Shown here in pieces: positions 1-64,000 of a stretch of DNA of 64,000 nt; position 1 is the stretch's first letter; each line of letters starts with the position of its first letter. Both the position numbers and the translations under genes were made by a program. A model generated the notes under the pieces. The model was not told where the DNA came from. It searched no databases and worked only from the letters and a program-made list of their open reading frames with translations. The stretch lies in assembly GCA_001776975.1 (NCBI GenBank), contig MFCS01000025.1, forward strand, positions 37,407-101,406, written 5' to 3'. The DNA comes from Candidatus Daviesbacteria bacterium RIFCSPHIGHO2_01_FULL_41_45 (lineage in GTDB: Bacteria > Patescibacteriota > Microgenomatia > Daviesbacterales > UBA10151).

Positions 1-1686
1 GTATACCAATTCCCGTTTTAGAGGAATTCCTCTCTTCATGTATATGAAGTTTTTCAATATATTGAACGCCTCTATCTTATTTGATCCATCTGTATACTCC
101 TTAAATACAATATTAATGACTGCTCTATTCAAAAAGTCAGGCTTACTCTTGGAGACTTGCTTTTCCCTCTGGGATATAAGTTTGTCTGTAATAAATCTCC
201 ATGCTTCGTCTTTATTATTATAATAATACTCCTCAAGAGCTGGAGTAATAACGTTTGTAACCAAATGCTTATCTCTATCACTTCCCATATGCTCCCAGCC
301 TTCAAACCCTAAGCCTTTTCCAAACTTTTTATAATATTTTGCATATTGTTCCGAAAACATCTTCGACAGGTATAATAATCGCTCTTCTATATTCTCACCT
401 TCTAATGCATACACTTTTAATATTTCAAACAGCTCCCCTGGACTTTCGTGCCAGAATTCCCCCTCTTCAATACTTAGATTAAAGGCATCAAATATGAAAT
501 GGGCAATTTGCTTTTTTAGCACCTCATTATCAGTGTTTAGATAAAGCTCTTTTAAAACCTTCGAGATTTCTTCTTTTTCCCATTCATCACTATTGGATCT
601 TTGTTTTATGTAAAAGAAGTCGCTAATTTTTCTGTCATACAACTGCTTCAATATTCCAAAAATCTGATTATCATATTTACGAGTTCTAGATAATACACTC
701 TGACATATACGTGCTGAGTCAACTACCACAAACTCCTCTCTATATAAGTTCACAATATTCCTCAGTATGTCAGGCAATAGAGTGATCAAATAATCTTGAT
801 TTTCATCATTATCAATATTCTTCTTAAAAATATTGAAAACCTGTAGGGATAAACTTCCCTTTGCAGCTGCTCGCCATAATTTATCCCACTGTCTTAAATT
901 TAGTTGAATTGCTTCATCAAGTCTTTTTATTGCAAGAAAATATAGGGTGGGCGAAGCTGTTAACGCCGAGAGTTCTTTGTTAATAATCCAGCTTTTACTG
1001 TTTGGGTCTTTTACGGAGTTTAAAACATTCTCTATTTTCACTAAATGACTGTCCACCTGACTGTAATATACCGAATCGTTTTTAATTTCATTTTTCCTCT
1101 GTTCTATCAAAGACAGAAACTCTTCTTTAGTAAACTTTCCACCTTTTTCTGACTGGTAATAAACATTCTTAAGCAAAATATTACTGAGCATGTCGTTAAA
1201 ATAAGAATCAGGTATCCAGATTCCTAATATTTGAGCAAACAAAGACTCTATAACTAACTTATTTACCTCAGAGTCTATCTCCCAAAATTTAACCCTTTCC
1301 AAAAGCTGAATATGCTCTTTTGAAAAACTACTTTTCTTTAGTCTCTTAAGCGACTCGTCAAAATATTTGTAATATTCCAAGTCTGTTTTTAAATTTGAGC
1401 TTACTCTGGTACAAATAACTAATACTTCATCCTTCTCTTCTACCCTATTATTTTTTATAAGTCCATCCAGAATCTCTTTTAATAACCTATGCGTTACCTT
1501 AAGGGACTTCGACTCGCTTATAATCTTTTTATTTTCGAATACCAGATCAAAATCTTTTAATTTTTCCTGCTCAAAAGCTATATACTTAAAGCTACTATAT
1601 CCAACATTTTGCAGAAAGAGAGAGATAGAGGCCAGTGCTTGGTAGTTTATTCCTTTAAAAGTAGCTCGGCCACCTGTTTTATTCAT
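1..1686 (-). CDS. Large protein (>562 aa, runs off the window) with N-terminal Cap4/DUF4297-like PD-(D/E)xK endonuclease domain and a long helical region; probable defence protein
   Basis: Translated by hand: ATG at 1686, MNKTGGRATFKGINYQALASISLFLQ...KDFDLVFENKKIISESKS..., open to position 1. Overlaps the upstream gene's stop (ATGAATAA). Missing from the ORF track because it has no stop in the window. Confidence 0.75.
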   Translation of the reverse strand, partial: MNKTGGRATFKGINYQALASISLFLQNVGYSSFKYIAFEQEKLKDFDLVFENKKIISESKSLKVTHRLLKEILDGLIKNNRVEEKDEVLVICTRVSSNLKTDLEYYKYFDESLKRLKKSSFSKEHIQLLERVKFWEIDSEVNKLVIESLFAQILGIWIPDSYFNDMLSNILLKNVYYQSEKGGKFTKEEFLSLIEQRKNEIKNDSVYYSQVDSHLVKIENVLNSVKDPNSKSWIINKELSALTASPTLYFLAIKRLDEAIQLNLRQWDKLWRAAAKGSLSLQVFNIFKKNIDNDENQDYLITLLPDILRNIVNLYREEFVVVDSARICQSVLSRTRKYDNQIFGILKQLYDRKISDFFYIKQRSNSDEWEKEEISKVLKELYLNTDNEVLKKQIAHFIFDAFNLSIEEGEFWHESPGELFEILKVYALEGENIEERLLYLSKMFSEQYAKYYKKFGKGLGFEGWEHMGSDRDKHLVTNVITPALEEYYYNNKDEAWRFITDKLISQREKQVSKSKPDFLNRAVINIVFKEYTDGSNKIEAFNILKNFIYMKRGIPLKRELVY

Positions 1687-2590
1687 TAATATTTCCTCCT
1701 TCCGATGCCACTGCTGGGGATATTTGTGGCAATGGAGTTACAACAACAAGAAGATCAGCCTCTTCCCAAGTTTTACATCTTCTTTCAATTTCTCGTAGTG
1801 ATTCTCCAAAATCTGCAGTTCCACTACGATTTATCATATTTCGGTGTGCAAAAAAATTAAGAATATTCATTTTAAGTATTGGAGCTATATCTATTCCAGT
1901 ACCAGCATGCTTCTGACAAAGGTACAGCATTTGGTGAAAAAGCAATTCAGGTGGCAATTCGGTATCAGTAGAATTTACTCCTAATGTCTCTGCAAATTTT
2001 TGGATCTTCCTAATTATAATTGCATCCAAAGGGGATTCATCCTCTCCTTCACCATCAGGAATATCAGGATAGCTATCCCTAATCTTAATTTTCTTTAAAA
2101 AAGTAAACATTCCTCTTCCATTAGCGAATTCAGCTATTTCCAAATAATCAAAAAGCCAATCTGCTGCATTTTTAGCCTCACCTCCATAGTTAGCTTTACC
2201 ATCAAGCTTTTCTAATTGATTCCAGCAATCTGCAATCTTACTTTTTAAGGGAGGACTTATAATCAATAGCATATCTAGGATCGCCAGATGTGGGACTGCT
2301 TCATAAAGCCTTAGTTCTTTAAAGGCTTCTTTAATTTGAGAAGAATGTTCAGTTGTCATATCCAGCTTAAAACTCTCGCCAGTTTTTATTCCATAAACTT
2401 TCTCAACCCGATCCTCACTCTCCTTAAGTATTAAACGTAAGTCCATAGACCTTTGTTGAGCAGTTTCTCCAAAAGGGTAATCAATATAAAGTTCAGCCAG
2501 ATTTTTTGACAAAAAATGAGTTAGAAATAGCCACAATGCGTATTTATCCTGATACAAAAATCCTTGCCTAGTAGCTTTAATTGTAGACAT
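1679..2590 (-). CDS. Cap4/DUF4297-like nuclease-domain protein (303 aa)
   Basis: N-terminus KATRQGFLYQDKYAL matches the a..GF.YQ start of Cap4/LmuA-type nucleases; SMDL...YGIKT lies where D...(E/Q)xK is expected. Confidence 0.6.
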   Translation of the reverse strand: MSTIKATRQGFLYQDKYALWLFLTHFLSKNLAELYIDYPFGETAQQRSMDLRLILKESEDRVEKVYGIKTGESFKLDMTTEHSSQIKEAFKELRLYEAVPHLAILDMLLIISPPLKSKIADCWNQLEKLDGKANYGGEAKNAADWLFDYLEIAEFANGRGMFTFLKKIKIRDSYPDIPDGEGEDESPLDAIIIRKIQKFAETLGVNSTDTELPPELLFHQMLYLCQKHAGTGIDIAPILKMNILNFFAHRNMINRSGTADFGESLREIERRCKTWEEADLLVVVTPLPQISPAVASEGGNINE

Positions 2591-2860
2591 CTAATGTCTG
2601 CATTTTACCTTCTCTGTAAGAATGCAGCAATTACTTAAACCCACGCAGTTTCATCATAGGAGCTCTGGTCTTCTCTATTTGACCAAATTGATTTCGCTCA
2701 AGAATTAGCCTAGCAATCCTAAGGGGCGGAAGTTTAATTTTGAGGCTAAAGGGAATAAATTGTGGGTGTTCGTCCTGTGAGTTCCTACTTTCAGAGCCAT
2801 ACTCGACATCCTTTGAATTTGATTTTCGTCATGTTTTGTGCTAGTATATATTCATCACAA

Positions 2861-2904
2861 GGGAGAAACGAACATATGACTACGTGTCATATGCAACGCC
2901 TCCC
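2861..2904. repeat. Palindromic hairpin downstream of NYN gene
   Basis: GGGAG(2861)...CATATGAC-tacgt-GTCATATG...CTCCC(2904). Confidence 0.55.
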
Positions 2905-2916
2905 ATTTTGATGCTT

Positions 2917-3420
2917 TCATCTCTCAAGTTTGTTCTTTTCAAACTCAATAAATACCTTATATTTCTGAAAAGGCTTTATAAGAGAAGATTCAGATTTTGA
3001 ATTAGGGATAATTATTCTCAGTAGTTTTTTATTTTTCTCCAAATATTCATGCAAACAATAAAAATCTCCATCTCCAGATACAATAACCGCTTTATCATAG
3101 TTTGAAAACTCTATTGCAGCTGCATGTAGTACCAACTCAGCATCCACATTCCCTTTAGGCTTACCTGCATGATCTTTAACTGTTGGTTTGAATATTAATT
3201 CATAACCTGCTGATCTTAGATTTTTATAAAGACTCTCATTTTGCTTTATATATCCTATAAAAATAAGGGCTTTCTCAACACGAAATTTATCTGATAAGTA
3301 TCTTCTGAACTTCTTAAAATCTAGCTTCCAACCTTGATAAATCAGCTTCCCGTTTTTAGTCAGGTCCTTTCCTGTACCTAAGTTCAAGTTTTGACTATCA
3401 ATAAAAGCATAGACTTTCAT
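2917..3420 (-). CDS. NYN domain (PIN-like, LabA/DUF88) ribonuclease
   Basis: FIDSQNL, KGNVDAEL, IVSGDGDF motifs; likely start ATG 3420 (MKVYAF), 6 nt after TGGCATAAT. Confidence 0.9.
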   Translation of the reverse strand: MKVYAFIDSQNLNLGTGKDLTKNGKLIYQGWKLDFKKFRRYLSDKFRVEKALIFIGYIKQNESLYKNLRSAGYELIFKPTVKDHAGKPKGNVDAELVLHAAAIEFSNYDKAVIVSGDGDFYCLHEYLEKNKKLLRIIIPNSKSESSLIKPFQKYKVFIEFEKNKLER

Positions 3421-3435
3421 TGGCTGATTATGCCA

Positions 3436-3517
3436 CAAAAAACCTCACCGAGCCAGAGGCATCGACGAGGTGTTTATACTGGAAACCACTCGCAAGGGCG
3501 GTTTTTTGATAGCCTTT
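3436..3517 (-). ncRNA. Candidate small structured RNA or attenuator upstream of NYN gene
   Basis: Possible promoter TTGTAC-16-TACTTT (3552-3525); hairpin AAACCGCCC-TTGC-GAGTGGTTT; terminator ACCTCGTCGA...TCGGTGAGGT-TTTTT. Confidence 0.4.
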
Positions 3518-3573
3518 AATTTACAAAGTAGTCACTGGACGAGATTGTACAATATAAAACTTATCTTTCTAAG

Positions 3574-4044
3574 TTAAACCATGTGTGGGGTTCTATTGTG
3601 CAGAGCGTATTCAATCAATAGTAGTTGACTTTTTGAGATAGAAGGGAGATTTTCAAATGCGAAAAAGCCAAATTCAATTACTTCTGCAGACTTCTTAAAT
3701 TCTCCTCCAATATGCTGACCTACTACGGCTATCTCTAAGCGCGATGCTTCTCTATCAGTTCTAATTTTGAGTTGCTCTTCAGTACTCACCACAAGTCCTG
3801 ACTCTTCCATTATCTCCCGTTCAAGTGCTTCAAAAGGATGTTCTTTTGACTTAATGTATCCACCAGGCAAACTCCAAACTGTTTGTCGGTAAGTATGTTT
3901 AAAGAGTAAAATCTCCTTATTTTCATTAAAAATAATACCTGTTACTCCAATTAGAAACTGATCTTGAAAAATACGCATAAGCGTTAGCTGAATACCCTTA
4001 GGAAAGGACAGAGCACGCCAGGCCTTAGCAAGAAGGGTTTTCAC
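3574..4044 (-). CDS. Nudix hydrolase
   Basis: Nudix box PGGYIKSKEHPFEALEREIMEESGL. Confidence 0.9.
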   Translation of the reverse strand: MKTLLAKAWRALSFPKGIQLTLMRIFQDQFLIGVTGIIFNENKEILLFKHTYRQTVWSLPGGYIKSKEHPFEALEREIMEESGLVVSTEEQLKIRTDREASRLEIAVVGQHIGGEFKKSAEVIEFGFFAFENLPSISKSQLLLIEYALHNRTPHMV

Positions 4045-4382
4045 AAGGATTTATCATCTAAAGGAGCGTTTGTCTCTGCCTTAAGTTTAGTATTTTCAAG
4101 CTCTAATTGATGGTTTGACCTAAGTAGTGCGGCATTCTCTTCTCCAGAGTCCTTAATTTTAATATCTTTACCCCGCATAGCAAAACCAGTTGCAATATTG
4201 TTTACAAAACTAATAATCCAGGAAAGGAATAATCCAACGAGAAGCGAACCAACTACTACAATATAGGTAGGTACACCTGATATTTGGTAGTTTAAGAAAT
4301 GAAGTGAGATAACAGCTGTATTTTGAATAGCAAAGTAAGCAATTATAAGTCCAAATAAAACAGTAACGATTAATGTTGCCAT
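4041..4382 (-). CDS. LapA/DUF1049-family membrane protein
   Basis: FAIQNT motif, two transmembrane segments, C-terminal coiled coil. Confidence 0.75.
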   Translation of the reverse strand: MATLIVTVLFGLIIAYFAIQNTAVISLHFLNYQISGVPTYIVVVGSLLVGLFLSWIISFVNNIATGFAMRGKDIKIKDSGEENAALLRSNHQLELENTKLKAETNAPLDDKSL

Positions 4383-4432
4383 ATATTATTCCTTCCCATT
4401 CATATGATACTCCGAAATATCTGCAAAGACTA

Positions 4433-4621
4433 CTAATCGTTTAGCATAGCTTTTTTTAACTCCGTCCCAGATCCCATCATAGGTGATAAGATTGAATAAG
4501 AGGCAGCAGTTCCCAGACTGGGAGATGTTGCAGCATATGTTTTTGATATTGGTATAAAGATAAACTGTATTAAAATAATAAGGAGAAATGCTACAAACTT
4601 CATTTTATTAAGGGTTTTCAT
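4433..4621 (-). pseudogene. Truncated ice-binding (DUF3494-like) protein N-terminus
   Basis: Signal peptide followed by AATSPSLGTAASYSIL, typical of the start of DUF3494 domains, then an early stop. Confidence 0.55.
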
Positions 4622-4650
4622 AAAATATATCTCCGCTACCTAACCAGGAG

Positions 4651-4890
4651 TTACAATAACCTACTAATTAATAGGACAAGTAACGAACCAGCCACTGCAA
4701 CCACAAAAGAGATTAAATTAAATCCTGTCACCCCAACTCCAAAAAATATTTGTCCCAAGTAACCACCTACTACTGCTCCAATGATTCCCAGAATAATTGA
4801 ACCTAAAATCCCACCTTGAGAACTCGGTGCAATAAAATTTGCGATACTTCCAGCAATTAGCCCAAAAATAACCCAATAAATAATAGTCAT
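4651..4890 (-). CDS. GlsB/YeaQ/YmgE transglycosylase-associated membrane protein
   Basis: WVIFGLIAGSIANFI...IILGIIGAVVGGYL pattern; start probably 4890. Confidence 0.9.
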   Translation of the reverse strand: MTIIYWVIFGLIAGSIANFIAPSSQGGILGSIILGIIGAVVGGYLGQIFFGVGVTGFNLISFVVAVAGSLLVLLISRLL

Positions 4891-4897
4891 ATTTTTT

Positions 4898-5074
4898 TCA
4901 CTTATTCTGAATTTCAACTTTCTTGATTACTGTTTCTATTGGTAAATATTTGATTAAAGCTTTTTCTACAAGTTCAGTTAGAGTTAACTCCTCAACAACA
5001 GCTTGAACTTTAGATTGCTTAGCAATAGAGGGGTTAATAAAAAGGGTTATTCTCTGTTTTGTATTAGTTGACAT
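4898..5074 (-). CDS. Small ribbon-helix-helix/CopG-like DNA-binding protein (58 aa)
   Basis: Translated by hand: MSTNTKQRITLFINPSIAKQSKVQAVVEELTLTELVEKALIKYLP...; beta-strand then two helices; below the ORF-track length cutoff. Confidence 0.75.
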   Translation of the reverse strand: MSTNTKQRITLFINPSIAKQSKVQAVVEELTLTELVEKALIKYLPIETVIKKVEIQNK

Positions 5075-5081
5075 ATTTCAT

Positions 5082-5110
5082 ATATTACAACTATTGGTAG
5101 TTCCTGTCAA
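5082..5110 (-). promoter_or_regulatory. Sigma70 promoter with palindromic operator
   Basis: TTGACA-17 bp-TAATAT; spacer contains AACTA-ccaa-TAGTT. Confidence 0.7.
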
Positions 5111-5127
5111 ATAGCAAGCTAAGTATT

Positions 5128-5868
5128 TTAACCCTTTATTGGATCAGGGATTAAACAACCTGGAACTGTTAATAGCTCATCATATAGACTTGTGTTTCCA
5201 GTATATTCTTCCCAATCTCTAAACAAATTCTTCAATTTTATAAAAGTTTCTTCTTTAATAGAATCGTCAAGATAAGCAAACGGACAAATATGTTGGGGAG
5301 GATTACCTCCTTTTAGAATTCCTATTTCCACAGTCCCAAATCCAGCTGGCGCTCCTTTGTCAAAATCGCTAACCTCCGCAATGATTTGCCCTGCTGTTAC
5401 CCTATCACCTACTTTAACCTTAGGATTTATGACATGTTCTGTTTCATAAACCCATTTTTGCATTTTGCCATCTGCTGTAACTTGAATGGAGTAATCCCCA
5501 CTCCAAACAGTTGGCATGGCAGCTACTATCCCATCTACAATTGATCTGACTGGAGTACCTAATGGAACAATAAAAGTAGGCTGTGGATTATATTTTGCTG
5601 GATTATCATTACCTTTGGGAATATAAAAACCATATCCCATGAAAAGCCTTCCAACTTGCAGTTTCTCTTTAGTAAATTTAAAGTCAGAAAACTCTACCCC
5701 AATACTTTTAAGCTTAAGGGGTGGTTCATTTTCATTTTGAACTTGTACAGCTGGTGCAGAATATACCTGAGCAGAAGGACCATTTTGAACAACAGGTGCA
5801 GATTTTAATAGAAAAAAGGTTACAAGGCCTAAAATTAAAGTCAAACCAATGATTTTTATTAGCATCAA
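5128..5868 (-). CDS. Exported M23/LytM-fold protein
   Basis: N-terminal TM; GTPVRSIVDGIV, YETEHV, VKVGDRVTAGQIIA; canonical HxxxD not seen. Confidence 0.7.
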   Translation of the reverse strand: MMLIKIIGLTLILGLVTFFLLKSAPVVQNGPSAQVYSAPAVQVQNENEPPLKLKSIGVEFSDFKFTKEKLQVGRLFMGYGFYIPKGNDNPAKYNPQPTFIVPLGTPVRSIVDGIVAAMPTVWSGDYSIQVTADGKMQKWVYETEHVINPKVKVGDRVTAGQIIAEVSDFDKGAPAGFGTVEIGILKGGNPPQHICPFAYLDDSIKEETFIKLKNLFRDWEEYTGNTSLYDELLTVPGCLIPDPIKG

Positions 5869-6076
5869 TAATAATTTAGCACTTATATTACGTTAAAACC
5901 ATGACAAAGTATATTTTAGTAAAATAACTTCCTCCTTGAGTGTCTACAAGGTGTTTCCTTGGAGCCTCAACACTACAAAATTATTAAATCCTATTCCAAC
6001 GAGTGCATAACAACACCTACGAAAATGCTTTATACACTAAAGAGTATAAGTAATGAAATTTTATCCCTCTATATTC

Positions 6077-8764
6077 TTAAACTAAGGAAACTTTCAAGCT
6101 TCGCCTATAAATCATCTTTCTAATTTCCTCAACAATCACTATTGATGAAGCAACTGGTATTATTATCAGCCAATCAGATAAATCAAGGGCTGTGGTGCGT
6201 AATATTTTTTGCATGAATGGTGTGTAAATAGCAAGCAGTTGCAGGACAATAACAGTTAAGGTAGCCCCAATCAAAAACTTATTTGAGAACGGATTTAACT
6301 GAAAAATAGACTTGCTTTCATGCCGACAGTTCCAAGCATTAAACCACTGGAAAGCTGCTAGGACAGTTAAAGAAACTGTCCACGCTTTAACCATATCAAC
6401 CTGATAGTACCCTTTAAAAAGAAACAATGTTCCGACCATCATAGGTATTGCCATTAAAAACATCCTTTGTATGACTAGGCCATCAATGAGGTATTTCTTA
6501 GGACGTTCGAACGTACCTTTAAGCAAACTTTCTTCTTTTGGTTCCATAGCTAAGGACACATCAAGAAATCCATCAGTAACAAAATTCAACCAAAGTATTT
6601 GTGCTGCTAAAATCGGTAGGGGTAAACCTAAAAACAATGCTCCTGTTATAGTGAGTACCTCTCCAAAACTGGTTGAGAACAGATAAAGGATAACTTTTTT
6701 AATAGTTTTATAGATACTCCGTCCCTCTTCAATAGCTGCAATAATGCTAGCAAAATTGTCATCAAGTAAAACTATATCTGAAGCCTCTTTTGCCACCTCA
6801 GTACCAATCTTACCCATGGAAACCCCTAAATCCGCTGCTACCAGTGACGGAGCATCGTTTACCCCATCTCCAGTCATAGCTATAACTTCCCCCCGTTTTT
6901 TGTACCCTCTGACAATCTTTAATTTATGCTCTGGTGTAACCCTGGCAAAAACAGATACTTTATCAAGCATATCTGCAAATTCATCATCAGACAGAGAGTC
7001 TATATCTTCTCCCGTAAGAATGGTATCTCCTTCATGGTAAATACCAGCTTCTCTGGCTATAGCTTCTGCTGTGATCTTATGGTCGCCAGTTATCATTACC
7101 ACTTTAATTCCAGCGGAGATAGCTTTTTGCATGGCCTCATGAACTTCCGGGCGTAGGGTATCTTTTAATCCAAAGAAACCTACAAAGGTAAGTTCTTCCA
7201 CATCCTTAAGTTTAATATCACCACTGACATTACCTTTCAAAGCAAAGGCCAGAACCCTTAGCCCTTCCTGAGACATTTTGACTAACATTGCCTCAAGCTC
7301 TTTTTTCTTTTCTTGGGATAAAGGATGAGGCTTACCTTCATGCCATATTTTAGTTGTTAATTCTAAAATCTCCTCAGGAGCACCAAGAACAGTTAAATCA
7401 ATAGTTCCATGGATCTTATGTGAGACAGCATGATATTTATTTTTATAATCAAACGGTATCTCAGAAAGTCTGGGAGACTCTTTTTCTAAAATATCTTTGT
7501 GAAATCCCACCTTTCGAGCAAAAACAGAGAGTGATGATTCTGTTGGATCGCCAGTCGCCTCCCACTCCCTGCTATCTTTATCAAAAACAACACTATTATT
7601 AGTAACAAAGGCTGCCAACTTTCCTGCTAAAAGTAACTCTGGATGATTGAGAGGGTCAATTTTATCATCATTTAAAGTTACCCCTCCTTCTGGTTTATAT
7701 CCCTCACCCTCTATTTTGAATGTTTTGCCATCAACATAGACTTCTTGCAGTAATATCTCATTTTTAGTAAGAGTGCCTGTTTTATCAACAGCAATTACTC
7801 TAGCTTGTCCTAATGCTTCAACTGCCTGAAGTTTTTTAACCAAAGCATTACGCTTACTCATCCTCCAAACGCCTGTGGCTAGAACTAGCGTCATCACAAT
7901 AGGCAGTCCTTCTGGAATGATAGATACTGCAAGGGACACAACAGTGGTAAACATCTCCCTTATTGAATGGCCCAATAAAATTCCCAAGACAAATATAGAA
8001 GTACAAATAGTAGCTACAGTGATAATAATTAGTCTGGTTAGATAGCGGATATTGGCTTTAAGAGGTATTTCTGTATTGATAACAGCAATTTCTTTAGAGA
8101 TTTTACCAAGTACTGTTCCTAACCCTGTGGCAACTACAACAGCTCTTCCGTTGCCAGCCACAATATTTGTTCCCTTAAAAACCATATTTCTCTGGTCAGC
8201 AGTTGGTAAATTTATGGTGGACAATACCTCATCAAATTTATAAACTGGCTGGGATTCACCAGTCATGGCAGCTTCATTAACTGTCAGGTTATTTGATTCA
8301 ATTATTCTGGCATCTGCTGGAACCTTTTCTCCTTCCTGTAAAATTATTACATCCCCAGGTACAACCTCATAATCAGGGATTACAAGATCTTTTCCATCAC
8401 GAATAACCTTTGTATTAGTTTCTGCAAATTTTTTAAGTGCAAGCAGTGTGTTTTGTGCTTTACCTTCCTGGATTGTGCCAACTATGGCGTTAAAGAAAAG
8501 TACAAACAAAATAATGGAACCATCAATAAACTCCTTCATTAAAAACACAATTAAACTGGCAACAAAGAGGATATAAATAAGCGGGCTTTGGAACTGCCGA
8601 AGAAAGATAATTAACAAACTGTCTACTTTTGCATCTGGTAACTTATTTAACCCATACTTTTCAAGACGTTTTTTTGCTTCATCGGATGATAATCCATCTG
8701 CACTTGAGTCAAGAGTCTCAAAAACTTCTTTTGTCGTTTTTGAATAACCAGCATCTTCCAACAT
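6077..8764 (-). CDS. Cation-translocating P-type ATPase (P2A, Ca2+-like)
   Basis: TGES, IPEGL, DKTGT, GDGVND motifs. Confidence 0.95.
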   Translation of the reverse strand: MLEDAGYSKTTKEVFETLDSSADGLSSDEAKKRLEKYGLNKLPDAKVDSLLIIFLRQFQSPLIYILFVASLIVFLMKEFIDGSIILFVLFFNAIVGTIQEGKAQNTLLALKKFAETNTKVIRDGKDLVIPDYEVVPGDVIILQEGEKVPADARIIESNNLTVNEAAMTGESQPVYKFDEVLSTINLPTADQRNMVFKGTNIVAGNGRAVVVATGLGTVLGKISKEIAVINTEIPLKANIRYLTRLIIITVATICTSIFVLGILLGHSIREMFTTVVSLAVSIIPEGLPIVMTLVLATGVWRMSKRNALVKKLQAVEALGQARVIAVDKTGTLTKNEILLQEVYVDGKTFKIEGEGYKPEGGVTLNDDKIDPLNHPELLLAGKLAAFVTNNSVVFDKDSREWEATGDPTESSLSVFARKVGFHKDILEKESPRLSEIPFDYKNKYHAVSHKIHGTIDLTVLGAPEEILELTTKIWHEGKPHPLSQEKKKELEAMLVKMSQEGLRVLAFALKGNVSGDIKLKDVEELTFVGFFGLKDTLRPEVHEAMQKAISAGIKVVMITGDHKITAEAIAREAGIYHEGDTILTGEDIDSLSDDEFADMLDKVSVFARVTPEHKLKIVRGYKKRGEVIAMTGDGVNDAPSLVAADLGVSMGKIGTEVAKEASDIVLLDDNFASIIAAIEEGRSIYKTIKKVILYLFSTSFGEVLTITGALFLGLPLPILAAQILWLNFVTDGFLDVSLAMEPKEESLLKGTFERPKKYLIDGLVIQRMFLMAIPMMVGTLFLFKGYYQVDMVKAWTVSLTVLAAFQWFNAWNCRHESKSIFQLNPFSNKFLIGATLTVIVLQLLAIYTPFMQKILRTTALDLSDWLIIIPVASSIVIVEEIRKMIYRRSLKVSLV

Positions 8765-8794
8765 TAATTTATTGTATCAGAATCTTTGAAAGAG

Positions 8795-9322
8795 TTACTC
8801 TTGTGGGGGTAGGTGCTCTTCACCGTTATTGCCAACTGGAACCTCACCTGGTTTGAGCCAACGAACATAAGTACAACCCGTAGCTGCCTTATTTTGAGCA
8901 TCCCAACCAGCGGTTGAACACTTCTCCATCTTTTTTCCGCTTGAGGTGGTAAACAAAACTAATTTGTCTCCACATTGAGGACAAGTTATATCTAATGGTT
9001 CACTACTACCGTTGATCCATTCCACAAAATCACAACCGGTAGCTTGTTTGGCAGCAGCATCCCACCCACCCGTACTACATTTTTTCATCTTTTTGCCAAA
9101 TCTAGTCACCTGCATAACTAAAGCTGCCCCACATTTAGGACACTTCTCGTCTAACGCTTGTGGTTCCACCTGAAGCCATTTAACATAATCACAACCCTCA
9201 GACTGTCTGGTTTCTTTATTCCAAGACCCGGTACTACACCGCTGGAGTTTCCGCCCTGTTGGAGTTTCACTTATTGGAGATAAAGGTGCACCACACTTGG
9301 GACATGCTTCTTGATCAGACAT
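8795..9322 (-). CDS. Stand-alone topoisomerase-type C4 zinc-ribbon repeat protein
   Basis: Three repeats of CPxCG...GKK..CST..W......GC.Y/FV.W. Confidence 0.8.
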   Translation of the reverse strand: MSDQEACPKCGAPLSPISETPTGRKLQRCSTGSWNKETRQSEGCDYVKWLQVEPQALDEKCPKCGAALVMQVTRFGKKMKKCSTGGWDAAAKQATGCDFVEWINGSSEPLDITCPQCGDKLVLFTTSSGKKMEKCSTAGWDAQNKAATGCTYVRWLKPGEVPVGNNGEEHLPPQE

Positions 9323-9365
9323 TTATTCAGATTACTATATTTACAGAACTCTTGCAACCCCATTG

Positions 9366-9394
9366 TTGCTAAATTATAGGTTATGTGTTATGAT
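9366..9394 (+). promoter_or_regulatory. Sigma70 promoter for DEAD-box operon
   Basis: TTGCTA-17 bp-TATGAT with extended TG. Confidence 0.55.
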
Positions 9395-9571
9395 TCTTTT
9401 TAGTGGATTCAGAATCCTGAGCTGTTCGTTAATTTCTCCGTTGAGTTATTTTCATTCTAGCTCCTTAAGTTTTATTCGGAGCAATCCTAATTTTAATTCT
9501 TATTGTTTCTTGTTTCACTAAATTATTCTTCTTGGTCTCGCTTTTTTGTGGGACAAGAAGACTTAAGTAAT

Positions 9572-10774
9572 ATGTACAAATATAATCGCAGTCGTAGCTA
9601 CGGATCTTCCCGACCAACTTCAGGTGGCCATTTTCAAGGCCAAAGAAGGAATAACTTCCGCATCAGGTCGCTACCTAACGATCCCAGCTTATTTATCCGA
9701 AAATCTATTCAGGGTCTAACTGCCTATGAACAGACTATCCAACACAGTTTTGCTGATTTTAACTTAACTCCAAGGCTTAAATCTAACATTACTAACAAGG
9801 GCTACACCACCCCCACCCCCATCCAAGACCAAGCTATCAACCCCATACTTGAAGGAAGAGACTTAATCGGCCTAGCCTCTACTGGAAGTGGTAAAACTGC
9901 AGCATTTTTAATTCCCTTAATTAACAATCTTTATCTCAATCAGCACCAAAAAACCTTGATTATCGTTCCTACCAGAGAACTAGCCTTACAAATCCGGGAT
10001 GAATTTAAGTGTTTTGCAGAAGGCATGAATCTTTACTCCTGCATTATTATTGGGGGGGCTAATATTAACCGACAGGTTCAAGAGATCAGAAGATCACCCC
10101 AGGTGGTAATCGCCACCCCTGGCAGACTTAAAGATTTAATTCAGCGTCACATTATTAATTTAAAAGATTACAGCAGTATTGTATTAGATGAGGTTGATTT
10201 AATGGTGGATATTGGCTTTATTAATGATATTAGATTTTTCATCTCTTTAATGCCCTCCTCCCGCCAATCATTATTTTTCTCAGCCACCATACCCTCAAAG
10301 GTTCAGGGAGTTTTACAATCATTTGTGCAAGACCCAATTACTATATCGGTCAAAAATCAGGACACCTCGGAAAACGTTGATCAAGACGTTGTTCGGGTCA
10401 CAAATCCGGCAGAAAAGGTTAGTAAACTACACGACCTGTTAGTACAAGAAGAGTTCAAAAAAGTGTTGATTTTTGGTCGGACTAAACACGGTGTTGAAAA
10501 ATTGTACCAGGAGTTAACTTTTAGAGGATTTAAGATCGGTGCTATTCATGGTAATAAATCACAAGGTCAACGTCAAAGGGCTTTGGACAGCTTTAAAAAT
10601 GATGAGATTCAAATTCTTTTGGCTACAGATGTAGCCTCGAGGGGGTTAGATATTGATAATGTCACTCATGTTATAAATTACGAGCTTCCAGAAACTTACG
10701 AAGACTATATCCATCGCATTGGCAGAACCGGACGGGCCGGTAAGATGGGTACAGCTTTGACATTTATCAGTTAA
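9572..10774 (+). CDS. DEAD-box RNA helicase
   Basis: Q motif, ASTGSGKT, PTRELA, DEVD, SAT, HRIGRTGRAG; likely start ATG 9572. Confidence 0.95.
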   Translation: MYKYNRSRSYGSSRPTSGGHFQGQRRNNFRIRSLPNDPSLFIRKSIQGLTAYEQTIQHSFADFNLTPRLKSNITNKGYTTPTPIQDQAINPILEGRDLIGLASTGSGKTAAFLIPLINNLYLNQHQKTLIIVPTRELALQIRDEFKCFAEGMNLYSCIIIGGANINRQVQEIRRSPQVVIATPGRLKDLIQRHIINLKDYSSIVLDEVDLMVDIGFINDIRFFISLMPSSRQSLFFSATIPSKVQGVLQSFVQDPITISVKNQDTSENVDQDVVRVTNPAEKVSKLHDLLVQEEFKKVLIFGRTKHGVEKLYQELTFRGFKIGAIHGNKSQGQRQRALDSFKNDEIQILLATDVASRGLDIDNVTHVINYELPETYEDYIHRIGRTGRAGKMGTALTFIS

Positions 10775-10796
10775 CTTTTACGAAAGGAGGAAAATC

Positions 10797-11081
10797 ATGA
10801 CAAAATTATTCGTTGGCGGACTTCCGTACTCCATTGATAGTCAAAAATTACAAGAGTTATTTGCCCAATTTGGACAAGTTATCTCAGCTAATGTAATTGT
10901 TGATAAATTTACTAACCAAAGCAAAGGTTTTGGTTTTGTAGAGATGGCTGATCAAGCGGCAGCTCAGGAAGCAATTAAAAGCTTAGATGGCTCGTCTTTA
11001 GAAGGCAGACGTCTGGGAGTTTCTATTGCTAAACCTAGAGAAGATAGGCCAAGAAACGACAACTATCGAGACCGAAGATAA
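10797..11081 (+). CDS. RRM RNA-binding protein
   Basis: RNP2 LFVGGL, RNP1 KGFGFVEM; SD AAGGAGG. Confidence 0.95.
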   Translation: MTKLFVGGLPYSIDSQKLQELFAQFGQVISANVIVDKFTNQSKGFGFVEMADQAAAQEAIKSLDGSSLEGRRLGVSIAKPREDRPRNDNYRDRR

Positions 11082-11136
11082 TTAATTAATTTTCGGTACT
11101 TTCAAAACTATCCAGGATTGGTTAATATCTATTATT

Positions 11137-11925
11137 ATGGATATACCAATTCTGGGTTTTGGAACTTGGCAACTAAAGGGCCAGGATTGTGTTGATTCAG
11201 CCTTACACGCCCTAAGGGTGGGCTACCGACATATTGATACTGCTGATAGCTATGGTAACCACCTTGAGGTAGCGCAGGCAATTAAATCCTCTGGAGTCAA
11301 ACGGGAAGATCTGTTTATTACTACCAAGGTTCCTCGTTCTCTTTTAGGGTACGACGATGTCCTATTGAGTTGTGATAGATATTTAGTTGAACTGGACATT
11401 CCGTATATTGACCTACTATTAATCCATTGGCCCAATAAAGATATCCCAATTGAAAAAACCTTAGAGGCTTTTGAGCGGTTAAAGCAACAGGAAAAGATAA
11501 AAGAGGTTGGTGTATCCAATTTTACTATCCATCATCTGGAAGATATTAAAAGCAAGAGCTTCAAGGTGGTAAATAATCAGATTGAGCTCCATCCCACTTT
11601 TAATCAGTTAGCTATTCAACAATACTGTGATCAAAATAATATTAAATTGACGGCTTATTCTCCGGTTGGCAGAGGAGTTGATTTAGAGCTAGATACCATA
11701 AGAGAGTTGGCGATGAAGCACGGTCGAACCCCCTCCCAGATTATCTTAAGATGGATCATGCAAAGAGGAATTATAGCCATCCCTAAATCCTCAAACCCCA
11801 AACATATCGAAGAGAATTTTAATACAGCTGATTTTGAGTTAACTGATGAAGAGGTAAAACTACTAAACAATATCCCCCAGGAAGAACGAATTGTAAACCC
11901 ACCCACCTCCGAATTTCATTACTAA
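11137..11925 (+). CDS. Aldo/keto reductase
   Basis: GFGTW, IDTADSY, LLIHWP, GVSNF, IPKS. Confidence 0.95.
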   Translation: MDIPILGFGTWQLKGQDCVDSALHALRVGYRHIDTADSYGNHLEVAQAIKSSGVKREDLFITTKVPRSLLGYDDVLLSCDRYLVELDIPYIDLLLIHWPNKDIPIEKTLEAFERLKQQEKIKEVGVSNFTIHHLEDIKSKSFKVVNNQIELHPTFNQLAIQQYCDQNNIKLTAYSPVGRGVDLELDTIRELAMKHGRTPSQIILRWIMQRGIIAIPKSSNPKHIEENFNTADFELTDEEVKLLNNIPQEERIVNPPTSEFHY

Positions 11926-11943
11926 AGCGTAGTTATGACTAGA

Positions 11944-11970
11944 GGTAGCACAAAGAACATTTGTGCTACC
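11944..11970. terminator. Hairpin between convergent genes (probable bidirectional terminator)
   Basis: GGTAGCACAAA-gaaca-TTTGTGCTACC, perfect 11-bp stem. Confidence 0.7.
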
Positions 11971-11986
11971 CAAGAAATAATTACAC

Positions 11987-12190
11987 TTACCCCTTACCTA
12001 AGGAGTTAGCCGCAACATATACTGCTGAGGCTCCAACAGCAACATAAACCAATGTTGTCAACATTGATCCATCACCAAGTATCATGGTCACCACATTTGT
12101 ATTGGCAACTCCTACTAGTCCCCAATTCAAACCTCCAACTATTAAAAGCCAATTTGCTAATGTACCTAAACTTTTCATCTGTCTCATCAC
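11987..12190 (-). CDS. DUF378 family small membrane protein
   Basis: LLIVGGLNWGLVG...VYVAVGASAVY. Confidence 0.9.
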   Translation of the reverse strand: MMRQMKSLGTLANWLLIVGGLNWGLVGVANTNVVTMILGDGSMLTTLVYVAVGASAVYVAANSLGKG

Positions 12191-12257
12191 CCCCTTTTGT
12201 TCATCATGACAAAGTATATTACAAATGTAAATATCACGATTTAGATGTTAATATAAT

Positions 12258-13313
12258 ATGGTGAGTCTATCCACTGATCCTGCCATTAAATCACAACTAG
12301 CTGAAGAAGGATTAAAGTATTTTTCTGATCAAAATGCAGGTTATTTCCGGCATAAAGTAGAAAATAAATTTATCTATTATGACCTGAGGGGCAGTAAAAT
12401 CTCTACTCCAAAAATTCTTAAAAGAATAGGTGGCCTGGCGATACCTCCAGCCTGGAGAAATGTTTGGGTATCACCTCTAGAGAACTCCCACCTTCAAGCC
12501 ACAGGAGTTGATGATAGAGATAGAAAACAGTATATCTATCATAAATCATGGACCAAAATCTGTCAGCAAAATAAATTCTCTAAAATGGTTGATTTTGGAC
12601 TATCTTTACCCAACCTCAGATCCAAAATTAAGTATGATTTGAGTGTTCCCAAATTAGATAAACGCAAGATTTTAGCAACCGTTGTCTGGCTTTTAGAAAA
12701 CACCTTTATTAGGGTTGGCAACGACGAATATTCCAAAGAAAACCATTCTTTTGGATTAACCACCCTCAGAAATAAACATGCCAATGTTGATGGTTCCAAG
12801 ATTATCTTTAGATTTATCGGTAAAAGCGGAGTAGCCCACTTAATTAAGGTTGGCCATCCCACCATCGCCAAAACTATCAGACGCTGTATTGAGCTTCCGG
12901 GTTATGAGTTGTTTCAATATATTGAAGAAGACGGCAGTAAACACACCGTTACATCTGAAGATGTAAATCATTTTTTAAAAGATGTCACTAAAGAAGATTT
13001 TACGGCCAAAGATTTTAGAACTTGGGGGGCTAGTGATATTTGCGCAGTTCACTTTTATGAAATAGGTCTCCCAGAAGATAAGCGGGGACTTCTGAAAAAT
13101 ATCCATGCTGCTGTAAAAAAAGTATCAACTCATTTAAACAATACCGCCAAGATTTGCAGAAATTATTACATTCACCCTACAGTGATTGAGACATATCAAA
13201 CAAATATCTTAGTGCCACATTTTAGTAAATTTAAAGCCTCAAAATATACTAAGAGTGGACTAAGTTGGCATGAGTATGCTTTAATTAGACTCTTGGAGAG
13301 ACATGCTGTCTAA
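12258..13313 (+). CDS. DNA topoisomerase IB (bacterial/poxvirus-like)
   Basis: IPPAW, RKQYIY, IRVGN, FIGKSG, KDFRTW, HLNNT..ICRNYYIHP catalytic Tyr. Confidence 0.93.
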   Translation: MVSLSTDPAIKSQLAEEGLKYFSDQNAGYFRHKVENKFIYYDLRGSKISTPKILKRIGGLAIPPAWRNVWVSPLENSHLQATGVDDRDRKQYIYHKSWTKICQQNKFSKMVDFGLSLPNLRSKIKYDLSVPKLDKRKILATVVWLLENTFIRVGNDEYSKENHSFGLTTLRNKHANVDGSKIIFRFIGKSGVAHLIKVGHPTIAKTIRRCIELPGYELFQYIEEDGSKHTVTSEDVNHFLKDVTKEDFTAKDFRTWGASDICAVHFYEIGLPEDKRGLLKNIHAAVKKVSTHLNNTAKICRNYYIHPTVIETYQTNILVPHFSKFKASKYTKSGLSWHEYALIRLLERHAV

Positions 13314-13716
13314 AAATATATCACTTTTTTATTTAGCCTGGATTATCTCAGTTGTTGCCACTGTTGGTAGCTTAGTGTTTAGCGAGATCCTTAAATTTCC
13401 TCCTTGTGTTTTGTGCTGGTACCAAAGAATTATACTTTATCCACTGGTATTAATTATCGCTGTCGGTATATTAAGGAAAGACAAGAATCTTCCCTATTAT
13501 GTATTACCATTATCAATCACTGGTATGGCTGTAGCTTCCTACCACAATCTATTGTATTACTCAATAATTCCAGAGAATATTGCTCCTTGTACTCTGGGCA
13601 TTTCTTGTATCAGTAAGTTTATCGAGTGGTTTGGTTTTGTTAGCATTCCGCTCTTATCGCTACTGTCATTTGCGGTCATTACCTTAATAATGATATTATC
13701 CAGAAAGTCAAAATGA
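13303..13716 (+). CDS. dsbB: Disulfide bond formation protein DsbB/BdbC
   Basis: PCVLCWYQR, four TM segments. Confidence 0.9.
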   Translation: MLSKNISLFYLAWIISVVATVGSLVFSEILKFPPCVLCWYQRIILYPLVLIIAVGILRKDKNLPYYVLPLSITGMAVASYHNLLYYSIIPENIAPCTLGISCISKFIEWFGFVSIPLLSLLSFAVITLIMILSRKSK

Positions 13717-14351
13717 GTACCGACGCTAAAATTCTTTCAGTCATAGGAATTGTCACCACATTAGTATTAGCAGGAGGGGTATTTTTATTAAACAGGTCAA
13801 TCACTACCCCCACAGCTACTATTACAACGGATAGCCCTAATTTGATCCGAAATGATAGCTATCAAACAGCCACTGGCTCAGCCAAGGTTAATTTAGTTGA
13901 GTTTGGAGACTACCAATGCCCAGCCTGTGCCAGTGCCCATCAGGTAGTAAAGTCTGTTATGACTCTTGATGTTAATTTTGTTTTTCGCCACTTCCCACTA
14001 CCCTTGCATAAAAATGCGGTTATCGCCTCCTTGGCTGCTGAAGCAGCTGGAGTCCAGGGAAAGTACTGGGAGATGCACAACTTCTTATATGAGGATCAAG
14101 CCAATTGGTCAGAGTCAAGCAACCCCAAAGAGGTTTTCTTGGGTTATGCCGGCAAGATCCAATTAGATATTGATAAGTTTAGCCAGGATATTGAAAGTCC
14201 ACAGCTTAAATCCAAGATAGAAAGAGATCGACTTGATGGAATCAGTTTGGGAATCAACGCCACCCCAACCTTTTTTATCAACGGCGAGAAACTAGCGGGG
14301 ATGCCTAACTTTACTCAGTTTAAAAACATGATTCAGGAAAAGTCCCGCTAA
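13713..14351 (+). CDS. dsbA: DsbA/BdbD-family thiol-disulfide oxidoreductase
   Basis: DYQCPAC, RHFPL, ATPTFFING. Confidence 0.9.
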   Translation: MSTDAKILSVIGIVTTLVLAGGVFLLNRSITTPTATITTDSPNLIRNDSYQTATGSAKVNLVEFGDYQCPACASAHQVVKSVMTLDVNFVFRHFPLPLHKNAVIASLAAEAAGVQGKYWEMHNFLYEDQANWSESSNPKEVFLGYAGKIQLDIDKFSQDIESPQLKSKIERDRLDGISLGINATPTFFINGEKLAGMPNFTQFKNMIQEKSR

Positions 14352-14354
14352 AAT

Positions 14355-14729
14355 ATGGAACCATCTAGGAAACCTGGCAGAATTCTTGCTTTTAAATACG
14401 CTTTTCGGGGTATCGTTTCGGCATTTATTGAAGAGCCGAACTTAAAATTTCATTTTTTTGTAGCTTTTGTAATTATACTGGCAGGGTGGTTTTTTCAGAT
14501 TAATAAACTAGAGTGGACCGCAATTATTACCATAATCGGGTTAGTCTTGACTGCAGAGCTCACCAATACCTCAATTGAGGCAGTAGTTGATTCCTTTACT
14601 AATAAGGAACATCCTGGAGCCAAATTAGCCAAAGATATCTCCGCTGGTGCTGTTTTAATTGTCTCAATAACCGCTACAACTGTTGGGATAATTATATTTT
14701 TACCCTATATTTTAGGATTACTCACTTAA
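14355..14729 (+). CDS. dgkA: Diacylglycerol/undecaprenol kinase
   Basis: ELTNTSIEAVVD, AKDISAGAV. Confidence 0.9.
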   Translation: MEPSRKPGRILAFKYAFRGIVSAFIEEPNLKFHFFVAFVIILAGWFFQINKLEWTAIITIIGLVLTAELTNTSIEAVVDSFTNKEHPGAKLAKDISAGAVLIVSITATTVGIIIFLPYILGLLT

Positions 14730-15989
14730 TATTTTTTCAAATTTAGCTGGGGATTTGAAGGGGCCAACTAGTTGCAGATTATACCGCTCAGATCTAAACA
14801 ACTCTTTGGCTATCTCTTGGATCTCCTCCAAACTTACCGCTTCTATCTGTTGTAAATATTCATCAAATGTCTCTATCTTTCTATCCAAAACAAACTCTAC
14901 TCCAAAATGGGTAGCTAAAAAATTGGTGGACTCAGACCTAAGGGCCAAGTGCCCCCGCTCCATCTCTTTGGCTTTTTGTAATTCCTCACTAGTTACCCCC
15001 TCTTTGGCTACTTTTTCTAACTCCTCTTTAATCACTCTAATTCCCTCCTCAATTTTTTCTAACTTTAATCCGGCATAAACAATAAATACCCCACTATCAA
15101 CATATGGGGCATATGCTGCCTTCACTCGGTAAGCTAAACCTCGCCTTTCTCTAATCTGTATAAATAATCTACTAGACATACCTTCCCCTAATATTGTAGA
15201 CAACAAACTGGCTGCGTATCTTTTTTTATTGTTTCTATCATAAGCCTCAACCCCAAAAACCAAACTAACCTGCTCGGTTTTTTTATAATGGATGCTGACT
15301 TTTGGTTTAGATTGTTTAACCTGTTTGTATGGTAAAAATTTAGAACGTCTGGCTTTGGGTAAATCTAGAAAATACTTTCGGGCAATATCTTCTATGTTTT
15401 TGGGGAGTTTACCAACATAAATTAAAGCCATGTTTTCCGGTGAGTAGAGGGAGTTTATATACTCCAAAAAGTCTTCCCTTTTCATACTTTTTATTGCTTT
15501 TTCTGTACCAATAACCTCCCAACCTAATGGTTGATCCCCAAACTGTAACATCTCATAAAGATCCAGAGAGTACCTGGCCGGATCATCCCTATACATTCTC
15601 ATCTCCTCTAAAATCACCCCTTTTTCTCTCTCTATTTCTTCAGCTACCATCAGTGGTTCTTTCAACATTGAGGACAAAATATCTGAGGCAGTTTCCAGGT
15701 GCTTTGCTGATGACTTAATCCAATAATAGGTAATCTCTTTGTCAGTAGCAGCGTTATTAATTGCTCCAATTGAATCAACTATCTTACTGATCTCCTCTGC
15801 TGTCGGATATTTTTTACTCCCTTTAAAAAACATGTGTTCCAAGAAATGAGAGATTCCATTTACCCTACGGGTTTCATATCTGGATCCAGCACCAACAGAG
15901 ATAAAAGTAGTTACCGAATCTAAATGTGGGAGGTCAACGGTGATCAAAGTCAGACCGTTCTTGAGTGTTTTAGTTTTATGATTAACCAT
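14718..15989 (-). CDS. M16 family zinc peptidase
   Basis: HFLEHMFFKG, GMSSRLF..IRE.RGLAY. Confidence 0.95.
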   Translation of the reverse strand: MVNHKTKTLKNGLTLITVDLPHLDSVTTFISVGAGSRYETRRVNGISHFLEHMFFKGSKKYPTAEEISKIVDSIGAINNAATDKEITYYWIKSSAKHLETASDILSSMLKEPLMVAEEIEREKGVILEEMRMYRDDPARYSLDLYEMLQFGDQPLGWEVIGTEKAIKSMKREDFLEYINSLYSPENMALIYVGKLPKNIEDIARKYFLDLPKARRSKFLPYKQVKQSKPKVSIHYKKTEQVSLVFGVEAYDRNNKKRYAASLLSTILGEGMSSRLFIQIRERRGLAYRVKAAYAPYVDSGVFIVYAGLKLEKIEEGIRVIKEELEKVAKEGVTSEELQKAKEMERGHLALRSESTNFLATHFGVEFVLDRKIETFDEYLQQIEAVSLEEIQEIAKELFRSERYNLQLVGPFKSPAKFEKILSE

Positions 15990-16026
15990 ACAAACTTTAG
16001 AAGTCTAACAGATCGGAGAAGATAAG

Positions 16027-17235
16027 TTAAGGTATTTCTTTTTTCGGAAAATATTTTTTTCCCATTAGTTTTTCTGGAAGGAGATCTTTTTCAGTATACA
16101 TCTCATATCCTTTTCCATAACTTAAATCTTGCATCAATTTTGTGGGAGCATTTCTGACCATTAAAGGAATCGGTAAATTCCCATATCTTTTAACATCTTC
16201 TACAGCAGAAAAATATCCATCATACGCTGACCTGTCTTTTTTGGCTGAGGCTAAATAAGCTACACCGTGCGCTAAGTTAATCTGACATTCGGGATAACCA
16301 ATGGTTTCACAAGCCCGAAAAACTTCATTGGCAACAACTAAGGCCGTCGGCTGAATCATACCAATATCCTCTGAGGCAAAGATCACCATCCTTCTGGCAA
16401 TAAATAAAGGATCCTCCCCGGCCTCCACCATCCGGGCTAAATAATATAAAGCTGCATCTATATTTGAAGCCCGCATCGATTTAATAAAAGCACTGATGGT
16501 ATCGTAATGCTCCTCACCTGCCTTATCATAAATTAAAGCCTTTTTCTGCAGTGCCTCTGCAACCACCTCCTGAGTGATGAGAGTTGCAGACGATGCAGCA
16601 ATCTCTAGGGTATTCAAAACCTTTCTGGCATCCCCATTTGCTCCTTCTGTTAAAAATTCAAGGGCCTTTTTGTCTATTTTAATTTTCTGATTTCCCAATC
16701 CTCTTTTTTTGTCCTTGATTGCTCTACTAATAATCCCCAGCAGATGATCTCTCTCAAGTTGCTTCATGACAAAAACTCTTGTCCTGGAGAGCAACGGGCC
16801 GATAATCTCAAATGAGGGATTCTCAGTAGTAGCCCCAATTAAAACTATGGTACCGTTTTCAACATAAGGCAAAAAAGCATCTTGTTGGGCTTTATTGAAC
16901 CTATGAATCTCATCTATAAAAATAATCGGTGCTTTAAAATTTGCAAATACGGTTGGATCATTTTTGGTGGATTTAATATCCTCAAACAATTTTTTTAATT
17001 CTATAATTGAGGTAGTTACAGCCGAAAACTCCTTAAATTCAGTTCCAGCCTCTATAGCTATCACTCTAGCTAGGGTAGTTTTGCCAACCCCTGGAGGACC
17101 CCATAAAATCATCGAGAATAATTGTTTGGATTTTATGGCTTGGTGCAACAATCTTCCCGGAGCTATGATGTGTTCTTGTCCAATAATTTCCGATAAAGTT
17201 GTTGGCCTCATCCGGTCAGCAAGTGGAGAGTTCAT
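16027..17235 (-). CDS. rarA: Replication-associated recombination protein A
   Basis: PLADRMRP, GPPGVGKTT, DEIHRFNKAQQD, SAFIKSMR. Confidence 0.95.
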   Translation of the reverse strand: MNSPLADRMRPTTLSEIIGQEHIIAPGRLLHQAIKSKQLFSMILWGPPGVGKTTLARVIAIEAGTEFKEFSAVTTSIIELKKLFEDIKSTKNDPTVFANFKAPIIFIDEIHRFNKAQQDAFLPYVENGTIVLIGATTENPSFEIIGPLLSRTRVFVMKQLERDHLLGIISRAIKDKKRGLGNQKIKIDKKALEFLTEGANGDARKVLNTLEIAASSATLITQEVVAEALQKKALIYDKAGEEHYDTISAFIKSMRASNIDAALYYLARMVEAGEDPLFIARRMVIFASEDIGMIQPTALVVANEVFRACETIGYPECQINLAHGVAYLASAKKDRSAYDGYFSAVEDVKRYGNLPIPLMVRNAPTKLMQDLSYGKGYEMYTEKDLLPEKLMGKKYFPKKEIP

Positions 17236-17237
17236 GA

Positions 17238-18584
17238 TCAGTTAATTTTGTTGACCTTTGATCCATCAAGTGTATCTAAAACCTCAAAGCCTAAATCTTT
17301 AATTTGTTTCCTAAGTTGATCTGATTTATGGTAATCACTATTCTTTCTAGCCTCTTCCCGTTGGCTAACTAACTCCATAACATTTTCTGGAACATCAATT
17401 TTTTTAGCAACAAACTCTGCTAACCCTAGTCCCAAAACCTGGTCCATCTTGAGCAGCGACCCTGCTTTAGCTGAGGTTGGATAATCAGACTTTACTAATT
17501 CCCATAGTATAGCCAGAGCCTGCGCTGTATTTAGATCATTATCTAAGGCTTCTGTGAATCTCTGCTCGTGCTCTGCACAACCAACTACCGGCTGATCCCA
17601 ATTTCTGATAGTCTCCCTTAAGTTATTCAAAGCGTTTTGAGCAGCAGTTAAACTCTCCCAGGTAAAATTTAATTTATCTCGGTAATGAGCTGTTAAAAAT
17701 AGATACCTTAAGGCTAAAGGATCAATCCCTTTATTCTCAATATCAACCAGGGTATAAAAATTACCCAGAGATTTACTCATCTTAGCCCCATCAACTAACA
17801 GATGTTCACCGTGCACCCAATACCTAACAAAGGATTTCCCACTTACTCCCTCACTTTGAGCTATCTCGTTTTCATGATGAGGAAATAATAAATCTACCCC
17901 ACCAGCATGGATATCAATTGTATCCCCCAAAAATTGTTGAGACATCACTGAACACTCGATATGCCAACCTGGCCTACCCTTACCCCAAGGTGAATCCCAA
18001 CCCACCTCACTACCTTTAACCATTTTCCACAAAGCAAAATCCTGAACGTCATCTTTACTATACTCATCAGACAAAATTCTGGTGCCACTTTTGATCTGCG
18101 ATTTATCTACTCCCGATAATTTTCCGTAATTTGCAAATTTTGAAACATCAAAATATACTGATCCGTCCGCTTCCTGATATGCCAGACCTTTTCCTAGCAA
18201 AACTTCAATAAACTTAATCATCTCACTAACATGTTCTGTAGCTTTTGGATAATTATTGGCGGGCAAAATATTTAATTTTGAGATATCATCAAAAAAAACT
18301 TTACTGAATTTTTCGCTTAACTCAGAAGGTGAAATCCCCATCTCGGCGGATCTTTTTATAATCTTGTCGTCTACATCCGTTAAATTTTCTATAAACTGGA
18401 CTTGAAAATTATTAAATTCTAAAACCCTTTTTAAAAGATCATACAAAACAAAACTTCTTAAGTTTCCAATATGGACATGGTCATATACAGTTGGTCCACA
18501 ACCATAAAATGTTACATTGGCAGGATTTAAAGGCTTAAACTCCTCAATGGTTTTAGTCAGAGAGTTAAAAATCCGCAAATTCAC
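17238..18584 (-). CDS. cysS: Cysteine--tRNA ligase
   Basis: CGPTVY, HIGN, GRPGWHIECS, KMSKS. Confidence 0.97.
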   Translation of the reverse strand: MNLRIFNSLTKTIEEFKPLNPANVTFYGCGPTVYDHVHIGNLRSFVLYDLLKRVLEFNNFQVQFIENLTDVDDKIIKRSAEMGISPSELSEKFSKVFFDDISKLNILPANNYPKATEHVSEMIKFIEVLLGKGLAYQEADGSVYFDVSKFANYGKLSGVDKSQIKSGTRILSDEYSKDDVQDFALWKMVKGSEVGWDSPWGKGRPGWHIECSVMSQQFLGDTIDIHAGGVDLLFPHHENEIAQSEGVSGKSFVRYWVHGEHLLVDGAKMSKSLGNFYTLVDIENKGIDPLALRYLFLTAHYRDKLNFTWESLTAAQNALNNLRETIRNWDQPVVGCAEHEQRFTEALDNDLNTAQALAILWELVKSDYPTSAKAGSLLKMDQVLGLGLAEFVAKKIDVPENVMELVSQREEARKNSDYHKSDQLRKQIKDLGFEVLDTLDGSKVNKIN

Positions 18585-18668
18585 ATCTCTAGTATACGAT
18601 AATTATTCTGATAGACAAGTGCGCCAAAAAATTTGAAGTAATCCAATTAGTCTGGTAGTATTCAGGCT

Positions 18669-19406
18669 ATGAGTACTCACGAATCAAGAGCTTCACTTTC
18701 AACTTTCACAACCACTCTCCATTGGATGCAAAAACCCAATGATCCAGAGATGCTTCAACTTTATCTTCGACCGATCCAAAAACAACCCTTATCATTGACT
18801 GTTATGGTTCGCCCACTAGATTCCGATCGAATAATCATTAACTTTCCTAGTGCTGGTGAGGATTGCGATGGACCTGGTGGTCGTTATAAACGGCTTGCAG
18901 ATTTGATGTATCAGCAAAAATTAGGTGCGGTTGTTAGATCGAACAACCCTGGATCTGAACTTTTCTTACCCTCAACCTATCTTTCTCGGCTCATAGATTA
19001 CACTATTCGTCGTGCCAGACTCATCTCAGGTACTACCAACCCCGATCTATTATTGATAGGCTATTCATCTGGTGCCAGTGCAGTTGCCGCCTTAGCTGCT
19101 TCTTATCAAAAAGTATCACGAATTTTACTTATTGCACCTTCAGGAGATATGCCCCAAACATCAGTTCAAAAAAGCCTGAGTCAGTTTACTGGTGAAGTTT
19201 ATACCATAATCGGAGAAGATGATGAAGTTGTAGGTGCTCGCGCAGGTTACATATATCACGACCTAGCCACAGCAGCCTCTCGTAAACAGCTAGTTATCGT
19301 CTCCGATTGTGGCCATTCATTCCAAGGTGAGCAAAACGAACGGGTTCTTCAACAAGCACCATTCCACGCATTTAACAGATCTGAACTAGTTCGTTGGGGC
19401 TACTAG
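18669..19406 (+). CDS. Alpha/beta-fold hydrolase
   Basis: GYSSG nucleophile elbow, GEDD, GHSF. Confidence 0.75.
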   Translation: MSTHESRASLSTFTTTLHWMQKPNDPEMLQLYLRPIQKQPLSLTVMVRPLDSDRIIINFPSAGEDCDGPGGRYKRLADLMYQQKLGAVVRSNNPGSELFLPSTYLSRLIDYTIRRARLISGTTNPDLLLIGYSSGASAVAALAASYQKVSRILLIAPSGDMPQTSVQKSLSQFTGEVYTIIGEDDEVVGARAGYIYHDLATAASRKQLVIVSDCGHSFQGEQNERVLQQAPFHAFNRSELVRWGY

Positions 19407-20309
19407 GTAATGGTCTCGTCTTTCATTAAAACTACCGCTACCATAATGCTCAATTCCACCAAAAACCGATTTAACTGCCGCCGAAGATCCAGTGTACTCA
19501 AGCTCAAGAGCCATATAATCTATCCCTGAAACAAAATCAACATATCCTTCGATTACTCTACGGAAAGTGGTTAGCGAGATCACAACCGGAGTAATTACAA
19601 AACAGGTCCTTCTTAGTCCAGAACCTAATTCATACTGCAATAAATACGAGAGGTGGTTTTTACCTAGAATCGCTGGAATATTTGGCGCTATCCATTTATC
19701 TGCACCCGAAAAATAATTTGAGCAGCCAACCATTGCCCTATAACCTTTAAAATTATCGGATACTGCTTGCTCCTTCTTTTTATCAGTCAACATCACAAGC
19801 TCTCCACAATTATCAATAGCAAACGCGCCCCTTCTCTCATTTTCGGGAACTGGTCTAAAGGGTACGACCGTATCTGCTCCTTCCAAATAAAATCCATTAT
19901 TGGGTAATCCTTCCGGCAATCCCTTTTCGTTGTGGGTTGGCCCAGTAAAATAGGCAAAAGCGTCCCGGTCTAAACTCATAGAATGCACTGTATCTAGACA
20001 CTTTTTATCTCTCGGAGTAACCACCATCCTTACTCTACTTGACATAGGATAATCATAAATTCGAAAAGGGATTGTATGAGGGGTTCCTCCGGGTATAACA
20101 TTAGGAATTTTTAAACCATAATCTGCGACCGTTAAATCTGGAACGCCTGCATAATCACAAATAACAGTTGGTCCCACTAAGACCCCACTTTTCTCCCTTA
20201 ATGATTCAACTAGTCCCGCTAGCTGTCTACCACCGCTTACTAGGGTCTCTATTCTCAAGTCCCCATCTATAAGATGTCGAACCCCTTTTTGCACTATTGT
20301 TTCTGGCAT
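19386..20309 (-). CDS. Hypothetical protein
   Basis: 307-aa ORF; only a weak resemblance to phosphodiester glycosidase (RRGAFAIDNCGELV). Confidence 0.6.
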   Translation of the reverse strand: MPETIVQKGVRHLIDGDLRIETLVSGGRQLAGLVESLREKSGVLVGPTVICDYAGVPDLTVADYGLKIPNVIPGGTPHTIPFRIYDYPMSSRVRMVVTPRDKKCLDTVHSMSLDRDAFAYFTGPTHNEKGLPEGLPNNGFYLEGADTVVPFRPVPENERRGAFAIDNCGELVMLTDKKKEQAVSDNFKGYRAMVGCSNYFSGADKWIAPNIPAILGKNHLSYLLQYELGSGLRRTCFVITPVVISLTTFRRVIEGYVDFVSGIDYMALELEYTGSSAAVKSVFGGIEHYGSGSFNERRDHYLVAPTN

Positions 20310-20421
20310 ATATTTATACTCTAAATTAAAGAATCGACTCTCTGTCGATGCTATTGGTTAATAATATCAAATTTGAAAACTTAAATCAAACTATGGGACT
20401 GTTTGTTATCGGGATTGATAA

Positions 20422-21332
20422 TTATTGTGCGTGGTGCTTTATCGAAGCCAATGTTTTTTGAAAACTATGTTCTATGTTGCTTCTCAAAGCTCTTCCATTT
20501 AGAACACTTGCAGAGTTTTCTCTAAACCCCCGATACATCCTGGATGCCTCTGCAATAAGGATTCTTCCTTTATATGGAAATCCAGAGTGATGTAAATAAG
20601 CCAAAACGTACCCACGTCACGAGCTGCTGCTGTTTCAAACCCATCAAATCTAGCTTGTCTCTCTTGACCATACCCATAGCCAGTGTGAAACCTCTTCCAT
20701 CTAAAATCATCATCGGCTAATATTGTAGAAGTTTCAAGATCAAAAAAAATCGGTCTAATAGATTCTTCCTCGCTAAACTGATCTCCAATATTTCCTAAAT
20801 GTAAGTCTCCATGAACAACACCACAATCGTGCATCTCAGCAATTGCGTTAAGATAAAAATTGAGGAGTTCGTCTGGCGGAAAAACTCGAAGATCAGTAAT
20901 TTTATAATCAATACGCTTTAAACTTAATGGCTGGACTGATCTCATAAGCGCTGTTAGTAAAAAAGAGTCTGTATTCCCGAGTGTAATCAAAGCAAGCGGA
21001 GGTGGAACATTAACACCTCGAGATATGGCTGTTTCTGTATTACGAAACTCCCGATCAGCTAAAACACCCCCCTCGTTACCAGAAAAGTGTTTCGCTAAAA
21101 CATCAATTGGAACTACAGTCCTACCTGAATCAACGCGGACAGATGTTGGCATGGCTTTATGAGCTGTGGTACCTATACCTGATAGCCAACTTCTAGCATG
21201 AGTTTCTAGCAAGGGTCTTTCCCAATTACTCAACATAACTTTTTCTAATAGAGAAACTGGTGCTACCTGTGGATATTTAAGCTGAAACTCTCTACTAATT
21301 CTTATTCTTACATTTCCAAATTCAGAAAACAT
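20422..21332 (-). pseudogene. Kdo/Bud32/RIO-like kinase, apparently frameshifted near 20605
   Basis: HGDLHLGNI and FFDLE motifs; the C-terminus continues in the overlapping ORF 20422..20604 if one T is added to a T4 run. Confidence 0.65.
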
Positions 21333-21374
21333 AGAGAAATTATATCCTATAATAGTAAGAAACGCAAATAAGAA

Positions 21375-21782
21375 CTACCCTCCCACGCCTTTTCTGCTCT
21401 CGGTAGTGTTTCTTACTGCCAGAGCAGATGGAGTCTGTTTTTTCTTCTCCTCCACCTTGTACTGCTTAACCTGCTCCTCTTGTTGCTTAACCTGCGACTC
21501 CTCGATCTTTTTTTGTTGGTTTTGCATCCTTATTTTTTGAGCATCATCTGTCAACTTTTTATTCCAATCAATAACTCTTAAAGCCCACTGTCTTCTCTTC
21601 TCCTCATCAACCTTTTTTTGAGCTTGGATTTTAGGATCAACCAAAGGTTGTTGTGGACCATGAATAACAGTACTGACCCCTGTTTCTAAGGCCTTGCCAA
21701 TTTCATCAGTTACTGGTTTAATGATAGTTTCACCAATATCAGTAGCAAGTTGGATAGTTGCCCCTTTAACTCCATCAGCCAT
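21375..21782 (-). CDS. Hypothetical coiled-coil protein
   Basis: 135-aa Q/K/E-rich ORF, co-oriented with recR. Confidence 0.7.
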   Translation of the reverse strand: MADGVKGATIQLATDIGETIIKPVTDEIGKALETGVSTVIHGPQQPLVDPKIQAQKKVDEEKRRQWALRVIDWNKKLTDDAQKIRMQNQQKKIEESQVKQQEEQVKQYKVEEKKKQTPSALAVRNTTESRKGVGG

Positions 21783-21797
21783 ATCTTGAGTATAACA

Positions 21798-22394
21798 TCA
21801 ATACGCTTTTCTTCCCTCTAAGGCACGATTGAGGGTTGTCTCGTCAGCATACTCAATATCTCCTCCCACCGGTAAACCTCTGGCAATCCTGGTAACCTTT
21901 ACCCCCAACGGTGAGATTAAACGATCAATATACATCGCTGTAGCCTCTCCTTCCATGGTTGGGTTAGTGGCCAAAATAATCTCCTTAATACTTCCATCTT
22001 TCAATCGGGGTAGTAGCTCTCTAATTTTTAACTCCTCCGGCCCAATATTTTCTAAAGGTGAGATCGATCCATGTAAGACATGGTACAACCCCTTGTATGA
22101 AGCTCTTTCTAGAGCTAATACATCTAGTGGGTCCTCTACCACTGCCAGGGTTGTTTTATCCCGATTTGGGTCAGTATCCAGCTCACAAGGATCCACCTCG
22201 GCAATGTTAAAACATACTGAACAGATAACGGTTTTTTCTTTCAAGTCTACGGCTGCTTGAGCGAGAGCCTTGGTTTCCTCAATCGGGGCATGAAGCAGAT
22301 GATAGGTTAATCTTTGGGCAGTTTTGGGACCAATTCCAGGTAATCTTTCAAAAGCTTCTATCAGACTCTGAACTACTTTGGGGACTGATGCCAT
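21798..22394 (-). CDS. recR: Recombination mediator RecR
   Basis: LPGIGPKTAQR, ATNPTMEGEATA, RIARGLPVG. Confidence 0.97.
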   Translation of the reverse strand: MASVPKVVQSLIEAFERLPGIGPKTAQRLTYHLLHAPIEETKALAQAAVDLKEKTVICSVCFNIAEVDPCELDTDPNRDKTTLAVVEDPLDVLALERASYKGLYHVLHGSISPLENIGPEELKIRELLPRLKDGSIKEIILATNPTMEGEATAMYIDRLISPLGVKVTRIARGLPVGGDIEYADETTLNRALEGRKAY

Positions 22395-22419
22395 AATCTC
22401 AGGAATTGTAGCACTTTAA

Positions 22420-22698
22420 TTACATTCCCGGGAGACCCATACCACCCATTAAGGGCTTCATCTCTTCTGCTGCTACTTTTTGGGATTGTTTAAGTGCCTC
22501 ATTTACCGCTTCAGCAACTTTATCCAAATTATTGTCCCCACTTATGGAGACTACTTTCTGATCAGCGGTCATGACTACAGTCACACCTTTGTGCTCCACA
22601 GTAATCTTAATCCCGGCCAATAGTTTTTGAACCTCCATGGCTTGATCCCTCATCTTTTTGAGGTCTCCCAACTGTTTTAAATTATCCATGATACCCAT
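22420..22698 (-). CDS. ybaB: YbaB/EbfC nucleoid-associated protein
   Basis: Size, sequence pattern and position upstream of recR. Confidence 0.85.
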   Translation of the reverse strand: MGIMDNLKQLGDLKKMRDQAMEVQKLLAGIKITVEHKGVTVVMTADQKVVSISGDNNLDKVAEAVNEALKQSQKVAAEEMKPLMGGMGLPGM

Positions 22699-22704
22699 AA
22701 TTAT

Positions 22705-23508
22705 TTATATTCTCCTAGAGAAAGATTCTACCACATTCTCCATTAAAGAGATAACCGTCATCGGTCCCACCCCTCCAAATTTTCCTGTATATTTAGAGGC
22801 TTTGGCAAAACAGCTCACATCAAAATCCCCTAACCCCACATCAATTAACACCGCTCCCTCTTTAATCATCTCGGCCTTAATTAAATTTTCCCTTCCCACA
22901 CAGGAGATAACAATACCACACAGTGTTAAGTCATGGTCAAGATCTCCTTGTCCTCTATCAATCCTTAGGGGTTTAACTCCTAAATTAGATTGCTCCAAAA
23001 ATCTTAGTAAGGGTTTGCCCACCTCTCCTTCTGATCCTACCACTCCAATTCTTTGCTCTTGCCACCCTTTAACCTCAGCATTTAATATCGAGACTACGCT
23101 CTTAACTGTTGCCGGCAAAAAAACCCTTTGTCCCTCCTCAGTCAACCCATCTACATCCTTATCAGTATTTATTAACCTCAACAGATCACTTCGAAAAACA
23201 GTTAAATCCAGCGGTAAGGGTAGCTGAACCATAATTCCATCCACTACCTCAGATTGATTATATTGATTAACTTTATCCTGCAGATCGTTGTAAAGAGTTT
23301 TGGTATTATAATTTTCTACCCTAAACTCAATACCTACCTCCTCAGCCTTGCTTTTTTTCATCTGAGTGTACCTCACAGAAGGCCCATTCTCAGTGTTACA
23401 GAAACTGACTATTCTGGGCGCCCTACTAGATCTAAAACTTCGCAGATGACTCACTAACGCCAGTTGGTGTTTTTCAGCCAAAGCCCTACAATCTATTCTT
23501 CGTTCCAT
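22705..23508 (-). CDS. folD: Methylene-THF dehydrogenase/cyclohydrolase
   Basis: DGIMVQLPLP, KDVDG, IDVG, GGVGPMT. Confidence 0.9.
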   Translation of the reverse strand: MERRIDCRALAEKHQLALVSHLRSFRSSRAPRIVSFCNTENGPSVRYTQMKKSKAEEVGIEFRVENYNTKTLYNDLQDKVNQYNQSEVVDGIMVQLPLPLDLTVFRSDLLRLINTDKDVDGLTEEGQRVFLPATVKSVVSILNAEVKGWQEQRIGVVGSEGEVGKPLLRFLEQSNLGVKPLRIDRGQGDLDHDLTLCGIVISCVGRENLIKAEMIKEGAVLIDVGLGDFDVSCFAKASKYTGKFGGVGPMTVISLMENVVESFSRRI

Positions 23509-24799
23509 AATGTTTATATAAACCCGGGATAGGGTATTTTTTAGTAAAATCTTCTACCTCAGCTTTAATTTTTTGAAGATTTTTATTTTTGACTAATAGC
23601 TTCTTAATATCTTTTATGAAATCTTTTCTCTTTTCCTGTTCTGTTGGCAAATCCAAGCCTTTAATCTCTTGTAAAACTCTTTTAATCCATGCTGCCACCT
23701 TTATCATGTCAGCCTCTTTCATCCCTCTGGAGGTTAAAGCTGGTGTCCCAAGCCTTATCCCAGAAGGGTAAAAAGGCGAGGCCTTATCTCCTGGAATAGT
23801 ATTTTTATTAACCGTAATCCCAGCATACTCTAAAGCTACCTGAGCCTGATAACCCAAACCAAATCCCAACTCAGACAGATCCTTGAGCACTAAATGATTC
23901 TCACTAATTGTCCCTAACTCTTTGGCTAAAACTGCAGCATTTTTCACAACTTGTAGTGCGTATTTTTTAAACGATGGCTTAAAGGCTTCTTCTAAACTAA
24001 CCGCAATGGCAGCTGTTTGGTGATTGTGGGGACCACCCTGTAACCCCGGGATTATTGCCCTTTCAATTTTTGATTTTAAATCAGGGTCTTTTTGCAACCC
24101 TTTTTCTGTCACCAAGATCATGGCTCCCCTGGGACCTCTTAATGTTTTATGGGTAGTTGTGGTGATAATATGGACATGATTAACTGGTGTTGGATGTACT
24201 CCTCCCACAATTAAGCCTGAGATATGAGAGATATCCGCTATTAGATAAGCCCCCACCGCATCAGCAATCGCAGCATACTTTTCATAATCCAATTTGTAAG
24301 GATAGGCTGTGGTGCCGGCCCAGATAAGTTTTGGTTGGTGTTGCTTAGCTAACCTTTCCAGACTATCATAATCAATCTTGCCATCTTTCCCAACGTTATA
24401 GTTAACTGCTTTATAAAAAATCGAGGAAAAGGATAGATTAGCCCCATGTGTTAAATGACCCCCAGATGTCAAAGCTAACCCCATCACTACATCACCTGGA
24501 TTACAAACAGCCATTGTGGCTGCCATGTTGGCTGGAGAACCTGAGTATGGCTGAACAAAGGCTGCTTTGGTACCAAATAGCGTGTTCGCTAACTCGCTTG
24601 CGTAGACCTCTATCTCATCAATAACCTCATTTCCGCCATAATATCTACGGCCGGGAAATCCTTCAGAATATTTATTAGTTAAAATAGATCCCAGAGCTTT
24701 CAAGACATCTTCCGAAACATAATTTTCAGAAGGGATCATCTCCAAGCCAGTAATTTGGCGGTGTGCCTCTTTTTTAATTAATGCAAAAACTTTGGACAC
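23486..24799 (-). CDS. glyA: Serine hydroxymethyltransferase
   Basis: SENY, NKYSEG, TTTHKTLRGPRG, SGIRLGTP. Confidence 0.97.
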   Translation of the reverse strand: MSKVFALIKKEAHRQITGLEMIPSENYVSEDVLKALGSILTNKYSEGFPGRRYYGGNEVIDEIEVYASELANTLFGTKAAFVQPYSGSPANMAATMAVCNPGDVVMGLALTSGGHLTHGANLSFSSIFYKAVNYNVGKDGKIDYDSLERLAKQHQPKLIWAGTTAYPYKLDYEKYAAIADAVGAYLIADISHISGLIVGGVHPTPVNHVHIITTTTHKTLRGPRGAMILVTEKGLQKDPDLKSKIERAIIPGLQGGPHNHQTAAIAVSLEEAFKPSFKKYALQVVKNAAVLAKELGTISENHLVLKDLSELGFGLGYQAQVALEYAGITVNKNTIPGDKASPFYPSGIRLGTPALTSRGMKEADMIKVAAWIKRVLQEIKGLDLPTEQEKRKDFIKDIKKLLVKNKNLQKIKAEVEDFTKKYPIPGLYKHYGTKNRL

Positions 24800-24845
24800 A
24801 ATGGCTTATACCTTAAAGGCTTTTTAAGTAATTTGCAATATGGAA

Positions 24846-26387
24846 TCAGTTTGGAGCATCAGCAGAGAAAATCTCCGAAGCAAGCCTGACCAACTCATCA
24901 TCGGCTGCCACCTCAATATTGGCAACATCCTCGCGTTTTACAGACCTTTTTGCCAAAATAGTTGAGATGCGGATCGGACGAGATAAAATATCAGATAAGA
25001 TTGACTCCAACATATCCCGGGATTTTGGAACCTCTAGCATTCGTTGGTGAAAAGCATAGGGAACCTCTATTACTACTAGCTTCTCTTCACAGCGGGCTAT
25101 TTTCACAGATCTTAACAAGGCCTCCAATGAATAATTAAAAGATCTGGCAGTCTCTAAAATATAGGTCCATCTCTCCTCAATTTTTTGCAGATCTAAAGAG
25201 TCGTTAATTTCGATATTACTCGTTTCACTTACAATAATAGCCGGCGCAACACTTAGAACCTCTTCTTTTAACTCTTGAACATGCTCAGATGGTAAGACCT
25301 GCTGATTCACATCTTTAGTTTCTAAACAACTTTTAACTACCGCTACCTCCAAAGGCAAATAAGCAATAGGCACAAATTTTCCTTTTTCCAAACTTTCTTG
25401 AAGATTGTCCAAAGTTTTTATTAAATCCGCTGTTGTAAATTCCTTAGACAAATTTACTAATATTTCAAACTTCTGCACTCCAACATCTATTTTTACCAAT
25501 TCTTCTCCCAAGTCATTTTGAATTAAAATTAACTGGCGCAATAGTTCCAAAAGTGAGAGATTTAAATCTTTGGCAACCACCCCCAATGATTGTTGCTCGT
25601 GTAAGGCTCTCAAGGAATCTGTAGTATTTTTCTTGGCGATGCTACCAATAAGCTGGGCGATAGCATCAAAGGACGAACCAAGTAGCATCTTTTCTAAAGT
25701 CTCCCGGTCTATCTTACCCATCGAAGACAGCTGGTCTAAAAGCTTCTCTCCATCTCTAAAACTACCTTGGGCAGCTTGCGCCACCAATAATAGTTCCTCA
25801 TCAGCAATTTTTATCTTCTCACTGCTAACTATATTCTTTAAGTCCTGTAATATATCCTCAACCTTCGCCAACTTAAATTCTAACTTCTGAACCCGGGACA
25901 ATATCGTTTGGGGAATTTTTTGCGGGTCGGTAGTCGCTAATATAAATAGAACATGAGAGGGTGGTTCCTCTAAAGTTTTTAACAAGGCGTTAAAAGCATC
26001 GTTGGTTAACATGTGTACCTCATCAATAATATAGATCTTCTTTTTAGCTTTTGCAGGAGCTAATTTAATATTTTCTCTTAAAGATCTGATGTCCTCAATC
26101 CCACGGTTAGAGGCAGCATCAATTTCAATTAAATCTAAATTGGAGCCATCAGTGATGGATGTACAGAGTTCACATTTATTACAGGGAGCATTTTTTTCAT
26201 CCAAACAGTTCACCATCTTAGCTAGGATTCTGGCTGTTGAGGTCTTACCAGTACCCCGGGGACCGCAAAAAAGATAGGCATGAGCTAATTTTCCAGAGGC
26301 ATGAGCTGCTAATAAAGTTTGTTTAACTAGCTCTTGACCAATTAACTCATCTAAAGATTGAGGACGATACTTTCGATAAAAAACCAT
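24846..26387 (-). CDS. dnaX: DNA polymerase III gamma/tau
   Basis: YRKYRP, GPRGTGKTS, EIDAASN, DEVHML. Confidence 0.97.
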   Translation of the reverse strand: MVFYRKYRPQSLDELIGQELVKQTLLAAHASGKLAHAYLFCGPRGTGKTSTARILAKMVNCLDEKNAPCNKCELCTSITDGSNLDLIEIDAASNRGIEDIRSLRENIKLAPAKAKKKIYIIDEVHMLTNDAFNALLKTLEEPPSHVLFILATTDPQKIPQTILSRVQKLEFKLAKVEDILQDLKNIVSSEKIKIADEELLLVAQAAQGSFRDGEKLLDQLSSMGKIDRETLEKMLLGSSFDAIAQLIGSIAKKNTTDSLRALHEQQSLGVVAKDLNLSLLELLRQLILIQNDLGEELVKIDVGVQKFEILVNLSKEFTTADLIKTLDNLQESLEKGKFVPIAYLPLEVAVVKSCLETKDVNQQVLPSEHVQELKEEVLSVAPAIIVSETSNIEINDSLDLQKIEERWTYILETARSFNYSLEALLRSVKIARCEEKLVVIEVPYAFHQRMLEVPKSRDMLESILSDILSRPIRISTILAKRSVKREDVANIEVAADDELVRLASEIFSADAPN

Positions 26388-26453
26388 AAGTTTAGGGTTT
26401 AGTAGCTAGATTATAGCGTTTACCAATAAAATACAATGAATCAAACTGTACCC

Positions 26454-26867
26454 CTAACTATGATGAATTCCTAACAAATGTTTACAGCCATGCTCTACTA
26501 AAAAAGATATCTCTTCATCTACTGATTTACCATCCGTTGCTGCATCTTTCAAGGCTTGTGGATAAGAGATCAGCACCGAACCAAGTCTTAACCAGTTGTC
26601 TGGATATGAAATAAAACCAACTGAGCGTTGCTGAGTTATATTTTGAGGGGTAGGATCTTCCAAAGCAAAAGTGAGAATATCAGTAGTTGCATCAATCCCG
26701 CGGTAAGTTCTATTTAACTGATGCATCTTTCTATCCCCAACTATTGATACTTCAACCTCTACTTTTCCATGGGTTCCATAATTACTAAGAGTTGAAACTA
26801 CCGCTGATTGAATCACTGTCTTACTAACTTTATATCTGGAATCACCATTTATAATAATGTTAACCAT
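26454..26867 (-). CDS. ybeY: rRNA maturation RNase YbeY
   Basis: LNRTYRG...TDILTF, HGCKHLLGIHH. Confidence 0.9.
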   Translation of the reverse strand: MVNIIINGDSRYKVSKTVIQSAVVSTLSNYGTHGKVEVEVSIVGDRKMHQLNRTYRGIDATTDILTFALEDPTPQNITQQRSVGFISYPDNWLRLGSVLISYPQALKDAATDGKSVDEEISFLVEHGCKHLLGIHHS

Positions 26868-27300
26868 GGAGTTTTTCCCTTACCAAAGAGCTGACCCGAC
26901 CTCCATCGACCCGAGCTCCAGCCTTAGTCATCACCAATCCAATAACCTTTCCCATATCAGCCATATTAGAAGCATTGGTTTGGGTGATCGCCTCCTGAAT
27001 TAAAGCATCCAGCTCCATATCTGATAAAGGTTCCGGTAGATATGTTTTTAAAATGTCAGCCTCCTTCTCCTCTTTTTTGGCCATCTCTTCTCTATCTCCA
27101 TTTCTAAAAGCTACGACCGATTCCGCTCTTTTTTTGACCTCTTTTTGGATAATTGATTGGATTTCTACTTCAACTAACTCACTACCTTTGTGAATTTGGG
27201 CATTATAAATCTCAGACAATAACAACCTCAAAGTTGAGACTTTAAGATCATCTTTATCAAGAATAGATTGTTTTAGATCCTGCTGAAGCTTATCAAACAT
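26860..27300 (-). CDS. yqeY: GatB/YqeY domain protein
   Basis: LRLLLSEI, KEVKKR, YLPE, DMGKVIG. Confidence 0.92.
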   Translation of the reverse strand: MFDKLQQDLKQSILDKDDLKVSTLRLLLSEIYNAQIHKGSELVEVEIQSIIQKEVKKRAESVVAFRNGDREEMAKKEEKEADILKTYLPEPLSDMELDALIQEAITQTNASNMADMGKVIGLVMTKAGARVDGGRVSSLVREKLHG

Positions 27301-27490
27301 TGTAACGCTTTGCTCGCATAATCTTTCTCATTCTTTCTTTTTTGACTTCCTGCCTTTTTTCAGAAGCTGATTTGTGAAACTCCCTATCCCGATACTCTTG
27401 CACTACATTCTCCAAAGCAGAACGCTTTTGAAATTTCCTAATCACCGAATCATTGGTATCGTTTGGGCCACGTTTAACTATAATACTCAT
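27293..27490 (-). CDS. rpsU: 30S ribosomal protein S21
   Basis: DSVIRKFQKR...REFHKSASEKR; SD AGGAGG before ATG 27490; precedes yqeY. Confidence 0.85.
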   Translation of the reverse strand: MSIIVKRGPNDTNDSVIRKFQKRSALENVVQEYRDREFHKSASEKRQEVKKERMRKIMRAKRYNV

Positions 27491-27593
27491 AAAAAATAAA
27501 AACACCTCCTTTTTAAGGTAGGGCAATTATAATCCCAATAGGGTGAGTATTACAAGATCTTTGAGCCTAACGAGAGATTGACTTAGACTACTA

Positions 27594-28676
27594 TTAAGCA
27601 GGCTTTAGCAGTTTTTTTAGTAAATCTAGGGTTTTAATCTGCCTAAGGTTATGTTTCAAGTGAAGTCTTGGTTCTTGGGACTCAAATTGTGATTTTAACC
27701 TAGCGTCCTGAATTTTATCAATCTCAGCTTGGACCTCCTCGTCAGAGATGACTACGTTTTCTAGTCTAGCAACCTCTGCTAAACCCAACTCCATCCGCAC
27801 ATTTTTCTCTGCTTGGGGTCTCCATTTATTTTTAATCCCTTCCGAAGTTTCATTTTGTGATCTTAAATAATCATCCATTAACATCCCCATATCTGATACC
27901 CGTCTTTGTAGTGACACCATCATTCTGTTTAACTCATCCTCAACCAAAACATCCGGAATATCAACCTGGGTAATTTTTTCCACCTCTTGTAATAATGCCT
28001 CTTCATAATCCAACTCATTATTATATTTGGCTTCAGCCTCTAGGTCAGTTTTGATCTTTAATGTCAAATCCTCTAAACTTTGAGCTCCCATGGATTTAGC
28101 GAAAGCATCATCTGGGATATCCGAAATTACCGGTTGAGGGGTGCTGGCTTGAGGCTGATTAAAAGATACTGAACCACTAGTGACACCGTTTTGGGAGCTC
28201 TGAGCAACTGGATTTTTAACCTTCCATCGTTTGAATAAATCCTCAATGACCTTATCTTTATCCGTATCTCCAATCACTTTTAGCTCCGGCCTTTGCACCT
28301 TGAGTCCTTTGTAATCCCCTGAGATCTTTACCTCGGGACGGTTGGTTACCTGTGCTGTAAAGATTAGAGATTGTCCTTTAAAAAATGAGGTTAGTTGGTA
28401 CTTGGGGTAATTAATGGGAACCACAGTACTACCCTGTAAAGACTCAACCAGCATTTGAGGCATTACTACTTTTAAAAACTCATCTTGTAGTTTATTACCG
28501 ATACTATTCTCCACCATGTTGAGTGGAGCCTGGCCTTTTCTAAAACCCGGAATCTCAACCTCTTGAGATAATCTAGTTAAAGTTTCATCCCATTTGGCAG
28601 ATATATCTTCCCAGGGAACAGTGATCGCCACCTCAACAACTGATTTTGGTAAATTGGTTATATTTTTAGTAATCAT
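27594..28676 (-). CDS. tig: Trigger factor (PPIase domain apparently absent)
   Basis: IPGFRKGQAP ribosome-binding motif and C-terminal domain; only 360 aa. Confidence 0.88.
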   Translation of the reverse strand: MITKNITNLPKSVVEVAITVPWEDISAKWDETLTRLSQEVEIPGFRKGQAPLNMVENSIGNKLQDEFLKVVMPQMLVESLQGSTVVPINYPKYQLTSFFKGQSLIFTAQVTNRPEVKISGDYKGLKVQRPELKVIGDTDKDKVIEDLFKRWKVKNPVAQSSQNGVTSGSVSFNQPQASTPQPVISDIPDDAFAKSMGAQSLEDLTLKIKTDLEAEAKYNNELDYEEALLQEVEKITQVDIPDVLVEDELNRMMVSLQRRVSDMGMLMDDYLRSQNETSEGIKNKWRPQAEKNVRMELGLAEVARLENVVISDEEVQAEIDKIQDARLKSQFESQEPRLHLKHNLRQIKTLDLLKKLLKPA

Positions 28677-28716
28677 ATTTTCCGAATGTAAAGATTAGCA
28701 GAATTCAGCTGTAAAA

Positions 28717-29955
28717 TCAACGGATCTGCTCCAACAACTCAGTTACACTCATAAAATTGGTATTTTTATCTGCTCTTTTTTTAACCTCAATCTGATCATG
28801 GGTTCTTTTAGAGACAACTAGCCTGTAAGGAACGCCTATTAAATCGGCATCGGAAAACTTCTCACCAGCTGAGAGTCCGACTCTATCATCATATAGTACC
28901 TCCACACCGTCTGCGCTCAGTAATTGATAAACTTTTTCTGCCTGTGCTTTAATCTCTTCGTTCTCCAGATCCAACCCAATTAAGTGAGTTTTAAATGGGG
29001 CCACACTCTCCGGCCAGATAATCCCTCTCTCATCATGGAATTTTTCTACCAAAACTCCCAAAAGCCTGGAAACCCCGATTCCATAGCTGGCAAACCAGAG
29101 AGGTTTTTTATTTCCTGTTTCATCAGTAAAATTAACATTCATATTAGCAGCATACTTTGTACCCAGAGTAAAGATATGTCCTACCTCCACTGTCTTAACT
29201 TCTTTTAAAAGACCACTGCACTCAGGACAGTTGTTACTCTTTATTACCTCTACATTGGCAGCAAAATCACACTTTTCACAAAATAACACCATATCCTCCC
29301 CCGCGTCACATTCAACCTGAAATTCCTGAGTAAAATGCTCCGTGAACACCCCTCCAGACGCATTGACCACCCTAGTTTCCAAATCCATCCGGGTAAATAT
29401 CTTTAAATAGGCCTCTCTCACTTGGGCAAAATATACCTCCAGATCCTCCAAGGATACGTGAGCCGAATATAGATCCTTCATCAAAAACTCTCGGCCTCTT
29501 AAGATACCGGATTTAGCTCGCAGCTCGTTTCTGAATTTAGTAGAGAACTGATAAATTTTGATTGGTAGGTCTTTATAAGACAAATTATACTTTCCTAACA
29601 AATCCATCACTATCTCTTCATGAGTAAACGATAAACAGTACTCCCGTTCGGAGCGATCTTTTAAGCGGTACATAATTTCAGCTACCGCTGGGTCATCCCA
29701 TCTCCCCGATCTCGACCAGATTTCTTTGGGATGTAGTAAAGGAAGTTGAGCCTCCCAAGCGCCTGTGCTGTTTAATTCCTGACGGATAATCTGGTTTATC
29801 TTTGATACCACACGCAAACCCAAAGGGAGCAAGGTCCAAGATCCGGCCATTAATTGATCAATAAATCCACCCCTAGCTAATAACTGGTGGTTTATGGATT
29901 CAGCTCCACTCGGAGCCATTTTTAATGTCTTGGGGAAAATTGTTGAGTATCTCAT
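28717..29955 (-). CDS. proS: Proline--tRNA ligase
   Basis: THEE, KFRNELR...RGREFLMKDLYS, EVGHIF, YGIGVSR. Confidence 0.95.
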   Translation of the reverse strand: MRYSTIFPKTLKMAPSGAESINHQLLARGGFIDQLMAGSWTLLPLGLRVVSKINQIIRQELNSTGAWEAQLPLLHPKEIWSRSGRWDDPAVAEIMYRLKDRSEREYCLSFTHEEIVMDLLGKYNLSYKDLPIKIYQFSTKFRNELRAKSGILRGREFLMKDLYSAHVSLEDLEVYFAQVREAYLKIFTRMDLETRVVNASGGVFTEHFTQEFQVECDAGEDMVLFCEKCDFAANVEVIKSNNCPECSGLLKEVKTVEVGHIFTLGTKYAANMNVNFTDETGNKKPLWFASYGIGVSRLLGVLVEKFHDERGIIWPESVAPFKTHLIGLDLENEEIKAQAEKVYQLLSADGVEVLYDDRVGLSAGEKFSDADLIGVPYRLVVSKRTHDQIEVKKRADKNTNFMSVTELLEQIR

Positions 29956-29987
29956 CAGGTAATCTTACATTTTTAGAAGGATTTTAT

Positions 29988-31070
29988 CTAGGGAGGACAG
30001 CTACCACAAGATTGTAAACAAATATAAGCTAGGGCCACTCCAGCGCTATCATAACAGATGGCATTAGTTTGATTTTGATAACCCGCCTGTTCTGCCTCTG
30101 ACATACATTGAGCCGAGTTTGTTCCTTGTGGACACCCGGGGTAGGTAAAGGCTGGCGTAGGTGTTATTGAAGGACGAGGCGTAGGAGTGGCCAGCTCATC
30201 ACCCACCAAACTAAACCCTGAGCCATCAGTGGTTGGGGTAGGTGTCGCAAGTCTGGGAGTTGGGGTAAAAATTCTAATTACTCTCGGGGTTGGGGTGGCT
30301 GATAGTTGAGGCATCGGGGTTGGAGTATTAGCTGGAGTACTACTCCGCAGAAGGTTGGCAAGTGGTTGCAGTACTCCAATGGCAGTATCTATATTATCAA
30401 TTGCTTCTTCCACCGGACCTGATGAAGGCTGAGTTCCAGCAGGAATTACAACTACGGGAGCCTGTGGGGCTGTACTTGGTCTGGGAGTTGGGGTAATAGT
30501 CGAGCGGGGAATGGGACGTGGTGTAGCTGTAATAACTATAATGACCACCTCTGTTCCCTGTCTTTGAGGAACCTGAATTAAAACTGGTGGGGGGGTGGGT
30601 GTTGCAGGGACGGTTTCTGTCCTGGTAGAACTTGGTTGTTGGGATACTTGTGATTGAATATCTACCAGCTTTTTTCGTCTATCTTTTAACTCCTCCAACA
30701 TCTTATTGGCTAACTCTTTTTTTTGCTGTTGGTTCTGTAAATTTATAATCTCAGATGTGGCGATATCAGTTTGGGATATTAACTCTCGAAGAGTCTCAAC
30801 TGCCCTGGTATTATCACCTTTGGTAAATAATGCTGCTGACTCTTTAAACCTCCTTTGGGAAAAATCTACTCTAAAATAGGCTCTGGTAGACGGATGAACC
30901 GAAAAAACAGCAATAATCACGTCTTCTAACTTCCTTTTGATTGGATAGGTTGCATCTCCTGGAACAGCATTTTGCGAAGCTAACACTAATCCCGTTGGAA
31001 TCAACAGAACAAACATCGCCACCAAAAGCAATAGACTGAGCAGCTTCGCCATAATTTCAGAGACTACCAC
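29988..31070 (-). CDS. DUF5667-like exported protein with Pro/Thr-rich linker and Cys-rich tail
   Basis: AVPGDATYPIKR..E motif; TPTP repeats. Confidence 0.7.
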   Translation of the reverse strand: MVVSEIMAKLLSLLLLVAMFVLLIPTGLVLASQNAVPGDATYPIKRKLEDVIIAVFSVHPSTRAYFRVDFSQRRFKESAALFTKGDNTRAVETLRELISQTDIATSEIINLQNQQQKKELANKMLEELKDRRKKLVDIQSQVSQQPSSTRTETVPATPTPPPVLIQVPQRQGTEVVIIVITATPRPIPRSTITPTPRPSTAPQAPVVVIPAGTQPSSGPVEEAIDNIDTAIGVLQPLANLLRSSTPANTPTPMPQLSATPTPRVIRIFTPTPRLATPTPTTDGSGFSLVGDELATPTPRPSITPTPAFTYPGCPQGTNSAQCMSEAEQAGYQNQTNAICYDSAGVALAYICLQSCGSCPP

Positions 31071-31074
31071 TACA

Positions 31075-32163
31075 CTATACCAGGAATTTGTAGATATCGG
31101 ATAAAGCGACCAGTACCATCAAGGTTAATAGAATCACCATGCCAACAGTATGCACCCACTTCTCAAGGTTAGCATTAATTTTTCTTCTGGTAATCAACTC
31201 TACTAACATAAATAATATTCTGCCCCCATCCAAAGCCGGGAAAGGCAAAGAATTAAAGATAGTTAAAGTTAGAGAGATCACTCCCACAAACCACAGGTAA
31301 GGTATGGTCGCTTGCCAACCATTGGAGACAAAATTGTGAGCTACTGCCCCTATTTGAATGGGTCCAGCCACTGAAGCTGAGACTTGTTTGTAGTTTCCCT
31401 GCCCAACATCAGAAACTAATCTTCCTAAACCTTGAAAGGTTAAGCGGGTTATATCAAACGAGTAAGTAATACCTGAGAAAAATTTCTCCAGGGGAGTTTG
31501 GTATATCTTAAATGGGACCGGGGAAAAAGCCACCCCAATCCTACCTTCACCGTTTTCCATCAACTTTGGGATTACCTCTACCACTCTGGTGGTTTTACCG
31601 TCAACATCCGAGAGCGTTAAGCTCACCTGATTATTTGCCTGAGAACGGATTAATCTAACAGCGGTATCGACATTTTCTATCTGCACCGAATCAACCTTGG
31701 TAATCTTCTCTCCCACTCTTATACCCGCTTCTTTAGCAGGAAAATTATCACTCAACTCTGCCACCACCACAGCTGATTCCAGGGTTGGGTAAATTATTCT
31801 CCAGTTCTGATTAATTAAAACTATGTAAAATAACATCCAGGATAAAACCAGATTAACTACCACTCCTGCCCCAACTATTAAGATTCTTTGTCCTACTGGT
31901 TTGGTCGCAAACGATCTAGGGTCGCTACGGACAATCTTGTCTGCTTCGTCCTCACCCAAAAGCCTGACAAACCCTCCGATCGGCAAAGCATTAACTGATA
32001 CTCTCGTTTCACCAAACATCCTGGACCAAATTTTGGGAGGAATTCCAAATCCAAACTCTAATACCTTTACCCCAAACTTACGAGCCACTAAAAAATGTCC
32101 CAACTCATGGGAAACAACCAAAACTAGTAAGGTAATAGCAAAAACCACAATACTTACTAACAT
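31075..32163 (-). CDS. rseP: RIP metalloprotease RseP
   Basis: HELGH, PDZ domain, NSLPFPALDGG. Confidence 0.93.
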   Translation of the reverse strand: MLVSIVVFAITLLVLVVSHELGHFLVARKFGVKVLEFGFGIPPKIWSRMFGETRVSVNALPIGGFVRLLGEDEADKIVRSDPRSFATKPVGQRILIVGAGVVVNLVLSWMLFYIVLINQNWRIIYPTLESAVVVAELSDNFPAKEAGIRVGEKITKVDSVQIENVDTAVRLIRSQANNQVSLTLSDVDGKTTRVVEVIPKLMENGEGRIGVAFSPVPFKIYQTPLEKFFSGITYSFDITRLTFQGLGRLVSDVGQGNYKQVSASVAGPIQIGAVAHNFVSNGWQATIPYLWFVGVISLTLTIFNSLPFPALDGGRILFMLVELITRRKINANLEKWVHTVGMVILLTLMVLVALSDIYKFLV

Positions 32164-32717
32164 TAAATTTGCATTAACTCAGCTTCTTTTTGTTTTCCCA
32201 ACTCATCAATAATACCGATGCTTCTATCAATCAACTCCTGAAGAATCTTCGCTCTTCGATCAAACTCGTCCTCCCCAAAGACGTTACTTTCCATCTCCTG
32301 ACCCCAACCCTCCCTAATATCCTGCCTAATCTGTCTCACCTCAATCCGCACTCCCTCCATTTTTTGATGTGATAACTTGATATACTCGACCCTTCTTTCT
32401 TCTGTTAGCTGGGGAATGGGTAGTCTGATTAATGTTCCATCATTAGAGGGATTTAGACCTAAATTAGCCTCCTGAATACTTTTTATAACATCCTGCAAGA
32501 TTGAGACATCCCAAATTTGGACAGTTAATAAATTTGGTTGGGGAGCGCTAATCGTTCCTACCTCCAGTAACTTCATTGTGCCACCATAAGCTGAGACTGG
32601 AACATTCTCAATCAAAGATGGGTTGGCTCTACCAGCTCTGATGGATGATAACTCCACTTTTAAGTGTTCTAGGGCTGATTGGATTCGCTGGTGTGCTTCA
32701 ATAAGGACTGGATCCAT
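32163..32717 (-). CDS. frr: Ribosome recycling factor
   Basis: IRAGRANP, LGLNP, IPQLTEERR. Confidence 0.96.
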   Translation of the reverse strand: MDPVLIEAHQRIQSALEHLKVELSSIRAGRANPSLIENVPVSAYGGTMKLLEVGTISAPQPNLLTVQIWDVSILQDVIKSIQEANLGLNPSNDGTLIRLPIPQLTEERRVEYIKLSHQKMEGVRIEVRQIRQDIREGWGQEMESNVFGEDEFDRRAKILQELIDRSIGIIDELGKQKEAELMQI

Positions 32718-32752
32718 AACCTCATTATCTACGAACTATTCGTTATTTACAA

Positions 32753-33208
32753 TTATTGTCCCAAGACTATCCGTTCAAATCTGCCTATTTGGATATTCTC
32801 ACCCAGTTTAGCTACCACCGATTTAACCAAAATATCAATTGTTAACGAACTATCTCTAATGTATTCCTGAGTTAATAATTCCTCTACTGTTGAAGGGTTC
32901 ATAGAAGCTACCTGTAGCACCAACTCATGGGCTAAATTTTTAAAATCATCCGTTTTGGCCACAAAATCTGTCTCACACAAAAGTTCTAGTAAAACCCCAA
33001 CCTTACCATTATGTGAGTAAACCTCAACTACCCCATTTTTAACCTCTCTGTCTGATTTCGAGTTTGCTTTATCCAGGCCTTTTTTCTTTAAAACTTCTTT
33101 AGCTTGCGCCACATCTCCATCTGCTTCTTCTAACGCAGACCTGACATCGGCAATTCCTGCCCCAGTTTCTTCTCTAATTTTTTTGATGTCTTCAATATTT
33201 ACACTCAT
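32753..33208 (-). CDS. tsf: Elongation factor Ts (short form)
   Basis: IREETGAG, ELLCETDFVA, LGENI. Confidence 0.95.
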   Translation of the reverse strand: MSVNIEDIKKIREETGAGIADVRSALEEADGDVAQAKEVLKKKGLDKANSKSDREVKNGVVEVYSHNGKVGVLLELLCETDFVAKTDDFKNLAHELVLQVASMNPSTVEELLTQEYIRDSSLTIDILVKSVVAKLGENIQIGRFERIVLGQ

Positions 33209-33214
33209 GAATAT

Positions 33215-34057
33215 TTAGACTACTTTACGCTCTGACTCCGCCAAAACTTTTTTCTCAACTTCTTCTTCAGCCACTGCTACTTCTGTAGCAATTACCGCAC
33301 CTACTGTCTCCTCCGGTTTTGACTCTGAATCAGCTGGCTTAACTGTTCCCACAACGATACCCCCATCTTGTAATCCTTTGCCATAGCTGTCAGCCACAGC
33401 GTCTATTAAAATCTTTAATGATTTAGTAGCGTCATCATTACCCGGAATTGGGTGAGAAATGATTAAAGGATTAGAGTTAGAGTCAGAGATGGCCACCACC
33501 GGAATTCCCACCCTAGTTGCTTCATTTACTGCAGTTTTCTCCCCCACTGAATCTACAACAAAGATGGCTGCTGGGATTCCTTCCATACTGGCCACCCCAC
33601 CCCATTGAAGTTCAAACCTTACCAATTTACGAGTTATTAGCAGTTGTTCCTTTTTAGTATACCGGGTTAGCTCACCTTTGGCTTTTTCCTCTTTTAAGGC
33701 ATTTAGTTTGTTGATATTTTTCTTGATCTCATCAAAATTAGTTAACAACCCCCCCATCCATTTAAAGGTTACATAGGGGGCCTTAACTCTGGTGGCAGCT
33801 TCTTCAATCAATGGTTGAGCCTGCTTTTTACTTCCTACAAACAACAAGACCTTGCCATTTTTACCTAAATCATAAACAAACTCACAGGCCTCTTTTAATT
33901 TAGCCTCTGATTGTTCCAGGTTAATTATATGAACCCCATCGCGCTCACCAAAGATAAACCTCATCATCCGAGGGTCAGATCTTCTGGTTTGGTGCCCAAA
34001 ATGAACACCGGCCTCCAATAGCTCTTGCATGGTGGGAACTTTAATGGTACTTGGCAT
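33215..34057 (-). CDS. rpsB: 30S ribosomal protein S2
   Basis: LLEAGVHFGH, WMGGLLTN, PGNDD. Confidence 0.97.
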   Translation of the reverse strand: MPSTIKVPTMQELLEAGVHFGHQTRRSDPRMMRFIFGERDGVHIINLEQSEAKLKEACEFVYDLGKNGKVLLFVGSKKQAQPLIEEAATRVKAPYVTFKWMGGLLTNFDEIKKNINKLNALKEEKAKGELTRYTKKEQLLITRKLVRFELQWGGVASMEGIPAAIFVVDSVGEKTAVNEATRVGIPVVAISDSNSNPLIISHPIPGNDDATKSLKILIDAVADSYGKGLQDGGIVVGTVKPADSESKPEETVGAVIATEVAVAEEEVEKKVLAESERKVV

Positions 34058-34111
34058 AGGTTTTCCTTCAACACCTCCAACGTATGAATATTCAGGAAAA
34101 CAAAACGCTGG

Positions 34112-34957
34112 ATGTTAGATAAGGGTCATTCTATCAAACTCAAGCCTATAAAATCAAGACATTGCATCAATCAACTAAAAAGGCTTAAGGTAGGAGCAAT
34201 AAACTTTAAATTTATGCCTGAGATTTGTTTAACTGGTCAAATTGCCGATCTTTTCAGACTTCAACAAGAAGAAAACAAGCGCGATTTTATTCCCATAAAC
34301 GATTTCACTAGTCAGCACTCTGTTTTTAACGGTTTTTTGGCCTCCAGACTTTTTGGATCTATTTTAGCTGATTTGAAAACATCCTCATGCAGGACAGCGT
34401 TGTCTAATCCAAGTGTCTGGGAATATTTTTTTAAAGAACTGCGCGGACGAGTCTTCCAGGACTTAGCATTTTATAAACTAAGCAAGCAACAACCTGTGAA
34501 TCAGACGGTGTTATCACCCAAGCATACCCTTACCATTTTTCATACTCTATACCCTGATATACCCAAAAAGAAACACCGATTAGGATTAGACACCCTCCGA
34601 TCAGTCCCTCCACATGACGCACTAATTATCCGCGATATGGCAGGTATACCTATTACAATTGGGGCCTGTGAAATGACACTTCATGATGATCTTGGGAATT
34701 ATAGGCGCAAATACTCCTGGTATAAAAGACATAAAAGTCGGTCACCAGATCTAAGGTACGCTAAGTGTTTATTTATTGTTCCCCAGGGCACTAAATCTAC
34801 CCCGAAAGAAAAACCGACCTTACAGATTATATCTGTAGACTTTGATCGCATGAGGTTTAATTCGTTAATGGGAGAAGTTCTGCAAATCTCTGGAGACGCA
34901 TCTTTAGTCAAAGCTCATCTATTACATACATTAAGAAACAGAGTGTTACCTGGCTAA
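34112..34957 (+). CDS. Hypothetical protein (start may be ~34214)
   Basis: Long ORF; PHDALII...ACEMT weakly resembles a PD-(D/E)xK core. Confidence 0.55.
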   Translation: MLDKGHSIKLKPIKSRHCINQLKRLKVGAINFKFMPEICLTGQIADLFRLQQEENKRDFIPINDFTSQHSVFNGFLASRLFGSILADLKTSSCRTALSNPSVWEYFFKELRGRVFQDLAFYKLSKQQPVNQTVLSPKHTLTIFHTLYPDIPKKKHRLGLDTLRSVPPHDALIIRDMAGIPITIGACEMTLHDDLGNYRRKYSWYKRHKSRSPDLRYAKCLFIVPQGTKSTPKEKPTLQIISVDFDRMRFNSLMGEVLQISGDASLVKAHLLHTLRNRVLPG

Positions 34958-35436
34958 CTGCCTCTTTCCAAAGTCATATATTTATAACTGTAATCTCCTG
35001 ATTGATGATTCTCTTCTTCTATTACCTTATTAAACCCAGAATAATCCGGGAAATAAACATCACCATCTAAGTCTCCTTTTATGAGTGTTAAATAAATCCG
35101 CTCTACTTTATTCATTACCTGTTGGTAGATCTCACCTCCACCGATAATAAATATCTCCTGGGCTCCAGGATTACCTTGAGCTTGTTGTAGAGCCTGCTCT
35201 ACAGAGTTCACTACAATACACCCCTCTGCTTTATATGTTGCATCCCTGGTGATAATAATATTTGTCCTGTTTGGTAAAGGTCTGCCAATAGATTGATGAG
35301 TTTTCCTACCCATAATAATCGGGTGTCCAGTGGTAATATTTTTAAATCTTTTTAAATCCTCTGGGATGTACCAAGGTAACCCTCCTTTTTTCCCAATCAC
35401 CATATTTTCAGAAGCAGCAACAATAATACTAATCAT
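34954..35436 (-). CDS. folA: Dihydrofolate reductase
   Basis: LPWYIPEDL, MGRKT, RPLPNR, IIGGG. Confidence 0.97.
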   Translation of the reverse strand: MISIIVAASENMVIGKKGGLPWYIPEDLKRFKNITTGHPIIMGRKTHQSIGRPLPNRTNIIITRDATYKAEGCIVVNSVEQALQQAQGNPGAQEIFIIGGGEIYQQVMNKVERIYLTLIKGDLDGDVYFPDYSGFNKVIEEENHQSGDYSYKYMTLERGS

Positions 35437-35487
35437 TGATTCATTGTGGCAACACCGGGTGTTGATTAGCTTCTAACATCGGGTTAA

Positions 35488-35565
35488 TTACCTATTCCCA
35501 CCTCCAATGTAGGATGTTAACTTTTGGAAATCATAATTTCTGGAGTGGCATACATAAATTCTCAT
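35488..35565 (-). pseudogene. Short remnant resembling the N-terminus of a nucleoside 2-deoxyribosyltransferase-like gene
   Basis: MRIYVCHSRNYDFQKL... begins 2 nt after the thyA stop and ends after 25 codons. Confidence 0.4.
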
Positions 35566-35567
35566 TG

Positions 35568-36578
35568 TTAAATTGTTTTAGGTTTTCCTTCAAATAATCC
35601 ACCCGAGACAGAAAGCTCGGCTTTTAAAACTGGGTGGGGATCATAATTTAATAGTTGAACATGCTCTGGCTGAAAATCCTCAAGTGTGGTGAGCGCCGGA
35701 TTTAGTTGGATGGTTGGCAACTGTTTTGGGATTCTGATTAGCTGTTCTTTAGCTTGATCCAAATGATTTTCATAGATATGAACATCCCCAAAAGTATGGA
35801 CAAAATCACCTACTTCGTAACCAGTAACCCTTGCCAAAATTATAGTTAACAGTGCATAAGAAGCAATATTAAACGGTACCCCCAAAAAGATGTCGGCACT
35901 TCTCTGGTAAAGATGGAGTGACAGCTTTCCATCAATTTGATTAATTTGGAACATATTATGGCAGATCGGAAAACGGCAGGCATCCTCATAAGATGCCATA
36001 GTATAAAGGTACTCTGGATTCCAGGAATTAACGATACAATTGTGGGCATTTGGATCCTCAACAATCTCATTGATCGCCCATTTTAACTGGTCAATAGTTC
36101 TCCCCTCCGTTCTGGTTGGCCACTTCCTCCAAAGCTCTCCATAAATCCTCGGCAACTCTCCCCATTTTTTAGAAAATTTTGCATCACTGGTAATTTTTTC
36201 AATAAACTCATCTTTACTTAAAACCGGTAAAATATTATCCTCACAGAATTTTTTATAAATTTTGTAGGGGTAATCGTCCCATATGTGAACCCCGTTATCC
36301 AGTAAATATTTAATATTGCTGTCACCTTTTATAAACCAACACAGTTCATGCAAAACCCCTTTCCAAAACACCTTCTTAGTAGTTAAGAGTGGAAAGCCTT
36401 TTGAAAGGTCAAACCTTATCTGACGACCAAATAAAGAATAGGAGGCATCCCCAGTCCCTCGGTCAACTTTTCTAAACCCCGTTTCTAGGATCTCTTTTAA
36501 TAAATTCAAATATTGATGCTCCGGATGTTCAGTCTCGCTATGTAAATCTACACCATTACCTGCTTTTGTCTTTAACAT
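35568..36578 (-). CDS. thyA: Thymidylate synthase
   Basis: DRGTG, FPLLTTKK, PICH, YQRSAD..LGVPFN, HIYENH. Confidence 0.97.
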   Translation of the reverse strand: MLKTKAGNGVDLHSETEHPEHQYLNLLKEILETGFRKVDRGTGDASYSLFGRQIRFDLSKGFPLLTTKKVFWKGVLHELCWFIKGDSNIKYLLDNGVHIWDDYPYKIYKKFCEDNILPVLSKDEFIEKITSDAKFSKKWGELPRIYGELWRKWPTRTEGRTIDQLKWAINEIVEDPNAHNCIVNSWNPEYLYTMASYEDACRFPICHNMFQINQIDGKLSLHLYQRSADIFLGVPFNIASYALLTIILARVTGYEVGDFVHTFGDVHIYENHLDQAKEQLIRIPKQLPTIQLNPALTTLEDFQPEHVQLLNYDPHPVLKAELSVSGGLFEGKPKTI

Positions 36579-36579
36579 A

Positions 36580-37308
36580 CTACATTACTACTCCCAAACT
36601 GGGAGCAATCTCCTCTCTAAATAAAACGTGACTCCAAGCCTCTGGTTGAATCTGTCCACCTCTGGATAGGGCTAAGTACTCAGCAGGAGTAGTATACAGA
36701 TATCTAACATTCTCTCCTCCCTCTGTCCTAACCAACAACTCACTTTTGGGTAATATCAGGTCAATCCTACAAGCCAAACCTATGTGAACCTTGCTAATCT
36801 CATCAGTCTCATCCTTAATCAGTCCAGTAGGGGTAATTTTCATAACTTTTTTCATCGCTCTTAAATCTAACTTTCCATCAGTACCCATGAACTGTAACGG
36901 CTGTCCACCCACCCTTACCTCAGCCTCTTCATCCATCTCCCTATAAAAAGAATCTCCCAGTTTTAGATCACTTGGTTCAATATGTCCTCCAAGTCCTAAA
37001 GAAATCTTTCCAGCTAGCCTAGTCTCAGTATACTGCCCACCACCACCTCGCTGATACATTAAAAAACTATTATCTGGACGAATAACATATCCTACCAAAA
37101 TCAGTTGTTGCCACGATAAATCATTTTCTACGTTTTGTTCGCCATATCTTGGACGATACTCACCAACTCTATGTGCTAAATTCAGAAAACTTCGTAGAGT
37201 GCCCCGTTCATCCAATCGTTGATATAAAGATTGTCCATCACAATCTGCAGGAATAAATCCTGCTTCAACTAAGCTAGATCTCGGTATAGCGAAACACTCT
37301 TTAGCCAT
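36580..37308 (-). CDS. Nudix-fold phosphoesterase (COG4112-like)
   Basis: ETRLAGKISLGLGGHI, REMDEE, KVHIG; start probably ATG 37308. Confidence 0.75.
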   Translation of the reverse strand: MAKECFAIPRSSLVEAGFIPADCDGQSLYQRLDERGTLRSFLNLAHRVGEYRPRYGEQNVENDLSWQQLILVGYVIRPDNSFLMYQRGGGGQYTETRLAGKISLGLGGHIEPSDLKLGDSFYREMDEEAEVRVGGQPLQFMGTDGKLDLRAMKKVMKITPTGLIKDETDEISKVHIGLACRIDLILPKSELLVRTEGGENVRYLYTTPAEYLALSRGGQIQPEAWSHVLFREEIAPSLGVVM

Positions 37309-37309
37309 C

Positions 37310-37879
37310 TTAAACTTGTTGCTCCTTTTTGTGGGATGAGACCCTACCGCCTTGGTGCTGTCCGCGATAGGAGACAGTTTTGCCTGAAATTTGTAAAAAT
37401 ACCACATTACAAATCCTAGCTCCTAATTGAAGTTTGACCGGAAAAGGTCCTAAATTTGTTAACCCCATGGTTAACCCGCCCTGATAACCCGGATCGGTTT
37501 TAGTGTTTAATAACAATAGTCCAGCCCTAAAAAGACTACTCCTGACATAAACTATCGGCATTAAATCTTGTGGGGTATTTAAACTCTCCCAGGTTTGCAC
37601 TAAATAATAATCCCCTGGCTTAACTGTCAACGTCTTTTGATTATCCGAGTCTGGATCAAATCTATATATCTCTTTGGTAGTAACCCCTTTTCTTTTTCCT
37701 AACCCCACCTTCCCATCAGCTTCTATAAAAGCTCCACCTTTGATAATTTTGTGGACTGATCCCAACCGTAAATCTACCCCCACTCCTTCCGGGTTCTCTA
37801 ATTCCCTAGCTCCTAGATTCTCCAGCAATTTATCTTTTTTAATTCTTTTTAATACTTGATCTAACCCCAAAACAGCCAT
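37310..37879 (-). CDS. dCTP deaminase/dUTPase family protein
   Basis: GVDLRL, RSSLFRAG, DPGYQG, RICNVVF, YRGQHQ. Confidence 0.88.
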   Translation of the reverse strand: MAVLGLDQVLKRIKKDKLLENLGARELENPEGVGVDLRLGSVHKIIKGGAFIEADGKVGLGKRKGVTTKEIYRFDPDSDNQKTLTVKPGDYYLVQTWESLNTPQDLMPIVYVRSSLFRAGLLLLNTKTDPGYQGGLTMGLTNLGPFPVKLQLGARICNVVFLQISGKTVSYRGQHQGGRVSSHKKEQQV

Positions 37880-38611
37880 CTAAATTTTCACCTTTCTAAC
37901 CCCTGGTTCATCTGCCACAATCGGAGTATTACTCCCCCCATATCTACTGGTTGGGCGTTCCATATAACTTCTGTCCACTGAAGCTCCTAGCTTTTCAAAT
38001 GAGAAAGCACAGATCGGTGCACCCTCATAAATGACAATTTTTTTACCTCTTAAAAATGTACCAAACTCTAAAACTGGCGCCCCATCCCAACCTGGATCAA
38101 ATCTAGCAGCTGTTGAATGAACCACCACCCCTATTCTGGCCAAAGACGATTTACCATTAAGATGGCCTACTATATTGTCCGGTAAAGTTAACCTCTCTTT
38201 GGTAGTAGCTATCACAAAATCATTCTCGGTGAGAATAAAGGGTTGTCCCGGTTTTAAAACTACTGTTTTCATCATCTCCTCTATATCAGCTTTACTGGCA
38301 TGCTTAGTATCAATAGTGTCCAACCCTTCCCGGTTAAAAACCTTTAAAACATTCCCTAAATGAAAATCTATGGTTACCTCATCTACCTCCAACTCCCAAT
38401 TTTCTGGAAGGGGATCAATTTTAATCACTCCCTTTTTAATCAACTCCCGGATGGCCCAATCAGGTAAAGTTCCTGTTAAGTTACCTGCTGAAAGCGAAGT
38501 CTTATTCGACTCTTTTTGAGAAACTGTTTGTTTTAGAAACTGCAATATATCGGAGTTGCTGGGTCCAGACATATTCAAGCCATTGATGTTAGCCTTTTTT
38601 ATTCTTGGCAT
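37880..38611 (-). CDS. dcd: dCTP deaminase
   Basis: GKSSLARIG..VHSTA..DPGWDG..LE, SRY. Confidence 0.9.
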   Translation of the reverse strand: MPRIKKANINGLNMSGPSNSDILQFLKQTVSQKESNKTSLSAGNLTGTLPDWAIRELIKKGVIKIDPLPENWELEVDEVTIDFHLGNVLKVFNREGLDTIDTKHASKADIEEMMKTVVLKPGQPFILTENDFVIATTKERLTLPDNIVGHLNGKSSLARIGVVVHSTAARFDPGWDGAPVLEFGTFLRGKKIVIYEGAPICAFSFEKLGASVDRSYMERPTSRYGGSNTPIVADEPGVRKVKI

Positions 38612-38650
38612 AATCGAGTCTAACTAAGTTATACAAACTACTCAATATTT

Positions 38651-40267
38651 TCAAGTAGGCAAATGTACCTTACTGGCAGCTTGGATGAAACCTAAAAATA
38701 ACGGGTGGGGATTTAAAGGACGGCTTTTTAACTCTGGATGAAATTGGGTTCCCACAAAAAAAGGGTGTTTTTTAAGCTCTATTATCTCCACTAATTTTCC
38801 ATCAGGTGAGGTTCCCGAGATCGCCAAACCGTTTTTTAAAAACTCCTTCAGAAAATCATTGTTAAACTCAAAGCGGTGTCTGTGACGTTCTGAGATCTTT
38901 GGTCTTCCATAAAGTTTTCGCACCAAAGTCCCAGTTTTTAACTTACACTCCCAAGCCCCAAGTCTCATCGTCCCACCATAGTCTTTTTTTAGCAACTTTT
39001 TCTGCTGATCCGTCATCACATGAACCACCGGATATTTAGTATCAGGATCAATCTCGGTACTATTGGCTCCTAGATATCCCAAGACATTTCTGGCGTATTC
39101 AATTACCGCCATCTGTAATCCATAACAAAGACCAAAATAAGGCAGGTTATTCTCCCGGCAATATTTAACAGTTAAAATCTTTCCTTCTATATCCCGGGCT
39201 CCAAATCCGCCTGGAACAATAATTCCCTGGTAACCCTGTAAAAGCTCTGGATTTTTTTCCACCTTCCCGGAATCTAACCAAACCACCTCTGGCTTATACC
39301 CTAAGGTAAACGAGGCATGTTTTATCGCCTCAATCACCGAGATATAGGAATCGGTTAATACCCCACTCCCTGAGGTAAAATATTTTCCCACTATGCCAAT
39401 TTTCACTACCTTGTCTGCTTTTTCTGCCTTTTTAACAAAATCCCTCCAGAGTTTTAAGTTATTCTTTTTTCTCTTCAGCTTTAATTTTTTGAGAATTCTA
39501 TCTGTTAGATTCCCTTCCTCAAAGTTCAACGGGATATTATAGATATTATCTACATCAGGCGCTGCAATAATATCCTCCGCCTCGATGCCAGTATTAAAAG
39601 ACAATCTTTTAATTCTAGGCGCATCAATTGCCACCTCGGCCCGAGCTAGTAAAATATCCGGTTGAATACCTACTGAATTTAGCTCTTTGACACTCATCTG
39701 AACGGGCTTACTCTTCATCTCACCCAAAGTCCTAGGGATTGGTAGGTAGCTGATGTGGATATGAATCACATCGTCATGCTTCTTGAGTTTCAGCAGGCGG
39801 TTGGCTTCAAGAAACAAAACATTTTGGTACTCACCGGTAGTTCCTCCAATCTCCACTAAAACGATATCCGCGTTTTTATTCCTCCCAGCTTGATGAATCC
39901 GGTCAATAATTTCTTGGGTCACATTATGGATATCAACATAATCTCCGTCATACTCTAAATTTCTCTCTTTTTGGATAACCGATAAATAAATACTGCCTTG
40001 GGTGGCAATATTACTTGAATCAAGACTTTCATTCATAAATCTCTCGTAATGACCTAAATCCTGATCTGTTTCTTTACCATCATCTAAAACAAAAGTTTCC
40101 CCGTGCGCCAGCGGATTCATTGTCCCAGCATCAACATTTAAATAAGGATCCATTTTGATCACTGAGACCTTAAAGCCTGCTGATTTTAACAGTAGTCCAA
40201 TGGAGGCAGCAGCTATCCCTTTACCAATGCCTGATATCACACCACCAGAGACAAAAATATATTTCAT
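38651..40267 (-). CDS. pyrG: CTP synthase
   Basis: SGGVISGIGKG, DPYLNVDAGTM, GLCYG, QFHPE. Confidence 0.98.
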   Translation of the reverse strand: MKYIFVSGGVISGIGKGIAAASIGLLLKSAGFKVSVIKMDPYLNVDAGTMNPLAHGETFVLDDGKETDQDLGHYERFMNESLDSSNIATQGSIYLSVIQKERNLEYDGDYVDIHNVTQEIIDRIHQAGRNKNADIVLVEIGGTTGEYQNVLFLEANRLLKLKKHDDVIHIHISYLPIPRTLGEMKSKPVQMSVKELNSVGIQPDILLARAEVAIDAPRIKRLSFNTGIEAEDIIAAPDVDNIYNIPLNFEEGNLTDRILKKLKLKRKKNNLKLWRDFVKKAEKADKVVKIGIVGKYFTSGSGVLTDSYISVIEAIKHASFTLGYKPEVVWLDSGKVEKNPELLQGYQGIIVPGGFGARDIEGKILTVKYCRENNLPYFGLCYGLQMAVIEYARNVLGYLGANSTEIDPDTKYPVVHVMTDQQKKLLKKDYGGTMRLGAWECKLKTGTLVRKLYGRPKISERHRHRFEFNNDFLKEFLKNGLAISGTSPDGKLVEIIELKKHPFFVGTQFHPELKSRPLNPHPLFLGFIQAASKVHLPT

Positions 40268-40273
40268 AATTTG

Positions 40274-40501
40274 TTAACTAAAATTAATTTGACCTGCAAA
40301 CACATCATCTGCTTGACGCTCCAAATCTAAAACCCTCTGCCAATAACCAACTCCTGATTGTGCAGACCTGACCCCAAATACCTGCTTCAGGTACCTACCC
40401 GGAATCAATACTTCTCTGGCTCTAATTACACCAAAAGTTGCCGGAATAGCGCAATCTTCCACGATACTAGATGGCAAGTTAAGTATTTCAACTGACAGCA
40501 T
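40274..40501 (-). CDS. Small hypothetical protein
   Basis: 75-aa ORF filling the topA-pyrG gap. Confidence 0.45.
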   Translation of the reverse strand: MLSVEILNLPSSIVEDCAIPATFGVIRAREVLIPGRYLKQVFGVRSAQSGVGYWQRVLDLERQADDVFAGQINFS

Positions 40502-40549
40502 GATTATTGCGAACAGAATAACCTAGAATGTGGACAAGTTGTCAATACC

Positions 40550-42577
40550 TCAGTTGGATATTACCAGGTCGGGCTTTGGTTTATCCCAAGAAGCAAAATC
40601 ACATTTTGGATAGTTACTACAACCATAAAACGGCCTGCCTTTTTTAGTCCGCTTAACAATCACCTCACCATCACACTTAGAGCACTTAACGCCCACCCTT
40701 TCTTCAAAAGCTTTAGTAAATTTACAATCTGGAAAACCTGAACAGGCCAAAAATTTACCAAATTTACCAAATTTAACTATTAACTGTTTATTGCATTCAG
40801 GACAAAGTTCATCAACCGTCACTATCTCCAATTTTACCCGACTAGCTGTTTCCAGAGTTTCGTTAACTTGTTTAACAAACGGTTTATAAAACTCCTCCAT
40901 CATTGGCTGCCACTTTCTCTCTCCCTTGGCAACCTCATCCAACTTTTCCTCCATCTCAGCAGTAAATGAATAGTCAACGATATCTGGAAAGTGTTCCCCT
41001 AAAAAGTCAGCTACACTCATCCCTAGATCAGTTGGCACAAACTTCCGATCTACCCGCTCAACGTAATACCTTTCCTGAATAGTTGACAAAGTTGGAGCAT
41101 AAGTAGAGGGTCGGCCAATCCCTAGCTCCTCTAATTTTTTTATCAACGAGGCCTCAGTATATCTAGCCGGAGGTTCAGTAAAATGCTGAGAGGGAATAAG
41201 TTCTATTAGTTTTAGCTGTTGATTGGCATCCAAATTGGGCAGCGTCTTCTCCTCTTGTTGATCCTCATCCTGATCATTTTGACCATAAACTTTCAACCAT
41301 CCATCAAACTTGACTACACTACCCGTGGCCCGCAGGAGATATTCTATACTCTCTGACTTGGCAGAAACATTAACAGTAGTCACCTCTAATACCGCCTCAC
41401 TCATCTGTGACGAGACCATCCGCTTCCAAATTAAATCATAGAGTCTAAGGTGGTCTCTGGTCATACCCTCCATGATCTGTGATTCTAAACTTTTGATTGT
41501 GGCATCAGTCGGACGTATCGCCTCGTGAGCTTCCTGAGCCGATTTAGACTTAGTTTTAAATACCCGTGCCCCTGTAGGTAGGTATTTATCTCCATACTCA
41601 GCTTTAATTACCTGCCTGGCAACAGAGATAGCTATTGGTGCCAAATTAACAGAATCAGTTCTCATATAAGTAATCAGTCCATTCTCGTACAAATTTTGAG
41701 CTAACATCATAGTTTTCTTAGAGGTAAATCCTAATTTATTAGAGGCAGTTTGTTGGAGAGTTGAGGTGGTAAAAGGGGGAGACGGATATCTTTTGACCTC
41801 TTTTTTGCTTATCTCAGCAATATTATATAAGGCCTTCTCTAAAACCCTAACATGACCCTCAGCCTCAGATTTATTTTTAATCTCCAACCGCTTCCCTTTT
41901 AGTTGCACTAGATCCGCTGTAAATCTGGCTTCTTTATTTTGACTGGCTGTTTCTAACTGCGCTTCCACACTCCAATACTCCTGGGAATTGAAAGAACCAA
42001 TCCCTTTCTCTCGCTCCACAATGAGCTTTAAAGCTACTGATTGAACCCTACCAGCAGACAATCCAGATTTGACCTTCTTCCATAAAATAGGTGAGAGATT
42101 ATAACCAACTAATCTATCTAAGACTCTCCTTGCCTGTTGTGCATCAACTAGCCTCAGATCAATCCTGCGAGGATTTTGAAAAGCCTCTTTGATGGCCTCT
42201 TCTGTAATCTCATGAAAAACCACCCTCTTAATCTCCTGTTCTATCTTTTTAGCTTGGAGATTTTTTCTTTTTCCCTCGCTGTTGTGTAATAACTCAGACA
42301 AATGCCAAGATATAGCCTCTCCCTCACGATCAGGATCTGTTGCTAACCAGATCGTTTTAGCAGAAGCCATCACTTTTTTTAGTTGGTTAATCCGTTTTGA
42401 TTTATCTCTAGGAATGATGTAGTGTGGTTCAAAGTTGTGATCTACATCCACCCCAATATCAGACTTGGGCAAGTCTCTGACGTGACCCATCGAGGCCTCA
42501 ACTTGATACTGGCTACCCAAATATTTAGCCAGAGTCCTACCTTTTGTAGGTGATTCAACAACAACTAAATTCTTCAT
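40550..42577 (-). CDS. topA: DNA topoisomerase I
   Basis: VVESPTK, ATDPDREGE, SAGRVQS, ITYMRTDS, two Zn ribbons; start ATG 42577. Confidence 0.97.
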   Translation of the reverse strand: MKNLVVVESPTKGRTLAKYLGSQYQVEASMGHVRDLPKSDIGVDVDHNFEPHYIIPRDKSKRINQLKKVMASAKTIWLATDPDREGEAISWHLSELLHNSEGKRKNLQAKKIEQEIKRVVFHEITEEAIKEAFQNPRRIDLRLVDAQQARRVLDRLVGYNLSPILWKKVKSGLSAGRVQSVALKLIVEREKGIGSFNSQEYWSVEAQLETASQNKEARFTADLVQLKGKRLEIKNKSEAEGHVRVLEKALYNIAEISKKEVKRYPSPPFTTSTLQQTASNKLGFTSKKTMMLAQNLYENGLITYMRTDSVNLAPIAISVARQVIKAEYGDKYLPTGARVFKTKSKSAQEAHEAIRPTDATIKSLESQIMEGMTRDHLRLYDLIWKRMVSSQMSEAVLEVTTVNVSAKSESIEYLLRATGSVVKFDGWLKVYGQNDQDEDQQEEKTLPNLDANQQLKLIELIPSQHFTEPPARYTEASLIKKLEELGIGRPSTYAPTLSTIQERYYVERVDRKFVPTDLGMSVADFLGEHFPDIVDYSFTAEMEEKLDEVAKGERKWQPMMEEFYKPFVKQVNETLETASRVKLEIVTVDELCPECNKQLIVKFGKFGKFLACSGFPDCKFTKAFEERVGVKCSKCDGEVIVKRTKKGRPFYGCSNYPKCDFASWDKPKPDLVISN

Positions 42578-42639
42578 AATATAATCCTCAATTTCCCCTT
42601 TATTCACGCTAGAGTAGTGTAACAGTGATGTCAAGAAGA

Positions 42640-43014
42640 TTATCTAACTCTGACCACGTTTCCTGAAGGATCTAGTTCTACTATATGTTTCGAGAATCCA
42701 TCCACATATCTTTGGCATAAATTATGAGATAAATCATCTACATCCTCTCGGGGCGAATGAACCACATCAACCACCCAATCTGGCATTAAGTCATTTGTTA
42801 AACAAGGGCCTTGAGATAAATCTGTGCCGTTTGATAAAGCCTTCTTATATAAAGCCCTAGCTTTAGCTGTTGCTTGATCAGCTGTTGAGACTGAAGCATC
42901 TTTTTTAATAACCCTAGTCTCATTTAACTTCATCACCCCAACCCCCACTACTAAGACAAAAATTAATGACATAACAAACAACTTAGTTCTTTGATCCATA
43001 TATCTAGTATACAT
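42640..43014 (-). CDS. Membrane-anchored hypothetical protein
   Basis: N-terminal TM; GPCL...WVVDVVH.PR. Confidence 0.7.
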   Translation of the reverse strand: MYTRYMDQRTKLFVMSLIFVLVVGVGVMKLNETRVIKKDASVSTADQATAKARALYKKALSNGTDLSQGPCLTNDLMPDWVVDVVHSPREDVDDLSHNLCQRYVDGFSKHIVELDPSGNVVRVR

Positions 43015-43015
43015 T

Positions 43016-44107
43016 TTAACCTAACCTGAGGTACACCCCTGCTCCCATATTTTTAACCAATCCATAGATCTCCATCTTTATTAAGGCTGCAGATACAGCC
43101 GAAACTGGTAGATTAACCTGCCGACAGATCTCATCAACATGCCTATTATCCAAAGCCAATACCTCTAAAACTCTTCTTTCAACATCGCTCAGCTCTAAAT
43201 TAGGTTTATTTTTAAAGTTTAAGGTTTGAATTTGGTCTAACCCCAACTCCTCTATAATCTCTTCTGGAGAGGTAACCAACCGGGCACCTTGTTTAATTAA
43301 AGCAGCCGTTCCAAATGACTGATCTGAGGTAATCGGACCAGGAATAGCAAAGACCTCTCGACCTTGATCAATCGCTTCTCTAGCAGTAATCAGCGAACCA
43401 CTATCCTCAGCTGCCTCTGTTACCAAAACTGCTTTTGATAAACCAGAGATAATTCTGTTTCTGGCTGGGAAATTACCTGGTAAAGACGGCTCATCTGGTA
43501 AAAACTCAGAGGTCACCGCCCCAAACCCTCCGTCAACAATCTCCTTAACCAATCTCTCGTTTTCTGGAGGGAATATTTTGTTTAACCCGCCACCCAACAC
43601 AGCAATTGTTTTTCCCTTCACCTCCAAAGCAGCACGGTGAGCGATCGTATCCACACCTCTGGCAAGCCCGGAAACAATAGTTAATCTGTTAGATGCTAGA
43701 TGGGTCGTAAACTTTTGGGTAACCAAGCTTCCATATCCAGTGACCTTTCTTGTTCCCACCACAGCTACACATAAAGTATTAAATATCGACCTATCACCCT
43801 TAAAATATAACACCACTGGAGGATTATGAATCTCCTTTAAAGGAGCTGGATAATCAGCATCAAAAATAGTTACAAAATTAATTCCTGACTTATTTAACTC
43901 CTCTACCAGACTTTCGGGCTTTAAAGTAGCCTTTAATCTCTGCCAATCCTCTATGACTGATCGAGCAACATTGATCCCTTCCCACTCTGATCTTCTTGCT
44001 TCCCAAGCAACTTTTGAGTCAGAAAAATACTCGAGTAATAATTTTAACCTAATAGGTCCCAGCCCTTTGACATGATGTAGGGCTAAAAGGTACTCAATAT
44101 TATCCAT
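43016..44107 (-). CDS. dprA: DNA-processing protein DprA
   Basis: AVVGTR, SGLARGVD, FPARNRIISGL, SGSLITA. Confidence 0.96.
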   Translation of the reverse strand: MDNIEYLLALHHVKGLGPIRLKLLLEYFSDSKVAWEARRSEWEGINVARSVIEDWQRLKATLKPESLVEELNKSGINFVTIFDADYPAPLKEIHNPPVVLYFKGDRSIFNTLCVAVVGTRKVTGYGSLVTQKFTTHLASNRLTIVSGLARGVDTIAHRAALEVKGKTIAVLGGGLNKIFPPENERLVKEIVDGGFGAVTSEFLPDEPSLPGNFPARNRIISGLSKAVLVTEAAEDSGSLITAREAIDQGREVFAIPGPITSDQSFGTAALIKQGARLVTSPEEIIEELGLDQIQTLNFKNKPNLELSDVERRVLEVLALDNRHVDEICRQVNLPVSAVSAALIKMEIYGLVKNMGAGVYLRLG

Positions 44108-45960
44108 TATTCACCAAGTCTCCTTGACTCAATATCAAGCGGTGCCACATCCAAGCTTTTGATCTGAGACTTGTCAGAATTGAAATACCAGGTATAAATA
44201 TGTTTCACTACCGGCGAGGCAACAGTTGATCCCTCTCCCCCTGCTTCCACCAAAGCTGTCACCGATAATTGTGGGTCGTCGACAGGCGCATAAGATGTAT
44301 ACCAGGCATGAGTTCTGTCTCTCGGGTCACCAAATTCCGCTGTACCCGTCTTGCCAGCAGTGGGAATTGAAAAATTAAAGAACGGCCAGGCAGTACCACC
44401 TTGTTTAGTCACCCTCTCAAGGCCTTGTTTTACAAGCAATAGATGCTCTTTGGGAAATAGATCTGCGGAGAGAAGTTGCGGTACAATGCGTTTAATAAAG
44501 CTTCCATCAGAGCGACTAATAGCAGTCACTAAGTAAGGTTTATACAACTTCCCATTTGCTGCTATATAGGAGGTTTGGGCAAGGACCTGCAGTGGAGTTG
44601 CCAGCAAAAATCCTTGCCCGATCGCCATATGTAAACTATCGCCCGGGAACCATACTTCATCTAGCACTTGTCGTTTCCATTCATCTGAGGGGATTAATCC
44701 TTCAACTTCACCAGGTAGATCAATTCCCAACTTTTTCCCCATGCCCATTTTTCTAGCTGCATCAGCCAACGCTTTTTCACCCACTAGCTCCCCAACCTTA
44801 TAAAAAAAGGTGTCATTAGATCGCTCCAACGCTCTGACTATATCGACCATCCCTTCTTTTCTACCATGTTGGGTAAAATACCAATTAGCGAAGGTGTAGG
44901 GTCCTAAATTAATCACTCCGGTATCTTCAATAACAGTTGAGGCTGTAATCCGACCGCTTCCCAAAGCAGCCAGAGATGAAGCTATCTTAAAGGTAGATCC
45001 AGGCGGATAAGTTCCAGCTATGGCGCGATTTAAAAGTGGTGAAAATTGTGAGGTGAAATAAGCACTAACCAATTGACTCTTAGTAGGATCGGTAAAGCTG
45101 TTTCCATCAAAGGTAGGCAAAGACACCATCGCCAAAATTTCACCTGTTTTGGGATTTTCGGCAATAACACTTCCGCAACAAGATCCTACTTTGGTCACCG
45201 CCTCTTTCAAACGGTTGTAAGCTTGATTCTGTAAATCGGCATCAATTGACAGATGAAGATTATGACCGGGTATTGGTTCAATCCTCCTTAAGGATCTCAA
45301 TTTTTTACCAGTCGAATCTACCTCAATAATCTCAGCCCCATCTGTACCTTTTAGATAGCGCTCATACACTTGTTCAACTCCGGCTCGCCCGAGCTTATCA
45401 CCAATCTTATAATCCTTAAACTCATCACTTTTCAACTCAGACTCAGTAATCTCACTAACATAACCAAGAATGTGAGATGTAACCTCACTCATCGGATATG
45501 ACCTAATAGTATCTGTTTCCAGTTTGTCATAGCCCTGATGACCGGTCGCTTCTAATCTTAAGGCCTCATCATGGCCAACAAATCTTCCCTCTAATCTATA
45601 CCCAGGATTTGACTCAGCTAAAACTTTACCATTTCGGTCATAAATTACTCCCCGAGGGGCATGAATTATCCGGCTATGAATCCTGTTTGAATCTGCCAAA
45701 CCCCGAAAAGTGGCTCCTTCTATAATCTGCAGGTGAAATAACCGAAGAAACAAGCCAAACAGGGAAATTAAGATGATACAGGCTGTGATCAAAACCCTCC
45801 AGGATGATATGGAATCCTTTATGAAACTGGGGCGAAAATTTGGTAAAAAACCATCCTGCCAACCAGAATCCAAGCCTTTAAAATCCTTAAAGTGGCCAAA
45901 CTTTTTGGCACTCTTAACAACTTCATCTGAGAATGCGTAACCAAGTTTTTTTCTGGGCAT
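44107..45960 (-). CDS. mrdA: Penicillin-binding protein 2
   Basis: RGVIYDRNG, PGSTFK, SND, KTGTA; follows mreCD. Confidence 0.94.
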   Translation of the reverse strand: MPRKKLGYAFSDEVVKSAKKFGHFKDFKGLDSGWQDGFLPNFRPSFIKDSISSWRVLITACIILISLFGLFLRLFHLQIIEGATFRGLADSNRIHSRIIHAPRGVIYDRNGKVLAESNPGYRLEGRFVGHDEALRLEATGHQGYDKLETDTIRSYPMSEVTSHILGYVSEITESELKSDEFKDYKIGDKLGRAGVEQVYERYLKGTDGAEIIEVDSTGKKLRSLRRIEPIPGHNLHLSIDADLQNQAYNRLKEAVTKVGSCCGSVIAENPKTGEILAMVSLPTFDGNSFTDPTKSQLVSAYFTSQFSPLLNRAIAGTYPPGSTFKIASSLAALGSGRITASTVIEDTGVINLGPYTFANWYFTQHGRKEGMVDIVRALERSNDTFFYKVGELVGEKALADAARKMGMGKKLGIDLPGEVEGLIPSDEWKRQVLDEVWFPGDSLHMAIGQGFLLATPLQVLAQTSYIAANGKLYKPYLVTAISRSDGSFIKRIVPQLLSADLFPKEHLLLVKQGLERVTKQGGTAWPFFNFSIPTAGKTGTAEFGDPRDRTHAWYTSYAPVDDPQLSVTALVEAGGEGSTVASPVVKHIYTWYFNSDKSQIKSLDVAPLDIESRRLGE

Positions 45961-46403
45961 TATATTTTCAGCTTAATAACTGACCTACCAATAAACCTCT
46001 CCTCCCAAAATCCGATGATAAGATAGAGCGGAACCACCATAATCATCTGGACTGGCACATACCACAGATTTAAGCTAATCCCCAATAAAAATTTAGAGAG
46101 TAGATAATAAATCATCACAGTAATAAATGTTACCGGGATGCTGACTGACCAATGGGAGGCAAAAGCAGCCAGACGGATACTGTGCACCACTTTCACAACT
46201 AAAAGATAGACAATACTCATGATCCCCAAAGGTTGTCCTGATAAGAAAGCTACCAATAACCCCATTAAAAACGCTAAGTAATAGTTTGACCGAGAATTCA
46301 TTAAAAAACTGCGGACTATAATGACAATTAAAATTAAATCAAACGGCAACAACGCAGATTGGATAAAGGTTAGCAACAATAACAATACTATCGGTACAAT
46401 CAC
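45960..46403 (-). CDS. mreD: MreD-like membrane protein
   Basis: Highly hydrophobic; lies between mreC and mrdA. Confidence 0.65.
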   Translation of the reverse strand: MIVPIVLLLLLTFIQSALLPFDLILIVIIVRSFLMNSRSNYYLAFLMGLLVAFLSGQPLGIMSIVYLLVVKVVHSIRLAAFASHWSVSIPVTFITVMIYYLLSKFLLGISLNLWYVPVQMIMVVPLYLIIGFWEERFIGRSVIKLKI

Positions 46404-47191
46404 ACACCCTCCATTACAAACACAACGTCCAGATTCTTGGTGTCAAATACCCCTTCAACTTTGGCCTGTTTAAAAACCTCATTCTCTCGGGTAAATACTT
46501 GACTCACTTTTCCAATGATTAGCCCTCTGGGAAGCTCTCCTTCTAAACCTTCTGAGTAAACTAAATCTCCAATATTTATCGGTTCCTGGTGCAATATTTT
46601 ATCCATTAGCATCTCTGAACCGAATTGACCTATCAGTATTCCCTGAGACCTACCTGCCTCCCCTTGAGAGAAAACTGATAGCTTGGAATCAGGATCAGAG
46701 GGCAGTAGAACCTGTGAGGTATTGCCACTCACTACCCTAACCACTCCTACGTACTGATCCTTATATAAAACTGCCTGGCCAGGCTGTAAATTTTTATCAG
46801 TGCCGTGATCAAGAATTAGGTATCTCCCCACCCCAATTACTCTTGTGGGAATTAATGAATAAGCCCGAGGTAACAAAGTTGACTCCTGATTGCTTAAGGC
46901 TGTTAATTCATTTAACTCCCGTTGTATCCTAGCTTTATCCAAAACCAATCCTGCTAGCTGTTCTTTTAAAGCCACATTTTGTTGAGCAGCAAAACGGGCC
47001 TCGGTAAGAAAACTGAATTGACGCCCCACCACCTTAGTTGATTCATAAATTCCATATTGGATCGGGGTAGTTACTGTTTGGACAACTATTTTGGGAAAGT
47101 TTAACCAACCAACCTTATCTAAAACCAATACTGATGAGGAGATTAAAACCAGGGTAATAAATAGCCTAAAATCCAGTAGTAAGGTTTTCAT
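46400..47191 (-). CDS. mreC: Rod shape-determining protein MreC
   Basis: TM plus coiled coil; GDLVYSEG..G.LPRGLIIG. Confidence 0.9.
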   Translation of the reverse strand: MKTLLLDFRLFITLVLISSSVLVLDKVGWLNFPKIVVQTVTTPIQYGIYESTKVVGRQFSFLTEARFAAQQNVALKEQLAGLVLDKARIQRELNELTALSNQESTLLPRAYSLIPTRVIGVGRYLILDHGTDKNLQPGQAVLYKDQYVGVVRVVSGNTSQVLLPSDPDSKLSVFSQGEAGRSQGILIGQFGSEMLMDKILHQEPINIGDLVYSEGLEGELPRGLIIGKVSQVFTRENEVFKQAKVEGVFDTKNLDVVFVMEGV

Positions 47192-47238
47192 GAGTGGGTA
47201 TCACTCTGGCTAATATACCACAAAAGTTTTTTGATGTA

Positions 47239-47267
47239 TTGACAGAGAAAATAGTTATCACTATAGT
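47239..47267 (+). promoter_or_regulatory. Sigma70 promoter of pyrE-like gene
   Basis: TTGACA-17 bp-TATAGT, ATG 10 nt downstream. Confidence 0.75.
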
Positions 47268-47277
47268 CTTTTTAAGT

Positions 47278-48009
47278 ATGTACCCTGAATTTTCTCGATT
47301 ACAAAGGGAGGTTGCTGACAGCTTTTTAACCACTACTGTTCAGGGAAAAGCCAGTAGAGTTGTATTGAGGCCGGATGGAACCCATTATATTGACTCCCAA
47401 ACCCGTCCTGTTCATATGATTGATTTCCCCAAACGACCCAGAGAATTTGCCCTAAAGATTCATGAAACAAGACCCACCGACCCTCCTTCTCCGTACTTTG
47501 TGAATTTTAGAAATCTACCACCAGAGATGCTGGTACAATTTGGCAGGCTATTAGAAGAGTCCCCCATCTCCTTCCATGTACCCGATGTCTGTACCGGAAT
47601 CCCTAAAGCTGGGGTGGATATAGCCAAAGCTTACTCCCTAGCAAGTGGAGTACCCTATCTGGATATATATTCTAAAGAGGAGCATACCGATGGAACTAGG
47701 AGAATTATTGGTAGAGAAGGGACCCCAGATGGCAATCAGAAAAAACTTCTGATTATTGATGATCTGATTACCAGGGCAGGAACAAAATTAGAAGCGATCC
47801 AGGTAGCCAGAGAACAGGGATTTAATGTGACTGGAGTAGCTGTAATCTTAGATCGGGAGCAGGGAGGGCAGGAGGAGCTGACAAGCTTTGGAGTTTGGTT
47901 ATCTACAGTTTTCTCGATTAGATCATTATTGGAGTACTACTGTGATACTAGGCAGATCAGTCAGTATAGATTTGACAAGATTAGAAGATACCTCGCTGCC
48001 CAGGAATAA
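47278..48009 (+). CDS. pyrE: Orotate phosphoribosyltransferase-like protein
   Basis: SPYFVNFR, GIPKAG, IIDDLITRAGTK, ILDREQGG; start ATG 47278. Confidence 0.85.
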   Translation: MYPEFSRLQREVADSFLTTTVQGKASRVVLRPDGTHYIDSQTRPVHMIDFPKRPREFALKIHETRPTDPPSPYFVNFRNLPPEMLVQFGRLLEESPISFHVPDVCTGIPKAGVDIAKAYSLASGVPYLDIYSKEEHTDGTRRIIGREGTPDGNQKKLLIIDDLITRAGTKLEAIQVAREQGFNVTGVAVILDREQGGQEELTSFGVWLSTVFSIRSLLEYYCDTRQISQYRFDKIRRYLAAQE

Positions 48010-48011
48010 TT

Positions 48012-49067
48012 TTACCTCAATCCACCGGTAACTCTGACTTTAGTTAATAAATCCAAGTTTTGTAAAACCTTGCCACAACCCCTGACTACTGTAGTTAATG
48101 GATCATCTGCCACCAGGATTGGCATCTTGGTCTCCTCCGCCAACCTTTTATCAAATCCTTTCAGTAATGCCCCACCTCCGGTGATCATCACCCCTCTTTC
48201 CATAATATCTGAGGTTAACTCAGGCGGAGTCTCCTCTAAAACCCCGGAGATAGCTGAGATGATCTGGTTTATTGTCCCCATTAAGGCCTCCCTAATCTCC
48301 ACACTAGAAACCTTAATTGATTTTGGCAAACCGGTCTGTAAATCCCGACCCCTGATCACCGCTTCTTTTTCCTCTTTTAATGGTGACGCTGAACCAATCT
48401 CTATTTTAATATCCTCAGCAGTTTTTTCCCCGATAATTAATCCATACCTCATCCTCATATAATTGATAATGTCCTCATCTAACTCATCCCCAGCTACTCT
48501 TAAAGATCTATTAATCACCATCCCTCCCATGGAGATCACCGCTATCTCGGTTGTTCCCCCGCCAATATCCACAATCATTGTTCCTTCTGGTTCCTCAATT
48601 GGTAGCCCAGCTCCAATGGCTGCTGCCATCGGCTCCTCAATCAAATAACAAACCCGGGCTCCAGCAGTTAAAGCTGCATCCTGCACCGCTCTTCTTTCTA
48701 CCTCAGTGACTCCGGAGGGAATCCCAATCACAACTCTAGGTTTAGGAATCTTAGGAATAGACAATCCTTTTTTGGGATTTTGGTGTACCCTCTGGATAAA
48801 ATACCGCAACATCGCCTCAGTTGAGTCAAAGTCTGAGATCACACCGTCCCTTAAAGGTCTTATTGCCTCAATAGCCATTGGGGTACGACCCAACATCCGC
48901 TTGGCTTCAGTACCAATCGCTAAAATTTGCCGGCTTTTTTTATGTAGCGCTACCACCGATGGCTCTCTTACCACTATTCCCTTACCGTCAACCAATACCA
49001 AGGTATTAACAGTCCCTAAATCAATGCCAATATCAAATGAAACGAGCTTCCAGAAGAAGTCAAACAT
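48012..49067 (-). CDS. mreB: Rod shape-determining protein MreB
   Basis: IDLGTVN, EPSVVA, DIGGGTT, TGGGALL. Confidence 0.97.
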   Translation of the reverse strand: MFDFFWKLVSFDIGIDLGTVNTLVLVDGKGIVVREPSVVALHKKSRQILAIGTEAKRMLGRTPMAIEAIRPLRDGVISDFDSTEAMLRYFIQRVHQNPKKGLSIPKIPKPRVVIGIPSGVTEVERRAVQDAALTAGARVCYLIEEPMAAAIGAGLPIEEPEGTMIVDIGGGTTEIAVISMGGMVINRSLRVAGDELDEDIINYMRMRYGLIIGEKTAEDIKIEIGSASPLKEEKEAVIRGRDLQTGLPKSIKVSSVEIREALMGTINQIISAISGVLEETPPELTSDIMERGVMITGGGALLKGFDKRLAEETKMPILVADDPLTTVVRGCGKVLQNLDLLTKVRVTGGLR

Positions 49068-49130
49068 GTGAAATTGAGTTTAACATTTGTGGTTGGCAAC
49101 AACAAGCAGGTCTGGTAGGATAATTACCAC

Positions 49131-51125
49131 ATGCTTCACAAAATCTTAATCTCGCTATTCCAATTCCTACTATTTTTTACCCCTTTGTTTTGGCTGCCTT
49201 TAACCTCTGAACTATTTGAGTTTAACAAGATGATGTTGGTTTACCTTTTGACTACCCTGATTACCACAGTTTGGATGCTGAAAATATTGCATCAAAAACA
49301 GCTAATATTTAAAAGAACACCCCTCGACATTCCCATCTTGCTCTTTTTAATGTCTCAAATCCTCTCCACTATTTTTTCTATTGATCAACATCTCTCTATC
49401 TGGGGTTATTACTCAAGACAAAATGGTGGACTTTTATCAATTGTTGCCTACCTGCTACTTTTTTATGCTTTTGTCTCAAACCTCAGCCGAGATGATGTTC
49501 ACAAACTATTAAAGACCGCTATTTTAGGTGGAGTTGCAGTTTCAATTTGGGCCATCCCAGAACACTTTGGAGCCTCCCCTTCTTGTTTACTGCTTACTGG
49601 TTCACTGGATACTAACTGCTGGATTCAAGACGTTCAAGCCCGGGTGTTTGCTACTCTAGGCCAACCTAATTGGTTAGCCTCATATTTAGCCATATTGATC
49701 TACCCAAGTATCTATTTCCTGCTGACCGCTGTTTCTAAAAAATCCTTGCTTCTTAATTTCACATACGTCATATTGCTCTATCTGGCTTTTACATTCACTT
49801 ACTCAAGAGGGGCAACACTAGGGCTTATAGCAGGACTAGGGGTATTTTTATCATTCTGGTTTATTCAGAATCTACGCAACAATTTTAAGCTCACTTCAAC
49901 TCCCGTTATTACCCTACTCTTAGTACTTATTCTCCTTCTGATGATTAACTTAATTTTTGGTTCAGCTCTCACCTCTTTTACATTATTTACTAAAAACTCT
50001 GCTCCAACCCGAGAATCTATTAGCGAATCTTTCAATAAACCCAGTGTTGGCACCCAACTAGAAAACGGTGGCACCGAATCGGGAGTAATCAGATTAATTG
50101 TCTGGAAGGGAGCTGTCGATATCTTTAAGTACTACCCATTAACGGGCTCTGGAGTAGAGACTTTTGCCTATGCTTATTATCAGTTTAGACCTATTGAACA
50201 CAATTTAGTCTCAGAGTGGGATTATCTTTACAACAAGGCACATAATGAGTACTTAAATTACCTGTCAACCACTGGAGCTCTTGGTTTAATTAGCTATCTA
50301 TCACTTATATTGATATTTATTATGTGGTCTGTCAGACAGATTACTAAACGTCCATATACTTCTTACACACTACTTCAGATCTCGTTACTTTCGTCATATG
50401 TTAGTTACCTAGTCTCTAACTTTTTTGGTTTCTCGGTAGTAAATACCGCCCTGTTGTTTTTTCTGATACCATCACTTGTTTTTACCATAACTCCCAAATC
50501 TCTAACACCTGTCCCTGTTAATTTTTTCCATAATACAAAAAAAATTATAGCCAGCATGGTAGTGTTACTGTTGATTTCCGTGATCATTTTATATAACTTA
50601 TTCGGGTGGTGGGTAGCCGATCATCTATATGCTAAAAGTTCCAAACAGATCGATTCAGGCGATATCGGATTAGCCTACAACAACCTCGTTACCGCAGTTT
50701 ACTTAAATCCCTTTGAACCACTATATTTATCTGAGCTATCATTCGCTGCTGCCAATTCGGCCGTAGCCCTCGAAGCAGAGGAGTCCACTGCCTCTTCACA
50801 AATGAAAGATATCTCAGCTTCTATCACTGCCAGGTTGTTAATAACACATCCCCACAACACCACATTGTTTAGAAATGCTACCCGCACTTATTACACCCTA
50901 TCGTTAATCGATCCTACTTTTATCCAAAAGACTCTCCAGGTAATTGACCAGGGAATTGACCTGGCTCCAACTGACCCCAAGTTGCTCTACAATAAAGCTC
51001 TAGTTTTAGGTTCCATGCAGAGGTTTGATGAAGCTAAAGAATTACTAATCAAAGCTTTACAGCTTAAGCCAAACTATAAAGAGGCACAAGATTTATTGGA
51101 AGAATATTTAAGGACAAAACTATAG
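49131..51125 (+). CDS. O-antigen ligase-like membrane protein with C-terminal TPR
   Basis: R..ATLGQPN, TYSRG, R..VW, KAHNEYL, TPR tail. Confidence 0.85.
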   Translation: MLHKILISLFQFLLFFTPLFWLPLTSELFEFNKMMLVYLLTTLITTVWMLKILHQKQLIFKRTPLDIPILLFLMSQILSTIFSIDQHLSIWGYYSRQNGGLLSIVAYLLLFYAFVSNLSRDDVHKLLKTAILGGVAVSIWAIPEHFGASPSCLLLTGSLDTNCWIQDVQARVFATLGQPNWLASYLAILIYPSIYFLLTAVSKKSLLLNFTYVILLYLAFTFTYSRGATLGLIAGLGVFLSFWFIQNLRNNFKLTSTPVITLLLVLILLLMINLIFGSALTSFTLFTKNSAPTRESISESFNKPSVGTQLENGGTESGVIRLIVWKGAVDIFKYYPLTGSGVETFAYAYYQFRPIEHNLVSEWDYLYNKAHNEYLNYLSTTGALGLISYLSLILIFIMWSVRQITKRPYTSYTLLQISLLSSYVSYLVSNFFGFSVVNTALLFFLIPSLVFTITPKSLTPVPVNFFHNTKKIIASMVVLLLISVIILYNLFGWWVADHLYAKSSKQIDSGDIGLAYNNLVTAVYLNPFEPLYLSELSFAAANSAVALEAEESTASSQMKDISASITARLLITHPHNTTLFRNATRTYYTLSLIDPTFIQKTLQVIDQGIDLAPTDPKLLYNKALVLGSMQRFDEAKELLIKALQLKPNYKEAQDLLEEYLRTKL

Positions 51126-51129
51126 AACC

Positions 51130-51426
51130 ATGAAAAAGATATCTTTAATCATTAATGAAACTAAATTTAAAGACAGACCTAAAAACTTATCCCAGGAGTT
51201 TCAAGTTTATGGAATATATCTGGCTGAGACTCTGGCAGACACCAAGCATTATTCACTTTATATCAAGCTAGCTAAACACTACGAAAGAAGCCTTTTGGAG
51301 CAAGCCTTAAACTTTGTTAAAGATGCCAATAAGGTTAAATCCCGAGGACGATTATTTATGTGGAAACTAAAGAATCTGAAAGATTCGCAAGGAACTACCC
51401 AAGACACTATAAAAAAAACAGATTAA
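51130..51426 (+). CDS. Small hypothetical protein
   Basis: 98-aa basic helical ORF directly after the ligase gene. Confidence 0.7.
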   Translation: MKKISLIINETKFKDRPKNLSQEFQVYGIYLAETLADTKHYSLYIKLAKHYERSLLEQALNFVKDANKVKSRGRLFMWKLKNLKDSQGTTQDTIKKTD

Positions 51427-51780
51427 TTATGGAGTTTCAGATCCAGAGGCCATTAAGTATGCCCCAGCACACGCTCCCATTATTAAAGCTGCTCCAGCTA
51501 TGGTGGCAGCCTTTGCTACCAACCTGGTTGGAAGATATACCAGAGCTGGGTGGGATAGCCCCTGTCTAGCCCATGCTAGTTGTGGGTGATGTTGTTCAAC
51601 TGTAGAAAATAACCCTCTTAAAGTAATGTCTGTACTGCCATAAGGATAGTGGTTCTTTCTGGCTACTTGTATAAAGCGGGTTTTTAATTCAAAAGCCCTA
51701 CTTGCATCAAGTAATATAAACCCTGTGTCTGCTACTTTACCCAAGAACCCTGCCCCATCTTCCAAATCACGGTCTATCAT
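51427..51780 (-). CDS. Hypothetical protein with C-terminal hydrophobic segment
   Basis: 117-aa ORF with an upstream TTGACA-type promoter. Confidence 0.55.
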   Translation of the reverse strand: MIDRDLEDGAGFLGKVADTGFILLDASRAFELKTRFIQVARKNHYPYGSTDITLRGLFSTVEQHHPQLAWARQGLSHPALVYLPTRLVAKAATIAGAALIMGACAGAYLMASGSETP

Positions 51781-51864
51781 AATGAACGGAATATAGAATA
51801 TTTTTGATACATTGTCAAATAGAGAGCCTTGCCCGTTTACCTAGCTTTGGGTAAAATACCAGAT

Positions 51865-52389
51865 ATGGAGATTGTTAAAGCACCCGATGCCAGATTAAGG
51901 GTAAAAACAAAACAGGTTAAAAAAATTACCCCGGAACTTTTAAAAACCATTAAAGAGATGGTGCTATTAACCAAGTCCTTTGCTGATCCAGAAGGAGTGG
52001 GCTTGGCAGCAACTCAAATAGGAAACGGGGGACAATATTTTGTTAGTAAAACTAAGTCCGGGTCTTTTAGATCCGTCATTAATCCTGCAATTTTGAACTT
52101 CTCCAAAAAGACTAAAGTATTTTTTGAAGGTTGTTTGTCTATTCCAGATTACTACGGTGAGGTAAAACGTCCCATCGGAGTTACTGTTTTGTATCTTGAT
52201 GAGAAAGGTCAAAAAATTAAAAAGAAATTAACCGGACTGGAAGCGTGGATATTTCAACATGAATATGATCACCTGCAGGGCAAATTGTTTGTGGATTATG
52301 TTTTAGCACAAAAATCCCGGTTGTACAAAGTAGTAGGTAAGGATAAAACCGGAGCCGAGGTTTTTGAAGAGGTGTCTCTGGAGATATGA
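51865..52389 (+). CDS. def: Peptide deformylase
   Basis: GVGLAATQIG, EGCLS, QHEYDHL; start ATG 51865. Confidence 0.97.
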   Translation: MEIVKAPDARLRVKTKQVKKITPELLKTIKEMVLLTKSFADPEGVGLAATQIGNGGQYFVSKTKSGSFRSVINPAILNFSKKTKVFFEGCLSIPDYYGEVKRPIGVTVLYLDEKGQKIKKKLTGLEAWIFQHEYDHLQGKLFVDYVLAQKSRLYKVVGKDKTGAEVFEEVSLEI

Positions 52390-53213
52390 GAATCATATTT
52401 TTTGGCACTCCAGATTATGTCGTCCCGATCGTGAACGCCCTTCATAAACATTTCTCTATAGTGGCAGTTGTTACTCAACCCCCTCGACCTGTGGGTAGAA
52501 AGCAGGTCGTTACTCCATCCCCTGTCTCAGAGTGGGCAGAAAAGAATCAGATCCCGATTTTCGACAAGAAACCCGAACAGATTATTGATGAATTAAAGAA
52601 ATTAAAAGCTGACGTAGGGATCTTAGAATCTTATGGGGAAATTTTATCCTCAGAGTTAATTACATTATTTCCTCATGGGATAATTAATATTCACCCTTCA
52701 TTATTACCTAAATATCGAGGGTCCTCTCCAAATCAGGCAGTATTACTAAACGGAGACAGTGCCACAGGTATCACAGCGATTAAACTTGACTCTGAGATGG
52801 ACCATGGTCCTATACTCTTCCAAGTAGAAAAGTCAGTTTATCAGAACGATACTTTTAAAGCACTCCGAGAAAGACTCTTCGCTGACTCTGCAATCACACT
52901 CCTCGAAATATTACCCCAATATATTGCTGGAGAGATTAAACTTAGACCCCAAGATGACAAAAAGTCCACTTATACCTGGAAAACAGATCAGACAAAAGCT
53001 AAGGCCTACTTTGATATTAATAACCCCCCATCAGTTGAGGTATTAGATCGGATGAGCCGAGCTTTTTATCCCTGGCCTAATGCTTGGACAAAGTGGAACG
53101 GTAAGATTGTTAAATTGTTACCTGAAAAAAAAGTTCAGATCGAGGGTAAAAAACCAGTTTCCTTAGAAGAATTTTTGAGAGGCTATCCGGATTTTCCGAT
53201 CAAGGCACTTTAA
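52386..53213 (+). CDS. fmt: Methionyl-tRNA formyltransferase
   Basis: FFGTP, VVTQP, NIHPSLLPKYRG, MDHGP. Confidence 0.95.
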   Translation: MRIIFFGTPDYVVPIVNALHKHFSIVAVVTQPPRPVGRKQVVTPSPVSEWAEKNQIPIFDKKPEQIIDELKKLKADVGILESYGEILSSELITLFPHGIINIHPSLLPKYRGSSPNQAVLLNGDSATGITAIKLDSEMDHGPILFQVEKSVYQNDTFKALRERLFADSAITLLEILPQYIAGEIKLRPQDDKKSTYTWKTDQTKAKAYFDINNPPSVEVLDRMSRAFYPWPNAWTKWNGKIVKLLPEKKVQIEGKKPVSLEEFLRGYPDFPIKAL

Positions 53214-53422
53214 GCAGAAACTACGACAAAAATTTTCTTTACCACTCTTAGGCATTTAGTACAATATTTCTGACCTTTAAAAGTATGCAGATTTGGCCTT
53301 TGTATTTTAGAGTGAATGGGCGCCCTAAGTTTCCAAGTACCTCCTCCTCCAGACGAACCTTTTTTGTGGCGCGAGTACGCCAACCTTTTCATCCCTTTGT
53401 TGCAAACTGTACAAACTAACAT
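53210..53422 (-). CDS. rpmB: 50S ribosomal protein L28 (divergent, Zn-binding type)
   Basis: CTVCNK...SRH...QRPNLH...CTKCLR. Confidence 0.8.
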   Translation of the reverse strand: MLVCTVCNKGMKRLAYSRHKKGSSGGGGTWKLRAPIHSKIQRPNLHTFKGQKYCTKCLRVVKKIFVVVSA

Positions 53423-53461
53423 AAGTTTGGAAATTATACCGTATTGTGCTTAAAATTTCTA

Positions 53462-54853
53462 CTAGTTTAAGGCGCAATATTGCAAATTGCCTCTGTAAGC
53501 ATCTCTTCGCAAAACCGCGGTTGGCAGATAATCAAATAATAAAACGGCAGCAGCAAAATCAATAAACGGATCGCCTCTAACTACCTGACGATTTAAATTA
53601 ACAATCCTACCTCTTAAAAAATCATACCTATCACCTCTAGTTCTTGATTCATATTCCCTAATTCCACTATATCTACCTAGTTCATTTAATCTAGTATGAG
53701 CATAGACTAGGTAGGTCGGCAAGTGCGGGCTAAGTAGAAAATCCCTCCAGGAATGAGCCTCTTCATCTCTACCTTTTTCAATTAAAATACTAAAATCAAC
53801 TCCTCTGGCAAACGATTGAGTGACGTTGTCCGGACTACCTCCAGGCATATCAGCAACCACTAAATTATTAAACACCCTGGCTTTATTTAAATCTGTCACA
53901 CCTCTCGCTATTAATTGATCATTCCATCTTAGATTTGGGTTTCTGATAACTGGTTGTGGGCGAACTATTGATTCAATTGTTGGTGAAACTAAGTCTAAAT
54001 CAACTACACATACCTCTATATCATTCGGGTTAAATATTCCATCGCTGGCACAGTGGTAAATTAAATCTTTGGCAGATGATACGAGTGAGGCTGCAGTTGT
54101 ACTCTTGCCGGAATGGGGTGACCCACCAACAACCATCACAAATCTCTGACCTTTAAGTAGCTTACTTTTACCCCGATCTAATGCAAAGATAGCTTTTTCA
54201 TAACTATTACCTCCATCATCAAGAGTTTTAATTCTGGGGACTGTAAAATCAGTTGGGATATGTTCCAATCTGGGGTACCTAACTGGTTTCCGTAAATTAT
54301 CTCTGCTCTGACTATTATTTAATTCAACAGGAAATTGCATGATAGATCTTAAAAAATTATCGGAGGGAAGTGAATATAGGCTACCTAGAACTTGGCTTGC
54401 ATCTACATATCCAGCAGATGGAATGCCAAAATTAGCTAAAAGTTGTCTAGCTAATAATTTTGAGAGATACCCATGCTCTGGCTTGAGATTTGGTAGGGAA
54501 CGGATTCTCCACCACTCATCTTCCCTCAACCTACGGAACGGCTCCAAGGCCAAGGTTATCTGTCTTAAAGATGCTCTATCTTGTCTAGACAAGGGGCTTT
54601 CTTTAATTATCCCTTCCAATACTCCCGGATTAAGATAATCTATCTCTATATTACCCTCTCCAGTTTTAAATAACGGAATGGCCTCAGCTAATAATCCCCT
54701 GCTAACTCTTTTATCAGCTCGAATAACTAGCTCAGCCTGTGGGGCAATTACTCCTAATTTTTCCAAAACAAATCCGGCGATAACAGCAGAAGGGCTAAGC
54801 TCATCTAAAATTAAAACTTTATTAAAAGGGCCGGGAAACTTTCTTTCTTCCAT
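53462..54853 (-). CDS. Hypothetical protein with C-terminal P-loop NTPase
   Basis: VVGGSPHSGKST Walker A, VVADMPGG. Confidence 0.7.
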   Translation of the reverse strand: MEERKFPGPFNKVLILDELSPSAVIAGFVLEKLGVIAPQAELVIRADKRVSRGLLAEAIPLFKTGEGNIEIDYLNPGVLEGIIKESPLSRQDRASLRQITLALEPFRRLREDEWWRIRSLPNLKPEHGYLSKLLARQLLANFGIPSAGYVDASQVLGSLYSLPSDNFLRSIMQFPVELNNSQSRDNLRKPVRYPRLEHIPTDFTVPRIKTLDDGGNSYEKAIFALDRGKSKLLKGQRFVMVVGGSPHSGKSTTAASLVSSAKDLIYHCASDGIFNPNDIEVCVVDLDLVSPTIESIVRPQPVIRNPNLRWNDQLIARGVTDLNKARVFNNLVVADMPGGSPDNVTQSFARGVDFSILIEKGRDEEAHSWRDFLLSPHLPTYLVYAHTRLNELGRYSGIREYESRTRGDRYDFLRGRIVNLNRQVVRGDPFIDFAAAVLLFDYLPTAVLRRDAYRGNLQYCALN

Positions 54854-54890
54854 AATTCCGGGCAGAACGGTGCTTATTATAGGGCATTAG

Positions 54891-55601
54891 TTACACTAAA
54901 TCAAACTCAGACTCAATCTCCAGGAGCTGTTGTTTACGTAATACCAGATCAGAGTTGCTATCAATTATCTTTTTTGCCTCCATTAAGTGTAGTTTTGCTT
55001 TTTCTGGATTGTCACTTTTTAACATCTTGGCTAGCCTTAAGTGAGCTCCCGAGAGCCATACGTCTTTGTTATATCTTGATAACTCAACTGATTCTTCTAA
55101 ATCCCTTAAGGCTTCCTCAGCCTGTCCTATCGCTGATTTATCACCTGTCAGATACTCTGCAGCAAATTGGTGTCCTACAAAATCAGCTATCACTGCCGGC
55201 CGATTGTGTCTTTCTGGTGGTGAGGACTTTATATACTCAACAGCCATTTTAAAAGCCTTAGCTGCTTCTTTATATTCTCCAGCTTCACTATAGTACTTTC
55301 CTAAATTATGATACGGGATTGCCAAAGACTCGCTCACTCCACTCATTTTGGCCACCTCAACTGAACTCAAAACAGCGTGTTTTGCCAAAACCAAAAATTC
55401 TGGCTTTTTGGTAGCTTGATAAAGATGCTTAAAAGTAGCAAACCGAGATGATTGAATCTCAGCCAACCCCAATAAATCACCGTCCTCACTATAAGCAATA
55501 GTAGCCTGGTCACAATATTCTAAAGCCTGCTGAAACTGTCCAGACTCTTTAGCCACCTCAGCTTTAGAGTGTAGCTCACGACCTTTTTTAGACGTTACCA
55601 T
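54891..55601 (-). CDS. Tetratricopeptide repeat protein
   Basis: YHNLGKYYSEAGEYKEAAKAF; start probably ATG 55601 after TATAAT. Confidence 0.8.
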   Translation of the reverse strand: MVTSKKGRELHSKAEVAKESGQFQQALEYCDQATIAYSEDGDLLGLAEIQSSRFATFKHLYQATKKPEFLVLAKHAVLSSVEVAKMSGVSESLAIPYHNLGKYYSEAGEYKEAAKAFKMAVEYIKSSPPERHNRPAVIADFVGHQFAAEYLTGDKSAIGQAEEALRDLEESVELSRYNKDVWLSGAHLRLAKMLKSDNPEKAKLHLMEAKKIIDSNSDLVLRKQQLLEIESEFDLV

Positions 55602-55657
55602 AATTGGATTATACATCATTAGAAAAGCATACTAAAATTTGTGTTAGAATAATCTTT

Positions 55658-56299
55658 ATGACTCCTGAGACATTTGCCGGTGCTATCTTAGTTTTATTGT
55701 TTTCTATCATTTTACATGAGGTAATGCACGGGCTGGCAGCTTTATACTTTGGGGATAAAACTGCCCAAAAAATGGGTAGACTCACCTTAAATCCTCTACC
55801 TCATATTGATCCCATTGGCTCTATTTTACTACCAGGTATCCTCTTGGCTACTTCAGCCCTAACCGGGGCGGGTGGATTTTTGTTTGGCTGGGCCAAACCG
55901 GTACCTGTTAATCCTTTAAACTTTAACAACATCAGAGTTGGCGAAGCGGTAGTAGCTATCGCTGGAGTAGCTGCTAATTTAGCTTTAGCTGTTTTAGCTG
56001 CTATATTCTTCCACCTGTTTGGATCCAGTCTGTTTTTCCCACACTTAGCAAACATCTTAAGCTTTGCCGTCTCCATCAATCTTGTCTTGGCTTTTTTTAA
56101 CCTTTTACCAATCCCACCCCTTGACGGGTCAAAGCTTTTAGCTACCATCTTACCTGTGCATCTAGAAATGAAGTATCGGTCGTTGGAAAAATATGGATTT
56201 TTAATCCTCTTATTTATACTGTTTACACCTTTGGGTAATATTGTTTGGGGAATACTAAGGATCTTCATCAACTTCTTCCACAAACTACTTGGAGTTTAA
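55658..56299 (+). CDS. Site-2 protease (M50) family protein
   Basis: HEVMH, GRLTLNP, NLLPIPPLDG; start ATG 55658. Confidence 0.94.
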   Translation: MTPETFAGAILVLLFSIILHEVMHGLAALYFGDKTAQKMGRLTLNPLPHIDPIGSILLPGILLATSALTGAGGFLFGWAKPVPVNPLNFNNIRVGEAVVAIAGVAANLALAVLAAIFFHLFGSSLFFPHLANILSFAVSINLVLAFFNLLPIPPLDGSKLLATILPVHLEMKYRSLEKYGFLILLFILFTPLGNIVWGILRIFINFFHKLLGV

Positions 56300-56351
56300 A
56301 TTCTGAGGCTAAATTAACATGTTTTGCCCCTTAAGACAACCCCTTTTTAGC

Positions 56352-56380
56352 TTGACTAAGAAGATGCCTTTTGCTATTCT
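56352..56380 (+). promoter_or_regulatory. Sigma70 promoter of ncRNA
   Basis: TTGACT-17 bp-TATTCT with extended TG. Confidence 0.75.
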
Positions 56381-56387
56381 GGTCTAA

Positions 56388-56543
56388 GTCTGCTTGGCAC
56401 GTTTAAATTTGAGGGTTTATTTTCCTCCATCGTTGATCTACAACGGGAGCTAAAAAGGGGTTCCGTCGTCGCTAAAGCTACGATGGACCAGGCACCCACT
56501 TGTTTTCTTAGGGGAAAAGACCTCAAATCACGTCTGAGCAGAC
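56388..56543 (+). ncRNA. Rod-shaped ncRNA, 6S RNA-like candidate
   Basis: 5'/3' pairing GTCTGCTT/GAGCAGAC, ATTTGAGG/CCTCAAAT, TTTCCTC/GGGGAAA; has its own promoter and terminator. Confidence 0.6.
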
Positions 56544-56566
56544 AGAAATAATTTAGATTCCGTACT

Positions 56567-56594
56567 GTCCACCTCGCAAGGGGTGGATTTTTTT
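56567..56594 (+). terminator. Intrinsic terminator
   Basis: GTCCACCTC-GCAA-GGGGTGGAT followed by a T run. Confidence 0.85.
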
Positions 56595-56611
56595 GGTAAA
56601 ATACCCATATA

Positions 56612-56668
56612 GTCGAGATAGCTCAGTGCGAACGCTAGTGAGCGCGAGATATCGAGGCTGTACATCAT
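56612..56668 (+). repeat. Partial 5' duplication of tRNA-Thr(TGT) plus small palindrome-like insert
   Basis: GTCGAGATAGCTCAGT (56612) versus GCCGAGATAGCTCAGT (56669); CGAACGCTAGTGAGCG between them. Confidence 0.7.
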
Positions 56669-56742
56669 GCCGAGATAGCTCAGTTGGCTAGAGCGCCACT
56701 TTTGTAAAGTGGATGTCCGGGGTTCGAATCCCCGTCTCGGCT
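56669..56742 (+). tRNA. tRNA-Thr(TGT)
   Basis: Cloverleaf GCCGAGA/TCTCGGC, anticodon arm CCACT-TTTGTAA-AGTGG, TTCGAAT; CCA not encoded. Confidence 0.95.
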
Positions 56743-56808
56743 CTCAGAGCGTTGCATACCTATTGTGGGTGGAACCAAGCATAAAGTTTGATAGAATTCA
56801 CTAACTAC

Positions 56809-56883
56809 GCCGAAGTGGCTCAGTGGTAGAGCACGTTCTTGGTAAGAACGGGGTCACGGGTCCGATTCCCGTCTTCGGCTCCA
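56809..56883 (+). tRNA. tRNA-Thr(GGT)
   Basis: GCCGAAG/CTTCGGC, CGTTC-TTGGTAA-GAACG, T-loop TCCGATT, encoded CCA. Confidence 0.93.
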
Positions 56884-56943
56884 TGTTGCTCTTTGTGTCC
56901 TTTGGAATTGTAAAATCTGTGAACCTACAGTATAATTCTACCC

Positions 56944-57114
56944 ATGGCTAAAAAATCAAACCGACAATTAATAACTTTTGAGTGTTCTGTTTGTAAGAAT
57001 AGAAACTATTTATCAGAAAAAAATACCAATACTACTAAAGACAAAGTATCTTTGAGTAAGTATTGTAAGAGCTGTCAAAAACATACCTCTCACAGCGAGG
57101 GAAAAGTCAAATAA
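56944..57114 (+). CDS. rpmG: 50S ribosomal protein L33
   Basis: Translated by hand: MAKKSNRQLITFECSVCKNRNYLSEKN...KYCKSCQKHTSH; lies between tRNA-Thr and tRNA-Trp. Confidence 0.95.
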   Translation: MAKKSNRQLITFECSVCKNRNYLSEKNTNTTKDKVSLSKYCKSCQKHTSHSEGKVK

Positions 57115-57115
57115 A

Positions 57116-57670
57116 ATGTCTGAGATCCCAGATCCTTTAACTGGTCCTTCTACAGAACAGGTAAATCCTTCAACCGATAATCCCCGAGAATTTATGGATA
57201 AATTTTATGAGAGTAATATTTATCTTAAAGCTAAACAAGACTTTTTTATAGACAAAACCTTACCTGACGATGTAACTGATAAAGAAAAACAGGAGGCATT
57301 TGAACAAAGTGAAGATGCCAAGTTTGCTATGGTAGATTTTGCCAGAAAAGCATTAACATTCAAATATAATCCCGACTTATTTCCAGCTCCTTCAGCACAC
57401 GCACTTAGTACATACATTGAGAGTGTGAAAGATATGATGAAGATGTCCAGATCTGGTGTCAGCAGTACTGAAATAGAAAGCTTGGATTCACTAAGATCTA
57501 TTTATCACAATACAGCCGCTCAGACTCTGGTTGAGGACAAAGTTGTACGGTCTATCAAACTAGGCAGATCTCTTGCTAGATTGGTATTAGTTGATAAGGG
57601 TCTGGATACATTCGAGAATGCCACTAAAAAAGATATTGATCAAATCAAACGCAAGTTTGGAGCAGTATAG
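57116..57670 (+). CDS. Hypothetical protein
   Basis: 184-aa helical ORF starting 1 nt after rpmG. Confidence 0.7.
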   Translation: MSEIPDPLTGPSTEQVNPSTDNPREFMDKFYESNIYLKAKQDFFIDKTLPDDVTDKEKQEAFEQSEDAKFAMVDFARKALTFKYNPDLFPAPSAHALSTYIESVKDMMKMSRSGVSSTEIESLDSLRSIYHNTAAQTLVEDKVVRSIKLGRSLARLVLVDKGLDTFENATKKDIDQIKRKFGAV

Positions 57671-57726
57671 TTTCTATTCTAGCTTCTTTAATAATTTACT
57701 CATTTTAAAGTATAATTTCTATGCTT

Positions 57727-57797
57727 AGGCCTGTCGTTCAATGGTAGGACAGCGGTCTCCAAAACCACTAACGAGGGTTCGATTCCTTCCAGGCCTG
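57727..57797 (+). tRNA. tRNA-Trp(CCA)
   Basis: AGGCCTG/CAGGCCT, GCGGT-CTCCAAA-ACCAC (one C.A mismatch), TTCGATT. Confidence 0.92.
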
Positions 57798-57954
57798 CAG
57801 GTTTCAGGTTCTCCAATTTATTGGAGGTTCTGAAAACTGCTGGGAATGAATATTAAGCGAAACCTCCCTGAGGGTTTACATAATTTCGAACTTGTGAGAA
57901 ATTACAGGATCGTTTGCCGAAGGCAAAGGTAGCCCTCTTCCTTCCAGGCCTGCA
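57783..57954. mobile_element. Miniature element or scar at tRNA-Trp 3' end, flanked by 17-bp direct repeats
   Basis: TTCCTTCCAGGCCTGCA at 57783-57799 and 57938-57954; interior consists of stacked hairpins. Confidence 0.65.
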
Positions 57955-57980
57955 ATCTTATATACATATGCTCTTCTTGC

Positions 57981-58009
57981 TTGACTCAGAGGATCCAATA
58001 GTCTAGAAT
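57981..58009 (+). promoter_or_regulatory. Sigma70 promoter facing the 3' end of the nuclease gene
   Basis: TTGACT-17 bp-TAGAAT. Confidence 0.75.
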
Positions 58010-58016
58010 CTAAATT

Positions 58017-58079
58017 GAGGCAGAGGGCTTGACCCTGACCCCATTATTGCACCTGCATAAAGTGGAAGATGCCTCACCA
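58017..58079 (+). ncRNA. Candidate 63-nt tRNA-like small RNA
   Basis: Starts at the expected +1; closing stem GAGGCA/TGCCTC followed by ACCA; two internal hairpins. Confidence 0.45.
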
Positions 58080-58454
58080 AAGTACCATCAGAGAGTAAAA
58101 ATATTTCTGTCCTTCAAAGTTCTTTGAGCGGACCACGACTTTTATTTTTCTGCCTCCAATATATCCACTAAAAGCAAAGTAATGTCCAATTTTATCTTTT
58201 CTGTGTTCTTGAAAAGTTTGAGCAGTTTCCAACATCTTTCTGGCTAACGGTAAAATAGCAAACCTTTCCATTTGCTCAACCTTGGTTCGTTTATGAGGCG
58301 GATTTATTAAGTGATCCCAGCCTGATCTAGTTACTAATATTTTCTGCTTAAAAGCTGGTGTTGGTTTTTCATGGCCCGACCAATAACTAAAATAATACAT
58401 CTTAGCTTTTCTTCTCGCTCTATCAAACTTACTAACTCTTTTACCTTTGGGCAT
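58074..58454 (-). CDS. BECR/RelE-fold nuclease-like protein (PBECR/LPD3-like)
   Basis: PAF...I.VT..GWDHL...RT..EQ.ERF..L..A...IKVVVR...KYFYSL pattern; leaderless TATAAT-6-ATG. Confidence 0.6.
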   Translation of the reverse strand: MPKGKRVSKFDRARRKAKMYYFSYWSGHEKPTPAFKQKILVTRSGWDHLINPPHKRTKVEQMERFAILPLARKMLETAQTFQEHRKDKIGHYFAFSGYIGGRKIKVVVRSKNFEGQKYFYSLMVLW

Positions 58455-58617
58455 ATCTGGATTATATCTAAATTTCGAGAAATCGAATAGACTTCTGGTA
58501 AACTAAGTTAGGGAATTTGATATTTTCAGTCCATTTAGAAGTTCGGAAATCATCAACTAGTCCCTGCAAAATAGTCCGATAGTTAACAAAACAAATCATT
58601 ATGGTATAATTCTTCTC

Positions 58618-59187
58618 ATGGAAGTGGAATACCAGTACCCACAAGTCCAATCTCAAACTAGTCATGCTTCTAAGGACGCAGTTCAACTGGCTGCTTTTAG
58701 AGAGTTAGTGCATGGCCTTCAAATGATGTCCTCTAATTTAAAGCCGTTACTTTATAATTTTGCCTGGGCAGCAGGACAAATTGCAGGAGACCCAGATGCT
58801 CCAGCAAAAATAAGAGGAATGATGGAATTTGCAGCTGCTTACCATCAGTTTGGTCTAGAAACCGCAATGGATGCAATCGGAGACAATAATGGTGTTCGTG
58901 TAGATATTATGTCCGGACAAGATGGTAGAGATATAAGTTACAGACCAGGTATATTAGTTGGACTAGTTGGGGTTGAGCATTCTTTAGCAACAAGGAGAGT
59001 AGATTTTGATGGAGTAGCAATGATAGAAGATAACAGAGGAAGGGATAGGTTTATAGCAGTTACAATAAGTCCAAACGGATCTACTCAACTACATCGTGAG
59101 CAATATGATTTTCACAAACCTGATCTAATTTCCGATAAGCCAATAGAAGAAATTTTTCCTCCTACAACTAGATGTAAACCACTTTAA
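58618..59187 (+). CDS. Hypothetical protein
   Basis: 189-aa ORF with TGGTATAAT 7 nt before the ATG. Confidence 0.7.
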   Translation: MEVEYQYPQVQSQTSHASKDAVQLAAFRELVHGLQMMSSNLKPLLYNFAWAAGQIAGDPDAPAKIRGMMEFAAAYHQFGLETAMDAIGDNNGVRVDIMSGQDGRDISYRPGILVGLVGVEHSLATRRVDFDGVAMIEDNRGRDRFIAVTISPNGSTQLHREQYDFHKPDLISDKPIEEIFPPTTRCKPL

Positions 59188-59262
59188 AAATTACAACCTC
59201 GATACATCCACTGTAAATTAATTGGTATGGACAAATTTTATATCTTTAGTAAAATGGCACTA

Positions 59263-59592
59263 ATGGAAGCCGAGGCTATAAGAAGAATGGTTGATATTGT
59301 CTAACGAGCCGAACAGGATGGAATCCAACCAGAAAGATATATTCAGAAGATTATCCAAACAGCAATTAGATTGAGTAATCCTTTTGTAAGTCTAGGTGAT
59401 AAATTTGTAGTTTTGGGCTTTGATGGTTTTAATAGAACCATCTTCCCTTGTGGCTCGTTTAATTCCGCCGATGAGGCTCGTTCTTTTGCTATATCAAAAA
59501 CTCAAGAGGAACCCCAATACTCTGATGACCAAGTCCTGTCAACAACCTTCTATGCTTTCACAATCGAAGGAACCCACATTCCATTGGAATGA
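59263..59592 (+). pseudogene. Hypothetical gene interrupted by an in-frame TAA at 59302
   Basis: MEAEAIRRMVDIV*RAEQDGIQPERYIQKIIQTAIRLSNPF..., in frame with ORF 59371..59592; promoter immediately upstream of 59263. Confidence 0.6.
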
Positions 59593-59620
59593 GAGGACTC
59601 AAAAACAACCGGGATACTAG

Positions 59621-60151
59621 CTAATATAACTTGGGGTTTTTGAAGGGGATTAAAGCCAAGATCATGGCTTGTTCGTAATAAGTTGTCCTGGTAATAGTAT
59701 CATTTGTTAATATACCTACCGCACCATTTGCTTGTTTCGAATTAGTTCTACCAAAAACAATATCATCTGCCTCCCCTAATTCTTTACCTTGTTTAATTAA
59801 TTCAGTCACTTTTTTAGGCAGGTAAAACGATGCCGTCCGACCTTTCCCTATTTTACCATTTTTAGCTTTAACCACTATCCAAGCAAAGGCTTCCATCTCA
59901 CGACCTACTTCCTGCAAACCACCCTCTATCCCTACCCAGTAGTCAGAGGTGGGTTTTAATTTAGAAACGTTTTCTACTCTATTGATGGCTCCCTTTAATG
60001 TCTCCTCCTCACTTAGTGGTTGATCTGAAACATTTGACGGGGTAGATTCTCCTTCGATTTTAATCAACATTTCTGGGAACATCTTTGCAAATCCAATCTC
60101 AACAGCATTTATCTTCACTGGATTAGTTGACGCCACAAATACCTTTTTCAT
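59621..60151 (-). CDS. yjjX: Inosine/xanthosine triphosphatase
   Basis: ASTNPVKI, SDQP...ET..GA.NR, GIEGG, ELG, GAVGILT. Confidence 0.93.
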   Translation of the reverse strand: MKKVFVASTNPVKINAVEIGFAKMFPEMLIKIEGESTPSNVSDQPLSEEETLKGAINRVENVSKLKPTSDYWVGIEGGLQEVGREMEAFAWIVVKAKNGKIGKGRTASFYLPKKVTELIKQGKELGEADDIVFGRTNSKQANGAVGILTNDTITRTTYYEQAMILALIPFKNPKLY

Positions 60152-60158
60152 TTAATAA

Positions 60159-61175
60159 TTACTTCTTAAAAGCCTCAATAATATCTTTTTTAACTTCACC
60201 GGTACTTTTTCCTTGAAACTCAAATCCACAAGCATTAAAATGTCCCCCTCCAATACCCCCAATTTTAGACAGCTCCTCTGGTAGGTTTATTAAATTATTT
60301 TTGCTCCCCCGGCAAGAAACACTGACTCTGCCATGATTTTTTTCCCGAAGCACAATTCCTCGGTCATAACCCTCAATCGAGGTAGAGATTTCGCTATTAA
60401 AAATATTTTTTATCATTTTTTGTTGATCTTCATTAAATCCTGATTTTTTAATCTGCTCAAAAGACAGGTCTAAAAAAATAGTTTTTACCTCATCTGAAAA
60501 TTCTAAATTTTGAATAATCCAGGAAAGTAAAAATAAATAATCTTTAGATTTTGAGGAAAACATTTTGTGAATAAGAGTTTTATTATCTGCTCCAAGTTGG
60601 ATTAATTTTGCAGCCAACATCAATGTTTTATCAGTAAAGGCCCACTGAAAATTTCCAGTGTCTCCCATTATTGCGACATAAGCCAGGGTGGCTGTTTTAT
60701 CATCTAAAAAACTTGGGTTAACAACCTGATCAAGTAAAACCTCCATTGTTGATGAGGCTTGAGGATCATGAATAATTAATTTACCCAACTCCTCTGTCCT
60801 ACTTGAATGATGGTCTATATGAATCCTCTTGGGATAAATCTCTAAGTTAGGTGGATTCTCTTTTGTTTCATCAGTATCATAATATTGAGTTAAACTAGAT
60901 CCATCTAAAAATATTAGCGTATCAGCATTTCTTTTTGATAAAATTTCTCTGCTATCTTGTTCTATTATCTCATCAAAATATGGTAAAAAATTATTAGCCT
61001 GTTTTTCCTGCTCGGTTAGTTTTCTGGGGAACATTAACATAACTTCTTTATTTAAACTTTCCAGATATTTTTTCAAAACTAGTCCGCTACCAAGACAATC
61101 AAGATCCAATGGGTCAGAGGAGATTACCAGTATTTTCTGGTCTCCTTGGATATACTCCAGAAATTTATTATTCAT
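60159..61175 (-). CDS. DHH/DHHA1 phosphoesterase (NrnA-like)
   Basis: DLDCLGS, IDHH, DTGNF, GGGHFNACG. Confidence 0.88.
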   Translation of the reverse strand: MNNKFLEYIQGDQKILVISSDPLDLDCLGSGLVLKKYLESLNKEVMLMFPRKLTEQEKQANNFLPYFDEIIEQDSREILSKRNADTLIFLDGSSLTQYYDTDETKENPPNLEIYPKRIHIDHHSSRTEELGKLIIHDPQASSTMEVLLDQVVNPSFLDDKTATLAYVAIMGDTGNFQWAFTDKTLMLAAKLIQLGADNKTLIHKMFSSKSKDYLFLLSWIIQNLEFSDEVKTIFLDLSFEQIKKSGFNEDQQKMIKNIFNSEISTSIEGYDRGIVLREKNHGRVSVSCRGSKNNLINLPEELSKIGGIGGGHFNACGFEFQGKSTGEVKKDIIEAFKK

Positions 61176-61215
61176 ATTAGGTTATAATTGTAACAGAAGG
61201 AGGTGAGAAAATTAA

Positions 61216-61413
61216 ATGTGCTTAAATTGTGGGTGTAATATGATGAGTGATGATATGGGTAACCCTAAAAACCTCACCTTAAAAACGTTAGCGGAGGCAG
61301 CTGTGGCTGGAAATGATGGTAGCGCTCAGGATTTATTAAGTAAAACTAAGGAGGCTTTAAATAACCTATCGACTGAGGATCTACAAAAAGAGATTGACTT
61401 GCAAACTAGTTAG
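61216..61413 (+). CDS. Small Cys-rich hypothetical protein
   Basis: MCLNCGC; strong SD AAGGAGGTG. Confidence 0.75.
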   Translation: MCLNCGCNMMSDDMGNPKNLTLKTLAEAAVAGNDGSAQDLLSKTKEALNNLSTEDLQKEIDLQTS

Positions 61414-62000
61414 GACCTAAATTTTTGTCTGAACTCGTCAGCTGTAAGCCAGATGGGTTCAGGCAAATTTTGATACTTGGGATTTTTAACTGCCCTAATA
61501 TCCCCGCCTGTTTCTACTAAATAATAAGCTAGTCCTTGTTGTTTTTCTATTGGTTCGTAATCTGTTGGAGTATGACCTGTTCTCCAATTATCAAAAGAGA
61601 TTAGAGGCACACTGCCAACATTACTCCAAGAGTGACCCCAATTCGGATTAATTTCAATCTCATCTCCAGGTTTAGCTGTGATTAAGTAAACCTCCTCAAC
61701 CTCATCAAGCTGCAACTCTCCAGCAATCACTCTTTTTTTTTGCATCTGTAAAATACCCTCACCTGCAACCAGATGATAAACTTCCACTGGTACCCCATTT
61801 GGGTGATAGTGACCAAAAGTTTTGGGGAACTCCTGACCTAACTTTCCTGGAGCAATAACAGTACAATTCTCCCATCCATCAGCTGGCGGACTATTACTGA
61901 CCTCCTTAAATACCCAATAGACAGGATCAACCCCCTCAAGTTCTGGATCTTTTAAAACTAACTTCATCCCCGATAGCTCTCTCACCGATCCAAGTTTCAT
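61410..62000 (-). CDS. Cupin-type (archaeal-like) glucose-6-phosphate isomerase
   Basis: KTFGHYH, EVY....GEG, WGH..N; adjacent to zwf. Confidence 0.85.
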   Translation of the reverse strand: MKLGSVRELSGMKLVLKDPELEGVDPVYWVFKEVSNSPPADGWENCTVIAPGKLGQEFPKTFGHYHPNGVPVEVYHLVAGEGILQMQKKRVIAGELQLDEVEEVYLITAKPGDEIEINPNWGHSWSNVGSVPLISFDNWRTGHTPTDYEPIEKQQGLAYYLVETGGDIRAVKNPKYQNLPEPIWLTADEFRQKFRS

Positions 62001-62059
62001 TACACCATTAGTTTACCACTTAACATAACTGCCACAATAGTGTAGATTAATGGTTATCG

Positions 62060-63355
62060 ATGACTCAGCCTTTTACCCTAGTAATCTTTGGAGTAACTTC
62101 CAACCTAGCTCAAAAATATCTCCTCCCAGCTTTATATGACCTGGAAGATAAAGGCTTATTGCCAGATGGCTCACATATTATTGGTATTGCCAGGTCTCCC
62201 CAAAAAGAAGGTTGGATCCAAGAACACCTGCACCAAATCCTTCACAAAGAGAATCTTCATCACAAACATGAGATTAAAGACCAAATTAAAGAGTTATTAT
62301 TTACAAGACTACATTATCTTGATGGACACCTAGACAACCCCGATTTTTATCAAAAATTAAAAATTAAACTGGATGGGTTAAACTCCCAAAACATCATCTT
62401 CTATCTAGCAACTTACCCGGATTTATACCAGCCTATTTTTGAAAATCTGAAACTTTCTGGGTTAAGTAATTTAGCAGATGGGTTTGTCCGCTTGATGATT
62501 GAAAAACCTTTTGGAAGTAATCTTAAAACTGCTAAGCAATTAAATAAGACTCTCCATCAATATTTTAAAGAAGAACAAATTTATAGACTAGATCATTATT
62601 TAGGCAAAGAGGCTTTAAGAGATATTCTTAGCTTCCGCTTCGGATCCTCTTCAGTTGAATCAATCATCAACAAAGATCATATTGATCACATCCAGGTCAG
62701 CGCCACTGAGAATTTTGGGGTAGGTGAGCGGGGTGCATTTTATGATAAAGTAGGAGCCTTAAAAGACGTTGGTCAAAACCACTTATTACAAATGTTAACC
62801 GCTGCCACTATGGAAAAGCCGATAACCTTCACTAACGAAGAGGTTACTAAAGAACGGGTTAAAATTTTAAAAAAATTGCTTCCCCAAAAGGAAAATATAA
62901 TTTTTGGACAATATGAGGATTACACTGCAGAAAAAAATATCTCTCCTGATTCTTTAACCGAAACTTTTTTTGCGCTAAAAACTTTTATTAATAATGACCG
63001 TTACCAAAATGTACCCATTTATTTACGGGCGGGTAAGAAATTAGCTCAGACCTTAACTGAGGTGACGATCGTTTTTAAAGATAAAAAGAACCAGCCTCTC
63101 AGATACCACGTTCATTCTCAAAGAGATAATTTTTTAGTCCAAGATCCATACGAAGCGTTGATATTGGATGCCATCCGTGGTGACCAAACCTACTTTAATG
63201 ATGTACAAGAGGTTGAGGCTCAATGGGCTTTCACAGACCCCCTCTCTGCCGAGTCCGAGAAAGGCATACCTGTAATTTACCAACCAGGTTCTTGGGGTCC
63301 CCAAGAAGCGGATGAATTAATAGAACAAGACGGTAGACACTGGATTAATTTCTAA
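62060..63355 (+). CDS. zwf: Glucose-6-phosphate dehydrogenase
   Basis: IEKPFG, YRLDHYLGKE, DVGQNHLLQ, YQPGSWGP. Confidence 0.95.
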   Translation: MTQPFTLVIFGVTSNLAQKYLLPALYDLEDKGLLPDGSHIIGIARSPQKEGWIQEHLHQILHKENLHHKHEIKDQIKELLFTRLHYLDGHLDNPDFYQKLKIKLDGLNSQNIIFYLATYPDLYQPIFENLKLSGLSNLADGFVRLMIEKPFGSNLKTAKQLNKTLHQYFKEEQIYRLDHYLGKEALRDILSFRFGSSSVESIINKDHIDHIQVSATENFGVGERGAFYDKVGALKDVGQNHLLQMLTAATMEKPITFTNEEVTKERVKILKKLLPQKENIIFGQYEDYTAEKNISPDSLTETFFALKTFINNDRYQNVPIYLRAGKKLAQTLTEVTIVFKDKKNQPLRYHVHSQRDNFLVQDPYEALILDAIRGDQTYFNDVQEVEAQWAFTDPLSAESEKGIPVIYQPGSWGPQEADELIEQDGRHWINF

Positions 63356-63999
63356 GATTTCTTAACCGAATGTCCACCAAACTTACCCCGCATTGCTGAG
63401 ACAGCCCGGTTTCTAATGTTATCTGGGTCATGTACTGAGTGTACCCGCACCTGAAACGACTTATCAATCACCGGAGCATCGACATTTAATTCCTTAGCGG
63501 TTTTGATAGTCCACTCACCCTCACCGGTATGCCCAATAGTAGAGGAGTACTCTTGTAATTTTGGATCCTCTGCCACTGCTTCTTGCAACCAACCCACTAA
63601 GCGGGACTCCACCACCGAGCGTTTATTATAAAGCTCCATCACTTGAGATAAATTAAAATCAAAATTAGAGCTGTCTAGGATCATCGCGCCCTCCGCTATA
63701 GCCTCCATCATCCCATATTCAATACCATTATGAACCATCTTGGCAAAATGACCGGCTCCAACTTCTCCTAAGTGAGCATACGCCCCAGGAGCTGCTGCTA
63801 ACTTACACAGTTCTTCTACCTTCTCAAAGTCTTCTTTTTCTCCTCCAATCATCAAACAGGCTCCGTTTCTTGCCCCGCTAGGCCCCCCTGATGTGCCAAT
63901 ATCCATAAAATGAATACTCTTAGAACTCAACCTTTTATTTCTATCAAGCGTATCCTTGTAAAACGAGTTCCCGCCATCAATTATTAAGTCCCCTGGTGC
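63352..63999 (-). CDS. gnd: 6-phosphogluconate dehydrogenase (short form; 5' part outside window)
   Basis: IIDGGNS, DIGTSGG, GAGHFAKMVHNGIEY, GEGEW, FGGH; frame open to the window edge. Confidence 0.93.
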   Translation of the reverse strand, partial: APGDLIIDGGNSFYKDTLDRNKRLSSKSIHFMDIGTSGGPSGARNGACLMIGGEKEDFEKVEELCKLAAAPGAYAHLGEVGAGHFAKMVHNGIEYGMMEAIAEGAMILDSSNFDFNLSQVMELYNKRSVVESRLVGWLQEAVAEDPKLQEYSSTIGHTGEGEWTIKTAKELNVDAPVIDKSFQVRVHSVHDPDNIRNRAVSAMRGKFGGHSVKKS

Positions 64000-64000
64000 A

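Follow-up and report, generated by a model that had tools for sequence, protein, structure and literature searches.

A candidate type III-like toxin-antitoxin family in Patescibacteria: a BECR-fold protein and a convergent three-way-junction RNA

A gene for a small basic protein of predicted BECR fold was found linked to a structured RNA of about 60 nt, predicted to be transcribed towards it from the opposite strand. The two are probably an uncatalogued type III-like toxin-antitoxin (TA) family, in which a BECR RNase would be countered by direct binding of an RNA antitoxin. The pair lies in a window of 64,000 nucleotides of contig MFCS01000025.1 (assembly GCA_001776975.1, Candidatus Daviesbacteria bacterium RIFCSPHIGHO2_01_FULL_41_45). 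The gene keeps its RNA in contexts that have nothing else in common, among them inteins. In the broad sense of type III TA, a structured RNA is linked to a toxin gene and no protein antitoxin is present, as was found here. An RNA antitoxin had been named in the original prediction and, judged from the sequences compared below, is kept as the most likely role of the RNA.

Results

The locus in the window

Features of the locus are listed in Table 1. The elements of the original prediction (promoter, 63-nt fold, convergent 126-aa gene) were all recovered in place, as was the overlap of the RNA 3' end with the Trp and stop codons of the gene: the stop codon TGA of the minus-strand ORF is the reverse complement of 58074-58076, next to the CCA. 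Folded as a three-way junction, 58017-58079 gave -20.1 kcal/mol (z -2.13; 8 of 200 shuffles were equally good), and its opposite strand gave z +0.42. In the second 'hairpin' of this segment, stems of 5 bp and 3 bp are separated by an A-rich internal loop. Promoter-like sites are abundant around the locus (24 in 6 kb vs 16.4 ± 3.7 in shuffles), so the window promoter is weak evidence by itself. No terminator was found behind the window RNA. RNA covariance model R1 scores the window at 43.6 bits, the window being part of its seed. Taken singly, the locus gives a modest, suggestive signal; comparison with homologues carries that signal far beyond chance.

Table 1. Features of the cassette, in window coordinates
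Feature	Position	Strand	Basis
Predicted sigma-70 promoter of the small RNA: TTGACT, 17 nt, TAGAAT	57981..58009	+	Score 10/12
Promoter boxes TTGACT and TAGAAT	57981-57986; 58004-58009	+	Read in sequence
Three-way-junction small RNA, ~61 nt, predicted antitoxin, inferred ends	58016..58076	+	Fold, covariation, CM
P1 5' arm, partner 58070-58076	58016..58022	+	8/8 P1 pairs with double changes, 96% of cells paired
Hairpin P2 of 4 bp, with a loop that differs across the family	58024..58036	+	4/4 pairs with double changes, 100% paired
P3 stem with A-rich internal loop and short P4 hairpin	58041..58065	+	4/5 pairs with double changes
J3/1 purine-rich junction strand, AAGA in the window; candidate protein-contact site	58066..58069	+	Conservation
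CCA, reverse complement of the last Trp codon TGG	58077..58079	+	Not conserved among the RNAs
LPD3/PBECR-like protein of 126 aa, very basic and of predicted BECR fold; predicted RNase toxin	58074..58454	-	ORF and structure comparison
TATAAT -10 box, 6 nt ahead of ATG; predicted leaderless promoter belonging to the protein gene	58461..58466	-	Sequence

The flanking ORFs (57116-57670, 184 aa; 58618-59187, 189 aa) had no Pfam match. An intergenic stretch at 56338-56462 holds a perfect 15-nt inverted repeat, its arms 95 nt apart, and a promoter-like site resembling the RNA promoter.

Fold and conservation of the protein

AlphaFold and Foldseek had been suggested as a check on the protein. The AlphaFold model (pLDDT 92) has a helix followed by a meandering beta sheet, as in solved BECR toxins, and its top Foldseek match was CdiA-CT Kp342 (6cp9; E 0.011, prob 1.0). 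VIA-align ranked the same entry first (Z 5.9, rmsd 3.5, 93 aligned), with entries for BrnT, RelE and ParE below it; about the next nine ranks contained eight more BECR entries. These structural scores are middling (Z under 8) yet consistent across methods. ESM Atlas neighbours gave TM 0.76-0.83 to clusters auto-named PBECR2/3-like. Pfam LPD3 (PF18798) was matched at E 4.5e-4 and 20.8 bits, below its gathering cut-off of 27 bits; homologues scored 17-25 bits, and one large protein 31 bits. The BECR-fold, PBECR/LPD3-like assignment made at the outset is thus supported by Foldseek, VIA-align, the ESM Atlas and the sub-threshold LPD3 match.

The site described for PBECR domains is a His plus a Ser/Thr (PMC5512222). 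H48 was present in 160 of 160 domains and S/T121 in 156; in the model, H48 lies within helix 43-50 and S121 within strand 117-125. Among 116 diverse sequences, Y21, G45, H48, R56, R64, F119 and S121 are each at least 90% conserved. The domain has a net charge of +19 in the window protein (family median +13). The protein is predicted to be an RNase; its closest solved relative, Kp342, cuts tRNA-Ile at the acceptor end, after C72 (PMC9086364).

Close homologues comprised 36 matches at 50-90% identity, and the names on homologues were Daviesbacteria, Microgenomates and Patescibacteria; together with the genes flanking the locus, these names put the window's genome in Patescibacteria. A profile search yielded 502 representatives at E ≤0.001. 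PADLOC (run on 4 proteins) and NCBIfam returned no family for the BECR proteins.

Promoter linkage and covariation of the RNA

A total of 210 loci were collected and reduced to 176 non-redundant ones; 13 with partial domains or short flanks were removed, and the remainder was divided into 150 core and 13 distal loci. An initial promoter-led detector was too lax (promoter in 162/163) and was replaced by a strict test, in which a promoter-blind junction finder is followed by a strict promoter filter. A strict promoter stood 3-11 nt ahead of the closing stem at 101 of the 150 core loci (83 at 5-6 nt), compared with 0/150 on the gene's strand and 0/119 at other ORF ends. By protein clusters at 50% identity, promoter and junction were found in 29 of 37; 78 of the 150 loci belong to a single cluster, which is noted against the preferred explanation. 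The junction finder alone is loose (142/150 on the antisense strand, 91/150 on the sense strand and 42/119 in controls, some of the hits being terminator folds), and weight was therefore put on the strict promoter test, covariation and covariance models.

Two RNA types, A and B, were distinguished. In sequence-only alignments of RNAs picked by the authors for diversity, with a structure also named by them and the choice biased towards that structure, type A (23 sequences) had 92.8% of cells paired, 134 double changes and 16/17 pairs covarying, and type B (27 sequences) had 84% paired, 59 double changes and 15/16 pairs covarying. When pairing partners were slid, 33-44% of type A cells were paired. 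Models from these alignments recover held-out loci, and in a further held-out test the RNA was present in 5 of 6 newly fetched loci; in the sixth the gene is truncated at residue 66. Another check suggested initially, a search of the 3' flanks of homologues, thus returned both a conserved promoter and a covarying RNA.

Common to both types are a long P1, a short P2 hairpin, an A-rich loop in P3, a junction G-C pair and a J3/1 strand rich in purines. This last strand is the most conserved unpaired part of the RNA: it reads R-A-G-R in type A, with A and G at 100% (43 RNAs), and is 91-99% purine in type B (101 RNAs). The A ahead of the P3 3' arm is also conserved (90% in type A, 96-97% in type B). 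The type A and type B models do not detect each other's RNAs, so a common origin rests on architecture and linkage.

Across 66 type B loci (300 pairs), identity was 0.90 for the RNA, 0.72 for the protein, 0.28 at four-fold sites and 0.34 in the promoter spacer. This conservation counts for an RNA antitoxin, because antisense action needs no such conservation. The RNA ends more than 10 nt outside the ORF in 90 of 101 type B loci, and a terminator-like hairpin follows in 77. The ORF is overlapped by 26 of 40 type A RNAs vs 1 of 101 of type B, and a U-tract or terminator follows the RNA in 23/43 type A and 77/101 type B cases.

Some loci count against the preferred explanation. At L045, a seemingly intact homologue with His48, no RNA was detectable by these methods; L151, L156, L161 and L162 have the promoter and a variant fold that scores poorly in both models. 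Rfam 15, including its DUF3800 and abiF motifs, gave no match to the window RNA or to RNAs from 35 further sources.

The distal homologues, matched by hhalign at a probability of 97.5%, also have a promoter, in their case with a bulged hairpin that is simpler than the junction. This convergent hairpin RNA marks a distal BECR subfamily (L164-L173, L208-L210), in which L171 and L208 seem to contain additional copies.

The CCA end and neighbouring tRNA genes

A CCA occurs close to the RNA end in 5/43 type A and 9/101 type B RNAs, and ARAGORN and Rfam made no tRNA call on the window RNA. A tRNA or tRNA-like identity, understood as a cloverleaf with a conserved 3' CCA, is not supported. The last residue of the protein varies among homologues (W, L, S, K, R), and the caveat entered with the original prediction, that the CCA could be an accident of the Trp codon, is right; the mimicry of tRNA through a CCA end that the same prediction had proposed is not upheld. 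Nor is the suggested link to the adjacent tRNA-Trp: a tRNA gene lies within ~700 nt at 14 of 150 loci, and such proximity is incidental.

Upstream of the promoter, a 155-bp stretch with stable hairpins (57799-57954; z -3.4 for 57799-57940) runs from the end of tRNA-Trp to a 17-nt sequence that repeats this end exactly. Contigs C1 and C6 have related pieces, the one on C6 following a tRNA-Arg and closing with a copy of the tRNA end. The stretch is a separate small tRNA-targeting repeat. The 17-nt duplicate was considered as an attachment site of the cassette and rejected, since it stops at 57954, short of the promoter, and on C6 a similar element lies behind tRNA-Arg. A 14-15-nt copy of the 5' part of tRNA-Thr was also seen at 56614-56628, 57 nt upstream of that tRNA.

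Genomic contexts, inteins and orphan RNAs

The gene was present in 39 of 401 genomes of the phylum (33/401 of the class). Neighbours of the homologues comprised 271 proteins in 253 clusters, the largest of 3, and no recurring protein partner or antitoxin was found among them, in keeping with the earlier remark that the gene has no protein antitoxin. A -10 box lies 3-9 nt before the ATG in 85/123 homologues vs 19/253 internal ATGs; by a looser test it is also frequent in the window's genome (185/473 ORFs). From these sequence features the protein gene likely has its own leaderless promoter. Searches of viral contigs by protein, by type B alignment and by two RNA patterns found no copies, and the gene family was not found in phage records.

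The BECR domain also occurs between intein halves in giant proteins. All eight intein-type domains keep H48 and the Ser/Thr, and an antisense RNA lies inside the open frame in 8/8, six of these RNAs being in the model seed and two (L149, L204) outside it. Among 11 intein-type loci, a long open frame extends over the RNA and promoter region in 10, and 7 pass the strict promoter test. The eight domains form one clade (support 0.977) in an analysis of 95 rows from which most of the large type B cluster was excluded.

A giant MerR-headed protein of more than 5000 aa (L211:4804-19998) has about six inteins, three with a BECR-RNA cassette. Two other inteins of this giant ORF of genome G452 (L211:10404-10594 and 18420-18610) carry an insert that by eye is RNase H/DUF3800-like and had no Pfam or NCBIfam match. 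Behind these inserts an antisense promoter and a folded RNA run through the open frame, which is the layout of the BECR cassette with an unrelated protein.

RNAs were also found apart from an intact gene, in a pattern of decay in which they outlast it. In G670 the gene is internally deleted and the adjoining RNA intact. G796 (100% complete) has an orphan window-type RNA with promoter and U-tract, and in G044 (96% complete) a single promoter precedes a tandem of two different type B RNAs; neither genome gave a gene match. The tandem pair is possibly an immunity array. These counts are lower bounds, since the whole-genome RNA search misses true copies (that of G000 was missed). A match in G029 (E 0.028) was judged to be chance.

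The G796 RNA (L257:1500-1565) is flanked by a direct repeat of ~30 nt and faces a gene that by eye resembles a GIY-YIG nuclease. The G044 tandem (L246:1446-1561) adjoins a gene judged Fic-like from its motif. At L069, the BECR gene 3' end and its RNA join an rpoB-like start in frame, which is probably a chimera of the assembly.

Discussion

Proposed mechanism

The cassette would be a self-contained TA unit of ~490 bp. The ~60-nt three-way-junction RNA, predicted to be made from its own promoter on the opposite strand, would bind the predicted BECR-fold RNase directly and keep it inactive. The RNA may be produced in excess, given a strong promoter, and stabilised by its closing stem, with the basic protein recognising the purine-rich junction. 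Should transcription cease or the DNA be lost, the RNase would be freed, leading to addiction or abortive defence.

Alternative explanations

The RNA could instead be a cofactor of the bound protein, serving an RNA-protein nuclease as its sensor, activator or specificity subunit. Linkage and conservation would suit any one-to-one RNA-protein complex, and in inteins the domain takes the place of the homing endonuclease, where one might look for a role in mobility. We consider this unlikely, since the RNA has no variable guide-like segment (its variable unpaired parts are short loops, and it is near-invariant within subfamilies), and the orphan RNAs and the deleted gene beside an intact RNA suit an antidote better. 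BECR enzymes of known function, as far as the available text of PMC9086364 describes them, also act without RNA partners. Type I-like control is slightly less probable still: the convergent transcript would silence the toxin mRNA by pairing with its 3' end, with RNase III decay, or by transcription collision, and the fold would serve only to stabilise the RNA. The convergent layout and the stop-codon overlap at 26/40 type A loci agree with it, as do the RNase III and Rho encoded in the genome and the missing terminator behind the window RNA, which would allow a long antisense transcript. It is opposed by RNA conservation far above that of synonymous sites, by the conserved unpaired junction bases, by the type B RNAs lying outside the ORF (90/101) and by orphan RNAs that have no cis target; within inteins, antisense decay would presumably silence the giant host gene. 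The original prediction had allowed for the 5' end of an antisense transcript; simple antisense action is disfavoured, but has some probability in the window's subfamily, where the RNA overlaps the stop codon.

That the RNA is a tRNA decoy with a CCA end is very improbable. The closest solved fold cuts tRNA-Ile after C72 (PMC9086364), P1 is of acceptor-stem size and a CCA follows it in the window; against this, the CCA is not conserved, no tRNA was called, P1 is free to vary at its open end, unlike the conserved junction, and many RNAs run into a U-tract or terminator (23/43; 77/101). A shape mimic without CCA falls under the RNA-antitoxin explanation. There is an equally slight chance of a cis element on the mRNA strand or in the DNA, such as a branched terminator, self-cleavage site or mobility signal. 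The reverse complement does lie at the mRNA 3' end, and a loose three-way fold was found on the mRNA strand at 91/150 loci; however, promoter coupling is antisense-only (101 vs 0), one-sided changes are G-U on the antisense strand, type B has separate terminators between gene and element, and in inteins the element is in mid-ORF.

Comparison with known systems

Like the BECR-RNA pair, ToxIN, CptIN and TenpIN combine an endoribonuclease toxin with a small structured RNA that has a conserved A-rich element, and lack a protein antitoxin; their RNA consists of pseudoknot repeats in tandem, which lie upstream on the toxin's strand, share its promoter and are closed off by a terminator (PMC12283969). 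The BECR cassette differs in that its single, nested and covarying three-way junction lies downstream, is encoded on the opposite strand and has a separate promoter. The ToxN fold also differs from the BECR fold. No ToxIN-type upstream tandem repeat was found at the window locus, which does not have the ToxIN/CptIN/TenpIN layout. In the type I systems txpA/RatA and bsrG/SR4, a convergent small RNA runs over the toxin 3' end; most toxins of this kind are small hydrophobic peptides, and their RNAs work through pairing. The window's subfamily resembles them in its 3' overlap, which is absent from most type B loci.

AbiF and its abiF-motif RNA (RCd22) likewise tie a structured RNA to a toxic protein gene, and the RNA neutralises AbiF by direct binding, in cis and in trans (10.1101/2025.04.15.648962). 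By analogy, this is the best functional precedent for the BECR-RNA pair. It differs in that the Abi_2/AbiF protein is linked to Cas13 and the RNA is upstream and co-transcribed (10.1101/2025.04.15.648962); the BECR-linked RNAs had no match to Rfam RF03085 (abiF motif). In genomic signature the BECR-RNA pair also resembles the DUF3800-I to -XI, drum and skipping-rope motifs, which are terminated structured RNAs beside one nuclease-fold gene family, on either strand and with several unlike structures per family, and their function is described as unexplained (PMC5737381). Their partner is RNase H-fold DUF3800 (PMC10910872), not BECR, and no Rfam match to those families was obtained.

In fold, His plus Ser/Thr site, and solo and fused forms, the proteins resemble the PBECR/LPD3 domains of polyvalent proteins (PMC5512222) and the Colicin-like BECR group that includes CdiA-CT Kp342 (10.64898/2026.08.28.747851). 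The partners described in the available text of these two sources are immunity proteins, and the main text of the 2026 BECR preprint uses 'noncoding' or 'non-coding' 0 times (10.64898/2026.08.28.747851). The window family is chromosomal in Patescibacteria, with no copy found in viral contigs or phages. In the literature searched, largely the main text of openly available papers, neither an RNA partner for a BECR/LPD3 gene nor RNase-RNA cassettes in inteins were reported.

Wider reading and significance

A broader, tentative reading, which we regard as somewhat doubtful, joins these observations into a layer of portable cassettes across Patescibacteria, made up of RNases with convergent RNA antidotes, inteins, orphan immunity and the DUF3800 parallel. 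The BECR fold, so far seen with protein antitoxins, would here be tamed by several unlike small RNAs. The compact cassette would ride in inteins in place of the homing endonuclease, so that the intein would become addictive or its splicing would set the toxin free. Hosts might keep orphan RNAs, even in tandem, as immunity. The RNase H/DUF3800-like inserts of sister inteins, with their identical layout, would suggest that the DUF3800 RNA motifs are antitoxins as well.

The family adds to the catalogue a structured RNA that covaries strongly and is clearly tied to one protein. Should this RNA prove to be an antitoxin, it would inhibit a nuclease of the BECR/RelE superfamily, a kind of RNA of which the literature searched contained no example, and the convergent, separately promoted, single-copy arrangement would be a new type III layout. 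Inteins carrying a TA pair in place of the homing endonuclease would, if confirmed, represent a new survival strategy, and the parallel with the DUF3800 RNAs makes an open question from 2017 testable. With a protein of 126 aa and an RNA of 61 nt, the system is small and offers a route into the defence and selfish elements of Patescibacteria.
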